Source: Ginglymostoma cirratum (taxonomy: Eukaryota). From it: DNA of 64,000 nucleotides. The translations under genes and the position numbers were made by a program. Below, piece by piece: positions 1-64,000 of this stretch. How positions within the stretch are numbered: the first letter of the stretch is position 1; every line of letters begins with the position of its first letter. The stretch covers positions 9,986,331-10,050,330 of the forward strand of contig JAHRHZ010000047.1 in assembly GCA_024137785.1 (NCBI GenBank). Reading direction: 5' to 3'. The notes under the pieces were generated by a model. That model saw nothing but the letters and a program-made list of their open reading frames with translations, ran no database searches and was not told where the DNA came from.

Positions 1-74
1 GCAGGTCACAATATTGGCTTAAAACATAAGATAATGCAACAAGCATTGAGATGAAGTGAGGTTGTTAAGTTGTT

Positions 75-1275
75 ATAGAGACATAGAGTCATACAGCACA
101 GAAACAGACACTTCGGTCCAACCAGTTCGCACTGATCATAATTCCAAACTAAACTAGCCCAAACTATCTGCTCTAGGCCCATATCCCTCCAAACATTTCT
201 TACTTACGTACTTATCCAAATGTCTTTCTAATGTTGTAACTGTACCCGCATAATAGAGGGATTGAGTTCAAGAGCCGTGAAGTTATGCTCCAGCTATACA
301 AAAGCCTGGTTCGGCCACATCTGGAGTATTGTGTCCAGTTCTGGTCACCTCATTACAGGAAAGATGTGGAAGCATTAGAAAAGATGCAGAGGAGATTTAC
401 CAGGATGTTGCCTGGAATGGAGGGAAGGTCTTACGAGGAAAGGTTGAGAGAGCTAGGGCTTTTCTCTTTAGAACAACGAAGGATGAGAGTTGACTTGATA
501 GAGGTGTACAAAATGATCAGAGGTATAGATCGAGTGGACAGCCAGAGACTTTTTCCTAGGGTGGGGTTGCTTTTACAAGGGGACGTAGTTTTAAAGTTAA
601 AGGAGGTAGATATCGGGGAGACATCAGAGGTAGGTTTTTTATTCAGAGAGTGGTGGGGGCATGGAATGCGTTGCCGGAGAAGGTAATGGAGTCAGCCTCA
701 TTAGGGGCATTTAAGCGGCTATTAGATAGGCATATGGATGATAGTATAAGGTAGCTGTGGAGGTTAGGTAGACCTTAGGTTTAAGGTAAAAGTTCGGCAC
801 AACATCGTGGGCCGAAGGGCCTGTACTGTGCTGTACTGTTCTATGTTCTATGTTCTATGTTCTATCCACAACTTCCACTGGAAGTTCATTCCACACAGAA
901 ACTATTCCCTGTGTAAAAGAATTGCCCCTCTTGTCTTTTTTAAATCTTTCTCCTCTCAACTTAAAAGAACTTTCCCTTCGTCTTGAAATTCCCCATCCTC
1001 GGGAAAAGACACCTACCATTCATTCTATCTATGTCCCTCATGACTTTATAAATTTCTATAAGGAAACCCCTCAACTTCCTACCCTCCAGTGAAAAATGTC
1101 CGAGCTTATCCAACCTGCTTTTACAACTCAGACTCTCCCTTTCCAACAACATTCTGGTAAATCTCTTCTGAACTGTCTCCAGCTTAATAATATCCTTCCC
1201 ATAACAGGGCGACCACAACTGGGCACAGTACTCCAGAAGGGGCCTCACCAATATCCTGTACAACCTCAACATGAC
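75..1275 (-). mobile_element. CR1 LINE 3' fragment interrupted by a second CR1
   Basis: ORF 961-1272(-) LYRILVRPLLEYCAQLWSP..LETVQKRFTRML. Sequence at 75-250 continues at about 865 when compared with the copy at 47997-48335. Confidence 0.85.
252..864 (+). mobile_element. CR1 LINE 3' end with (TTCTATG)n tail
   Basis: ORF 285-686 LYKSLVRPHLEYCVQFWSPHYRKDVEALEKMQRRFTRMLPG (CR1 ORF2 C-terminus), 3' UTR and microsatellite tail. Confidence 0.92.
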
Positions 1276-2360
1276 ATTAGGATCTGGAATGCACTGCTTG
1301 AGAGCAGCGTTTCCTCTATCTGGCTGTCAATGCTGTGAACAGCAACCCTTGGATTGGATGTATGCATCCATATTTACACAGCTTTGAGGGAATTTTCCCT
1401 GAGAGTGTGCTGGAGGCCAATTCAATTTGGCTTTCCAAAGTGAATCAGATCACTTTCTGACAGGGATTACTTTGATAATTGTAGGGAAAAGGGAAAAGAG
1501 AGGAAGCAGTTGAACACTTCTTTATACAGAGCTAGCACAGACATGATTAGCTGAATGGCCTCCTGCTTCACTCTAACTGTTTTATAATTCTATGATGTTT
1601 TTAAGTTGTTTTTTTTGTCAGAGCCTGTCTAGTTCTTACCCATCCAGACAGATGTTGTTCTCTGTGACCCAATGTCCTGAATCATAGCTGACTTATCACA
1701 ACGCTCTATGTTTACTTATTTGGTCACGTGCGTTCGTCACTTGTTCTCCATCAGAGCTTTGATTTTTTTTAAAGAAGTCTTTTGATTCCACTAACAGCTG
1801 CTTGTGGTCTGAGACCAATTTGCTCTTTCTCATTTTCAAACAAGAATGTAACCTTATCTGTTCACCTCAGATTATTAAATTTACTGCTTCTGATTTGAAT
1901 GCCTCCTTAGTGCCTTCTCAATCCATGAAGATTGGTTAATGGATAAGGGCATAGCATTCAGACTCTCTGATCTATTCTGAATTCTGCCTGATCTTTTGGG
2001 TCTTGTGGTTATGTTCTGGAAGGTTTTGTCGAAAAAATACAATGTTGAATTGAATTGAATCACCTTAATTGTCACGTATTCAGATGAGTACAGTGAAAAT
2101 TTTACATAGCCACTTACAACTTAGGTACAGCGTACCTAGGTACAGATTCTTCTGTACCAATTCTAGGGAAAAAAAATTCAAAAACACAGAAATAAAAGGC
2201 CCAGCTTTACAGATCATAGGAACAGATTTGAAAATAGAGAAATAAAAAGTTCATCGTATGTTTGAGTTAATCCTATCAGATCAATTGTTTCCCAGAATTT
2301 TCTAAGAGCTTTTCACTGTACATAGATACATGTGACAATAAATCACATCAAACCAAATCA

Positions 2361-2458
2361 TTTCTGAAGAAGGGTCTAGACCCGAAACGTCAGCCTTCCT
2401 GCTCCTCTGATGCTGCTTGGCCTGCTGTGTTCATCCAGCTCTACACCTCGTTATCTCA
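2361..2458 (+). mobile_element. Penelope-like pseudo-LTR fragment with hammerhead core
   Basis: CTGAAGA-A-GGGTC-TA-GACCC-GAAACGTC at 2364-2391. Same family as the copies at 12139, 20335, 29159 and 53039. Confidence 0.7.
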
Positions 2459-2634
2459 AATCAAATCTACGTTTGGCTGCAATTGTTTCATAAACTGTAA
2501 AGCCAAGGAGATGTAATTCAATCTTGTTCATTCTTTGAGGTCAGATTGAAGATCTCAAGGTCGATTGCCATGGGAATAAGCTTCTGCAGCAAAGTCAAAT
2601 ATTTCCATCCCCAACAATCTTTCCATTGATGAAG

Positions 2635-2813
2635 TCAGCAGTCACACGACACCAGGTTATAATCCAACAGATTTATTTGAAATCACAAGCTTTCGGAGCG
2701 CTGCTCCTTTGTCAGGTGAAATCAGACTTCACATGAAGAGGGAGCAGTGCTCTGAAAGCTTAGGATTTCAAATAAACCTGTTGGACTATAACCTAGTGCC
2801 GTGTGACTTCTGA
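2635..2813. mobile_element. Fold-back (palindromic) Penelope-like pLTR element
   Basis: Inverted arms of about 85 bp. The minus arm reads CAC-CTGACAA-AGGAGC-AGC-GCTCC-GAAAGCTT-GTG. Confidence 0.75.
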
Positions 2814-4380
2814 TTGTTGAAGGCAGGCCTTTCCGAGTGCCTTGTGGGTATGTGAGGTGAGAGTTGTGGCTCTGTAGTTCATGTTCTTGTTTCTTTCCTT
2901 TGGGATTATTTCTCCATGTAACATATGGTACACTGCGCTGGACGTTGATTCAATTATGACTTTGAGAAAGGAATTGAATAAATGCCTTAACATTTATTTT
3001 TTATAAGTGCAAAGTTATGAGAATTGGTGGAGGATTTGAACCAGCTAAATTGTTCTTATAGAGAGTGAACACAAACTCAAAGTGGCAAGTAGCTGCCCTT
3101 CTATGCTGTTTCATTCTCTGATTCTCTGGTTTAGAGTTGTACACATATGGCAGTGGTAAATGCAATGCATTCTTGAGTGCATTCCAGGTCCTAACCATTC
3201 ACAACATGAAACAAATACTTTCTATTGCTATCTTTGGTTCTTTTAATCACCCCAATTGGTGTCCTTTGATTCTTGGACCCTCTGTCAAAAGGAAGAGTTT
3301 TTCTTTCTTAACTCTATATTTTGAACACCTTAACTAAATGTCCATTCAAAAGTCTCCTCTCCAAGGAGAACAATCATAATTTCTCCAATTCATCCCTATA
3401 TTCTTGTGTCAGGAACCATTCACAATTTTTTCTGCACCCTCTCCCATGTCTTTACATCCTTCTGATGTAGCAAACATAGCAACCAATTTGCACTCAGCAG
3501 GATATCACAAACAGCAATGAAATAAATGGGTGGTGACTCTGGTTCTTGAATGCCTCTATTGTTTCCAGTGGAGAGGGCAATGGTATCTCAGTTTAGTAAC
3601 ATATCGGACAGACCTTGCACAGAATTTTATGGAAGTCTAAATGATGTGGGCTATGGAGGGATGAATTGCAAAATCAGACAAAAGTCTGACAAGGTCCATC
3701 TTGATGTTTGGAGCATCTCATGTTTCGTACTTTTCATAAGAGGCAAGGCAAGATTCTTGTTGGGCAGTGCCAACTAAGAAGAATCATTTCAGCTCACTGC
3801 TTGCACCAAAGGACCGTCATGTTGTGTATGACCAAACAGAACTTCAGGACACGATCCATAGGCACCAGCCACACACACCGTTCATCTACAGACGTTGGCA
3901 TCCAGCATTTGCCAACTCCTCATGATCATTATGACACCTCTCCAATTCACTGGCAGGGCATTCTGGAAGGACAGACTTGCATTGCAGTGCCAATTGGCTA
4001 CCAGTATTAAAAAATTGCAGGAGGGACTTAGCGCACAGAAACAGACCCTAACTAATGGATTGGACCAGGTCTCATTTCTGACTGCCCACATTCTGTTTTG
4101 TGTTCTTAGCTCCTACCTGCATGCTTCCATTATCCACCTAACCTGCACATAATTGAGCAATATAGGCAATTTAACTTGGCCAATCCACGTAAGCTGCATG
4201 TCTTTGGACTTTCCATGTATTGGCATTAATAGACCAGACAGTCATGGAGACTTTAAGAGTGCTTTTGAATGTTGCCTTTCTCTCCCATGTAAGAAAGTAC
4301 CTATTGTAACTCTGAGTAGAGCACTTACTTGGCAGTCTTGAGTCAGGTATCGACATCTCCATCTTAGCTTAGAATGTGCT

Positions 4381-4700
4381 TAAAATCCCTACAGTGTGGA
4401 AACAGGCCCTTTGGCCCAACAAGTCCACACCGAACCTCAGAGCATCCCACCCAGACCCATCCCCCTATAACCCACCTAATCTACACCTCCCTGAACACTA
4501 CGGGCAATTTAGCATGGCCAAACAACCAAACCTGCACATCTTTGGACTGTGGGAGGAAACCGGAGCACCCGGAGGAAACCCACACAGACACAGGGAGAAT
4601 GTGCAAATTCCACACAGACAGTCACCCGAGGGTGGAATCAAACCCAGGTCCCTGGCGCTGTGAGGCAGCAGTGCTAACCACTGTGCCGCCGTGCTGCCCA
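4381..4700 (-). mobile_element. HE1-type tRNA-derived V-SINE
   Basis: Reverse strand has a tRNA-like head (CAGTGGTTAGCAC..GGTTTGATTCC), the central GTGGGTTTCCTCCGGGTGCTCCGGTTTCCTCCCAC domain and a CR1-like tail. Confidence 0.88.
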
Positions 4701-5329
4701 ATGATGTCAGCTGATGTGAGATTAATCTAGTCTCTAACTAAAAAAACAGAACTTAAACTGTCCTTCAACATATGTATACGATTCTGAAGAAAAGACAAAA
4801 CCTATCAAGAAAGATACGTATCTTTAAAATGATGTAGTTATAAATTTACTTCTTGATGATATGCTGGATTTCTTACCTTGTGAATGATCAAACTTCATCT
4901 TCACCTTTGAAGCAATGAATCATACCTTCTATTCGAAATCAACTGTAAGAGAAACTGTCAGTGAAAATATTGGTGGTGGCTGAGAAACTTCAAAATACAA
5001 TCAACAAAACATTAAAACTCTGCTGTGTTCTAATGGAAATTGTGCCTAATTGATGTTACATCGTGATTCACACAATTCCAATTCTTTGCATAAAAGATGA
5101 TACTTGGGAAAAAGCTGTATTAAAGGGATGATGCCTTCATGAAAAGTGTTTGTTATTTATTTAATTTTGCTGAAGTTGTAAATCTGCTCAGGTACAGCAA
5201 TCCAGCAGCTTCCTGGAGGCAGCATACAAGTCAGTCCTTTTAAGTCACCTTGTCCATTTCATTGTGCATATACATTTAAAGGGAATCTCATACTGAAACA
5301 AATTACCTGTGCGCTCAAAAGAAAAATGA

Positions 5330-5640
5330 GAAGTTCATTGATTAGAGGGTATTGCCTTTCAATGAGACAATAAACTAAAGACTGCCTGCTCCCTTAGGTG
5401 GATTTGAAGAAGGCATGGCCTTTTCTGAAGAATAGCAATGGAGTTAACCCCAGTCAATTAACATCAATTAAAAAAACAAAATATCTGGTCGTATTACTGT
5501 TTGTGAGAATTTACTTTGCATGAATTGGCAGCTATACTTCCCACATTGTGTACATTACACAAATAACTACACTTCAGGCATTTATTTTATTCACTGTAAA
5601 GTGCTTTGGAACATCCTAACCATTTAAAGTGCCCCATAAC
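5330..5640 (+). mobile_element. Old Deu-domain (SacSINE1/AmnSINE-like) SINE remnant
   Basis: Degenerate match to the copies at 33335-33750 and 39880-40297 (…actacacttca…gtaaagtgctttgg…). Confidence 0.5.
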
Positions 5641-5938
5641 CACTAGCCTGTCCTTCTTTCTTTCTTATATGCTCAAAGCTAAAAGGAAATAATGAACCAG
5701 AAACCAACATCCAAATGCACAAGAAGTGAAAATTATGGCTGGATTTAACTGTGAATAGACCAAAACTATAAAAATAGTGATTTGATTGTACAGAACGTGA
5801 GTATAACAGAAAAAAGAAGACTTTGTCAAATATTTTCATCTTGTACACATTAGGACCTTTAGCAAGAATGCCAAACTAAAGGAAAACAATATTTTACACT
5901 TCTGTGGTTGGTTTGCTTGCCGAGCTGGTTCGTTAGTT

Positions 5939-5980
5939 TGCAGACGTTTCATTACCCTGCTGGGTAACATCATCAGTGCA
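5939..5980 (-). ncRNA. Minimal type I hammerhead ribozyme motif
   Basis: Minus strand reads TGCA-CTGATGA-T-GTTACCC-AGCA-GGGTAAT-GAAACGTC-TGCA. Confidence 0.75.
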
Positions 5981-6155
5981 GCCTCCGCTGAATTGCTGTT
6001 GTGTTTTCCCGCCTGGTAGTTAAACTCTGGGGTCTGTTGGATTTGATTATCTCGTTTCCGGTTTTCCTTCGCAAACCGGAAATGAGGTAATCAAATCCAA
6101 CGGACCCCAGAGTTTACATAACAAGCAGGAAAACACACAGTGTTTCACCGGAGGC

Positions 6156-6197
6156 TGCACTGATGATGTTACCCAATAGGGTAATGAAACGTCTGCA
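6156..6197 (+). ncRNA. Minimal type I hammerhead ribozyme motif
   Basis: TGCA-CTGATGA-T-GTTACCC-AATA-GGGTAAT-GAAACGTC-TGCA. Predicted cleavage after C6193. Confidence 0.75.
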
Positions 6198-8326
6198 AAC
6201 TAACGAACCAGCTCGGAGAGGGAACCCACCACAACATCCACAACCTGAGCTAAAAATCTACTCAAGAACCTTAGAATATTTTACACCACATAAGAAGAGA
6301 GGCTGATTGGTTAGCAAGTGGACTCTGACTGGTATGTCAGTGATGAATACAAAATGAAAAGCTTCAACAAAATCCACATTTTTCAGCTATACTGAAGAAA
6401 AAAAATCAATTCAGTCGCAGAACAATAGATGGGTCAGTAGAATAGAAAAGGATATTGCAAGAGGTAAGGTTTTATTATTTCAGTTTTCAATTGGAGAAAG
6501 AAACAAGATGTGGAACAGACACTGTATGCTGTTGGAAACCAGGAGAAGAAAGGAATTCTGAAAACTAATGAATTGATGGAGGGAATGACTAGGAGAGAGC
6601 AGGTTTGGGGGTGGAGTGACAACATTCTGTTGTGGCTCCCTCATAAGAATGGGTGGAATAGTGGAGGTGAGAATTGATGGATTTGGCTCTCCTGTCTTAT
6701 ATCTGAACAGCTACTCATACTGATTGTAATTAACTCTATTTTAATTTAAAAATCCTTTGAAAAATTTCCATCAAAACACAGTAAAGTAATTTGTGGAAGA
6801 TCATAGAGTACAATTGCTATGAAGTACTAACTCCCATCAATAGACTACCTGACATTCAATTAAGAATATGCAAACATCCAACATACCATTAGACTATCCT
6901 GAACTTTGCAAAACCACCAAAGTTCCTTTCTCAACCAGCAACTTACAGATCTTTTCATCTAAAGTGTTAAGCTTGATAATATGACCCAATTTAACATTTG
7001 TTACAATTCGCTCAATAAGAATCTTGTAGTTGAATTCCACTTCCACTATGCTTTACTTTTCTTTGAAGCAAGGCTTTTGTACTGTGTGCTAGAAAGATCA
7101 TAGTTCAATTAATTCAACTGCCAATAGCAATTGGCATCTGTTCGAGGAGATTGCAGTGTAGATTTTCTTGCTCAAGGAATGTCTCCTCTCAGTCAGGTTA
7201 ATATTTAATACTTGCAGGAACCTAACCATGTGTTTAGCAGGACCTGGCACAGAACGTATGTAACAAACCAATAACTATCACCTCATCAAACTGAGCTCAA
7301 TTTGCCCTAAATGCCGGCTGCAAATGACTGTCCAACTCGAATGTACAGCCCTGTGAACAACATGTCTGCTTAAATCCTTGTGTGTGACAAATTATGAACA
7401 TGGCAATCTTATCCATTTCCTGACAAATGAAGACATCATGAGCTTTGTTCTAGAACATCACTTTCTGCTTGAAGTTCAGGCTTACAGAATTAGCATGTTA
7501 TTTTTATAAATTAGCAACCTCACTCCAAGACCCCTGAGGGAAATGGAAAACACCACACTGATCAGGTTGGGGATGGGGCGGGGGCACTTCTCTAAGGTTG
7601 CAGCTGGGACGCATTATTGTGTCAATTTGACTCTGCACAATACCTGTTGTGTACTTGGCATTGGATTATTTAAGTGGGATAATGCGGGAAGGGTCTTAAT
7701 CTGTAGTTGACCAATAACTGGCACCACTTGGTGCAAAGTACAGATTTCTGAAATGGACAAGTCCCAGCATTAACATTCCTCACCATAATTAGAATAAAGA
7801 GACACAATTTTATTTTTATAAACCTTATTGAAATGGGATGTTCAAAAAAAAAATCAAAAGAGTAGGAATGACTTTGTTCTCTCCGTCACTAACATCTCAG
7901 TAATTTGTAACAGTTCATTTGCATGTTCGTTGAATACTAAGTATCAGTCATTTGTGATGAGATTTCATTAAAACTAACACCCTCTATAGCTCTCCATCCA
8001 CAGACTGCATTATACTGGATGCCAGAGCCATTTGAGGCTTTGTAACAGCGTCAGTGAAGGACACTAAGGACTCCAGCTCCAAACCAATTTTCTTAAATCT
8101 CTTGGAAACCACTGCAAATATCAAATATGTTTCAACTATGACAGCTTTTGTAAATATCTTTGAACACTCAAAGCAAAATGGACTGCAGGCTAAGCAATGA
8201 ATACTTTTAATGGCAAATGTATCTTTCTTTTATAGTCAACTGTTTCTTAGAAAAAATAATATCTAACAATAGAAAAATTTAATAGAAGTGAGAAGTCTGA
8301 CCTTCAGACTTTCTTAAAATTCCATG

Positions 8327-8562
8327 TGAAATAACTCCACAGAGGCCAGTATCCTGTCACCAAATCACCCATTATTTACACATACGTAGTACTTGACACT
8401 GGTCCAGCTTCCTCAGAGCCAGCTTTCTGGGTTAGCAAAACATCTGACGTTCATGTTTCTATCTGTTGTCCAGGGCTCTCTGATTGGACCAGATTAACAG
8501 CCCCAGTTAAGGAACTCATATTCGGTGAGGTCTACCTGGCTGATCTTGTTACAATCATAACA
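8327..8562 (-). mobile_element. Probable solo LTR
   Basis: TG...CA termini. The reverse strand has CCAAT, TATA-like and polyA-like motifs in order. No clear TSD. Confidence 0.5.
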
Positions 8563-8699
8563 TGAACTTTTAAAATTACTTTATTGTTCACATGAATGCA
8601 TCTTATTTTGTGTCCTCAGCCTCCATGGCAGTGTAATTAAAAAGCATTTTTGATGACTTTCTTGCGAGTTCTTAGATGCCCACTGAGAGTAGAGGTGTG

Positions 8700-9410
8700 G
8701 GTTTGATTTGATCTGATCTATTGTCACAGGTACCAAAGTGCAGTGAAAAGCTTTGTTTGCAAGCAGTACAGGCAGATCACACTAAGCAAGGACGTACAGA
8801 CGATAGGGTGAAAAGAACCTTGGACAGAGTAAGGCTTCCAGATTATGTTGTACAGGGTGTGCGCGAGGCAAGATCAACATTAACAAGATCAGCATTATTT
8901 GAAGTTAGAGAGTCCATTCATCAGTCTAATAACAGCCAGGAAGAAGCTGTTCCTGAACCTGATAGTGCATGTCTTCAGGGTTCTGTATCTTCTGTCTGAT
9001 GGAAGAGGTTGTAGGAGATCATTACCGGGGTGGGATGGCTCTTTGATGATGTTGGCAGCCTTTCTGTGGCAACAAGAAGTGTAAATGGAGTCCATGGATG
9101 GAAGGTTGGTTTCTGTGATGGTCTGGACTATGCACACACCTTTTGTAGTTTCTTACGGTCCTGGGCAGAGCAGTTGCTGTACCAGGCCATATGCATCCGG
9201 ACAGTATGCTTTCAATGGTGCATCTGTAAAAGTCGGTGAGAGTCCTTATGAACGTGCCAAATTTCCTGAGCTGCCTGAGGAAGAAGAAGCATTATGGTAC
9301 CTTCTTGAGCATTGCATCCATGTGGGAGGTCTAGGACAGATTGTCGGTTATCGTCACTCCTAGGGACTTGACACTCTCAAGCCTCTCACCCTCCGCTCCA
9401 TTGATGTAGA
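8700..9410 (-). mobile_element. L2-clade LINE 3' fragment
   Basis: Minus ORF LPSMDSIYTSCCHRKAANIIKEPSHPG..RFRNSFF, homologous to 41575-42085, with a CACT..GTGACAATAGATCAGATCAAATC tail. Confidence 0.85.
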
Positions 9411-9567
9411 ATCTTCTGTCAGGATAAATACAATTAGTTGAGTAATGACGGCTCAATTTAGTCTTCCTGGATCTTACAAGAATAATATCTTAACTTGATT
9501 CCCGTTGCTTTCAGGGTGACAGCACAAACTGTTGCTAATTTCACTAATTCTTGGAGTATTCAACAAG

Positions 9568-9702
9568 CCTGTAGAGTTCAGGGGTGTGTAGATTAGGTGG
9601 GTTATAGGGGGATGGGTCAGGGTGGAATGCTCTGAGGGTTGGTGTGGACTTGTTTGGCCGAAGGGCCTGTTTCCACACTGTAGGGTTTCTATGATTCTAT
9701 GA
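9568..9702 (+). mobile_element. HE1-type SINE 3' fragment
   Basis: Reverse complement of 4381-4500. Confidence 0.8.
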
Positions 9703-9732
9703 TTAATACTAAACAAACAGATAGGTTCACCA

Positions 9733-9832
9733 ACAAAAACAAAAATTGCTGGATTAACTCAGCAGGTCTGGCAGCATCTAAGGAGAGAAAACAGAGTTAA
9801 CATTTTGAGTATGGTGACTCTTCATTAGAGTC
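9733..9832 (-). mobile_element. Penelope-like pLTR fragment
   Basis: Matches the 49165-49270 family in reverse. Confidence 0.6.
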
Positions 9833-11647
9833 CTGATGTGAATGCCTCAGAGAAGTAAAAATTAGAGTAAGCACTGGGGCAGAAATGAAGAGGTGGGAAG
9901 GAGAAAGACATCAGTGGAGAACTCTAAACAAATGTTGTACCTCATTATCCAAGACAGATGGTAATATATTATTTCTGACATGTACAGTCTCCTACATTGC
10001 CTCTAAGGCAGTGAATACTGCAAGCGTCTGCAATATTTGGAATGGATTTCACACATTATAACGATGCTCATGCATCCATTCTCTTTGAGTTGATAGGTCT
10101 CAGTACATTTGGTGCTCTGCGGTTTAAAGATCCATAGTGCAGTCAGAACAGGGTCTAATGAGACACTGGAGAATATAAATACCAAACAAAGCTTGGAAAA
10201 TTACAAATCCTGAAGACACATCAAAATGGAAAAAGCCACAACTGCACAGTGGTCCTAAATGGGGGTAGATATGTTTTACATCCCGGAGAGTTTGTTGTGC
10301 CAGTGTGTAGATGGGCCTACTAGAGATGTGACAGTACTAGACCTAATTCTAGGGAATGATGCCAGTCAAGTGGTTGACGTTTCAGTGGGTGAGCATGTTG
10401 GGGATAGTGACCATAACTCTGTAAGTTTCAAAGTCATTATGGAAAGGGATAAGGATAGTGCAGAATTTAAGTGTCAAAACCAGGGAAAGGCCAATATCAA
10501 TATCATTAGTCAGGACCTGGAAAACATAGATTGGGAGCAGTTATTTGCAGGTAAATCTATATTCAGAAAGTGTGAATTTTTTAAATGTACTATTGTGAGA
10601 ATTTAGGGCCAGTGTGTTCCTCTTAAGGACAAGGGCAGAAAGTCCAGGGAATGCTGGATGTCAAGGGATATTGAGAGTTTGATAAGGAAGAAGAAGGAAA
10701 CAGGTACAGTGCATTAAAAGCTGGAGGGACAATTCAAAAATATCGCGAGGTTCCTTGACATGGAAATTAGAAGGACTGAGAGGGACCGTGAAATATCTTT
10801 GGCAGATAGGATCAAGGAAAATCCGAAGGATTTTACAGGAGCAAGAGGATTACCAGGGAAAATGTGGGACGTACTAGAGGCAAAGGCAGCAATCTGTGTG
10901 TGGAGCCCGTGGACATGGGTGAGGTCTTGAATGAATTCTTCTCATTTGTAGTCACATAGGAGAAAAACACTGTAGCCGGGATTTCCAGGTAAGGTTCTGA
11001 AAATATTAAGATTAATAAGGAGGAAGTATTAGATGTTTTAGCAGGGATATAAGTGCATAAATCCCCAGGGACTGGTGAAATGTATCCCAGGCTGATATGG
11101 GAGGCAAGGGAGGAGAATGCTTGGACCCTGGTGGGATATTTAATACTTCGCTGGTCACAAGTGAAATGCCAGATACCTCGAGGATGGCTAATATGGTTCT
11201 TTTGTTCAAAAAGGGCAACGAGGATATAAGACCAGTTAGTCTCATATCAGTGTAAGGGAAATTATCAGAAATGTTCTGAAACAGGGTTAAAGATTACTTA
11301 GAAAGGCAGGGATGATCAAGGATAGTCAACACAGATTTCTTAGAGGCAGATCCTGTCTGACTAATTTAATTGAGATGTTTGAAAAGGTAACTAAATGTAT
11401 TGATGATGGTAGTTCAGATGATATGGTTTACATGGACTTCAGTAACACCTTTGGCAAGGTGCTAAATGGAAGGCTGGTCCAAAAGGTAAAAGCCCGTGGC
11501 ATCCAAGGCAATTTGACAAACTGGGTGCAAATTTTCCTTACAAAGAGCAGGCAAAGGGTGATGGTGGAGGGTTGTTGTTGTAATTGGAACCCATTGTCCA
11601 GCAGTTTAACACAGGGTTTGTTGCTGGTTCCCTTGCTCCATGTTGTT

Positions 11648-12000
11648 TTTATTCATTCACAGGATGAGGGTGTCGCTGGCCAGGCAGCATTTATTGCCCA
11701 TCTCTAATCACCCAGAAGGCAGTTAAGAGACAACCACATTGCCATAGGGGTCATGGGGTCACATGTAGGGCAGACTGGGTAAGGATGGCAGTTTCCTTCC
11801 CTAAAGGACATTAGTGAACCAGATGGGTTTTTCTAACAATTAACATGGTCATCATCAGACTCTGAATTCCAGATTTTTTTTAACTGAATTCACGTTCCAC
11901 CATCTGCTGTGGTGGGATTCAAACTCAGGTTCCTAGAACATTACCTGGGTCACTGAATTAACAGCCCAGTGATAAAACCGCAAAGCCGTCAGCTTCCCTA
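11648..12000 (-). mobile_element. tRNA-derived SINE (family 2) nested in CR1
   Basis: Reverse match to 14392-15085 and a match to 29555-29910. Confidence 0.82.
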
Positions 12001-12138
12001 AAGGTAATGTTATATACATTAACAACTCAGATGTGAATGTAGAATCAGTAGGTTTGCAGACAACAAAAAACATTGGTGATGTTGTTGACAGTGGGGAGGA
12101 TGATCTTAGGCTACAAACTGAAATTAATCAGTTGGTAA

Positions 12139-12521
12139 GAGGGGTAAAAGGTACTGCAGATGCTGGAGAATCCGAGATAACAAGGCGTGGGGCTGGATGA
12201 ACACAGCAGGTCAAGCAGCATCATAGGAGCAGGAAAACTTGACGTTTCAGGCCTAGACCCTTGCCGTTTTCCTGTCCTCTGGGACCCTCCTTGACTCTAG
12301 TGATTCCTGAAAGATCACTGCCAATGCCTTTGCAATCTCCTCAGCTATCGCCTTCAGAACTCTGGAGTGTAGTCTATCCAATCCGAGTGCTTTATCTACC
12401 TTCAAACCTTTCAGCTTCCCCATTTTCTGATGAAGGGTCTAGGCCCGAAATGTCAAGTTTTCCTGCTCCTATGATGCTGCTTGGCCTGCTGTGTTCATCC
12501 AGCCCCACGCCTTGTTATCTC
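12139..12521. mobile_element. Fold-back Penelope-like insertion in CR1 with 15-bp TSD
   Basis: TSD TTAATCAGTTGGTAA at 12124-12138 and 12522-12536. Inverted pLTR copies at both ends. Hammerhead-like core CTGATGA..GAAATGTC at 12427-12454. Confidence 0.85.
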
Positions 12522-13599
12522 TTAATCAGTTGGTAAATTGGGCAGAGCAATGGCAGATAGAATTTAATCCTCATAAGTGCAGGGTGATGCATTTTGAGAG
12601 GTCTTATAAGGCAAGGATATTCACAACGTTAAGGGAATACAGGTCCTTATTAAGTAAAGGTACCTGGGGAGTACTGAGGAACAATGAGGCCTTGATGTAC
12701 TAGTCCATAGACCCCTGAACGTGTCAACAAAGGCAGACAGGGTGGTGAAGTAGGCATGTGGCAAGCTTATCTTCATTATCCAGGATGTACAATATAGGAC
12801 CAAGGAAGTCTTGTCGCAACTTTATGAAACATTGTTTAGGGCTGCAGATGGAATACTGTGAAGAGTTCTGGTTGCCACACAACAGAAGTATGTGATTGCA
12901 CTGGAGTGGGTGCAGAGGAGATTCATTGTGATGTTGCCTGGGATGAAAAGTCTCAGTTACGAGGAAAAACGGGATAGGCTGGGATTCTTTTCCTTGAAGC
13001 AGAGGAGACTGAGGGGGAATCTAATTGAGGTATACAAAATTGAGAGGTGTGGACAGAGTAGATTGTGAGATTCTTTTCCCTATGGCAGACCAGAGAGCAT
13101 AAGTTTAAGGTGAGGGATAAAGTGTTTAGAGAAAGTGCAAAGAATTTTTCTTTCCATTCAGAGGCTACTATGTATATGAAACATACCGCCTGAGAGGATG
13201 GTGAGGCAAATACTCTCACAAACTTTAAGAAGCATCTGGATGAGTGCTTAAAATATCAGGATAAAGTAGGCTATAGACAGGTAAACAGGATTAATATGGA
13301 TTGATGTTTGCTGGGTAGCATAGATATGGTAGGCCAAAGGGCCTGTTCCTATCCTGTATGATTCTATAACACATTTTCATTCATCAGATGTGTGTATTGC
13401 TGCCTCAGCAACAATTTGTTGCCCAGGAGATGGCAGGTTAGTTAGTGTTCAAGCTCCCAGCCCGTCCACTCCCCTTCGGCTGACCAGCCATATCCTTTTT
13501 TTAAATTATTATTGTTATTATTTTTTAATGTCACCTTTTGTGTGAAACTCATCATTTCTTCTTTCTGAAGCTGAGGTGCAGCAGTTTCGGTCGGACAGC

Positions 13600-13880
13600 A
13601 TCAGTTCCTCGGCAGGTCCCCGTCCTCAGCGGTTTCGACAAGGCCTGGTCCTCAGCTGTTTCGACAAGGCCTGGTCCTCAGCGATTTCGACAAGGCCCAG
13701 TCCTCAGCGGTTACAACAGGGCCTTGGTCCTCAGTGGTTTTGACAGTGCCCCGCCCCTGTTCTTGGCAGTTTCAAAAGGACCTGGTCCTTGTCAGTTGGA
13801 CAGGACCCAGTCCCCGGAAGCTGGAGAAGGTCTCAGTTCTCGGCAGTGGGGCAGTCCCTGGTCTTTGGCACTGGCCAGTT
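13600..13880 (+). repeat. 26-bp minisatellite (GTCCTCAGCGGTTTCGACAAGGCCTG)
   Basis: Units start at 13622, 13648, 13674, 13700 and 13727, with degenerate copies on either side. Confidence 0.85.
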
Positions 13881-14059
13881 CGTGAAACCAAGAGACCATG
13901 AAATTTAGAGGAAGGTGATATTTGTATTAACTTTGTCTCTTCTTTTATATATCATTTACATAATTACATGGCTATTTTTGTGGGTGACGTAGACACATTT
14001 TACTGTATGATCACAAATACAAGTCTGTCTGTCTGTCCCTCCAATAATGCCTAAAGAAC

Positions 14060-14335
14060 AGTCGAGTTTCCAGACAACGCTCAACCTTATTGCTTTGCGT
14101 CTGAAGTCAAATTCAAGCTACACCAGTTAAGGATGGCAGATTTACTTCTCAAAAGCACATTAGTGAACCACGTGTGTTTTTACCTCCATTGGCTGCGGTT
14201 ACATGGTCATGACTGGACAAGATACTTCCTTACAGAGTTTTATTGAATTCAAATTCCACTGCAATGGTATTCAAACCCAAGTCCTGGCATTTTGGATTAC
14301 GAGTCCAGTGACATCAACACTACACTGTTGCCTCC
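14060..14335 (-). mobile_element. Degenerate SINE family 2 copy
   Basis: …aaggatggcagattt…cattagtgaacca…aattcaaattccac…. Confidence 0.6.
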
Positions 14336-14391
14336 CTGTTTGCTTGGTCTTCTTTACTTCCCACACAGAGGAGGATAACACGGGCGGCAAT

Positions 14392-15085
14392 GAGGGGAGG
14401 CAATGGCCTAGTGGTATTATCGCTGGACTGTTAATCCAGAGACCCAGATAACATTCTGGGGACCTGGGTTTGAATCCTGCCGCAGCAGATGGTGCAATTT
14501 GAATTCAATAAAATATCTGGAACTAAGAAGGTAATGATGGCCACAAATCCATTATCAATTGTTGGAGAAATCCATCTGGTTCACTAACGTCCTTTAGGGA
14601 AGGAAACTGCCATCCATACCTGGTCTGGCCTACATGTGACTCCAGACCCACAGCAATGTCTGGAGATCATAGATCATAGGACACCTACAGTGTGGAAACA
14701 GGCCCTTCGGCCCAACAAGTCCACACCAACTCTCAGACCATCCCACCCAGACCCATCCTCCTAAAATACACCTAATGTACACATCCCTCAGCACTATGGG
14801 CAATTTTCCATGGCCTATCCACCTGGCCTGCACATTTTTGGACAGTGGGAAGAAACCGGTGTACCTGGAGGAAGCCCACACAGACGCAGGGAGAATATGC
14901 AAACTCCTCACAGATAGTCACCCGAGGGTGGAATCGAACCCAGTTCCCTGGTGTTGTGAGGCAGCAGGGCTAACCACTGAACCACTGTGCTGCCCAGTGA
15001 CTCTTAAATACCCTCTGGGAAATTAGGGATGGGCAATAAATGTTGCCTAGCCAGTGACGCCCTCATCCCATGAATGAATAAAGTA
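14392..15085 (+). mobile_element. tRNA-derived SINE family 2, split by a nested HE1 SINE
   Basis: Head TGGCCTAGTGG..GGTTTGAATCC and tail GGGATGGGCAATAAATG..CATCCCATGAATGAATAAA. Confidence 0.85.
14665..14996 (-). mobile_element. HE1-type V-SINE (nested)
   Basis: Full-length match to 4381-4700. Confidence 0.87.
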
Positions 15086-16599
15086 AAGGAACAGGATTTA
15101 TTTAGGATCAAGATGAGTCCACGAGTGATGGAAAGATGTGATCCATTCAATCCTTTGGGCCCAATTTGTTAACCCAGTTTTAGTACTTCGTAAATCAGAA
15201 AATTGCATGTTCAATACTAACTTTGAGGCAATAATCTCAGGTGAGTGTTGTGCTGAGGGGTCATTGCAACAACCGAAGTTCTATCTTTCAGAGTTGACTT
15301 TAAATCAATGTGTCACCTGACCTCATGGTACCACTTCAAAAAAGAACAGAAGAGTTATCTTGATGTTCTAGTCAATAAATCAACGTTATCAAAACAAATC
15401 ATCTGACCTTTACCGCATCGTTGATTGTGCAAATTTGCTCTGTGCAAAACAGAGACATTGAAAGGATGTACAGATGGTGATATTTCAAAACTACTTTATG
15501 ACTTGGCTGAGATTTTAACTTTTGAAAACACTTACATATTCACCACCTTATTATTCACAATGCAAATTAATATTTCTTACAAGCGTTTTTGACTTTAAAT
15601 TCTGGAAGCTGCTCAAATGCAGAATGATTTTTCTGTCTGCACATTCCAGGAATGCTACAGGAAGAATTTCAATTCAGTTCTACAGTACATTGGCCTGGAG
15701 CAAAATTTGACATTAATTGAAATCAAATTTGACAAATATGTAGGAAGTCAGTAAATACTTCACTGGCTGGATTGGGAGACATGTTTCTAACATTGTGGCT
15801 GAGTGATATTATTGGAGCACAGTTGGGGGAACATTTCACTGCATCATACCTTTGTCATACCTGAACTGTAATTGTAATTGTCCTTAATTTCAATGAGGAG
15901 CCAGAGAGTTGAGGCAGTTCCAAGAGATCACAGGATTGACTCGAATTCAATTTTCAAACTCCAAATTACTTATGAATAGCTGTTGTTCAAAAGTTCAAAT
16001 ACTGAAGTATTTTGAACAGAACCAACAAGAGATGAAGCAGTTTCTTTTCAAAAAATGTTGCACTGTTCTTAAAGCTTCTTAGCAGGTGGCTTAAGAGGAA
16101 GTCTACCTTCTCATGTATGTGTCTAGATGAATGAACAAGGAGAAAAATAACCAAAATCCATAGGCAGTAATAGAATGACTGCCAGGTATTCATGAAGTAC
16201 AGTACTGTTACAAAGATCCTTGTATAGAGTTCTCTTCAGTTCTCCAGTTTGTTAAAGCAGGATAAGGCAGCAGGATAGACCTTAATGTCTATTTCCACAC
16301 CAAACAAACTGAGGGAATAACTATTGAGTTCACTGATAATGGAGATATGCCACACTGCAATTCCATATTTCAATATGCAACCACCCTGCTCATACAGTTC
16401 TAAGCATGCCACACAGTGTGACAAAAGAGATGGGCACTGCAGACATTATATGCAAGGGCAGCAATTCCTGAGCATTCACTGACCTAGCACCAGGATATAC
16501 CAATAAACTTACATGCCATCCTTTATTCACCTGTGATGCAGTGTGCATTGAGGTCAACCTTAGGAAATTATTTTGGATTATTTAAACATCAGCATGTTG

Positions 16600-16990
16600 T
16601 TTTACAGTCATATTCAGTGGCCCCTATCACTTCAGTGATTGGTTGGGATGAGCAGACAAATGTTTTAAGGTGACATGTACATAGGAGCAAACCCTTCACC
16701 TTAGTCAAGGGGCAATTACTCACAGCATAGACTTTAGGTGAGGATTGAGGAGGTTTAGAAGGGACTTAATGAGAATGTTTTTCACCCAGAGGGTGGTAGG
16801 TATTCAGAACTCACTGCCTGAAAGAGTGGTAAAGCAAGAACCATCACAATATTTAAGAAGCATTTAGACGAACGTTTGAAACGCCATTACACACAAGGCC
16901 AGGTGCTGGGAAATGGAATTAGAGTAGATAGGTTCTTGATAACTGGTGTAGACATAATGGGCCTGCTCTATTACTCAATTATTCCATGAC
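16600..16990 (+). mobile_element. Degenerate CR1 3' end
   Basis: …tttttcacccagagggtggtagg…tcactgcctgaaagagtggt…tttaagaagcatttagac. Confidence 0.7.
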
Positions 16991-18036
16991 CCGTTTGATT
17001 CTAACTCATACCATGCTACAGATCCAGCTGGGAGCAACAGTAAGGTTGAGAAAGGGTAGGGTCATAGTTACCGACCTCATTTTTACAGGCAGGCCCATAT
17101 TGAGTACCTCACTTCCCAATCAGAAGGTCCCAGAACTTGACAGAACATGGCTACCTGTCTGTGAGCATCAGGCAACAGGAAACCACTTCCTAGGGCCCTG
17201 GGAAAGGCCCTTAGTTCATCAGGTTGGGATCCCAGTCATGGAAAGTAAGAAAAGTCCTGGGGAGGGGCTATCCCAGTTTACCTAGTGGGGTCTGAAGGGG
17301 ACACATCAGCTCTTCCTGCATCCACAAGATAAATAATAGGAAAGCAAGAAAAGTTATCTTGCTGGGTCTTCTCTCACACTGGCCACTGCTCCCAGCAGCT
17401 TTGGCGCAGCAAGAAAACCAGCGACCTGCTACACCAACCCTCACCACACAACCTGGCTCAAATTAAAATGACAGGTCAAGTGCCAGTGATTTCATCAGAC
17501 CCCGATTTGTTTTTGTACAGAGAGGCTTGTCAGTGTGTAACCAGTCAGGTCAGAGACAGGAAAGGAGTCGGCCTGCCTTGTTGCTGAATACAGTGAGAGA
17601 GAATGTCGGACTGATCTGCACGTCTTCAGTTTAACCTGACCTTCCAGTTTGATGTCTGAGTGGAAATCAGTGTTGCCATGGGAAAATTTTGGAGGCAGCA
17701 CTGTATGTCATTTTATCTGCTTCCCCAGATGGTTTCCTATCAGGTGCCTGAGAAAACTAGGCTCGATGCTTTATTTAGTTTGTGAAGAGAAGCCAATTCT
17801 GATACAGCAACTTCAATTTACACAAGAGATAATTAGAGATAAGAGTAAAATCTCAACCTTTGTTATATACTGAAACAGTTCCATTGTTCTTCTGAAGCTA
17901 AGACAGGGTTGGAAAGAATCCAGTGGGAGATATAGCTGATGAGAATGAGATCCACACTGCATCCCGACATATCAAGTGAGTGTTGCCCACATCATCCTTA
18001 GCCTCTCTCGTGCAGTCAAAGTTAAATACTCCAAGA

Positions 18037-18668
18037 CCAAGATGGCAGCAGAGCAACAGGGATGCTTTCGGGCTTTTGACCACCAGCGCTTGTCTGATCC
18101 CGATTGCTTTTCTTTTGTTCTTTTTTTTTGTTTTATTCTTTTCAAAGCCTTCTGTGACAGGGTCATCAGGATCAGCAAGGCAGCGAGAGCGGGCCATCTG
18201 CGCAATGGCGGAAGCCTCAACTTGGAGGTAACAGCAAGTTTGCAAACTCCTCCTGAGGATCTGGAGGCTGCAGGAGTAGCAAATCTCCTCCCGAAGATCA
18301 AGGCAGGGATCGGAATTGACTCCTCCCGATGATCAGGGAGGTGGCAAATCTTCTCCCAGTGATTGGGCAGCGGCGGCAGCAAAAGACTACAGGCCGTGGC
18401 TAGGCCCGGGTGCCTGTATTGGAGGCTGAGTGTTTCATATACCTTTATTGAGGTGGGACTTCAAGATCTGGACACTTCTTTCTTCAGATTTGGATGTTAT
18501 TCTTTCCTTTTGATTCTGTTTCTTATATTTATGCTGCTGGTTTTTTTTTAAATTCTGGATTTTTAACCAAGATGACTTTGTATAGATTTCACTGTATTCC
18601 TGTATTTCTATACTTGAGTACACATGACAATAAATTGTAATTCTAATCTAATTCTATTCTAATTCAGA
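18037..18668 (+). mobile_element. Non-coding element with L2-type 3' tail
   Basis: CCAAGATGGC head, T-rich tract, GC-rich body, then TTTCACTGTA..ACATGACAATAAA and a microsatellite tail. Confidence 0.65.
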
Positions 18669-18959
18669 TTAAAAGTAGTCTCCCTTGGAGTCTCTTTGCT
18701 GAGTCTTGAGTCTGTCTTTAATCCAAGTGATGTGAGGTTTGAAATTGCCTCTCTGATGCAGCAATAGTCCTTAAATCCAAAGGGTGTGTTCAAACTCAAC
18801 AAATATGTTGCATGTGATAAAAAAAAAGTATGGTTCCTAACTCTCCTCCACAACATGTATTGAATATGCGGATGTCAGCTCAGGCAGAAGTATTAAAGAA
18901 AGAACTTGAATTCTACATTGTTACTGAGTGCATTCTCATGGCCAACAAAGGTTCTTAGC

Positions 18960-19310
18960 AATTAATGAATTCTAAGTGGAGACATTGGACTAGACTCCAT
19001 GCATTAAGCTGGTCCTCAAGATTACAAGGGTTTGAAACCCACCATAGCATTTGGTGGAATTTACACCATATAAAGCAAGTCTCAGTAATAGTGACCATAA
19101 AACTGTCATTGATTGTTGTAAATACAAATCATAAAACCATCTCATTCACTTCAGGAATCTGCCATCTTTAATTTGTCTGACCTATATGTGACTCCAGACC
19201 CATAGCAATGTGATTGATCCTCAACTGTCCTTTGGAATGATCAAGGAAGCCATACAATCCAAAGATGGGCCACAGATGCTGGCCTTGCTTGTGACATGGA
19301 TAAAAACTAA
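18960..19310 (+). mobile_element. Degenerate SINE family 2 copy
   Basis: …gggtttgaaacccacc…gtgactccagacccatagcaatgtg…. Confidence 0.65.
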
Positions 19311-19339
19311 AAAGGCACTCTACATTTCATCTTCCTCCT

Positions 19340-20140
19340 TTTGATTTGATTTGTTTATTGTCACATGCATCTTGTTACAAAATACAGTGGAAGGTGTTGT
19401 ATGGTGTTGCCACTGTCTGGCGCTATCTCAAAACACAGAAAAATAAACCAAAACACAGAATATAAAGGCAGAAAAATGAAAAAAAATAAAGAAAGTGTTC
19501 AAATTTACAGTCCTTCTTGTCAGTCCTTCTCTGTCATGTGTCACTGGCCTGGTGGCCAGGCAGAAGTTCCCTTTGATGCTCCATTGCTGTTGGGATGAAA
19601 ATGACCAATCTTCAATGCCATCTCACCTCCACCAATGCCCTCGTCACTATGTGTCCGCGCTGGACCTCGCCAATGCAGATGCCACTAATGCTGCCAGGTA
19701 CCAAACCAGCCCAAACTTGATTGTGCCACTGCCATGAGACTGCTTCGGGCCCACCTCACCAATGCTGATGCTGCTGGTTCTCATATTGGGCCCAGATGCA
19801 CCCCCACCATCACCTTCATGAATCTACGTTGGATGCAAACGCCACCGGGAATCCAAACTCGCTACAAGGCAGCGCAAAGACTGCCTCAACAAGGCAGAAG
19901 CTGCCGGGGGCCCAAACCCACCTCCAATACCTCCGCCAAGAGTCTGCCACTGGGCCCACTCACCGACGCCGATGCCATTGCCATGACCGAGCTCTTCACC
20001 AACAGGCGACAAAAATAAAATACAAGAGAAAAAGAAAGAGGGAAAAGAGAGAGAGAAAAAAAGAAAAGAAAAGAAAAGCGGACGGAGAGGACGAGCTCCA
20101 CGTTCAGAAAGGCTATTCCACCAAGATCTTACTGGAAGTG
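19340..20140 (-). mobile_element. Non-coding element with L2-type 3' tail
   Basis: Same architecture as 18037-18668 in reverse. Tail CACTGTA..CATGTGACAATAAACAAATCAAATC. Confidence 0.65.
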
Positions 20141-20334
20141 CGATAGATCAAGAAATATCACCTGATCATGATTACCATCTGGTTAATTGCATTGGAAAGA
20201 TAAGGAGTCCAAATGATACACCATAGAAAGAGGCCATTCACCCCCTTATGCCAATGCCAGCTCTTTGAAGGTGCTATTCAATTACTTTCACTTCCTTGCC
20301 CTTTCCTTAGAGCCTAGAATATTTGGATTCAGAT

Positions 20335-20530
20335 TTTTCTGAAGAAGGGTCCAGACCTGAAGCGTCAGCTTTCCTGCTCCTCTGATGCTGCTTGGCCTTC
20401 TGTGTTCATCCAGCCCTACACCTTGTTATCACTGGAGCTGAAACTGCTTTCTGTTCACAGATGCTGCCTGACCTGTGCATATTCTTTGAAATTTCTGTTT
20501 TTATTTATGATTTCCAGTATCTACAGTTCT
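20335..20530 (+). mobile_element. Two adjacent Penelope-like pLTR fragments
   Basis: CTGAAGAAGGGTCCAGACCTGAAGCGTC.. (family of 2361), followed by a fragment of the 49165 family. Confidence 0.65.
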
Positions 20531-23519
20531 TTGGCTTTTAAGTTTGATAAAACTTGTCCTTTAATTGACAGTCTAAATGGTCAATCAGTTTCTGTCATCA
20601 TCAGATAGCAGGAAGCTCATGAAATCAGTTCAACTGCCCCTTCATGTTTACCATCTGCTTAGGACTATGAGTAGATAAAATTAAAAATAGCTCTAATTTT
20701 CAAAGGTTGTGACATTTTTCAGTACAATGTGATATTGAGTAATCAGAACCTCCGTTCCTTTACAGATTTATTGAATGTCAAAAGTTTGATTTTTTTGGAT
20801 TGCAGCTCAAGTTTTTGTTGAGTACTTTACAAACAGATTCTCTTTTCTCTCCTCCTCTCAGGAAGTTAGCATCTTTTTCTAGGGTTCCATGCCTGTTGAA
20901 AGCCTCTGTAACATGTCAAAAGCATTTTCGATCATCAAAAGTGTCAATGCTGAACCAATCCTGACCTTACTCAACTCCACTCAAGTAGTCTTCAATATCC
21001 AGGAGAAAGTGACAGAAGTGGTAATATGTGGCTGACATTTCTACTGTCTAGCCAAGAGATGCGAAGGCCAATTACACTGCCTGTGCTGGGATTGGCTGAT
21101 GCTGCACAAACCATGGCATGTGTTGTATAAAGTAACTGTTCTCAAACGGCTACTCTAGTAGACTACCGACCAATGGTATCTTGCAGATTTGACTGGGGAA
21201 TCAAGAAATCAGCTCAAGATCTCCAATAGGGTCTGAGATGTCATCTCTGGCTACTGATAGTTTTAATAATAATTTCTAATAAGCCATTATAATTTATTGA
21301 AATCTTCATTAAACCATGTCTTGTTGTTAAACAAATTCCTCTTCTTGTTGAGACTCATTCATGGATCTGTCTGTACCACTGCTAATCAACTAGACCTTTT
21401 AGGTGCAATATGGGAAAAAGGATTAATGGCTGAATTCTGATCCAACCATGTTTAGTTCTGCAAACACTGCATGATGGTCAGTGGTGGGATAATTGCTTAA
21501 GAGCCTCAAGGTAATAGCAGTGAAAAGACATTAAATCCAGGGAGAGGAAAAAAAAAATCAGAAGCTAACTAAGTTTGCCATTTTATGGACATTAGCACTT
21601 TGAGAACACTCAGACAGTCAGTAAGCAGATTAAAGCACTTGCACAAACTAGAGGAAGGAACAGAGGGGCAATTTTTATGCTCCAAGCTAAGACATTTCCT
21701 TTAGACATTTTATAAAATGCACAAAAATCAATCTAGGCAAGTAAGAGAATGAAAAGTCTAGTTGTACTTGGCAGCTACAGAGTCCTTAGAGAAGGAGGAT
21801 TGGTAGTAGCAGTCCCAATTTGAGATTTACCTGCAAAGCAACTGTTTTAGAATTCCATGAATAAAGTTAAAAATTCCTGTAAGCCAAGGTAGAAAGCTTT
21901 AATTTAATGGCACAAAGGACCTGACTGGGAAGGAAAGGGGATTGCACTCAGCATTGTGAGTGCAAATCATGAGGCACAGCTATGGTAGCAAAGGCAAATG
22001 CAACTAAATTAATTTATTATAGAGCCACTGGATCAGGGATACAACAGAACAGGTTTATAGTGATCAAAGAGCAATTTAAAATGTTCAGAAGACAGATTCT
22101 GACAGAAGAAGATAAAGAAAGCTAAAACTGCAATAAGATCAGGAGATACGCAGGTTAAATCATTGATTTTGCAGCATGATTTGTTGAGGCTGCAGCCTCA
22201 AAAGTCTATTAGAAAAATTAGGGACGGATTCATACATTGTACATTGGACTGCAAAAACCAACAAAGCATCAGACAACATATCAGAATATGCTCCAGGGGA
22301 AACTTCTATTTGGCTGGCAAAAAATGATGGTAAAATTCTAACAAGCAATACAGAGATACAGATTGTAACTTCATTAGATTACAATTTCAACTTCAGTATT
22401 ATAATTCATAATTTAAACATTTATTACAGGAAAATATATTTCATTGCTGTAACATAGAGTTTAGAGCTTGAAGAGAGTTTCAAGTAAGGGATTTAAAACA
22501 GCATTTAGATACTAGAAAGTTGAGAGCATAAAAGCCAATAGATGACAAACAGTATTGAGATGCCGAAAATATAAAAGCTTTATACTATTAAGAAGAGATA
22601 ACCACATTAAGAAGAAATTGCAGACAAATTAAATACTTCTTCAAAAATTTAATGGTAGAGATGGCTCAACAGAGCACAGGATTGGACATCTTGGAGAAAA
22701 CAGTTAAGATACAGAATTGCTTCAATTCAGTTTTAAATATTGTGCTGAATAAATACACACTTTATTGTATTCAATAAGATCTACAGCTGATCATGTTATA
22801 AATCATCAAAATATGAAAGCACATATAAATGTTTTAGAAGAAATTCTGAAAATTGATCCACATTAATCAAATCATTAAAATTCTTCAAAGAACAAGATTT
22901 GGCAACATACCCTGTACTATAGTTGCATCTCTGTCTCATACAGACCATTTCATCCCTCTCTATCAGACCTTGCACATGATGATTCAATAGTTATATCAGG
23001 ATACACCTTCTTATCTCGAAACCTTAGCCAATAGCCCATTACACTACGATGAGTTGCACGTTCTATTCTCAGCTTGAAATAAAGTTTCTCTTGAGTTTTT
23101 ATTGGATTTATTTGCATCAGTGTAAGTTTCAATTTTTTAAATAAAAACCTGGACTTGGCATTTTCTTGCAATGAACCATTTTTTTCAGAATAAGGCAGTA
23201 TGACACATAATAAACATTGCTGCTAGTGTGTGTGTGCAATTGAGGGAAATCAAATTACCACATGATGCTTGAATTACAATGTCATATTGTGTTTTTTTTT
23301 AAAAACTATTCCTATTGTTAGTTGCACCTGATTGCCCCTGCTTTCCTGGTACCTGCAGAATCAGTTACATAATTTACTGGATCTAAAGAGCTCTGGAAAC
23401 TATATTAATTTGAAAGAGTAATGGAAATTGTTTCAGTTAGATTGTCCCGAGATTATTTCAGTCCTAAAAGAAATATTAGAAAATTATATATTTCATGTCA
23501 AGTTGCTGCTAAGTTGATA

Positions 23520-23770
23520 AATCCAACTCCCCTGCACCATTATTGAATAATTTACTTTCAGACATCTCAGGCCTATACTCAGCAATTCACTCCCTAAATC
23601 CAGCTGTTATCCCAACTCTCTTTCTTCCTTTAACAGCATCTTTAAAATCTACTGTTTAGCCAAAACTTTTGATTCCGTTCACCATATCTCATTCTTGGCT
23701 CAGTATCCATTTTTTTGTGACACCTCTATGAGGCAGCCTGAGATGTTTTTTCCCTTCACAAAGGAAGCAT
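23520..23770 (+). mobile_element. Old L2-like 3' end
   Basis: Degenerate match to 36560-36810 and 47440-47680. Confidence 0.5.
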
Positions 23771-26700
23771 TGTTTTGTAATTTGAGGAGCTCAGATCATT
23801 TGGGCCATGTTGAAAATGGAATATCTTAATGCTGCAAGGAACTCTTCTGATTTTGAATTTGAACATGATTTTCATAGATGCATAGATAATATCCACTAAT
23901 ATCTAACAATGTTTCTTGGTGCAATGTCAAACTAGACAGAGGATATCTGTTTTGGTCACTTTTCTTGAGGTCAAATGAGTCCTATTGCTCACAGTTTGAA
24001 CAATCAGTCAGTGAATAAAAGGTTCACAATAAGTATTGAAGCAGAAAAGTAGGTGAGGTGTTAGATTTAACATTTCACAAGATAAGAGGAAATGGCTCCA
24101 CATTCAGCCATCATTTATGTTGCTCCATTCACAGTTAGGAACAGTCATTAAGTGTCCTTTCTACTTATAATGTGAAGGTAGCGCATGCAGTGAGAAAGGC
24201 CACTGCTGTTTTGTGATTTTGCTTTCTTTCTCTGAGTGCTCATGTTGCTCAACTAAAACCGATAGCCTACCTTCTTGATTCATACATGATGAGTTAGCTG
24301 GTTATTAATCATATTTGTTGATTGTGAGACCTTGTTGTATGCAAGTTGACTACTACAATCGTTTCTTAACTTGTTCTGTAAATGTCCTGTTAAATTCTGT
24401 CAGAGCTGTTAACATCAGCCAGGGTAGAATATTTCGCAGAAACCGGATTCTCCATGGCTGGGTTCAGTAATTTATTTCTGTCCATTTTAGCCTGTATCTC
24501 TTCAGATTTATCACATTTTCCATCGAACTGTCGGTGGATCAGCAGTCAAATGTCAACGTGAAAGATCATTTGGCAAAGTTCGACTGTTCTTTGAAATTAT
24601 AATTGCTTACGTTGGGCTCAATTCCAGTTGTTCATGATGTTGCTCCCTACAAAATAATATTGCAGCTTCTCGCTCTCCACTCTGATAGTATGGAAGAAGC
24701 TGATATCATTTCTGACTCCGATTCATCCTCAAGATTTGAAACAACTAAACTTGCCAGCTGCCTAGGTCTTTCCTTTCTCCTATAACATGCAGGATCACAC
24801 AGTGGCCCTGAAACATTGGTGGTTTTGGGGTTAAGACAGGGAGGCATTTAATTGAGTGTGAGGGCACTGGGTGAGCATCCTGCCTTCTTCCTGATCCTGC
24901 AACAATTAAAACCCTGGAGGGAAGGCTAATGGGTAACTCTCTTGCCCCATAAGCAATTTAGGCTCATTAGAGGGCAACTAATAGCCGCTTAAAGCAACGC
25001 AGGGTGGGCTGGTGAAGATTGAAGTCCCTGGCAGCAACAAGGCATGACCCATTGAAACCCAATGTGGGACTACAGCAGTGGAGAAGGAGAAGCTAGAGTC
25101 TCTTTAACTTATCCTTTTTTAAATTGTATTTTAAGTTAATAAGAATGGCACCAATGCATGGTGATGACTTAACCTTTTCACTGAATTTTATATTGAATAC
25201 ATCTGACAATAAATTATTCAATTCAATTCAGTTCTCATTCAGGCCCTACTGATACACCAGGTACCTGAGGACTAAAGCCTAGTGTATTTGCATGGGGCTT
25301 CCGGAAGGGGACAGGCATTAGGAAATGGGAGGGGGTTGGGACAAGGACCTGTGATATCCAATCCCCCACCTTGCCTGTGCCTTCAACATCCCTCTAATCC
25401 AGACATCCACAACTGTTCAAACTCAAATCCATCAAAATAACTAATAATGAACACTTCATACTATTTAAAACAGTGGGTTGGGGAATAGGGAGGTGTGAAC
25501 ATTCAGTCATTCAAACATTGCAATGGTGGCAAATAAAGAAGATAGGAAACAGCATCTGAAAGGAACATTACTGGATCTAGTATCTGATAATCCAGGGCAC
25601 AATGTGAAAGTAATGAAAGAGGTTATCTTTCAGCTTGAAAGCTGTGTCAATAATTAAAATTTGAAGAGACAGTTTTACCAGTGAAGAGAGAACTGGGGAA
25701 GAGGGATACAATCTGAGAAATGCAGGTCTATAGGTTTACACCTGATATTGGTCCTCAGAGACCAGCTGATACTCAGAGACTGGACTGAGAAAATCAGCTG
25801 AAGGGGGGTCTTTTTTAATCCCTATTCTGTGCATTTTAATCCATAAGTACAGATTTCTTGGCTCAAATCTTGCTTTTTTCTGGCTAAGTCAGAGTTATGT
25901 CAAGTTTTGGAAGGTTTACCATATGAGGCTTCATGTGTTTACTCACCCTATCTTACCAAACTTGCCTCAGTAATGACCTAACCATCCCTATGGTGTCTCT
26001 GACATCCAATTCCAGCCACATTTTACCACGCACAATTCTCAGAACAGCTCACCACTCAATGGATAGTGCAGAATTCACTGGCATCCCTTACTCCCACACC
26101 ATCTTTAAAAGCCTGGTGTACATCCAGGTGAGCTCTATCTGTCTGCAGCAGCAATGCACAGTGTTTGACCTTTACCCTGGATATGGCAGGGGGCATAACC
26201 CACTGGCCTTGCAGGTAGGGTCCTGGAGGCCCTGCTGGATGAGGTAGAGCCAATGTGGAAACTCTAACTCCCCCAGGACCCGAAGTACAGGAGGTGACAC
26301 CTGACCGTGCCACCTGGCCTGAGGTTATCACCCTGCAGTCTCAGCATCTGGAGAAATGCACGGCTCTATAGGAAGAAGTTTAATACCAATAGATACTCTC
26401 TGAAATCTCAAACACACTCAATCTCTGCTGCTGAATTTATCTCCCCCCAAGACCCAAGCTTTAGCACTCTCAATATTGCCTGCAACACCTTCCCCACACA
26501 ATGTCACCCACCCTACCCCGGATATAGTCTTATAGAGTGCCCTCTGTGCTACTTACTCACTTATGATTAGTTCACTTACTTAATCTCTGAGGTGAGTTGG
26601 GCCGTTAACAAGAGAAACATATCAACCATGATCAAAGGGCAGAGCACACTCAATGAGTCGAACGGCTGAATTCTGTCCCTATATCTTATGGTTTTATGGT

Positions 26701-27663
26701 CTCATGTTCCTGTTCTTTCCAGTTTGGAAGAACGATATGAACCTTAAATTATATTAATGTTCTCTCATCAGGTCATATTTGATTTGGCTGTTTCTGCTCA
26801 TATTTAAGGCCGATATTTTACAAGTAATAATACATTTTACAGACAGATTGCAAGCGTTAAATTGAATATCTCTCCTGATTTTCATGACCTGTCCATAAGC
26901 AGATTGTGATTTAATTTTTCCCCTTTTTAAAATAGTGTTTGTGTTTTTACCACTCCCTTTAGTTGTGGCCTCCCACTTTGGGAGGAGCACAACAGCGCTG
27001 TTATAAAGTTATGGCAGAAGCAAGGTAATTTTATATACTTTAATACACTTTGCAACATAGATACATGCACAAACATGCGAATTATGAGTTGAAAGCAATA
27101 AAGAGAATATTCAATGAGTAAGAAATTAAATATAAAGCGGCCAAATGATATCAGTTTATCAATGTCCAAGCTTTTGAGCTGGAGCCCAAAGGTCCAAAGT
27201 TAGAGGTGATAGTTTCTTTGTGGAGATGGTTCATTGGCTAGCCAGCAGTTTAAGTATTGCGGAAAATTTCTTCTCTTTGAAGTTCCTTTGACTGTCGTCA
27301 GAGGGATATTGCTGAAATGTAATTCCAGCTTTACAGTTTTGATGAAAGAGAGTTGATTACTTGCAGAGAGGAAAAGTCCAGGATTTTGTTCTTTGGCTGT
27401 TTTCCTTTGTAGTTCAGAATTAAGTATTTTAATATCATCTGCAGATGTTGTATGAATCAGCATTGACCCCATTAACTGATTTTTATTTCAAAATCATACA
27501 GTTGGAATAGTTGCAGTCAGCACTGTGGGAGTCATGTGACCAAGCCTCCCAGCATTTGTGGGTAAGACTAACTATCAAGGCAAAGACTTGCAGTGCACAT
27601 AGCTTCATAGATGGGCCATAGGCTGTTGTCTAAGAAGACAGCCTTAAAACATCTTCTCACAGG

Positions 27664-28120
27664 ATCATAGTAACCCTATTGTATGGAAGCAGGCCATTTG
27701 GCCCATCAAGTCCACATCAAACCTCCAAAGCAGCCCACCCAGACACTCTATGACCCTGCATTTTCCATAGCTAATTCACCTAGTCTGCACATCTCTGGAC
27801 ACTATGGACAATCCACCTACCCTGCACATCTTTGGACTACGGGAGGAAACCCGCACAGGCGCAGAGAGAATGTGCAATCTCCACACAGAGAATTGAACCT
27901 GGATCCTTGATGCTGTGAGACAGCAGTGCTAACCACTGAGCCACTATGCCACCCCAAAAAGATAACCTGCACATCTTGGACTGTGGGAGGAAACTGGAGC
28001 ACCGGACAGAAACCTACACATGTGCAGGAAGAATGTACAAATTCTACACAGACAGCTAGGCTGGAATAGAGCCTGGTCCCTGGTGCTGTGAGGCAGCAGT
28101 GCCAACTACTGAGCCTCCTT
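27664..28120 (-). mobile_element. Two tandem HE1-type SINE copies (partial)
   Basis: Two heads ending near 27953 and 28120, each followed by CCTGCACATC(T)TTGGACT. Confidence 0.8.
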
Positions 28121-29158
28121 GCCAGAGGTAACTTGCAATTAATTGTGTTCGGTTTTCCTTGGAGACAATCTGTCTCTGGAACAGGCTGTATTACAATCCA
28201 GTCCAATCAGAAGTTAATAGGGTATTGATTGTCCATTTGACTTTGACATTTGAAGAAGCTTCTGGAAGGTTACTGCTCAGTCCAGTCACATAATTTCAGC
28301 AGTCATCATTGTGGTGTTGTTAATGTACTTTTCAAACATTTACCAAATACATTCATATAATACATAATAAAAGTAACGTATTAAAGTTGAATCTTAAACC
28401 ATTCATGACAATTCAAGCATAGAAACACGGGCATTGATCTATCTTTCCCTCTCATGTAACATTTGAAGATCATATGAAGGTCATATCATGAAAAGGAGTA
28501 GGTTTTCTATTTGTTGTCTAGATCTAAAGCTGGTACAATTAATCATTCACGTCATTGAAAATGGAGTGGTTTCTATGATGGATGAGCAATGCTTAATGCC
28601 AATTTTATGCCAGGGAAGCAGGCTGAAAATCTATTGGTTTGGGAAAATCTGAAGTTTGGCACTGAATGGATTAAACTTTAATTTCCTACCTTAACTTTCT
28701 GCCTCTTCTGGGTACTTGAATACTTGAGTTCAGGTCGTGCTTTCAGCATTTGGATCTCTTGTGGCCAATACCACTCTTCAAGCCAAGATAGAGATTGTCA
28801 TGCTCTGACAATCCAACACCCACAAATATTAGCCCAATCTCTTCCCTCTCACATATATGTGGAGTCATAGAATGGAGATCAAGAGCAGGGAGCCTGTCAG
28901 ATTTTTCTTTTCCCTAAAGGTGTAGAGGGTGATTACTGAGATCCTTTGAGACTGAGTGTTTGACCTTTGCAAGCTACTCTTTTGCAAAAGAACGTGATCT
29001 GTATCTCACAGGGAAAGTGCATCCCTCCAACAATGTATCTGAGTTCAACTGGATGCATTTCTCAAATCTGCATCTCACAGCTTACAAATCTCTCAAACAG
29101 TTTAGTCTCCAAATCAGACCCTCCCTCCCTTAACCAAAAACAGCAAACTATTCCAGGT

Positions 29159-29310
29159 GAGACAACAAGGTGTAGAGCTGGATGAACACAGCAGGCCAAG
29201 CAGCGTCAGAGGAGCAGGAAAGCTAACGTTTCAGGTCTAGGCCCTTCTGAAGACCACTCTACACCCTGTTGTCTCAGATTCTCCAGCATCAGCCGTTCCT
29301 ACTATCTCTC
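29159..29310. mobile_element. Fold-back Penelope-like pLTR remnant
   Basis: GAGACAACAAGGTGTAGAG pairs with CTCTACACCCTGTTGTCTC. Same family as 12139. Confidence 0.7.
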
Positions 29311-29554
29311 ATAAACTATTCCAGCTGGCATGTAGCATTTATGTCTTGTGAAAGTTAGATCAGAACAATCAGTACCGAAGGGATTAATTAGTACGTTGAA
29401 CTGCAGAGATCTGAACTCAATAACAATGAATTCTGAATTGCCCCTTGACCGCAAACTGTATGTCATCGAACAGCTAAGCTACAAGTGCAGGAACAAAAGA
29501 AATAATCACCAACTGTGGGTCCAGAGATCGGAAGGTAAGAGAAGGATTTGTTTT

Positions 29555-29910
29555 CCTTTATTCATTCACGGGCTGAGGGCATCGCTGGCTAGGCAGAATT
29601 TATTGCCCATCCCTAATTGCCCAGAGGGCACTTAAAAGTCAACCACATTGCTGTGGGTCTGGAGTCACATGTAGGCCAAACCAGGTAAAGATGGCAGTTT
29701 CCTTCCCTAAAGGACATTAGTAAACCAGATGGGTTTTTCCAACAATTGACAATGGATTCACAGTCATCATTAGATTCTTAATTCCAGATATTTACTGCAT
29801 TCAAATTCCACCATCTGCTGAGGTGGGATTCGAAACCCAGTCCCCAATATGTTATCTGGGTCTCTGGATTAACAGTCCAGCAATAACACCACGAGGCCAT
29901 CGCCTCCCCT
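29555..29910 (-). mobile_element. tRNA-derived SINE family 2, near full length
   Basis: Reverse strand gives GGGGAGGCGATGGCCTCGTGG..GGTTTCGAATCCC through the ATGAATAA-like tail. Confidence 0.88.
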
Positions 29911-30385
29911 CGTATGTTATTATTATGTGATAAAATTTTTATTGAGAACATTGAATCTTCTGAACCCATTGCACAATATTTCCCATTCACTCCCGTGTTC
30001 CTTCTCGTTCTGTGGTCTTGAGATCAACTCTATTTTGTTGTTTGCATTAGACATACTAAGCTGCTGATGTCATTGTGAAGTGGTTTTAGCTCCTTTGAAA
30101 CAGAAAAGATTTCTCTCTTTGGCTGTGAGAATTGGCCCAAACTTCTCATTAATAATTGATAAATAACTTCAATAATTGATCTATAAAAAGGACAAAAAAT
30201 AACTATGCGTATTGTCATGACTGATCTGTTTCTGTAGCATGGGCTTTTGTCTTCAGCAGTGTATTTGTAACTAATGGGGCAATACTCCAGTAACATAAGA
30301 ACTAGACATTTATAATGGGATGCTGCAATTTTCAAGAGATCTTTATTACAGTATCTGCATTTTTAAAGTTACAGATAACAAGTTG

Positions 30386-30704
30386 CATGGTGGCTCAGCA
30401 GTCAGCACAAGGGACCCAAATTTGATTCCACCCTCGGGCAACTGTGTGGAGTTTGCACATTCTCCCCATGTCTGTGTGGGTTTCTCTGGGGGCTCCAGTT
30501 TCCTCCCAAGGTCCAAAGATGTGCAGGTTAGGTGGATTGGTCATGCTAAATTGCCCATAGTGTCAGCGGATGTGCAGGCTAGATGGACTAGCCATGGGAA
30601 ATGCAGGGTTACAGGGATGGTGCGGGGTGGGATGCTCTTCAGAGAGTCAGTATGGACTTGTTGAGGCCAATGGGCTGTTTCCACACTATAGGGATTCTAT
30701 GATG
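30386..30704 (+). mobile_element. HE1-type V-SINE
   Basis: Head, central domain and tail match the other copies. Confidence 0.85.
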
Positions 30705-31974
30705 ACTTCAGTATCTGAGCTAATACTAAACTGTTCGGTTATAAACAACAGCATGCTTCAAGTGGCCCCAGTTAAGTTTGATACTGAGACCTTACACTCA
30801 GATCACATGCTATGATATAATGAACCTGGATAAGACATAATACCACAACGATCACACCGGAAATGCCTCAAAGTGGTCCATGAAAAGTAAATTTGTATAG
30901 CTTGTTTATAGTTTTTAACTTATAAATGTATCAATTTAATAGGAAGCAACAAAAGACTTATGCTTTAAACACAATAAAAGGTTGTTTATTACACAAATAT
31001 TGCTGGGAAGTTACTTAAAGAGAAAGCATTAAACTTATGAGTTAAAATACAGATACAAAGGTTGAAGCAAGCAATGCTAAAATTTAAGTATCAAGATGAA
31101 AATAAGGCATCAATTAATGTTGCTGGCCTGGTTTTCTTGATATATCTCACTCTTCTTCTGAAGCAAAGGGAGTAAAACTTGAAGTCAGATGCAACAGCCA
31201 TGATAGCTTCTGTAGTCGAGTAGTGGAATTTGCTCATGCAGGTGGACTCAGCAGCTCAGCAGGATTTGGTAGAAAACGTTTCTTGTTCCTTATGAGTTCT
31301 GTAGTTATGACATTTGCAGATTGCCTGATCTCTTTGGACTGAACAATAATTGATTTTTTGTACGCATTCCTCATTGTGTTTGCTTTGGCTGAGAACCCGC
31401 TCTTTGAAGATAAAACTCCAATTTCTTTCTGGTTGCTCGTAGCCTCTCTGAGCCTATTCTAAACAAGTCTCACAGTGACCTGACATGGAACCGTCTCACT
31501 TTTCCTTCACTGTAATGAGGGAAATATTGGGGAACTCCCTTCGGAACAGTGCTGTGGGTGTGGCTACACCACAAGGGCTACAGCACTTCAAGAAGACAGC
31601 TCACCGCTACCTCCTCAAAGACGTTTAGATGTTGGTACATGTCAATACCAATGTCTGTGAATGTGGGCTGCATGTGACTGGTGCCCATGGAGTGTGACCT
31701 GAGATGTTGGGGCATGGTGCCCAAAATGGAGGCTCATCAGAGCTAGGAACGAGATGAAGTTGCCAGTTACCTGCACTGACTTCCATGTCGAAGCTCTTGG
31801 CATCCAATTTGTTCAGCACATTTGGTAAGATAGGAGGCTGAATATTAATCTGGTGGGTTCAGCCATTAAGAAGGTATTTGACAAGCCCCTTGATTTGGCA
31901 ACTTGTCACAGGAAAAACTCACCGTGTCATTTGGCAGATGCATGAAGGATACGGTGAGGTGCTTGTGACATTGA

Positions 31975-32102
31975 GAGATAGCAAGAACTGCAGATGCTGG
32001 AGTCAGAGTCAATACAGTGTGGAGCTGGAGGAACACAGCAGGTCAGGCAGCATCAGAGGAGCAGGAAAGTTGATGTTTCAGCTTGAGACCTTTCATCAGA
32101 AC
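31975..32102 (-). mobile_element. Penelope-like pLTR fragment
   Basis: Reverse strand TTCTGATGAAAGGTCTCAAGCTGAAACATC.. followed by the family body. Confidence 0.65.
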
Positions 32103-32104
32103 TC

Positions 32105-32450
32105 TTGACAGGGTAAATGTGAATATGTTGTTTTCTCGTGTGGGACAGTCTAGGACCAGTGGGCATAGTCTCGGAATAAGGGCTTGCTCAGTTAGGACAG
32201 AGATGACAGGGAATTTCTACTCTGAGAGGGTAGAAAATCTGTGGAATTCTTTACCACAGAGGGCTGTAGTGGTTAATTGTTAAGTAATATCAAAGCTGAG
32301 TGAGACAGATTTTTACTCAGTAAGGGAGCGAAGGGTTGTGGGGAGAAGGCAGGAATGTAGAATTGAGGATTATCAGCTCAACTCTTTGAATGGTGGAGCA
32401 GACTCAATGGGCCAAACGACCTCCTTCAGCCTTTACATCTTATGGTTCTT
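32105..32450 (+). mobile_element. CR1 3' end
   Basis: LDRVNVNMLFSRVGQSRTSGHSL..NFYSERVENLWNSLP. Confidence 0.8.
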
Positions 32451-33334
32451 TCTTTTCCAATTTAGGGATTAATTTAGGGCTAGCCAACAGTATTCAGACA
32501 GCTCACCACTCACTCCATGGATACAGTATGGTCATTTTGCTGAGCATGTAGACAACATACATGTTGCATCTGGACTCTGTCATGTTCTCTGACATTGTAC
32601 TGACACTTAGTTCATGTAGATTGCTTTTAATCATCTGATGCACAGTGAAATCTCATTATTTTTCACTATGTTCTCTGTGGCAGGACACTATCTGTCACCA
32701 ATGAATTACTCGCTTAGCTGTCGCCTCTAGCTAACCTTCCACCCAGCACTGAGGCAAATCTCTGAGGATTTGCTGCAGGTATAAAGTTGACTGACTCTTC
32801 ATCTGACTTCCACATCACATGCCAGAAATAGAAATATTTTGATGAAAAGACAGGGTCTCCTTCCTCTGCATCACTTCAAACTGATCAAGGAAGAACAGCA
32901 TTGAATGGACACAACCTAATAAGGACAGAGTGAGATGGCTCTTTCAATTAAAGATTTCAACTGAAGCAAAACACTCACACTTTATCATTGGCAACCACCT
33001 CCCTCACCTCACTCTGGCATTCTGTCTGAAACAGTACTGACACAGTGCATATAGAAGTTAACAGTGCTTTTAGCTTTACCACGGCTAGGATACTGCAGAT
33101 TAAACTCTGCTCTCCAGCTGACCAACCATGTGAGTAAGTATTCTGTGGAATAGAAAGGGAGGGTTACCCACACCATAGTTAACCTGTGAGATCTTAGTAG
33201 GAGAGTTGAAAGCACTTCACTTGGTCCTTGACCCAGGTCATGCCGATGATCGGAATGGAATCTGGAAATAGGAGTTTATAGGTTTCCCCGTATTCACATC
33301 ACCTACCTCAACAAGCAGAAAAATAAACATGGGA

Positions 33335-33750
33335 AAGAAAGACTGTCACAATCGTGCACCATCCCAAAAGTCAGTTAAGTATTTTTGAAGTGTGGTCACC
33401 ATTGTAATGGGGGCCAGTTTGCACAAGTTCCCACAAAATGCAATGTGATGGCCAGTTAATCTGTTTAATTGAATCACTTGGGGGTTAAATGCTGCTGAAG
33501 ACATTGGGGGTAACTTTCCTGCTCTTTTTGAAAGTAGTGTCATGGGATCTTTTAAACTTACCTAAGAGAACAAATAATGCCTTGGTCTATGATCTCTTCC
33601 AAAATATGACGCCTCAGACAGTGTAGCAATCATTTCATACTGGGCTGCGGACCCAGTTACAACCTTTGCTTTCAAGTCCTGGAGTGGGACTTGAACTATC
33701 AGCTCTGGGTTAGAGATAACAACCAATTACTGAGCCATAAGTGACACAGA
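33335..33750 (-). mobile_element. Deu-domain (SacSINE1-like) SINE
   Basis: Reverse tRNA-like head (TGGCTCAGTAATTGG..AGTTCAAGTCCCACTCCAG) and body shared with 39880-40297. Confidence 0.65.
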
Positions 33751-34751
33751 AAAGAAAAAAATAATGCACAAGATAAAGAAAATAAGATATATCAACATCT
33801 CACAACCAACAAAATTTTCTGCCTTAACACCCAACTTGAACTTTCATGAACTGATCTGCTTCAAGCAATTTATACAATTTTAACTTAACATCGAATGCCT
33901 TCAAGGTGCTGTAGATTCTGGAGTGCTGGTTCTACTTAGATTTACTTAGAGGCTAATTGAACACATCTATTTTCACAAAGTGCATTAAGCAGTCAAGAAA
34001 GCATTGTTCGCGAATTTATTTAATTCTGGCTCCAGTCTCCACTCCTCCTCCTCTGCTAAATTTACCAGGTCCTTGCTATGGCAGTCCCACAAGGGTTTAA
34101 TGCGGAGTTTATTACCTCAATCAACTGATTAATCTCTATCAGGGAACTGATATTTTGCATATTACTGCGTTACCATACTTCCAATGAGCGGCTCAAAATA
34201 AAAACTTGTATTAATATGCCACCTTAAAAAGTCTCAATCTCCAGATGTCCCAAAGAACTTTACAGCCAGATTTTGACAAGTTATCAATGTTGTAATATAG
34301 GAAACATGGCTGTCACTTTTCACACAGTAAGTTCCCAAAAACAGAAATGTGATAATGATCTGATAAACTACATTAAAATCCTGCTGAAGGCAATGCAGAG
34401 TAAATGTTGCGTGGTATGTGTGGTATGCATGTAAAAATGAGATCTTCAAACCAGACCAGTAAGAGTTAATCGTTAAAAAATAATTAAACATGGCAATAAG
34501 CAAGTGAAGCAAAGTGGACAAGGACATGAAAAACAGACCTGGTGTAAAATAAAACAGTCTGCTTAGACTAGGAAATAATTACATAACCTCGATTATTTGT
34601 GGGAACCATTCTTTTACGTAGTTAACACAGAGCCACCTGGAAATGTTTTCTGCACAACAGAACATCTGCAAAAGTACTAAAAATACTAGGAAATGGTGAA
34701 ATAGCACATAACCAGAATAGTATTAATATCAGGGTTTCGGTCCCATTTGTA

Positions 34752-35935
34752 GGACATTCCCATCGCACTTGGGTCTGTGAGACCGTGACATTCCCATCGC
34801 ACTGGGGTCTGTGTGACCAGGACATTCCCATCGCACTGGGGTCTGTGTGACCGGGACATTCCCAACGCACTGGGGTCTNNNNNNNNNNTGGGACATTCCC
34901 AACGCACTGGGGTCTGTGTGACCGGGACATTCCCATCGCACTGGGGTCTGTGTGACCGGGATATTCCCAACGCACTGGGGTCTGTGTGACNNNNNNNNNN
35001 NNNNNNNNNNNNNNNNNNNNNNNNNNNNNNNNNNNNNNNNNNNNNNNNNNNNNNNNNNNNNNNNNNNNNNNNNNNNNNNNNNNNNNNNNNCGCACTGGGG
35101 TCTGTGTGACCGGGACATTCCCAACGCACTGGGGTCTGTGTGACCGGGACATTCCCATCGCACTGGGGTCTGTGTGACCGGGATATTCCCAACGCACTGG
35201 GGTCTGTGTGACCGGGACATTCCCATCGCACTGGGGTCTGTGTGACTGGGACATTCCCATCGCACTGGGGTCTGTGTGACCGGGATATTCCCAACGCACT
35301 GGGGTCTGTGTGACTGGGACATTCCCATCGCACTGGGGTCTGTGTGACTGGGACATTCCCAACGCACTGGGGTCTGTGTGACCGGGACATTCCCATCGCA
35401 CTGGGGTCTGTGTGACCGGGATATTCCCAACGCACTGGGGTCTGTGTGACCGGGATATTCCCAACGCACTGGGGTCTATGTGGCTGGGACATTCCCATCG
35501 CACTGGGGTCTGTGTGACTGGGACATTCCCCATCGAACTGGCATCTGTGTGGCTGGGACATTCCCATCGCACTGGGGTCTGTGTGACCGGGACATTCCCA
35601 TCGCACTGGGGTTCGTGAGACCAGAACTTTCCCCATTAGACTAGGGCCCGTGAGACCTGGACATTCTCCATTGGAGTGTGGTCTGTCAGTCTGGAACTTT
35701 CTCCATCGGACTAGGCTCCGTGCGACCAGGACATTCCAATTGGACTGGGGTCTGTGAACCTGGAACTTTCCCCATCAGACAAGGGCTGTGAGACAAGGAC
35801 ATTCCCATTAGACTGGTGTCTAATGTGAAGCTGGAACTTTCCCCATCGGACTAGGGTTGGTGAGACCGGGACATTTCCAGTGGACTGGAATCTGTGAGAC
35901 CGAAACGTTCACCATCCGACCAGGGTTGTGAACCA
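34752..35935. repeat. 34-bp minisatellite (GGGACATTCCCATCGCACTGGGGTCTGTGTGACC)n
   Basis: Exact 34-bp periodicity (e.g. 35112, 35146, 35180 ... 35520), two internal N gaps, and degenerate units at 35625-35935. Confidence 0.97.
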
Positions 35936-36399
35936 GTGCTGTGGAATCTGAGAGAGATCTCTGAGTGCCAGCCATAACCTAGGAATCCCTGTCAAGGAAA
36001 AGGCAGCCAGACTCACTTGTTGAACATGTCAAAAATAGTTTAAGCTGATTGGCTCACTCATTAGTTTACACATATCTAAAGTAGATTAAGTTAATAAGCT
36101 TGCTTTATATCAAAGCCCATGTGCCTTCTTGTATTTATTTTAATCAGACCTTAACAAACCTGCTAGGCACTGTCAACCTAAAATAGTGTCTAAAACTCAT
36201 GTTCTACTCAAACCTGTGGGTTCCCTACATGGCAGATTAGCCTAAAGTAACACAACAATTTGGTTGACTCTTAATTATCCTCCTAGATGGCTGAGAAAGC
36301 TCCTCAGGATAGGCAAAAAAAAGTTGATCTACTTTGCCAGCAACACTCATGTCTTAAAAACCAATATCCCCAATGCCATCATTTTCGTGTTGCTATGAG

Positions 36400-36810
36400 G
36401 TTCTATCCCATTAATGAAGATCATAGTATAGCTGCCTTATCTCTCAATCTTAATTGTCAGGCCCCTCCATGGTCACATGCTTGCACTCTGTGTAATCTAC
36501 TCTGGCCTCACAACTCTTCAAGGTATCTAAGCTCATCAAATTCTGACCCTGGGAGTTCACCAATTGTAATTGTTCTGCCACTGGGAGCAGTATATGCAAC
36601 TGCCTCTGTCCAACTCTCTGGAATTCCTTCCCTCAACTGCTCAACATCAACCATTAAGATACTCCTTCAAAATTATCTCTGTGACCAAGCTTCTTGGGCG
36701 TCTGCCCTGATGACATTGTATACGGCCCAGTATCAAATTTAATAATGTTCCTGTGAAGCAGCTGGGGATGTTTTACAATACATTAAAAGCATGAGCACAC
36801 AAGTTGCTGT
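36400..36810 (+). mobile_element. Old L2-like LINE 3' end
   Basis: …ctctggaattccttccct…taagatactccttcaaaattatctctgtgaccaagctt…gtgaagcagctggggatgtttt. Confidence 0.6.
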
Positions 36811-38502
36811 TAATGGTAAACAACAGCATCAAAAAAAGTCTGACAAAGTTATGTAAGTTCACCCAAAGAAGTAATTGACACCTTATGGAATTACTTTGTG
36901 AGATATCTTGAAAATGTAATTGCTGCTGCTGAGCTCTGACAGGCCTTTAGGTGATAGAATGCAGTCTGTTAACTTTAAATTTCTTATTTGCATCCAAGCA
37001 CTCCATAGCACAGAACATTTAATTCTTCTATTTTACTTAAAATATATTTATCCAAATAAATTTTATCTTAAAGAGAAAAATGAGGCAAAAATAGCAGTAA
37101 TGTATGAAATATTTATGCACAGGACAGAATTCAATTCCACTAATCTTTTGCTTTATGAATGGGATACTATATGAGCTTAATAAGTATGCTAATGAGGAGG
37201 TAAGTCTCCATTGATTCCAGTAGCCATGCTTATTTTTTTTTAAATGAATTATGACATTCTCTTCAGTTTTCACTTCCCTCTCCTGACAGCGATTGACTCC
37301 TGCTGAGCTATAATTTCACAAGCATTTGGCTCCTCAATAACCACAGTTTAACTGTGAACCTAAAGAATTAGTTTTGTTCTATCTTACCATGAAGAACAGT
37401 TTTTTCCCCCTCATTTCAGCCAAAGAGCATGCAAACCAATTGTAAAACAGCATTAAGTGTCAACAGCTAAATTAGCGCAGAATAACAAAGGTTTGTCAAC
37501 TATAGGTCTATTTGGCTCAGTTCTGGAGTCAGAAAGTGACATGTCACTGCAAGGAAATTGTAAAGCCGTGTTTCAATGTAAACACATAATGGTACGTGGA
37601 GAAAATGAGTAATTATGGACTGGCAATGTGCAAAGACAATCTTTTACTCCATGTGTATTTTTAGATCTAACCCTATCCCCACTTAGAAATAACTGGAGCT
37701 CCAGTTATCTCTAAATGCCCTCTCTGCATTGACATCAGGTCTCAGTTCTACCAACCTGAAAATGTTTGGTTCACTTTCAATAAGCGAAATAAGATTCTTC
37801 GTCCATTAGTCATTTGTAACCACTGGGCATTGGGATACCTGTCACAAGTGAGTGCTTGGTGCTGAAGAATTGTTCTGCATTCATTCTCAAGCTAATTACA
37901 GTCTTGGATTGGCAATAAAGAGGTATAAAATGAGGAAGGTTTGCATTGATATAACACAATTTCTTTAGTTCAGGCTGTCCCAAATCCCTGTGCAATTCTC
38001 CTGAAGTTAGAGGAAATGTAGCAATGAATTTGCACACAACATGTTCCCAGAAACTGCAATGTGATAAAGACCAGATCATTTGCTTCAGAAATGCTGTTGA
38101 TGGTTAAATATTGACCAGGACAAAAGGACATAGGACACAAGTAGGCAATAATATGGCAAATCATTTCTGCTTTTTCTGTTGCGATTCTACTCATGCCCCA
38201 AACGAGGAGTATGGGATTGATCAGCTGTGTGTGGCAACTGTCACAAAGCATCTAAATCCCGACTTCCCTAATTTTTGAGAATAGACTAGTGCCTGAATCA
38301 TGCTTAGAGACCTCTGTGAACATTTCACTTTAGATTCTCCAACTCAGCCTTATTACAACACAAGTGTTAACTTCCTGATTTTAAATTGCCAACATCCATT
38401 TAAATATGGCAGCATTAATTTGTTCTGATATCTTCTGTGAAATTTAGAGGAGACACAGAACACAAAGGATGATTTACAGAACGTCTTGTTTTACTTCTTA
38501 GT

Positions 38503-38860
38503 ATCATAGAATCCCTACGGTGTGGAAGCAGGCCATTTGGCCCATTAAGTCCATACTGACCTTCCAAAGATCATCCCACCCTAACCCACCCCCCTTTCTC
38601 TCTCTCTGTAACCCTGTATTTCCTGTGGGTAACCCATCTAGCCTGCACATTCCTGAACACTATGGGCAATTTAGCATGGCTAAACCACCTAACCTGCACA
38701 TCTTTGGACTGTGGGAAGAAACTGGTGCACCCAGAGGAAGCCCACACAGACACGGGGAGAATGTGCAAACTCCACAATGACGGTCACCTGAGGCAGAAAC
38801 TGAATGCAGGTCCCTGCTGCTGTGAGGCAGCAGTGCTAACCATTGAGCCACCATGCCACC
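38503..38860 (-). mobile_element. HE1-type V-SINE
   Basis: Full-length match to the family. Confidence 0.87.
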
Positions 38861-39879
38861 GTTTATGCAACTAAATAATAAATTATATGTATGCTGGACA
38901 ATATAAAATATTACATTTTTGCAAAAAAAGTACAACATAAGAAAGCAGTGACTGCAATAGAATTAGTGCAGGGTGACTTAAAGGATGTTGCCATAGTAAT
39001 AGAATGATCATTTTCAATTGCAAACGATGTAGTAAAGCAATTTAATGAGCAAACAATATGCTGAGAACCATACAGTACAATTCTATCAAGGTTATGCTGT
39101 ATAATGCTAAACTAAGGTTGAGTACCATTATTTTCTAATGGAGGGTTATTGGATTGAAAAGCTAATTGTTTCTTTCTTCACAGGTGCTGCCTGATCTGAT
39201 GTTCTTTTTTCATTTTGGCCAGATGATATCTTAATTTATTTCTGATCCTCACACTACAAAAGATAATGTACATATATTGGAAAGGCTACAGAAAGGAGCA
39301 ACACAATTTTGCCATTACATCTGTCTTTACATATGTCAATTTCCAGAAGTCACTTAGTTAAGGACGCAAATCAATTTTAAATTACAGGCTATGGCCTGAA
39401 ATGTTCACATTCTAGTCATCATAGTTTCTTATGCAAGCAATTAAAATCCAGCTTACTTTGGCTTGTGTTTAGTCAATGGAAATTAGATTTTGTACCCTTA
39501 AAGAGGTATGCCTGAACATTCAAAGAATAATACATTCTGAATTGTATCCTATAATGCTACCACCTTTATAAACTAAAATGCCATGACTTTATCATGAACC
39601 ATACTACAGTAGATCCAATTGTAAGAAGGCCTGGAGACTTTCTGTTACAAAGATATGATGAGATACATTTTTTAAAAAAAGAAAAATAGTAATTTCTGAG
39701 ATATAAACAGTTAAAATGTGTTTTCATAAAGGCTTCAGTAACCACACTTAAAAAGACACATTTGTAAAGATATCCTTTCTGACCATTTCCTTAGATTTCC
39801 TTTGGTCATCTGCTATGTCATAAACATAATATTGTAGAAATAGCATTGAATTTTGAGACCTGCATTGCTAACTGGTCAT

Positions 39880-40297
39880 CAGCTTGCTTGTAACACCTCA
39901 CCTCTGTGTGATTAGGTGTTCAAGTTTGACTCCAGGATTTATGCATGAAAGTGCAGGCTGACACTTTGGTGCAGTACTGATGGACTGCTGGAAGTGCCAT
40001 CTCTCAGATGAGATATTAAACTGTGCACCTGTTTATCTTTCAGATGGGGTGCTATTTCGAGGAACACCCAGTGATGTTCTCCCTGGTGACTTGCCCAATA
40101 TTTAGTCTGCAATCAGGAGCACAAATATGGATTAACTGTTCATTATCACACCACTGTTAGTGGAAGCCTCCTACACTCAAATTGACTCTTGTCTTTCTTT
40201 TATAGTAACAGTGACTACCCTTCAAAAACAATTGGCTTTAAGGAGTTCTGGGACTGCCAATGGCCTTGAAAGCTGCTATATAAATGCATTTTTCTTT
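39880..40297 (+). mobile_element. Deu-domain (SacSINE1-like) SINE
   Basis: tRNA-like head and tail CAGTGACTACCCTTCAAAA..GAAAGCTGCTATATAAATGCA. Confidence 0.65.
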
Positions 40298-41574
40298 TTT
40301 CCAATTGACTTGAAATAGTGCAATTTGTTAGATTAAGGAAATATGTTATTTAGAATCCCATAACTTTATTTTGTATAGCCTCTGTTGCTTTTAAAGATGC
40401 ATGACACAAGCTCTATTTTTAATGATAAGCCTCAGTATTGAACAGGTTGGTATTTTACTGACACAGAACAATTTGTTTTTCTAATATTATTCAGCTTTGT
40501 TCCTGATATGAAAAGGTTCTGTAGCAAAAGTAAAGTAAATGTATTGGTGGCTTGTTTGAAGCTTTATATTATTAGATCTCCCATTATCTAGTATTTCAGC
40601 GCTCAGTGACAGCACAGTTCTGCAGAAGAATACTTCTTCAAAGATAATTTATGTTTATTTACCATGAAGTCAGGATTCAAGAAAAATTATATTTGATACA
40701 TCTAACTTGTGTAGTTCCCAGAAGGAAGAATATTAATTGTAAGATCACCCATATCAAAATCTTTGAATTCTTTGTCACCTTTCACCTTGTGCTCAAAACT
40801 TTGCATTTCAGCCTAGCTATCCAACAGCTTTCTCAACCCAACATTCAAACTTTTCTCTCTCGATCATGAAGCTTCTCCCCTTGCTTTATTTTAACAATAG
40901 AAGTGGGTTTGGGGATTCAATACTGCTGGGTTTAAACAAAGAGGAATCTCCCTTTCTCATGTCCTAAGCCACGTATGTCCAGCCTGCTTTGGCTAAAACA
41001 AGAGAGAATAGGCACATATTCTAAGTCCCACTTCTGGTCAATGAAAAGGAAAATGAAGACGAAGAGCCAGGAACTACTTTTCCCCTCCCCTTGCCCTTCA
41101 ATCACCACAGCTGTTTTCCTCCAATCCCAATGGCAGGTCTATGAATACCACCCATTTCTCCAGCTCCCCTTCTACAGAAGAAAATTCAGGGTATTCATAC
41201 AATGAGAAGAGGATAGAACTTAGCATCATGGGTCTTCAGCCCTCTCTTCTCAGCTCTCACCCAGGATATAGCATTTCTTGAGTGTATTGTGAAGAAATGC
41301 TCACTCGCAGACACTCAAAATTGGAATAGCTCATCTTTCTCAGCACTCATTCCTCTTTCAATTAATAATGAATATTCTCAACTTCTCCCATTTCTTCCTC
41401 TGTTCCCCACAACTGGTTAATCATATGACAAGTCTTAGCTTTCCATCAAGGTTTGTGGTTTCAGAAACAAAGTATAATACACAATTTTTAGTTCTAGAGG
41501 GAAATCTCTTCGAAGAAAAAGCAATGGTTTAGCGCCATATGCTTCCACCTTTTGAAGTCTAGGTTCAAATTTAA

Positions 41575-42085
41575 TCTCACCTTTTTACAGGTGCACCATT
41601 GAAAGCATCCTATCTGGATGCATCACAACATGGAATGGCAACTGCTCTCCCTGAGAACGCAAGAAATTACAGACAGTCATGAATAGAGCCCAGTCCATCA
41701 CAAAAACCAGCCTTCCATCCATTGACTCCATTTATACTTCCCACTGCCTCAGGAAAACAACCAACATAATCAAAGACCCTTCCCACCCCAGTTATACTCT
41801 CTATCACCCTTTTCCTTCAGATGGAGGATATAAGAGTTTGAATATATGTATGAACAGATTCAAGAATAGCTTCTTCCCCATGTCAGACTTTTGAACAGAC
41901 CTCTGAAATGTTAATGTTTATCTCCCTCTCTCTGCACCTTCTGTGCAGCTGTAACACTGTATTCTGCACTCTGTTTTGCTACCCTGATGCCCTTTGTATG
42001 GTATGATCTGTCTGTATAGCATGCAAAACCACACTTTTCACTGTATTTCGGTTCATGTGACATCAAAAAATCAAACAAACAAACA
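41575..42085 (+). mobile_element. L2-clade LINE 3' end
   Basis: FYRCTIESILSGCITTW..LPSIDSIYTSHC..IIKDPSHP..RFKNSFFP, with tail TTTTCACTGTATTTCGGTTCATGTGAC..(CAAA)n. Confidence 0.88.
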
Positions 42086-42494
42086 AATTTGCACTTTAGG
42101 GTAATTCTGCGCTTTATGGTGGCTTTGCTGTCCCTGGTGAAATAAAAACATAAGAAGCTGGAACTGGAGTAGGCAATTCAGCCTGTTGAGCTACTTCATC
42201 ATTTAACATGATTGTGGCTGACTTTTCACAGCTTCAACGTCACTTGATCAGAAATTGTTCATATAGTGAGATGAAAGTTTCCGAATTCTCTTGAATGGTT
42301 CAACAAAGCTTTAGGTTATTATTGTCCCTGAAAGACGATGTTGGCAATACAGAATTTTATCAATATGTTCTATAGTCTTCAACTTATTTATGTGTTACAG
42401 TCAAAGAGTGGAGTGGGGAGATTTATGAAGTTGTGATAAACTATAAATCTCTTCTTTTTAAACTTTCGTGTAAACCAGAGTAATGCTGTGACTA

Positions 42495-42640
42495 AAATAG
42501 CAGAAAATACTGGAAGAACTCAGCAAGTCACGCAGCAGAGTCTTTCTCTCCACTCCATAGAGACTGCTGGCCATTTGGAACTTACCAGCATGTTCTGTTT
42601 TTATTTCAGAGTCCCAGCACCTGCAGTGTTTTGCTTTTGC
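42495..42640. mobile_element. Degenerate fold-back pLTR remnant
   Basis: CAGAAAATACTGGAAGAACTC loosely pairs with ACTTACCAGCATGTTCTG, followed by the family 3' end. Confidence 0.55.
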
Positions 42641-43156
42641 ACTGATTTGGCTTTTTATTTTGTTGCAAATTCCTGCTGAAGCCAATGCCAAAGGGAAGGG
42701 GAGGAATAAATAGGTAAACAAAATAAGCAACTGAAACGAGGCATGAAGAACAAGATGGCTTCGTGAAGTAAACATTAATCAAGATAGAATAGAAATGAAT
42801 CTTAGATGAATGAGAAATAAGAAAGGCAAAGCAGCACAACAGGATTTAAAGTAGAAGGTTAGACTCAGCAAATTCCAAGAGGAAGAAAACAATACGGGTG
42901 ATTAAGCTTATACAGAAAAGGAAAATGAAGAGAGTTGGAATAAGGGAGGACAGTCATATAAATGTGCTCCAAGGAGGGAGCTGTGGATTGGGATTTGTTT
43001 GAGGGGTTGGTGGGGTCAAGGGGGACAGGAATTTACAGCATGGCTTCTTTCCAGCTGAACTAACTCTGAGATGTTACTCTAAGCAGTACTCGTGGAAGTG
43101 AGTTGACTCAGAAACAAACCATACTACCACTTGATCCAGACAGATGGGCAGTCAAG

Positions 43157-43962
43157 GAAGAGCAAATTACTGCAGATGCTGGAATCTGAACTGAAAACAA
43201 AAAGTGCTGGAGATCACAGCAGGTCAGGCAGCATTCATGGTAGTATCTCCACCCTGTTCACCAGCTAAGGGCCTAAACAGTCTTCCCAGGTGAAGCACTG
43301 TTTCACCTGTACCTTCTCCAATCTTGTGTATTATATCCACTGCACCCAATGTGTCCTACTCTACATTGGAGAAACCAAGCGTAGACTGGGTGACCGCTTT
43401 GCAGAACACCTTTGGTTTGTGCACAAGCATGACCCTGACCTTCCCATAGCCGGTCATCTTAACACAGCGTCCTACTCACATACCCACATGCCTGTCCTTG
43501 GCATGCTGCAGTGCTCCAGTGAATCACAGTGCAAACTGGAGGAACAACATCTCACCTTCAGACTAGGCACTTTACAACCTTCTGGACTTAATATTGGACT
43601 TAATGTTGAACACATCTTCAAATTGTGAACCCATTCCTTCCTTTTCTTTTAGCTTTGCTTGTTATATGTTCTGTCACCCACTCTCCCCTCCCCTCACCCC
43701 AGAAGGACACCCTGTTCTTTCCAGTCTGGTCGTTAGACACACCATTGTTCTGCCATTCTCACATTCCGATCACTTAATCTGAACTATTAACATCTTTGCT
43801 TCCCCAACACTCCACAAACCCCACCCCCCTCTATTGCATAAACGCTGGCCCCTCATACTTCATGTCAGCTCTGTTGAAAAGTCATCTGGACTTGAAACGT
43901 TAGCTTGTTTTCTCCCCATGGATACTGTCTGACCCGCTGCGATCTCCAGCACTTTTTGTTGC
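43157..43962 (+). mobile_element. 5'-truncated Penelope-like retroelement: GIY-YIG endonuclease, pLTR and inverted 5' pLTR
   Basis: ORF 43290-43628 FTCTFSNLVYYIHCTQCVLLYIGETKRRLGDRFAEH. 43160-43240 is an inverted copy of the 3' end. Imperfect 16-bp TSD at 43141-43156 and 43963-43978. Confidence 0.9.
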
Positions 43963-45479
43963 CAGATCTGCAGTCAAGATGTGGATGTTTGATTAGGGAG
44001 CCTCACTGAATAATGGGAGCTGAGGGGGAATAAACCTCTCATCATAGACTTTTATTTTATTGACTCAGATTTTTCTATGTTACAATAGTGACTACACCAA
44101 AAACATATTTTGTCAGCTTTGATGCATTTGGGGACATCCTTTTCTAAGTACAGCTGTTATGTGTCAGCTGGGAAAGGAAACATAAAGAAATTTTCCCTGT
44201 TAATAAGTCACGCCGCACTTGAAGTTAAACTCCAGCGTGATGCTGGAAGTTAAACTAGACTAGACGAGACTAAGTGATCTCTCACAACCTATGAATTAGA
44301 ATACCCTTTCCTATATACATATATCATGTAACTCTGAGTATGATGAGCTCTATCATTGTATTTAAGACTATGATCTCCTCCAAGAGTGGGAAAATAAACA
44401 ATGTAGCAGTCTGTGCCTTACATTAAAAACTTTGGAATAATTTTATTAATAAAGAAAGCAGTGGAGGAAGCAGCACAAGAGATGACAGTAGGTTACAGAA
44501 CATAGCCTTTTTCACAGTGAATGCAGAAAAAAATGGAAGCAATGCTTTTATAATGCTGTTATTAACACCCAACACATAATATCATCATCATGTGATGACT
44601 TCCAATGTTCCTGCCTGTGTGTTGTTAGCTTCAGCACAACCAATGAACTGAGGGCACAATCCCTGAAATATAAATTTCCATTCTTTGGAGATTGACTGGC
44701 GACAAAAGAAATGGAAAGTATATCTTATAGAATCAGACAAATCTGCCAGTCAAGCATCAATAAAATTGCCAGATTACCTGTAAAACTGGTGATTAGCTGC
44801 TGGGGAGTGTCAGCTATGTCCATTTATGGTGTCAAACCAAAGTCTATTAGACACTTGACTCAAATTCCTTTCCACTGAATGTACTGTTCCCCAGATAAAA
44901 GCACATCATTGTGCCAAATGGTAATCATTTTCTCTTACATATACTATATTTAAATATTTGCCCTTAACACAACATTAAACAAAAAAAAAAGAGATTGGAC
45001 AACGAGGAAGTTCTGTTTAATGGACTAAAGATACACAAGAAAAAAAAACTGCAGATCTTCAAATAGTTACAATTAAAAAGTGTTAGAAACATTTAGTGAG
45101 TCAGCCCAGGAATCAGTTATAGAATGGTGCAGCGTAGTACGTGGGCACATGGCACTTTGCAAGAGCTGTTCACTAATGCTCTTCTCCCATAGTCCTGTCA
45201 TTTTAACCCCCACCGGCAATGTGTTTCTCCAATGCCCCATTTGAGGCTACTGGAACTTTTTCCACCATCCTCAGTGCATTCTAGACCACATATCTGCGCA
45301 AAACCTGGCTTTGGACTCTTTTGCCAAACATATCAAACCCTTTCGTCACTGTGGAGACAAGTGACAACTTAACATTTCAAGCCCTTCGTCCGTGCTAAAA
45401 GATGTTGCTGTAAATTCACACTCCATTCTTTCTTCCTGAATGCTGACAGAAGGTTATACCTGAAACAAAAGTTTGCTAC

Positions 45480-46040
45480 TTGTCTCTATTAGAGCCAAAA
45501 TATCTGGGCATCCCTGAGGAAGTGTGGGCCACCAGCAGCAGTACAGCCTACAACCTCATAGCCTGGCATATTTTCTGCTCTACCATTACCATCAAGCCAG
45601 GGGATCAACCTGGGTTCAATGTAGAGTGCAGGAGGGCAGACCAGGAACAGCACCAGGCACACTAGACAATGAGGTTTCAACCTGTTAAAGCTACAAATCA
45701 AGACTAGTTGCATGCTAAGCAACATAAGCAGCAAGTGATAGACAGAAATATATGATTCCTCAACTGATTGGTCAGATCTAAGCTCTGCAGTCCTGCTCTA
45801 TCCAGTTGTGAATAGTGGTCAAATAGTGAATAGTGTTAAACACTCACTAGAGGAGGAGGTTCCACAAATACCCATATCCTCAATGATGGGGGATCCCAAT
45901 ATATCAGTGCAAAAGACAGGGCTGAAGCATTTGCACCAATCTTCAACCAGAAAAGCTGAGTGGATGGCTCATCCTGGTCTCCTCCAGAGGTCTCTAGCAT
46001 CACAGATGTCAATCTTCAGCCAATTGGATTCACTCCAATA
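45480..46040 (+). mobile_element. CR1/L2-group LINE ORF2 linker fragment
   Basis: ITIKPGDQPGFN (DQPWFN-like) and downstream KAEAF..IF-type motifs, decayed. Confidence 0.6.
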
Positions 46041-46248
46041 AATCTCTCATCCTTCTAACCTCAAAGGGATAAGGATTCATCTTGTCCAATCTTCCCTCAT
46101 GAATTGAGCCATGCCACATTCCAGATTTACATTTTATATTGCATATCAGTGGTGTTTTGAATGGAATTGAATTGTGGCATTACCTGAAATGAAAACAGTC
46201 TGTATATACTTAATGAAGATATATTTTGACGCATTTAGCAACACAATA

Positions 46249-46573
46249 ATGGTGGCACGCTGGTTAGCACTGCTGCCTCACAGCACCAGGGACCTGGGTT
46301 CAAATCCAGCCTTGGGCAACTGTTTGTTCTCACTTTGTCTGTGTGAGTTTCCTCCTGCAGCCCAAACATGCGCAGGTTAGTTGGATTGGCCGTGCTAAAA
46401 ATTGCCCTGTAATGACCAGGAATGCGTATGTTAAGTGGGTTAGCCATCGTACAAAAGCCCATGCTGGGTTGCAGGGATGGAGTGGATTTTGGATGGAATG
46501 CTCTTAGAAGGGTCAGTGCATGCTCGACGGGCCAAATGGCATCTTTCTGCACTATGGGGGATTTTGTGATTCT
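46249..46573 (+). mobile_element. HE1-type V-SINE (degenerate)
   Basis: TGGTTAGCACTGCTGCCTCACAGCACCAGGGACCTGGGTTCAAATCC head. Confidence 0.8.
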
Positions 46574-46649
46574 AAAACAACTGTGGCACCCTAAATGCTC
46601 CATACTGCTCGACAAATAATTGGGTGAATCAATCCTGACAACCTGTGTT

Positions 46650-47099
46650 TTCAGTGTCTGGATGAGGTAAAGTATCTGTTCCCCCGAGTATAAGGTGTGA
46701 GTCTGTGTGTGTGCTTCCTAAGGAGAAAGTGGGGCTTTGTCAGCAGTTGAGTTTGGGGAATTCTGAAGGTTAGGGTCAGGTTTCTACACGTGTCTAACAT
46801 GCTGAGCAAAAAAGACTGGAGTGTGGAAGAGGCGAGGTGCAGGAGGCTGAGTCTGTTCTGCAGTGCTATTGAGTGCAGTTGCTGTGAGTGTGCATGTTCG
46901 AGACGCATTGCCACTCTCGTCCTCTCTCGCTGCACGGTAAGAGCATTAATCCTTCCTCACTGCAGCTTGGATCTGCCCCCAACAGAAATAACCTGAACTG
47001 AACAGAGATACTCCGGCTGACTGGAAGTGTACCTTCCCTCCGGACCTGCTCTGCCTGCAGAAAGCTCAGCACCTGGAAATCTCCTTGTCCCTTTCCAAG
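46650..47099 (+). promoter_or_regulatory. Candidate promoter / non-coding first exon of the GnRH receptor
   Basis: Unique, GC/CpG-richer stretch with two good donors (CACG|GTAAGA near 46936 and CAAG|GTAAGA at 47099/47100) upstream of the 50220 acceptor. Inference only. Confidence 0.4.
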
Positions 47100-47996
47100 G
47101 TAAGAGATGATTAAAAGGGATATCAAAGAGAGTTATGTTTTTTTTTCTAAACATTTTAAATTGAGGATCGAGACAATTGAAGAAGTAATGCGCAATAACA
47201 CCATTCGCGCTTTTAGACCTCCATAAACTTTTCCAGGCATTTCAGTGTGTTTCGATGGGAATAAAAGGCTGAGCGGATGTGTCAGCTAATGATAGAGGTC
47301 TGTTGGTGCAGCCTGCAATACAGTTTCTGCCTCAGTCAATCTTCAACGTGAAAGAGTTACTCTCCTGAAATTCAAACTCCCCCCAACCTTCTCCCTCTGG
47401 TCTGTTACATCGTGCTGAAAATAATATCTCCCACTGGGTTAATTTTCACTAATGATTAATGGGTCCTAGCTGTAGAATACACTTCCTAAATCTTTCTGCC
47501 CGTCTCTCCCCGTGCCCCGCCAAAATCCTCCTTTAACCATAGACCCGTTTCTGGAACCTAGTTTATGGCTCCCTGATTTCCCTCTTTATATGGCTCAGCA
47601 TCAAATTCTGCGTGTCTGTGCTATTGTGGAAGCCCTTGGGACATTTTGCTATGCTAAAGAAGCTATTTAAATTCAATTTGTACTTACACAGCGAGCTGTA
47701 ATCTCAGCAGAAATTGATTGATTTGGATCTTGCTTGCCCTCAGCAGTGGGACTGATTTATCCCTGCTGGTTCCTTCCCCCATCCCCACCCTCTTTAATCA
47801 CCTTTTATTCTTTCTCAATGTTTGATTTGTCAATTCTGAGCATGTTTTTGCAGGCAACCAGATTCCACTTTACCCAGGCCACTCATTATTTCGTTTGTAA
47901 CTTTCTTGCTCCATCCTTTCTTCCCCTCGTCAATACTCAAAAGCTGTTCCAATCCTCTTCTCTTTGGCCTCCTACAAAACCTGCATTGTCAAACAG

Positions 47997-48335
47997 TCAT
48001 AAAGATTTACAGCATGGAAACAGACCCTCTGGTCCAACTCGTCCATGGCGACCAGATATCCTAAATTAATCTGGTCCCATTTGCCAGCATTTTGCCCATA
48101 TCCCTCGAAACCCTTCCAATTCATATATCTATCCAGATACCTTTTAAATGTTGTAATTGTACCAGCCTCCACCACTTCCTCTGGCAGCTCATTCCATACA
48201 CACACCACCCTCTGCATGAAAATGTTGCCCCTTAGGTCCCTTTTAAATCTTTCCGCTCTCACCTTAAACCTATGCCTTGTAGTATTAGACTCCCCTACCC
48301 TGGGGAAAAGCACTTGACTATTCACCCTATCCATG
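47997..48335 (-). mobile_element. CR1 3' end
   Basis: MDRVNSQVLFPRVGES..RGNIFMQRVVCVWNELPEEVVEAGTITTFKRYLD. Confidence 0.88.
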
Positions 48336-48499
48336 GCTGTCATCATTGTGCTGTTGTCTTCCTGAAATTGTCTACTGGGAAATGTGGTGAGGGAACACAT
48401 GTCTTATTCTCATCTGTAGGAGCTTGTTCTTTGCCCAGAAATGAATTTAACATCAAGGTTAGGTTTGAGCAAAGGAAATTGAAGTGTGCATTTTTTAGG

Positions 48500-48822
48500 A
48501 TAGGTTTTGATAAAATAAGCAAAAAACAAACTGTTCCTATTCGCTGAAGGTACAAGGATGAGGAGACACAGATTTAGAATTTTTTGAGGAAGAACCACCA
48601 AGAGATTATGAAGAAGAGCTATTTTACACAGTGAGTGATGATGAGCTGGAACTTGTGAGCATGGTGGTAATGGGCAGTCAATGATTTCAAAAAGAAATTG
48701 AATAGAGAGAAATAAACTTGCCGAGCCATGAGGATAGATGAGGCTAACTGGATTGTTCAACAGGGAGCTAGCATGGACTCAATGAGCCTAATTGCTTCCT
48801 TCTATGCCATTTGGACTCTATG
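48500..48822 (+). mobile_element. Old CR1 3' end
   Basis: Degenerate CR1 3' UTR (…ttttacacagtgagtg…tttcaaaaagaaattg…catggactcaatgagcc…). Confidence 0.55.
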
Positions 48823-49125
48823 TCTCAAACACCAAGCTGGGTATCAGGTATTTCTCCAGCTCCTCATTTAGTCCATCTTATCCATAGTTTATTTTATTGC
48901 AACCTCTCCAGTCTGTGGTTCCTATTGTTTAATTTGTAGGCCATGTGGCTTCTTCTCGAGTTTCTTACATTTCCATGCATCTCCCACTCCCCTATTCTAA
49001 CTCAGCTTTCTAAATCTTTCAAATAAGTTTCTGTGTTGTTTTATAGAATGAGATGGGTGAAACCTCTATGCTGCTCTCATCCTGTCCAGTTGTGTTCAGG
49101 TACAGGCCACCAGGATTATTGCTTG

Positions 49126-49303
49126 CAACAAAAACAAAGTCGCTGGAAAAGCTTGTCTGGCAGCGTCTGAGGAAGGGTCACCGGACCCGAAACATTAACT
49201 CTGTTTTTTAACTTCACAGATGCTGCCAGACCTGCTGAGCTTTTCCAGCAACTTTGTTTTTGTTCCTGATTTACAGCATCCGCAGTTCTTTCGGTTTTCA
49301 TTT
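49126..49303 (+). mobile_element. Short fold-back Penelope-like insertion with 14-bp TSD
   Basis: TSD AGGATTATTGCTTG at 49112-49125 and 49304-49317. Core CTGAGGA-A-GGGTC-ACCG-GACCC-GAAACATT at 49167-49196. Confidence 0.85.
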
Positions 49304-50220
49304 AGGATTATTGCTTGGATGTGTTAGTACCTGATTTCTGAAGGTTTCATCATTGCTACCCCTAATTTCTCAGCTGTAGGTCTGATCAATGCTCAGGCAC
49401 AAGCCTTAGGAGCGCTCCCACCTTTCGGTCGGAAGGTTGTGAATTCCAGCCTTGTTCAAGACATGAGCAAAACATTGATGATGATACCTCACTACAATAC
49501 TGGTAGAATATAGCACTGCTGGAGGGGCCCTTCTCTCAGTTTGAGATGTCAAAATGACTGCCCTCTTTGGTGGATGTAATGGTCCCGTTATTTTGAATTA
49601 TATTTATCCTGCAATTAATATCACCCAAACAAATTTTCTCATTATTATTATTTTTGTGAAATATAGTTATGTTTAGCTATTGCATTTCCTGTATCAGTTT
49701 ACAAGTAGTTAATTAAGTAAAGCATTATGAAATGTTCTGCTTTTCTTAATTCAACATGTGCAGGCATGTTATGATACATGCCTTAGATAGGTGGGACTTG
49801 ACTGTGGATCATCTGGCCCAGGGCTGGGGTCACTACCATTATACTGCAAGAGCCCTCCCTGAAATGTTCTGAGATTGAAAAAGGCAACTGTAGATACATG
49901 TAAGTCTTTCGTTGAGAAAAGGCACCATTGGTGACCGACAGTGAAGGCTTCACTGAGTCTAGCATCTTTGTGAAACTTGCCCATTCATAGTCAAGTTTAA
50001 TCTGTCCCCATCTGACATTGGTATATTTGTGCTTCCTGCAGAAGTCAGGGATTTGGTGAGGCGGCTCTAGCTGTGTTTTCAGGAGCACTGAGACCAATTG
50101 TAACAACACGATTGCCAACGAGCCAGAGGTCAGCTGCATTAGCAGAGACAAGCGATCATGATTGTGTCTCTGTCCATGCTGTTTTGTTCAATGTGTAACA
50201 TTCCTCTCATTTACTTACAG

Positions 50221-50387
50221 GCCCTAAGGACTGGGATACCTCCTCAGCACAATATCGATGTAAACAACTATGTGCATTTCCAGTTTTAAGATTCACATGA
50301 TCACCTGCCTATCACAGAAGAACTCCCACTGTGATTGATCCCATCAAACAAATATCCTATTACATATTGCACATCATAGCATTTAGG
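50221..50387 (+). other. Probable 5' UTR portion of the first coding exon, with short uORFs
   Basis: Strong acceptor ttcctctcatttacttacAG ends at 50220. ATG-TAA at 50258-50263 and a 22-codon uORF at 50270-50338. Confidence 0.55.
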
Positions 50388-50939
50388 ATGAATTTCAGTA
50401 CTGAAGATACTATCAATCCTTTCCTGAAACAGACTCTTCTCTATGACTATAATGGTACGTGCGTGGGCACTTCCTTGGGGCATGCTTGCAACAAAAGCAG
50501 TGCCCATCACCTTCAGCTGCCAGTCTTCACCAGTGCAGCGAAAGTTAGAGTCGGGATCACTATTCTTGTTTTCACTATTTCTGCTGTCTGTAACCTTGCT
50601 GTGCTGTGGACGACCACTCAGAATCGCAAGAGGAAATCCCACATAAGAATTTTGATCTTGAATCTAGCTGCTGCGGACCTCCTGGTAACGTTCATCGTGA
50701 TGCCTCTGGATGCCAGCTGGAACATCACAGTTCAGTGGCAGGCTGGAGACATTGCCTGTCGGCTACTGATGTTCCTAAAACTCGTAGCTATGTACTCCTG
50801 CGCTTTTGTCACTGTGGTGATTAGTGTAGACCGACAATCTGCCATTCTAAATCCTCTGGGCATCAGTGAAGCCAAAAGGAAGAATAAAATCATGTTGACA
50901 GTAGCTTGGATTTTGAGTGTCATCTTGTCCGTTCCACAG
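50388..50939 (+). CDS. GNRHR: GnRH receptor (type II, C-tailed class A GPCR), coding exon 1: N-terminus to TM4
   Basis: ATG at 50388 (MNFSTED). Encodes QLPVFTSAAKVRV, NLAAADLLVTFIVMPLDASWNITVQW, CRLLMFLKL and DRQSAILNPL. Ends SVPQ|GTGAGA, a phase-0 donor at the conserved GnRHR intron position. The symbol is family level; the paralog is not resolved. Confidence 0.96.
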
Positions 50940-52114
50940 GTGAGAGCTGCTTAGGAATTGGGAGTGCAAATTGCTTAACATTTGGTGCTCTTGTTTCTTT
51001 TTTGTGGTTGAATTGAGGAATAGCCTTTGTACAAATCCAACTAATATTCTAAAAAAATTGAATGGATGGTGTCTAAAGGCACCATAGCCTCTGTAGAGAC
51101 CTTCTATTACAACTGGACTGCATAACAAACCACTCTCATGGTTCTCCACGGTCAGGAACTCTTGAGTCAGTTCTTCGGCCACTCAACAGTAATGGTCCTC
51201 ATATACGTAAAGGAAGTGACGGTGAGATTTCCCATTGGGAACACCATATCACTAGCCTGAGGGGTTAGTGGAGTCTGGGGCTTGTTCCTGTCATTGTGCC
51301 TTTCGGTCAGGAACTGTCCTGAGAATTCAGCTCAAGTCTAAGAATCTCAAATGTAAGATGTATTCAATATTGACAGTCCAGTGTTTCAGACAGATCAACT
51401 GAAGAAAAATCTCTTTGTTTTAAAGTACACTGTCTTCATGAACGAAGAGTTTAACTTAGAAACAACTGGGGCTGAGTGACAGAGAGAAGGCTCGAGAGCT
51501 GATATATGATCTTATAACTGTTCCTCACATTTAGGCTATGAACTTGTCTTAAACATCTTTTCTCTTCAATGCTGTGCACCTCAAAGTGAGTGATTTTGGT
51601 GTTGGAGACTGGAACATGCTTTTCTCTGGGGACTCAAAGACAATGGCAACTGCTTTAATGGCAAGGTCTGGTTAAGCACAGATTATGTGCAAAATAAAAT
51701 TCCATCTACATCGTACACAAAACAAGGTCAAGAGCAACAAAAGTTTGATGTAACCATGAGCTCCTTTTATGACCACTGTTGCAATACAGTGACATTCCTC
51801 GATTTTCTACGTGTTATCCTGTGTCTTCCTTTAGGAGATTAAAAAAACTCAATTCTGAGTTGACTCATGTCAAACTACGTAGGTGCATGGAAGAAAATTT
51901 CCTTTCATCATCTTAGGCTGGATTAAGATGTCGTAGAAATGTGAGGAATAGGACTGAGTACTTTCCTGCCCCATCCCCTTATTTTAATATCCCAGAAATA
52001 AAGGGTTAAATTCTGCCTTCTGTCCTCTGACGGGACAATTTTACGTGAAATTTTGCCATGCTTTCTCTTAAAGTCAAATCCTCAAATTAACCATGCAATT
52101 TTTTTTAAAAAAAT

Positions 52115-52415
52115 CACTCATTGGATGTAAGCATAGCTGGCTGAACCAGCATTTATCACCCTCAAACCGATTGGCTTGCTAGGCCTTTTCGGGGCAGCTA
52201 AGAGTCAATCATGTTGCTGTGGCTCTGGCATTATATGTAGGCCCCAAACCCAGCAAGAATGGCAGTGAACCAGATAAGTGTCTACATCAATCATTAAACT
52301 CACTGTTAGTTAGAGTTTTTATTGAATCCAGATTCATGGTGGGATTTGGACCCATGCTCTCAGAACATTAGTCTGGGATGCTTACTAGCACAGTGATGGT
52401 GACTAGGCCACCGTC
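52115..52415 (-). mobile_element. Degenerate SINE family 2 copy (GnRHR intron)
   Basis: Reverse family motifs …taagagtcaatcatgttgctgtgg…gtgaaccagat…gtgggatttggaccc…. Confidence 0.65.
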
Positions 52416-53038
52416 TCCGAACAGACCACTCAGATCCTTAAGGGACTTCTTTAAAAATAGTTTGTGGAGCATCATTAGAATTGCAGCTTAGATGGAAGAT
52501 TGAAGGAGTTTGTTCAGTTTGTAGACCCTGGGATACAACTAGTGAAAATAGGCTTCTTTCCAGTCACTAACTGAGATGGCTATCAATTCAGCCTAGTCTC
52601 TTGCTGGAGGTCAAACAGCAACTGATGTAGAATTCCAGATTGTAGCTATTTTACATCACCCTGTTCGACATGTTACAATATACATCCAAGGCAGGTGGGA
52701 CTTCAACCCATACCTTCTGGCCCAGTGTCACAAGGGAAAACAAGCTCTTTGGTATTTTCATTCAACCTGTTCAGCGATGTTATTAGACAGCTGTGGTGCA
52801 GGTGGCATTTGAACTGGGGTCTCCTGGCTCGGAGGTACGGACACTACCACTGCATCATAAGAAAACTCAAGATGGAACAGGTAGTTTTTCAATGAGTATT
52901 GATTTAAACACAGTAAGAAGTCCCTGTTTTTGGATCAAAAGAAACAAGTTGTGGAAGTTCACCATATTGGTGATAAAATAGAGAAAAAGGCTGAGATTAG
53001 AGCTTAGAGTTGAGCAAAGGACAAGTTATCAGATTCTG

Positions 53039-53601
53039 AGATAGTAGGAACTACAGATACTGGAGAATCTGAGATAACAAGGTGTGGAGCTGGATGAACA
53101 TAACAGGCCAAGCAGCATCAGAGGAGCAGGAAGGCTGACGTTTCGGGCCATTTCTGAAGAANNNNNNNNNNNNNNNNNNNNNNNNNNNNNNNNNNNNNNN
53201 NNNNNNNNNNNNNNNNNNNNNNNNNNNNNNNNNNNNNNNNNNNNNNNNNNNNNNNNNNNNNNNNNNNNNNNNNNNNNNNNNNNNNNNNNNNNNNNNNNNN
53301 NNNNNNNNNNNNNNNNNNNNNNNNNNNNNNNNNNNNNNNNNNNNNNNNNNNNNNNNNNNNNNNNNNNNNNNNNNNNNNNNNNNNNNNNNNNNNNNNNNNN
53401 NNNNNNNNNNNNNNNNNNNNNNNNNNNNNNNNNNNNNNNNNNNNNNNNNNNNNNNNNNNNNNNNNNNNNNNNNNNNNNNNNNNNNNNNNNNNNNNNNNNN
53501 NNNNNNNNNNNNNNNNNNNNNNNNNNNNNNNNNNNNNNNNNNNNNNNNNNNNNNNNNNNNNTGCTGCTTGGCCTGCTGTGTTCATTCAGCTCTACACCGT
53601 T
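53039..53601. mobile_element. Fold-back Penelope-like insertion spanning an N gap
   Basis: Left and right flanks of the gap are inverted copies. Candidate TSD TTATCAGATTCTG at 53026-53038 and 53602-53614. Confidence 0.75.
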
Positions 53602-53954
53602 TTATCAGATTCTGCTTTTTTTCCCCCACTCTTTATCCTACCCAGAAACATTTAGAAATGCCGTTTTTAAAAGCTTTCCCAGATAGGGGGACAGCATTTA
53701 AACTTTAAGGTATTACAAAAATCAAGCATTACTAGACTGAACTTGCACCTGTAAAATCCTATTTAATCAGTGAGAAAGGCTAAACAAATCAATGGAAAAT
53801 CACTTTCAGGAGTTGAGTTCAAACATCAGATTATTCTTTAAAATCTGTGCATAGTGATTTTACTGGGTCTGTCTATTCCTGACCATCACGATGAGAAAGT
53901 CATCTATTCTTCTGCTTTATTTTTCAAAATCTGCTCCATCTTTTAACCTGTTCT

Positions 53955-55300
53955 GGGTCTGATGAAAGGTTGCTAACCTGAAACATTAATTCTGTCAGGT
54001 CTGGCAGTATCTGTGGTGAGAGAAACAAAGACAGTATTTTGACTTCAGTGTGACTTCTTCAGAACCAGAAAGGGCTGGAAATGTTGTTTTATACTTTAAA
54101 CAGAGGTGGAGGAGGGCAGAGGGGAACAGATGGTGCGGAGGCCCAGTGGAAAAGACAAAGGGGTTGCAAAGTATAATGAAAGAGAAACGGAAATTTCAAA
54201 TGAGTGTAAATTGAGGTGTGAAAGGGGGAAAATGAGAGAGCAAAGTAGACACGACACAAACAAGACAAGACTATTAGCGGGGGTTGGGGAGCCCTGGGGA
54301 ATGTGAGAAAAATGAAGAACAGTCATTATCAGGTCATGCTCTGAAGTTGTGGAATTCAATATTGAGCCCTAGAGGCTGTAAAGTGCTTAAGCGAGAAATG
54401 AGGTGTTGTTCCTTGCACTTGTGTTGCACTTTATCATAATATTGCAGCAGGCTCAGATCGGAAACGTCAGCATGAGAGCAAGGTGGATTATTGAAGTATC
54501 AAGTAACTGGATTTCTATGGACAGAATGGAAGGGTTCCACAAAGCAGTCACCCAGCCTGTGTTTGGTCTCACCAATGTGAAGGAGCTACATTGTGAAAAT
54601 GCAGCAGGCTAGATTGAAAGAGGTGCAACTTCACCTGGAAGTTGCGTTTGGGGCTTTGGACAGAGAGTAGGGAGGAGGTGAATGGGTTAGTGTCACACTA
54701 GATTGTCTGCAATTGCATTGGAAAGTGCCCTGGCGGAGTGAAGAAGCATTAGGATGGAGGAGTCATCTAGGTTGTTATAGAGAGAATGATCCCAGTGGAT
54801 CAATGACAGTAGCAGGTAGGGGAAGATACGTTGGTGCTGGCATCCTCCTGGAGGATGATCCTTTAAAGGGAAGACTAGTTAGGTGGAAAGTGAGGATGAA
54901 GGGAACCCTGTCGTTGTTCTGGGAAGGATGGAATGGGGTGAAGATAGAAGTGTGGGAGAGGGTTGAGGGCCCTGTCAGCCACAACGAGGGTAGGTCCTCA
55001 GTTGAGGAGAAAAGAGGTTGCGTCAGAGGCACCCTGCTGAAAAGTGCCATACTCAGAACAAGCGTAATGGAGATGGTGGATCTGAGAGAATGGAATGGAA
55101 TCCTTTCAGGAAGTAGGGGATAAGGAAAGTTTCATGCTAACACAAGTGAAGCACAGTGCAATCAAGAGGACAGCACTTCATGTTCCAGTTCAGCAGTTTA
55201 CAGCCTCAAGGTCTCAATATTGAATTCCATGGCTTCAGAGCCAGACTACATGGTGCCTATTCTCTACTTTTCTTACATTTCCACATACCTACCATCGTGG
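53955..55300. mobile_element. Rearranged, decayed Penelope-like element
   Basis: pLTR with CTGATGA..GAAACATT at 53959. Minus-strand NNDRVPFILTFH (RT/EN linker). A GIY-YIG C-terminal-like piece (QHFMFQFSSLQPQGLNIEF) on + at 55156-55240. Confidence 0.7.
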
Positions 55301-55444
55301 CCTTGTCTTGTGTGTATCTTTCACACCTCTGTTACATCTCTGATTATCTTTCCTACCAATTAATGACCCTTTTGTCTTTTGCTGTGGGCCTCTGCATTAT
55401 CTGTTCACTTACTCCTCTTCTGTCAAAAGTATAATAAACAGAAG

Positions 55445-55738
55445 GGAGACATGGTGGCTCAGTGGTTAGCACTGCTACCTCACAGCACCAGAGTCTCAGG
55501 TTTGATTCCAACCTTGCATGAATGTGTGGAGTTTGCATGTTTTCCCCGTGTAAGCATGAGTTTCTGCTGGGTGCTTCAGTTTCCTTCCACAGTCCAAAGA
55601 TGTGTAAGTCTGGCAGCATTGGCCACCCTAAATTGCCCATAGTTTGCAGGGGGGTGGGTCTGGGTGAGATGCCCTTTGGAGGGTTGGTGTGGACTAGTTG
55701 GGCCAAATGGCCTGTTTCCACAGTGTGGGGATTCTATT
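55445..55738 (+). mobile_element. HE1-type V-SINE
   Basis: Match to the family. Confidence 0.83.
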
Positions 55739-56280
55739 TAATGAAATACTTTCCAGTTCTGAAGAAGTCACACTAGAGTGAAAAAGTTGAACTGTTTCTC
55801 CACACATCCCACCAAACCTCCTGAGTTTCTCTAATTTCTCTGTATTTGTTTCAGATTTCCAGCATCTACAGGATATCACTCTTATTACATTCACCCTGTT
55901 TCTGTCTCCACAAATGCCGCCTCACCCATTGAGTGTTTTCAGCATTCTATTGTTATTTGAGTTTACATGAGATTTCGATGTTGCCAACTTCAGTCAAATA
56001 TACTTCACTTTAATCCCATAGTCATTACAAATTCTCAACAGCAATCTTCAAATGAGACAAACCAAGAGTAAACAGACTCTCACAAGGTTTGCACTCCTCA
56101 GATATCCTAAGCTGTTCTCCTCACAAGTCCAGATGACATTATCATAGCACATGATGCTGGTAGACTCCTAAGGAACGATTGTGACATGAATAACAGAGAA
56201 CTACTTAAAGTTCTTATAACTGGAAATTTATATTCTTCTGATATATTCAGTGGCAGCATAGATGGCATAGTGGCAGCATA

Positions 56281-56574
56281 GACGGCACAGTGGCTCAGTG
56301 GTTAGCATTGCTGTCTCACAGCACCAGGGACCTGTGTTCAATTCCAGCCTCAGGTGTCTGTCTGTGTGGAGTTTGCGCATTCTTCCTGTGTCTGTGTGGG
56401 TTTCCTCCCACAGTCCAAAGATGTGCAGGTTAGGTTGCTTGGCCATGCTAAGTTGCCAGAAGTGTGGGTTAGGTCAGTTGTTAGGGGGGTGGGTCTGGGT
56501 GGGATGCTCTGAGGTTTGGTGTGGACTTGTTGGGCCGAAGGGCCTACTCCCACACTGTAGGGATTCTATTCTAT
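56281..56574 (+). mobile_element. HE1-type V-SINE
   Basis: Match to the family, with a short tandem duplication of the 5' end at 56248-56290. Confidence 0.85.
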
Positions 56575-56742
56575 AGACAATTATTAACGAAGCAGTGAAC
56601 AACATCTACACAGAAATAGTTACAGTGATATAGAAAGAAATTTAAAGCAGTAATGCCTAATCTATTCTTTTTGTACTGAGGTAATTGAATTACTTGGAGA
56701 GATGGAAGACTGTATTTGAAACATCATGCTTTTTTCTTATAG

Positions 56743-56947
56743 ATTGTCTTGTTTCACACTGTAAGTATTACCGAGCCTCAGAACTTCACACAGTGCTCCA
56801 CAATGGGGAGTTTCAAAGAACACTGGCAGGAGACCTCGTACAACATGTTCACTTTTGTTTTCCTGTTCCTTGTGCCACTTGTGATCATGATATTCTGCTA
56901 CACCCGAATCCTGGTGGAGATCTCAAAGAGGATGAACAAGGGAAATT
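56743..56947 (+). CDS. GNRHR: GnRH receptor coding exon 2: ECL2, TM5, start of ICL3
   Basis: Acceptor ttttttcttatAG ends at 56742. The 205-nt exon encodes IVLFHTVSITEPQNFTQCSTMGSFKEHWQETSYNMFTFVFLFLVPLVIMIFCYTRILVEISKRMNKGN. Phase-1 donor T|GTAAGT. Confidence 0.96.
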
Positions 56948-57627
56948 GTAAGTTGAATATTGATTGTTGCCTGTGTTTTCATCTTTCCTACATGGTCACT
57001 GTACTGAAATCCAAGATTTATCTCACAATCTCCTGCTGCACTCTTCTATCTTGGAATATCACAAACTTCAGACTTTTTGATTCTTCCCATGATTTATTAA
57101 TCTGTTGTCCAACAATTTTGATCTTGATCGTGTCCTGAATCAAAGGACTTCTTCCTTTGCCTTTATTTTTCAAAGGTTTTGTGCATTCATGCTGCTGTGT
57201 TGTGCTGAGTATCATTGACCGGGAAGGTGTAAGGTTCAGTCACAAGCTTATGATGATCTCAGAGTGTGGAGTAACTATAACAGACATATTTCCCTAGACT
57301 CGGAAGGGAGAAATAGACACTGGGTATTCCAACACCAATTGCTCTCAAGAATTTTTGGTGGTAAACTTTTCACATGTAGTTGTTGGATGACAGTAGGAAT
57401 AGACTTAGATGTAATGCTCTGGAAAGCCAAATAGTCCACAGTTATTCACTTCCCAGGCTCTTACGTGGAAAATGGTTGCTTCTTGAAAGCTTACCAACAC
57501 CTGTGGATTGCATGCCTGTCAGAAAGGAAGACAATTAGTATAAAAAAATTCCTCAAAGTGATTACTTATTTCTGTAAGTTTTTTGTAACCCTCATGAAGG
57601 CCTATTTTGTTTTGTGTCCTCTTCCAG

Positions 57628-58154
57628 TGTCCTCAAAAGATGTGCATTTAAGGCAATCGACAAATAACATACCAAAGGCACGCATGAAAACGTTAAAAAT
57701 GAGTATAATTATTGTAACCTCTTTCATAGTGTGCTGGACTCCATATTACCTTCTAGGACTTTGGTATTGGTTCTCGCCAGAAATGCTCTCGGAAGGAAAG
57801 GTCTCCCAAGCATTGAGCCACATACTCTTCATTTTTGGCCTCTTCAACACTGTTTTGGATCCCATCACCTATGGTCTCTTTACCATCCATTTCAGGAGAG
57901 GCTTGCAACATTGCTGCCATTCTGCTAAGATGGTATCCAATTCAGATCTCAATTCTACACTGACCAGATCGTTCAGGTGTTCTGCATCATCTCTTCGCCT
58001 CAAAAGGTTAACTGCACTTGCTCAAGAAGATCACAGATCAATGGCAGAGGATGACCGTCATAGTAAAGGCAGTTGCTACAGCAATGGTTATCTTGACATA
58101 TACAAAGATGATGCCAGGAAAAACATCAGTGCAAGTGCAGAAAATACTCTGTAG
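57628..58154 (+). CDS. GNRHR: GnRH receptor coding exon 3: ICL3, TM6, TM7 and cytoplasmic tail
   Basis: Acceptor tgtcctcttccAG ends at 57627 and the phase matches exon 2. Encodes NNIPKARMKTLKMS, CWTPYYLLGLWYWFSPEM and SHILFIFGLFNTVLDPITYGLF. Stop TAG at 58152-58154. Total CDS 1284 nt. Confidence 0.96.
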
Positions 58155-59684
58155 GCTGATTGCAATCACCATGCAGCCTTGCAGCACAAAACAAGACTAC
58201 TATAAGCTTTTAAATAATGGCTTAGTTGCAGTGTGCATGTTTTAATTTTCCTAGTTCTCCCTAATGGTTTACATTTTCATTTCTTTTCTTTGTCCCAATA
58301 CTTGACCTTGTGTGTTCCTTTTATTCAAAAGTAAATCATTTCTCTATCTGTAAAAGCTACAAACAAAGCTGCTGGCTCTCTCATATTACCACTGATATCA
58401 AATAACATCGAAATGTATTTAACACTGTATTGATCCTTATGGTAGAAAGAAACATTTCTAAGTATTTCAACTCTTTCAGATGTCAGGTAATATGAAGCAT
58501 TCAAAAGCCCTGCGATTCCACTGCTTACGTGGGTTATCTTGAGGAATAGTAAACTGAATATTATTAGCTTCTTTGATTGGAGAAGGATACTTTCCATGGG
58601 AACTTCTGTTGGCCATAAAAGAACACCTGATAGGGAGTGCTTAAGAATGGATAAGCATCATGACCTAAGCCAAAAAGGAATATATAAGAAATATTTGCTA
58701 ATCTATGGAGCAGAAAAACAGCCTCTGCAGGGCATACGGACATTACTGACATGCTTAATGAATTAGATCGATTGTTCAGGTGGGGAACAGTATAACAATA
58801 TGGTTTGAGAGGGCAGGAGAATGACCTTTAAAGAGGCTGTTTGGGAGTGCCCAGAATGTGAAATGGAGGTGTATGTGTTAAATATTCTTTTCTTTATTTG
58901 TGAAATATTAACCTTTGATCTTACAATTGGGAATTTAAAAAGGAATAAAACTACCATGAATGCTCAATCACAACAGGGTCTCGGATTGTTCTGCTTCGGT
59001 TGACAATGACAAGTTTGGCCGAGATTCACGTGACAAGATTGTTTTGTTGCAGTGGTTCTTTGCTTCCGGCACATTGCCATATATTACGCACACAATGTCC
59101 AGAATGCAAGAGGCAGTGAATATGGTACAAAATGTTAACAAAGCCAGCCTTGCCTTGCACCAGTGCTGAACAGTAACAGCAGCTTACTGATTTAGTGTCT
59201 TCTGGCTTGTAATTGTGAGTCCACCTCCTTTGGTTTTCCTCCATTGAGTTAGATGTGAGCATTTTAATGTTATTGTTACTGCTGATCCTGTGGTTAAAAA
59301 TAAGCAGCATGTTGTCTTAGTTGGCATTTATATCTTAACACCTGTTTCACTTGTAATGCTACAGTCTCCACTGATGCAGAGCAAATCTTCAGCAGTCTGA
59401 TTGGGTCCCTGCTCAGAACCAATTCCTACTTGAATGGACCCAAATGCTTGTTGCAGAAGATGTACAAAATGTTAATTAAACATGTCCCAGGCAAATGAGA
59501 TCATGGTGCAGGATATCATAGAGTTTTCACTTAGTGGTAAGCCTGATCATGCATGAAGAACATTAAAAAATAATTCTTTTTCTGCAAATGGAATTTCCTG
59601 AAAGGACAGAAATGGGAATTTGTGGCCTATTTTTGGAGGGGCTAGAGTTTAATTTTGATGCAGTGCTTAAAGGGAAAGTGTATA

Positions 59685-60030
59685 CATCACAAAATCACAG
59701 AATTGCTACAAGATAGAAAGAGGCTATTCAGCCCATTATGCCTGTGCTGGTACTATCCCCGAGTGCCAATCTCCTGTCTTTTGCCCATATCCCTGCACAC
59801 CATTTCTATCCAAATAATCATCCAGTGGCCATCTTGAATTCCTCAGTTGAATCTGCCTGTCTTCACCACATTTCCAAGCAGTGAATTCCAGACCCTAACT
59901 ACACGCTGTATGAAAAAGTTCTTTGTCACATCAGCTTAAATCATGCCCTCTTGTTCTTTTTTTTGTATGAACAGGCACAGCTTCTCCCTATCTAATCTTT
60001 CCAGCCACTCATGATTTTGAAAACTTCTAA
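59685..60030 (-). mobile_element. CR1 3' end
   Basis: Reverse CR1 3' UTR and ORF2 end. Confidence 0.7.
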
Positions 60031-60277
60031 CAAAAGCACGATACAAATATTTGAAAAGAAAACTTCAATTTATGGGGGAATAGCAGTGAGATGGGATAAA
60101 GTGGCGAGCTGTCCCAATGGGGGAGCACAGATCCAAGAGGTCAAATATTTTCCACCATATGCAAGAGAATTTAATGGATCTAATCAGATATGAATTGTGC
60201 GCACAGTGGACTTCACGGGTAAAATCACTTACTTTTTGCTCCTGGTAATGTGTTCACCAGGTCAGATACTAGGGATG

Positions 60278-60376
60278 AAACAGAAGTTGCTGGAAAAGCT
60301 CAGCAGCTCAGCAGTTTCCAACAATTTCTGTTTTTGTTGCTGATTTACAGCATCTGCATTTCTTTTGGTTTTTATT
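60278..60376. mobile_element. Minimal fold-back pLTR remnant with 16-bp TSD
   Basis: TCAGATAC(T/A)AGGGATG at 60262-60277 and 60377-60392. AAACAGAAGTTGCTGGAAA pairs with TTTCCAACAATTTCTGTTT. Confidence 0.7.
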
Positions 60377-61614
60377 TCAGATACAAGGGATGGTTTGAAC
60401 CCCATGATATGGGTAAGGGGAGGGGATAGAGGTTAAATTCTGGAAGTTAACCCCAGTCCACTGTGAATCCAGTTTTTGGTTTAATCTTGTTGGGATTTTG
60501 AGTGGTGCAGGTGACTAACGTGCACTCAAGGCAGGAGCAGAATGTTAGATGTGCCAATGAGATAGTTCACCTCAGATTTTAACAAATCTTTGAATATAAT
60601 GATCATGTGCCAGGTTCCCTTATCCACAGGGCAGCCACTGGCGAGAGGAACACTTGTTGCAACGGGGAAATAATTTTCCATCATTGGTCATAGGCCAGGA
60701 GGAGCTGAGTTAGGTGCACTCCCAACAATTTGTCCCCAGCAATCTCTCTCCAAGATAACTTCACCCTTCCCTTCTCAAAAATCTTACCCCAGTCCAGTGT
60801 AATCCCTCCATCACTCAATCCCTCTTTCTTCACCACTCCATTCCCGGACTCTGTACATCTAGTTCTGCCCTTCTCTGAAGCCATACAGTCAGTTCGCCTC
60901 TGAGATATAGATATACAGTACAGAAAAAGGCCCTTTGATCCATCGTGTTCGTGCTAGTCATAAACAACCACCTAACCATTCTAATCCCACTTTCCAGCTT
61001 TTATTTTACCTCACTGTTAGGCTTCCTATTGCTGGGAAGCAAATTGTAAAGTGTGAAATGAGGTCATGTTACAATATCTAGCGCATCCTTCAGCTTTCTC
61101 AACCACCAAAACCCTCCTCATCATTTTCAGGGTTTTCTTCAAATCATTTTTCCCCTGACTCATTTCGTATGCAATCTGCAATTTTATCTCTTTAGCTCAT
61201 TGGATGACATATGAATGCGGACAATTTGCAAGTTATAACTAAAACCTCATTCAACTGCAAAGGCCCATTTACACTTGAAAATGTGGGAAATGCAATTTAA
61301 ATTTGCAAACGATTTCTTAACCCACATGTTTACAATCCAAGCATAAATGTGTTGATTTAATACATGTGTTACACTTGTAAAAATGACTTTTATTGTTGTC
61401 TCGTTTCCTAAAATCAATTATGATGAATTGAATTTACCATGTGAATGAATTATTTTTACTTCTTAATAAAGTGACAGAACCTCCATGTAATAAAACAGTG
61501 CTTAAACATGATTGCGTTCGTACAGATTAGATTTTATTCAAGAATCCTTTGGCAGTCTTCTTACTCACCGGGTAATCATTTGCACCTTAGTGGTCAAATT
61601 CAGATGAATAAGAA

Positions 61615-61962
61615 GTGTTCTTATTGAAACATGTACAATTCTGAAAAGACTAGAGTGGGTGGATGCTGATCTAGGGGACACAGTTTAAAAAATAGGCTCT
61701 CTCTCATTTAAAAGGGAGACGAGGAGGAATCGTTTCCTTCAGTAGGTCGTTAATCTTTGGAATTATTTGCTCCAGAAGGTAAGGGAGGCTGGGTCACTGA
61801 ATATTTTTAAGGCTGAATTAGATTCTTGACTGATAAGGGAGGAAAAGGAAACGTGGAGAAAGCAGGAAAGTGGAGTTGAGAACACAATCAGGTCAGCCCT
61901 GACCTTATCAAATGGCAGGGTAGGCTCAAGGGAGCAAATGGTCTGGTCCTGCTCCGAATTCA
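61615..61962 (+). mobile_element. CR1 3' end
   Basis: …ttattgaaacatgtacaattctg…gtcgttaatctttggaatt…tttttaaggctgaattagattcttg. Confidence 0.75.
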
Positions 61963-61964
61963 TT

Positions 61965-62335
61965 TTTAAGCATTGCTCGGCATGACTAAGAACATGTACT
62001 CTGGCATGGCAGTCTCTGCTGTGTATACTGGAGGAGATGACAGTGGGCTGAGAATTGGTGCAGGATTCACTGCCTCACTCTCCAGGCTCCTTTGTCCACC
62101 AGCTGAGCTTACTGTTTCTCCAAATTCCCAGGAAACCATCAGTCTCCAGAGGTCACAGCTGTCGTCAATGGTCTCCCAGTGTTCTGTGTTGATGTTTGTC
62201 ATCTTTGTGTCTCTCTTAAGGATGCTTTTGTGGCAGAGACACAGAGGTCCAGCAGGCCTGTACATTGTGTGAAACATCTTGGCCACACATCTATCGCCAA
62301 TTGGATGAATGCAGGGAGTCAGCACTGACGTCATT
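61965..62335 (-). mobile_element. RTE-clade LINE 3' fragment
   Basis: Minus strand KSILKRDTKMTNINTEHWETI..WR and a frameshifted terminal Zn-finger-like SRDCHARVHVLSHAEQC. Confidence 0.7.
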
Positions 62336-62369
62336 GGCTGAGTGCATGAGAATCATGTGAAAACAATTG

Positions 62370-62545
62370 GCAAATTCCTTCAGTATTGCTGGGTCAAAAT
62401 CCTGGAATTCCTGTCCAAAATCACATTGTAGGTCCACCATTTGGAATTTTGCTCAAGGAGGCAGCTCACTGCTCAAGGGCAACTGAGCATTGGCTGCAAA
62501 TACTGGCCCGGCCAGTGACACTCATATCACGTGGATGAATAAAAG
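62370..62545 (+). mobile_element. LINE 3' end sharing its tail with SINE family 2
   Basis: GCTGGGTCAAAATCCTGGAATTCC..CAAGGGCAACT..GGCCAGTGACACTCATATCACGTGGATGAATAAAA. Confidence 0.65.
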
Positions 62546-62869
62546 TAAAGTTGCAGTGACATTAGTAATTACCCAGTAGTTCGTTCCCTCTGACTGTCTT
62601 TCCAGCTGCATGGCTGCCACCACCGGAATTGGAAGTCAATGCTGCAGTTGCTATGCTCATAATACCAGAGTGCAGCTTAGAGAGAATATTGGTCAGTTGA
62701 CGAATGCACCATTGTGCAGTGACTCACAGGAAGAACATGCAGTATTCGACTGAAAACTGTGTTGGAGGACTGGGGAAGATAGTAATGCCAGCAGGATTGC
62801 TGGGCGGATGCACAGTGGGAAGTTAAAGGAGGATACTGCTGTACAACCCTCACAAAGCTCTAATTCAGA

Positions 62870-63245
62870 AATAGTGCCATATCAATAACATTGCCATATT
62901 AGTAATCTACAGACCCAGGCGAATGCCTTGGAATCATGGGTTCAAATCACTCAATGCCGGAGGTGAAACTGAAAGAATTAATAAAATCTACAACTGACAA
63001 CTTGTCTCAGCAATGGCAACCGTGAAACTAACAGTGATTGTCATAAAAATCTGCATTACTTTACGGAAGGGAATCTGCTGTCTTTAACTGGTTTGGCCTA
63101 CTTGTGACTCCTGACCCACAGCAATGTGGATGACACTTAACTGCCCTCTGAAATGGCCTAACAAATTGAGTAGTTCAAGGGCAGTTAGGGATGGGCAAAA
63201 TAAGCTGACATTGGTAGCAATGCCCACGTCCTATTCAAGAAAACA
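62870..63245 (+). mobile_element. SINE family 2 copy (older)
   Basis: GGGTTCAAATC head and GTGACTCCTGACCCACAGCAATGTGG..TAGGGATGGGCA. Confidence 0.7.
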
Positions 63246-63935
63246 TTCTTAAATCCTTCACCATTGGCTGACAAGTGCTCTTGGGCAGAGACAGTACAGA
63301 AACTGCAAGCTAGAGCTAAAAAAAGGGATAGACTGGTTCCAAACAGGAGCCTGGAATTATTGATTGGCCATTAATGTTTGAAATATTCATGAATTCACAG
63401 GGAAGTAGCAAATGACTTTAATAAAAATGCAAGTGTTGGCTCTCCTCTGGTAATATTAAACTGCAAGCCCCCTCTTTTATCAGTTGAGATTGGCTTGAAA
63501 TGAAGGACTTGAGTAGAATCTGCCAAAGTATGAAAATATGACTATATGCAATAAATCTAGGCTCAGAATAGCTAGTTTAGAGGGAAAATGCCTTTCTCTT
63601 CAGTTTAATTAAAACTTAAAAATAACTATTGATGCACACATCTGCTAACATGGCTCTCAAGTGATTTAAGTCAATGGCCGCCCAATTTTACCTTGTTGAA
63701 TGACCCCTCTTCAAATGGATGAATAATCATACGCACCTCCAATATAAGTTATAATATCTAATATTAATAATATGAAGGTGTTGCATAGAGAGAGTCTTTT
63801 AACATGGCTTTTGAGAATGGAGGTATTTATAGCTATCAGTAAGATACCTTTCTCTGGACAGCTTGGTGCACCACCACCAGTCTTGGGAACGGGGACTGTG
63901 CCTGGTGATCTCTGTCTCTCAGTCTGCACTCCTCC

Positions 63936-63940
63936 ACACA

Positions 63941-63982
<42 letters not shown>

Positions 63983-63995
63983 TATACACACATAC
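63936..63995 (+). repeat. (CA)n microsatellite
   Basis: Direct observation. Confidence 0.95.
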
Positions 63996-64000
63996 GCATG

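Follow-up and report, generated by a model that had tools for sequence, protein, structure and literature searches.

A probable insertion stub of a Penelope-like retroelement with a minimal hammerhead motif in each arm in Ginglymostoma cirratum

Introduction

In insertions of Penelope-like elements (PLEs), an inverted, 5'-truncated copy adjoins the 5' end of the element, and a tail of 30–40 bp, often present at one end only, has been ascribed to endonuclease-mediated resolution (PMC8557442). Pen2a_Av is described as an inverted pseudo-LTR (pLTR) with a 31-bp tail, a 9-bp target-site duplication (TSD), and the first ORF codons inside the pLTR plus tail; the same report treats PLEs as known small-RNA targets and notes that insertion in trans can rely on pLTR sequences acting in cis (PMC3846280). 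Minimal hammerhead ribozymes are defined by a helix II of 7–8 bp, a helix I of 4–5 bp, an unpaired base between positions 9 and 10.1, and a palindromic stub; a G10.1–C11.1 pair is highly conserved and lies outside the search descriptor (PMC4209133). Single minimal hammerheads gave no cleavage in vitro and dimers gave little, and dual minimal hammerheads on opposite strands, 100–700 bp apart, are reported in Schistosoma (PMC4209133).

For the Poseidon element of Anolis, the ORF starts at stem II, and the ribozyme cuts 26 bp past the start codon. Reverse transcription (RT) starts 111–118 bp into the ORF, with a second site one tail-length earlier, and the Poseidon protein cuts and extends both target strands and prefers AT-rich DNA. 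The Poseidon hammerhead cut only with the element's protein and was dispensable for insertion (PMC11167929). Retrozymes, by comparison, consist of at least two consecutive same-strand tandem units with a complete hammerhead in each (10.64898/2026.07.22.740005). Here, we compare with these systems a hairpin insertion found in a window of 64,000 nt of Ginglymostoma cirratum DNA, the whole stretch analyzed, to which all coordinates refer.

Results

The insertion is bounded by two copies of a 12-bp TSD, AATATTTTACAC, at 5888–5899 and 6275–6286. Sequence comparison shows the copies to be identical at 12/12 positions, and they are the only two occurrences of this sequence in the 64-kb window. With 10 of 12 bases being A/T, the TSD marks an AT-rich target site. 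The 375 bp between the copies contain two arms, 5903–6064 and 6073–6233, on either side of an 8-nt hairpin loop (6065–6072); their alignment spans 161 columns (88% identical) and includes 19 mismatches and one 1-nt bulge. The minimum free energy (MFE) of the element is −267.5 kcal/mol (z −31), and none of 100 shuffled sequences was equally stable. An original prediction had described a 375-bp insertion with a perfect 12-bp TSD and a stem of about 160 bp, and both descriptions held. The hairpin is not symmetric: unlike those of a MITE-like hairpin family, the inverted repeats stop short of the right terminus and leave an unpaired tail of 40–41 nt (6234–6274) on the right side only.

Read as PLE sequence, the left part of the insertion begins with two to three junction bases (5900–5902) that join the TSD to an inverted, 5'-truncated, tail-less pLTR copy on the minus strand (5903–6073, loop included); contigs from related sharks align through its inner portion, 6026–6073. 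The paired part of the direct, 5'-truncated copy occupies 6073–6233 on the plus strand and continues into the one-sided tail on the same strand. Both copies are 5'-truncated inside the pLTR. By the arm alignment, they meet at an apex junction (6064–6073) where the truncation points lie 9 nt apart and one base, 6073, is shared.

A motif scan for the hammerhead pattern returned two matches in the element, 6156–6197 on the plus strand in the direct copy and 5939–5980 on the minus strand in the inverted copy, and no matches in 100 shuffles. In the plus-strand motif, stem I is formed by 6156–6159 and 6194–6197, followed by the core at 6160–6166, an unpaired U6167, stem II (6168–6174 with 6179–6185), GAAA at 6186–6189, and an ACGU stub at 6188–6191, with a predicted cut after C6193. 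Consistent with the minimal type I hammerhead, the motifs contain the CUGANGA, GAAA, and NUH core elements, an unpaired base between 9 and 10.1, a 7-bp helix II, a 4-bp helix I, and a palindromic 15.2–16.2. The stem II loop is AATA in the direct arm and AGCA in the inverted one; these loops, the stub, and the cut position are all as originally proposed. The same proposal had called the ribozyme in each arm intact. The catalytic-core letters are indeed complete in both motifs, with one motif per strand, but the 10.1–11.1 pair (G6168·U6185 in the plus-strand motif) is G·U in both arms instead of G10.1–C11.1. On their letters, we filed both as motifs of the minimal type I hammerhead with one deviation, that is, as putative ribozymes. 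The covariance-model search suggested at the outset did not recover them: Rfam gave no matches over the 64 kb at gathering score, and no hammerhead family was among the 21 matches over 5850–6320 at E up to 10. Those 21 sub-gathering matches were mostly to microRNA hairpins and were dismissed as reflecting shape only.

Folding predictions depend strongly on context. As 81-nt pieces, the hammerhead of either arm folds alone, with a stem II probability above 0.94. Within the whole element, also with 200 nt of flank, stems I and II have a pairing probability of 0.000 on both strands; in the folding model, imposing the ribozyme fold raises the energy by about 62 kcal/mol whichever strand is folded. 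Both hammerheads are thus predicted to be locked inside the hairpin duplex, in line with the proposal that the ribozyme would be held in long double-stranded RNA (dsRNA). That the antisense copy is transcribed before the sense copy in read-through, also proposed, is true on both strands because any head-to-head inversion gives such an order. Whichever strand is transcribed, the RNA carries one sense hammerhead, and none stand in same-strand tandem. In the predicted MFE structure of two strands (a dimer), the stems pair between molecules and the ACGU helix is not formed, a point on which nearest-neighbor folding cannot judge. A switch is unlikely because of the 62 kcal/mol gap, the single sense motif per transcript, and the need of minimal hammerheads for a partner or protein; the gap is too large for the switchable ribozyme cassette once suggested. 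If transcribed, the hairpin could in principle be a Dicer/ADAR substrate, as long RNA duplexes can be substrates of either enzyme.

The arms are most alike within the ribozyme: with loop II set aside, its 38 columns are free of mismatches, vs 17 mismatches in the 119 columns beyond the motif (P 0.004 when this region is chosen, 0.043 when the arms are scanned). The mismatch-free columns could reflect chance, partial gene conversion, or templates under constraint in the ribozyme. A CpG-decay signature between the arms was considered and dropped, as mismatches are not enriched at surviving CpGs (3/16 vs 16/145, P 0.41) in a test that sees only CpGs kept in one arm.

Contrary to its description as non-coding, the insertion contains an open frame. 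A reading-frame scan of the plus strand places an ATG at 6166, made by the A9-U-G10.1 of the hammerhead, from which 36 codons stay open to the end of the element and through the tail (6166–6273); the corresponding frame of the inverted arm is open for 23 codons. The 36-codon frame is likely the N-terminus of the ORF of the parent element. In a profile-free search of 1.84 billion protein representatives, two hits were retrieved. The first, whale-shark gene model P0001, carries at residues 154–183, at the end of the protein, a peptide 70% identical to the frame, which is probably a mis-predicted exon from the same repeat; P0001 has no Pfam match, and its N-terminal part is arrestin-like in appearance. 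The other, P0002, is a bacterial-type Cna_B repeat protein and was dismissed as a low-complexity chance match. Longer-protein searches for a full-length parent gave no hit at E 0.1, and a metagenome pattern scan gave 0 loci, both in collections poor in shark repeat sequence. Neither the protein nor the metagenome searches tied the element directly to an RT or GIY-YIG gene, which counts against the Penelope reading.

Copy behavior was judged from short-read contigs assembled from public runs of related sharks rather than from Ginglymostoma cirratum itself; the best of these runs share a third of sampled sequence words. Across four DNA-type runs, 23,780 contigs aligned to 5400–6800. Over the element, summed depth climbed as high as several hundred thousand, vs about 12 on the flanks in organism A; this measure is not a copy number, but the element sequence is plainly a very abundant repeat in related sharks. 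Loose contig ends pile up at 5902 (106–109 contigs in each of three runs) and at 6273 (38–130 contigs in four runs); because they do, we regard these outer ends as fixed boundaries of the family.

The center of the hairpin behaves differently from its ends. Of the joints, 15 of 52 are listed, and of the between-letter rows, 12 of 24; among these, at least 13 different centers connect the left arm with either the right arm or the tail, starting at 5922, 5940, 5963, 5964, 5965, 5968, 5970, 5978, 5982, 5986, 5992, 6017, and 6018. This count omits joints within an arm and "opposite strands" joints, the latter of which are what a lone direct copy would give if its mapping spanned both arms. Wherever contig counts are given, each listed center is found in one contig per run, and in organism A the centers have depths of 10–19, with one at 28, near single-copy. 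Run X7 contains four joints at depth 33–249 against a flank depth of 5.3. These high-depth centers may be collapsed or multi-copy, which would weigh against seeing all of those other copies as one-off events. The deepest of them, in this run of organism B, joins 5940 to 6150 at depth 249 vs 5.3 on the flank and is possibly a multi-copy center or a collapsed repeat.

Checking for copies with the same apex junction, as the original prediction had recommended, gave varied centers in relatives, at least 13 among those listed, none of which matches this apex; differing junctions were the outcome that the prediction itself had set as refuting a replicating hairpin family. We aligned 466 contigs from two DNA-type and two guessed-RNA runs of relatives to 6026–6111. 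None bridges the apex (6064/6073), and the longest 32 of the 466 listed reach at most 48 nt (6026–6073). Loose ends at the apex indicate that the family continues upstream of both truncation points. In the two runs guessed to be RNA, family sequence is present with 0 contigs bridging the apex, which is evidence neither for nor against expression. Accordingly, a center shared across many copies, as a replicating hairpin family should have, was not found in these relatives. The apex of the probable organism A orthologue is also missed by the contigs, such that a single-copy junction can escape detection; a many-copy junction should be easier to see. The suggestion of a retrozyme-like replicating family is disfavored by the one ribozyme per strand and the many different centers in relatives. 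No second copy of the element was found in the 64-kb window. An apex acting as a transcription start was likewise rejected, because the TATA-like motif seen in the loose ends of the relatives sits only 14–23 nt upstream of the truncation points, closer than the usual TATA-to-start distance of 28–33 nt.

Evidence on age comes from organism A, where a single-copy flank contig (5400–5917) enters the element by 18 nt; because this contig continues from flank into element, the insertion appears older than the split from organism A, and no empty orthologous site was seen. The flanks differ from organism A at 39/1,014 bases, and the arms differ from each other at 11.8% of columns. These values suggest that the insertion predates the split; the age read from the arm difference is a maximum if the two templates were not identical to begin with. 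Departures from the family majority occur at separate positions in the two arms. Near 5940 and 6039, the arms agree with each other and not with that majority, which suggests a common template or subfamily and later drift.

Ten local inverted repeats were identified in the window, of which nine were tested for TSDs, a 38-bp palindrome being left out. Five of the nine (5903, 12174, 43188, 49127, and 53064) have a perfect TSD of 9–15 bp and extra sequence on one side only, and three have no convincing TSD; several of the inverted repeats contain hammerhead-like cores of other families. The one-tailed, TSD-flanked hairpin layout is routine in this window. Individual cases vary in form. At 2625–2822, a near-symmetric, tail-less hairpin of a different family (arms 2635–2723 and 2725–2813, 84%) carries a degraded hammerhead-like core and a 10-bp TSD with one mismatch. 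The inverted-arm insertion at 12124–12536 has a perfect 15-bp TSD, a 35-nt tail on the left, and arms 97% alike that are separated by about 160 nt of other sequence, with one hammerhead-like core whole and the other cut. At 43148–43978, an insertion with a 9-bp TSD and a short inverted arm includes an ORF piece (43269–43628), which gave no Pfam hit but resembles the C-terminus of a GIY-YIG endonuclease, as well as a hammerhead-like core at 43871. A short inverted-arm insertion with a 14-bp TSD and a 39-nt tail lies at 49112–49317, its arms apparently sharing 3 nt where they join, right at the start of the hammerhead core. The inverted arms at 53026–53614, with a 13-bp TSD, enclose a run of Ns, an instance of how hairpins of this kind interrupt the assembly. 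Elsewhere in the window, about 44 kb from the element, rhodopsin-family GPCR exons lie at 50301–50954, 56743–57138, and 57435–58154 (PF00001 in the first and last), which resemble those of a GnRH receptor. Tandem arrays of 34-bp and 26-bp repeats occupy 34620–35800 and 13600–13800; the 26-bp unit yielded hammerhead-core-like word pairs on the minus strand in a loose scan that were gone in a stricter one.

Beyond its internal features, the element resembles described PLE insertions closely. As in Pen2a_Av (PMC3846280) and Fig. 2 of PMC8557442, a head-to-head inverted, 5'-truncated copy is accompanied by a one-sided tail, a TSD of similar length, and first ORF codons in the pLTR plus tail. In contrast to Pen2a_Av, both copies here are cut within the pLTR, the ORF body is absent, the tail measures 40–41 rather than 31 nt, and the arms are nearly equal in length (PMC3846280). 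Compared by geometry alone, Poseidon PAc of Anolis carolinensis likewise has an ORF start at stem II and an AT-rich target (PMC11167929). The cut lies 25 nt from the start here and 26 in PAc, and the element ends fall at +108/109 and +68 of the ORF vs PAc RT starts at 111–118 and one tail-length earlier (PMC11167929). PAc was studied as an active full-length element, and the portions of PMC11167929 drawn on here do not describe short double-armed stubs.

With the minimal hammerheads of PMC4209133, the motifs share the core letters, the unpaired 9/10.1 base, a 7-bp helix II, a 4-bp helix I, and the stub, and the opposite-strand pair, about 180 bp apart, falls within the 100–700 bp given there; the difference is the G·U that replaces G–C at 10.1–11.1. 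The portions of its main text drawn on here do not discuss dsRNA locking (PMC4209133). Animal non-LTR retrozymes are, as here, non-coding, PLE-pLTR-derived, and equipped with a type I hammerhead, but they are same-strand tandem repeats with a ribozyme per unit, whereas this element is an inverted pair with one motif per strand and no tandem units (10.64898/2026.07.22.740005). Five of six features of EN+ PLE insertions are present: the inverted copy, the one-sided tail, the hammerhead, the AT-rich TSD, and an ORF start in the pLTR that stays open through the tail. The sixth is a parent element encoding a telomerase-like RT and a GIY-YIG endonuclease, and no full-length parent turned up in the collections searched. 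The proposed origin from a Penelope-like pLTR with a minimal hammerhead is thereby supported by tail, TSD, inverted copy, and ORF start, and the layout is one already known and ordinary for PLE insertions.

Discussion

Taken together, the element is very probably an old, inactive, one-off insertion stub of an endonuclease-bearing Penelope-like retroelement, consisting of two head-to-head 5'-truncated pLTR copies whose hammerhead motifs are predicted to be locked. For the origin of the hairpin within this explanation, we moderately favor two-sided target-primed reverse transcription followed by end joining. At an AT-rich target, the PLE protein would nick the two strands at sites about 12 nt apart, and each free 3' end would prime reverse transcription on element RNA, one start being the far end of the tail (+108/109 of the ORF) and the other its near end (+68). 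Both cDNAs would stop early and be end-joined at a 1-nt overlap (6073), the ribozymes being carried along as part of the pLTR, after which the arms would diverge by 12%. Read-through RNA would then form a duplex of roughly 150 bp with a single sense ribozyme of the partner-needing type and no cutting, and would be at most one among many repeat-derived dsRNAs. The ends, their polarity, and the overlap are observed; priming on both strands we infer from PAc biochemistry and the fixed ends. The spacing of only 9 nt between the truncation points is unexpected under independent truncation and counts against this explanation, as do the mismatch-free ribozyme columns and the lack of mismatch enrichment at surviving CpGs.

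The closely spaced arm ends are better accommodated by fold-back self-priming on the antisense template or first-strand cDNA, which would yield a near-symmetric palindrome from which endonuclease resolution removes the tail on one side. The loop has antisense-strand sequence, the polarity that fold-back requires, and the subfamily letters common to both arms near 5940 and 6039 are compatible with one template or subfamily. Palindromic PLE junctions are read as fold-back self-priming in the Discussion of PMC3846280, and resolution of the tail by an endonuclease accords with PMC8557442. Yet the primer here would be one base pair only (A6073 with T6064), most other centers in relatives are lopsided among the joints listed, and the hairpins at 12174, 43188, and 49127 in the window are lopsided as well, against the near-symmetric ones at 2635 and 5903. 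The tail-less end also sits at a fixed family boundary, as a second RT start site would place it. Fold-back thus strikes us as a doubtful but serious contender overall; it competes with the two-sided priming step only, where it seems somewhat unlikely, and leaves the PLE identity unchanged. Much less probable is a non-autonomous hairpin that replicates as a unit, MITE-like or retrozyme-like, mobilized in trans by a Penelope protein. Its own perfect TSD, the near-symmetric arms, the high depth of some other joints in run X7, and the ability of pLTR sequences to act in cis for trans insertion (PMC3846280) would suit such a unit. However, 0/466 contigs of relatives bridge the apex while at least 13 other centers occur among those listed, the window holds no further copy, and the family's putative TATA motif, situated immediately outside both truncation points, is missing from the element. 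Same-strand tandem ribozymes are likewise lacking, and read-through RNA would probably bury the protein-binding and RT-start region in duplex. We consider this reading very unlikely.

Still more improbable is a hairpin co-opted by the host for regulation, whether as a switchable ribozyme or as a Dicer/ADAR substrate that silences the family. On the plus strand, pairing does run uninterrupted for 44 and 40 bp, the arms agree better in the hammerhead region than elsewhere, each hammerhead folds alone, and PLEs are known small-RNA targets (PMC3846280). Set against these are an energy gap much too big for switching, 19 uncorrected stem mismatches, the G·U at 10.1–11.1, and a layout that recurs throughout the window, so that the element is not special. 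Moreover, each transcript has one sense minimal hammerhead, singles of this kind were uncleaved in vitro (PMC4209133), and the Anolis hammerhead required the protein of its element (PMC11167929). A related and very improbable possibility is that some Penelope head-to-head stubs, this one included, were spread or kept as units, with selection or conversion within the element keeping the hammerhead identical, and with the duplex as an off-state from which a Penelope protein or a truncated transcript gives release. Hints in this direction are the 0 mismatches in 38 ribozyme columns, the near-symmetric apex, and the high-depth centers in one relative's run.

Returning to the preferred reading of a one-off Penelope insertion stub, the single locus is of little consequence, as it preserves in fossil form an insertion pattern that is already known. 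Collectively, such stubs offer a natural archive of the unresolved insertion reaction of Penelope, and the outer ends of this one fall where the Poseidon protein starts RT in vitro (PMC11167929). A narrow literature search combining Penelope with "twin priming" returned no work on the subject by title. Tallied across the genome, arm lengths and the overlaps at junctions could discriminate between fold-back self-priming and two-sided priming. The stubs also indicate that screens of shark DNA for ribozymes and microRNA hairpins should count opposite-strand hammerhead pairs as repeat background; at this locus, hairpin shape alone gave sub-threshold microRNA matches.
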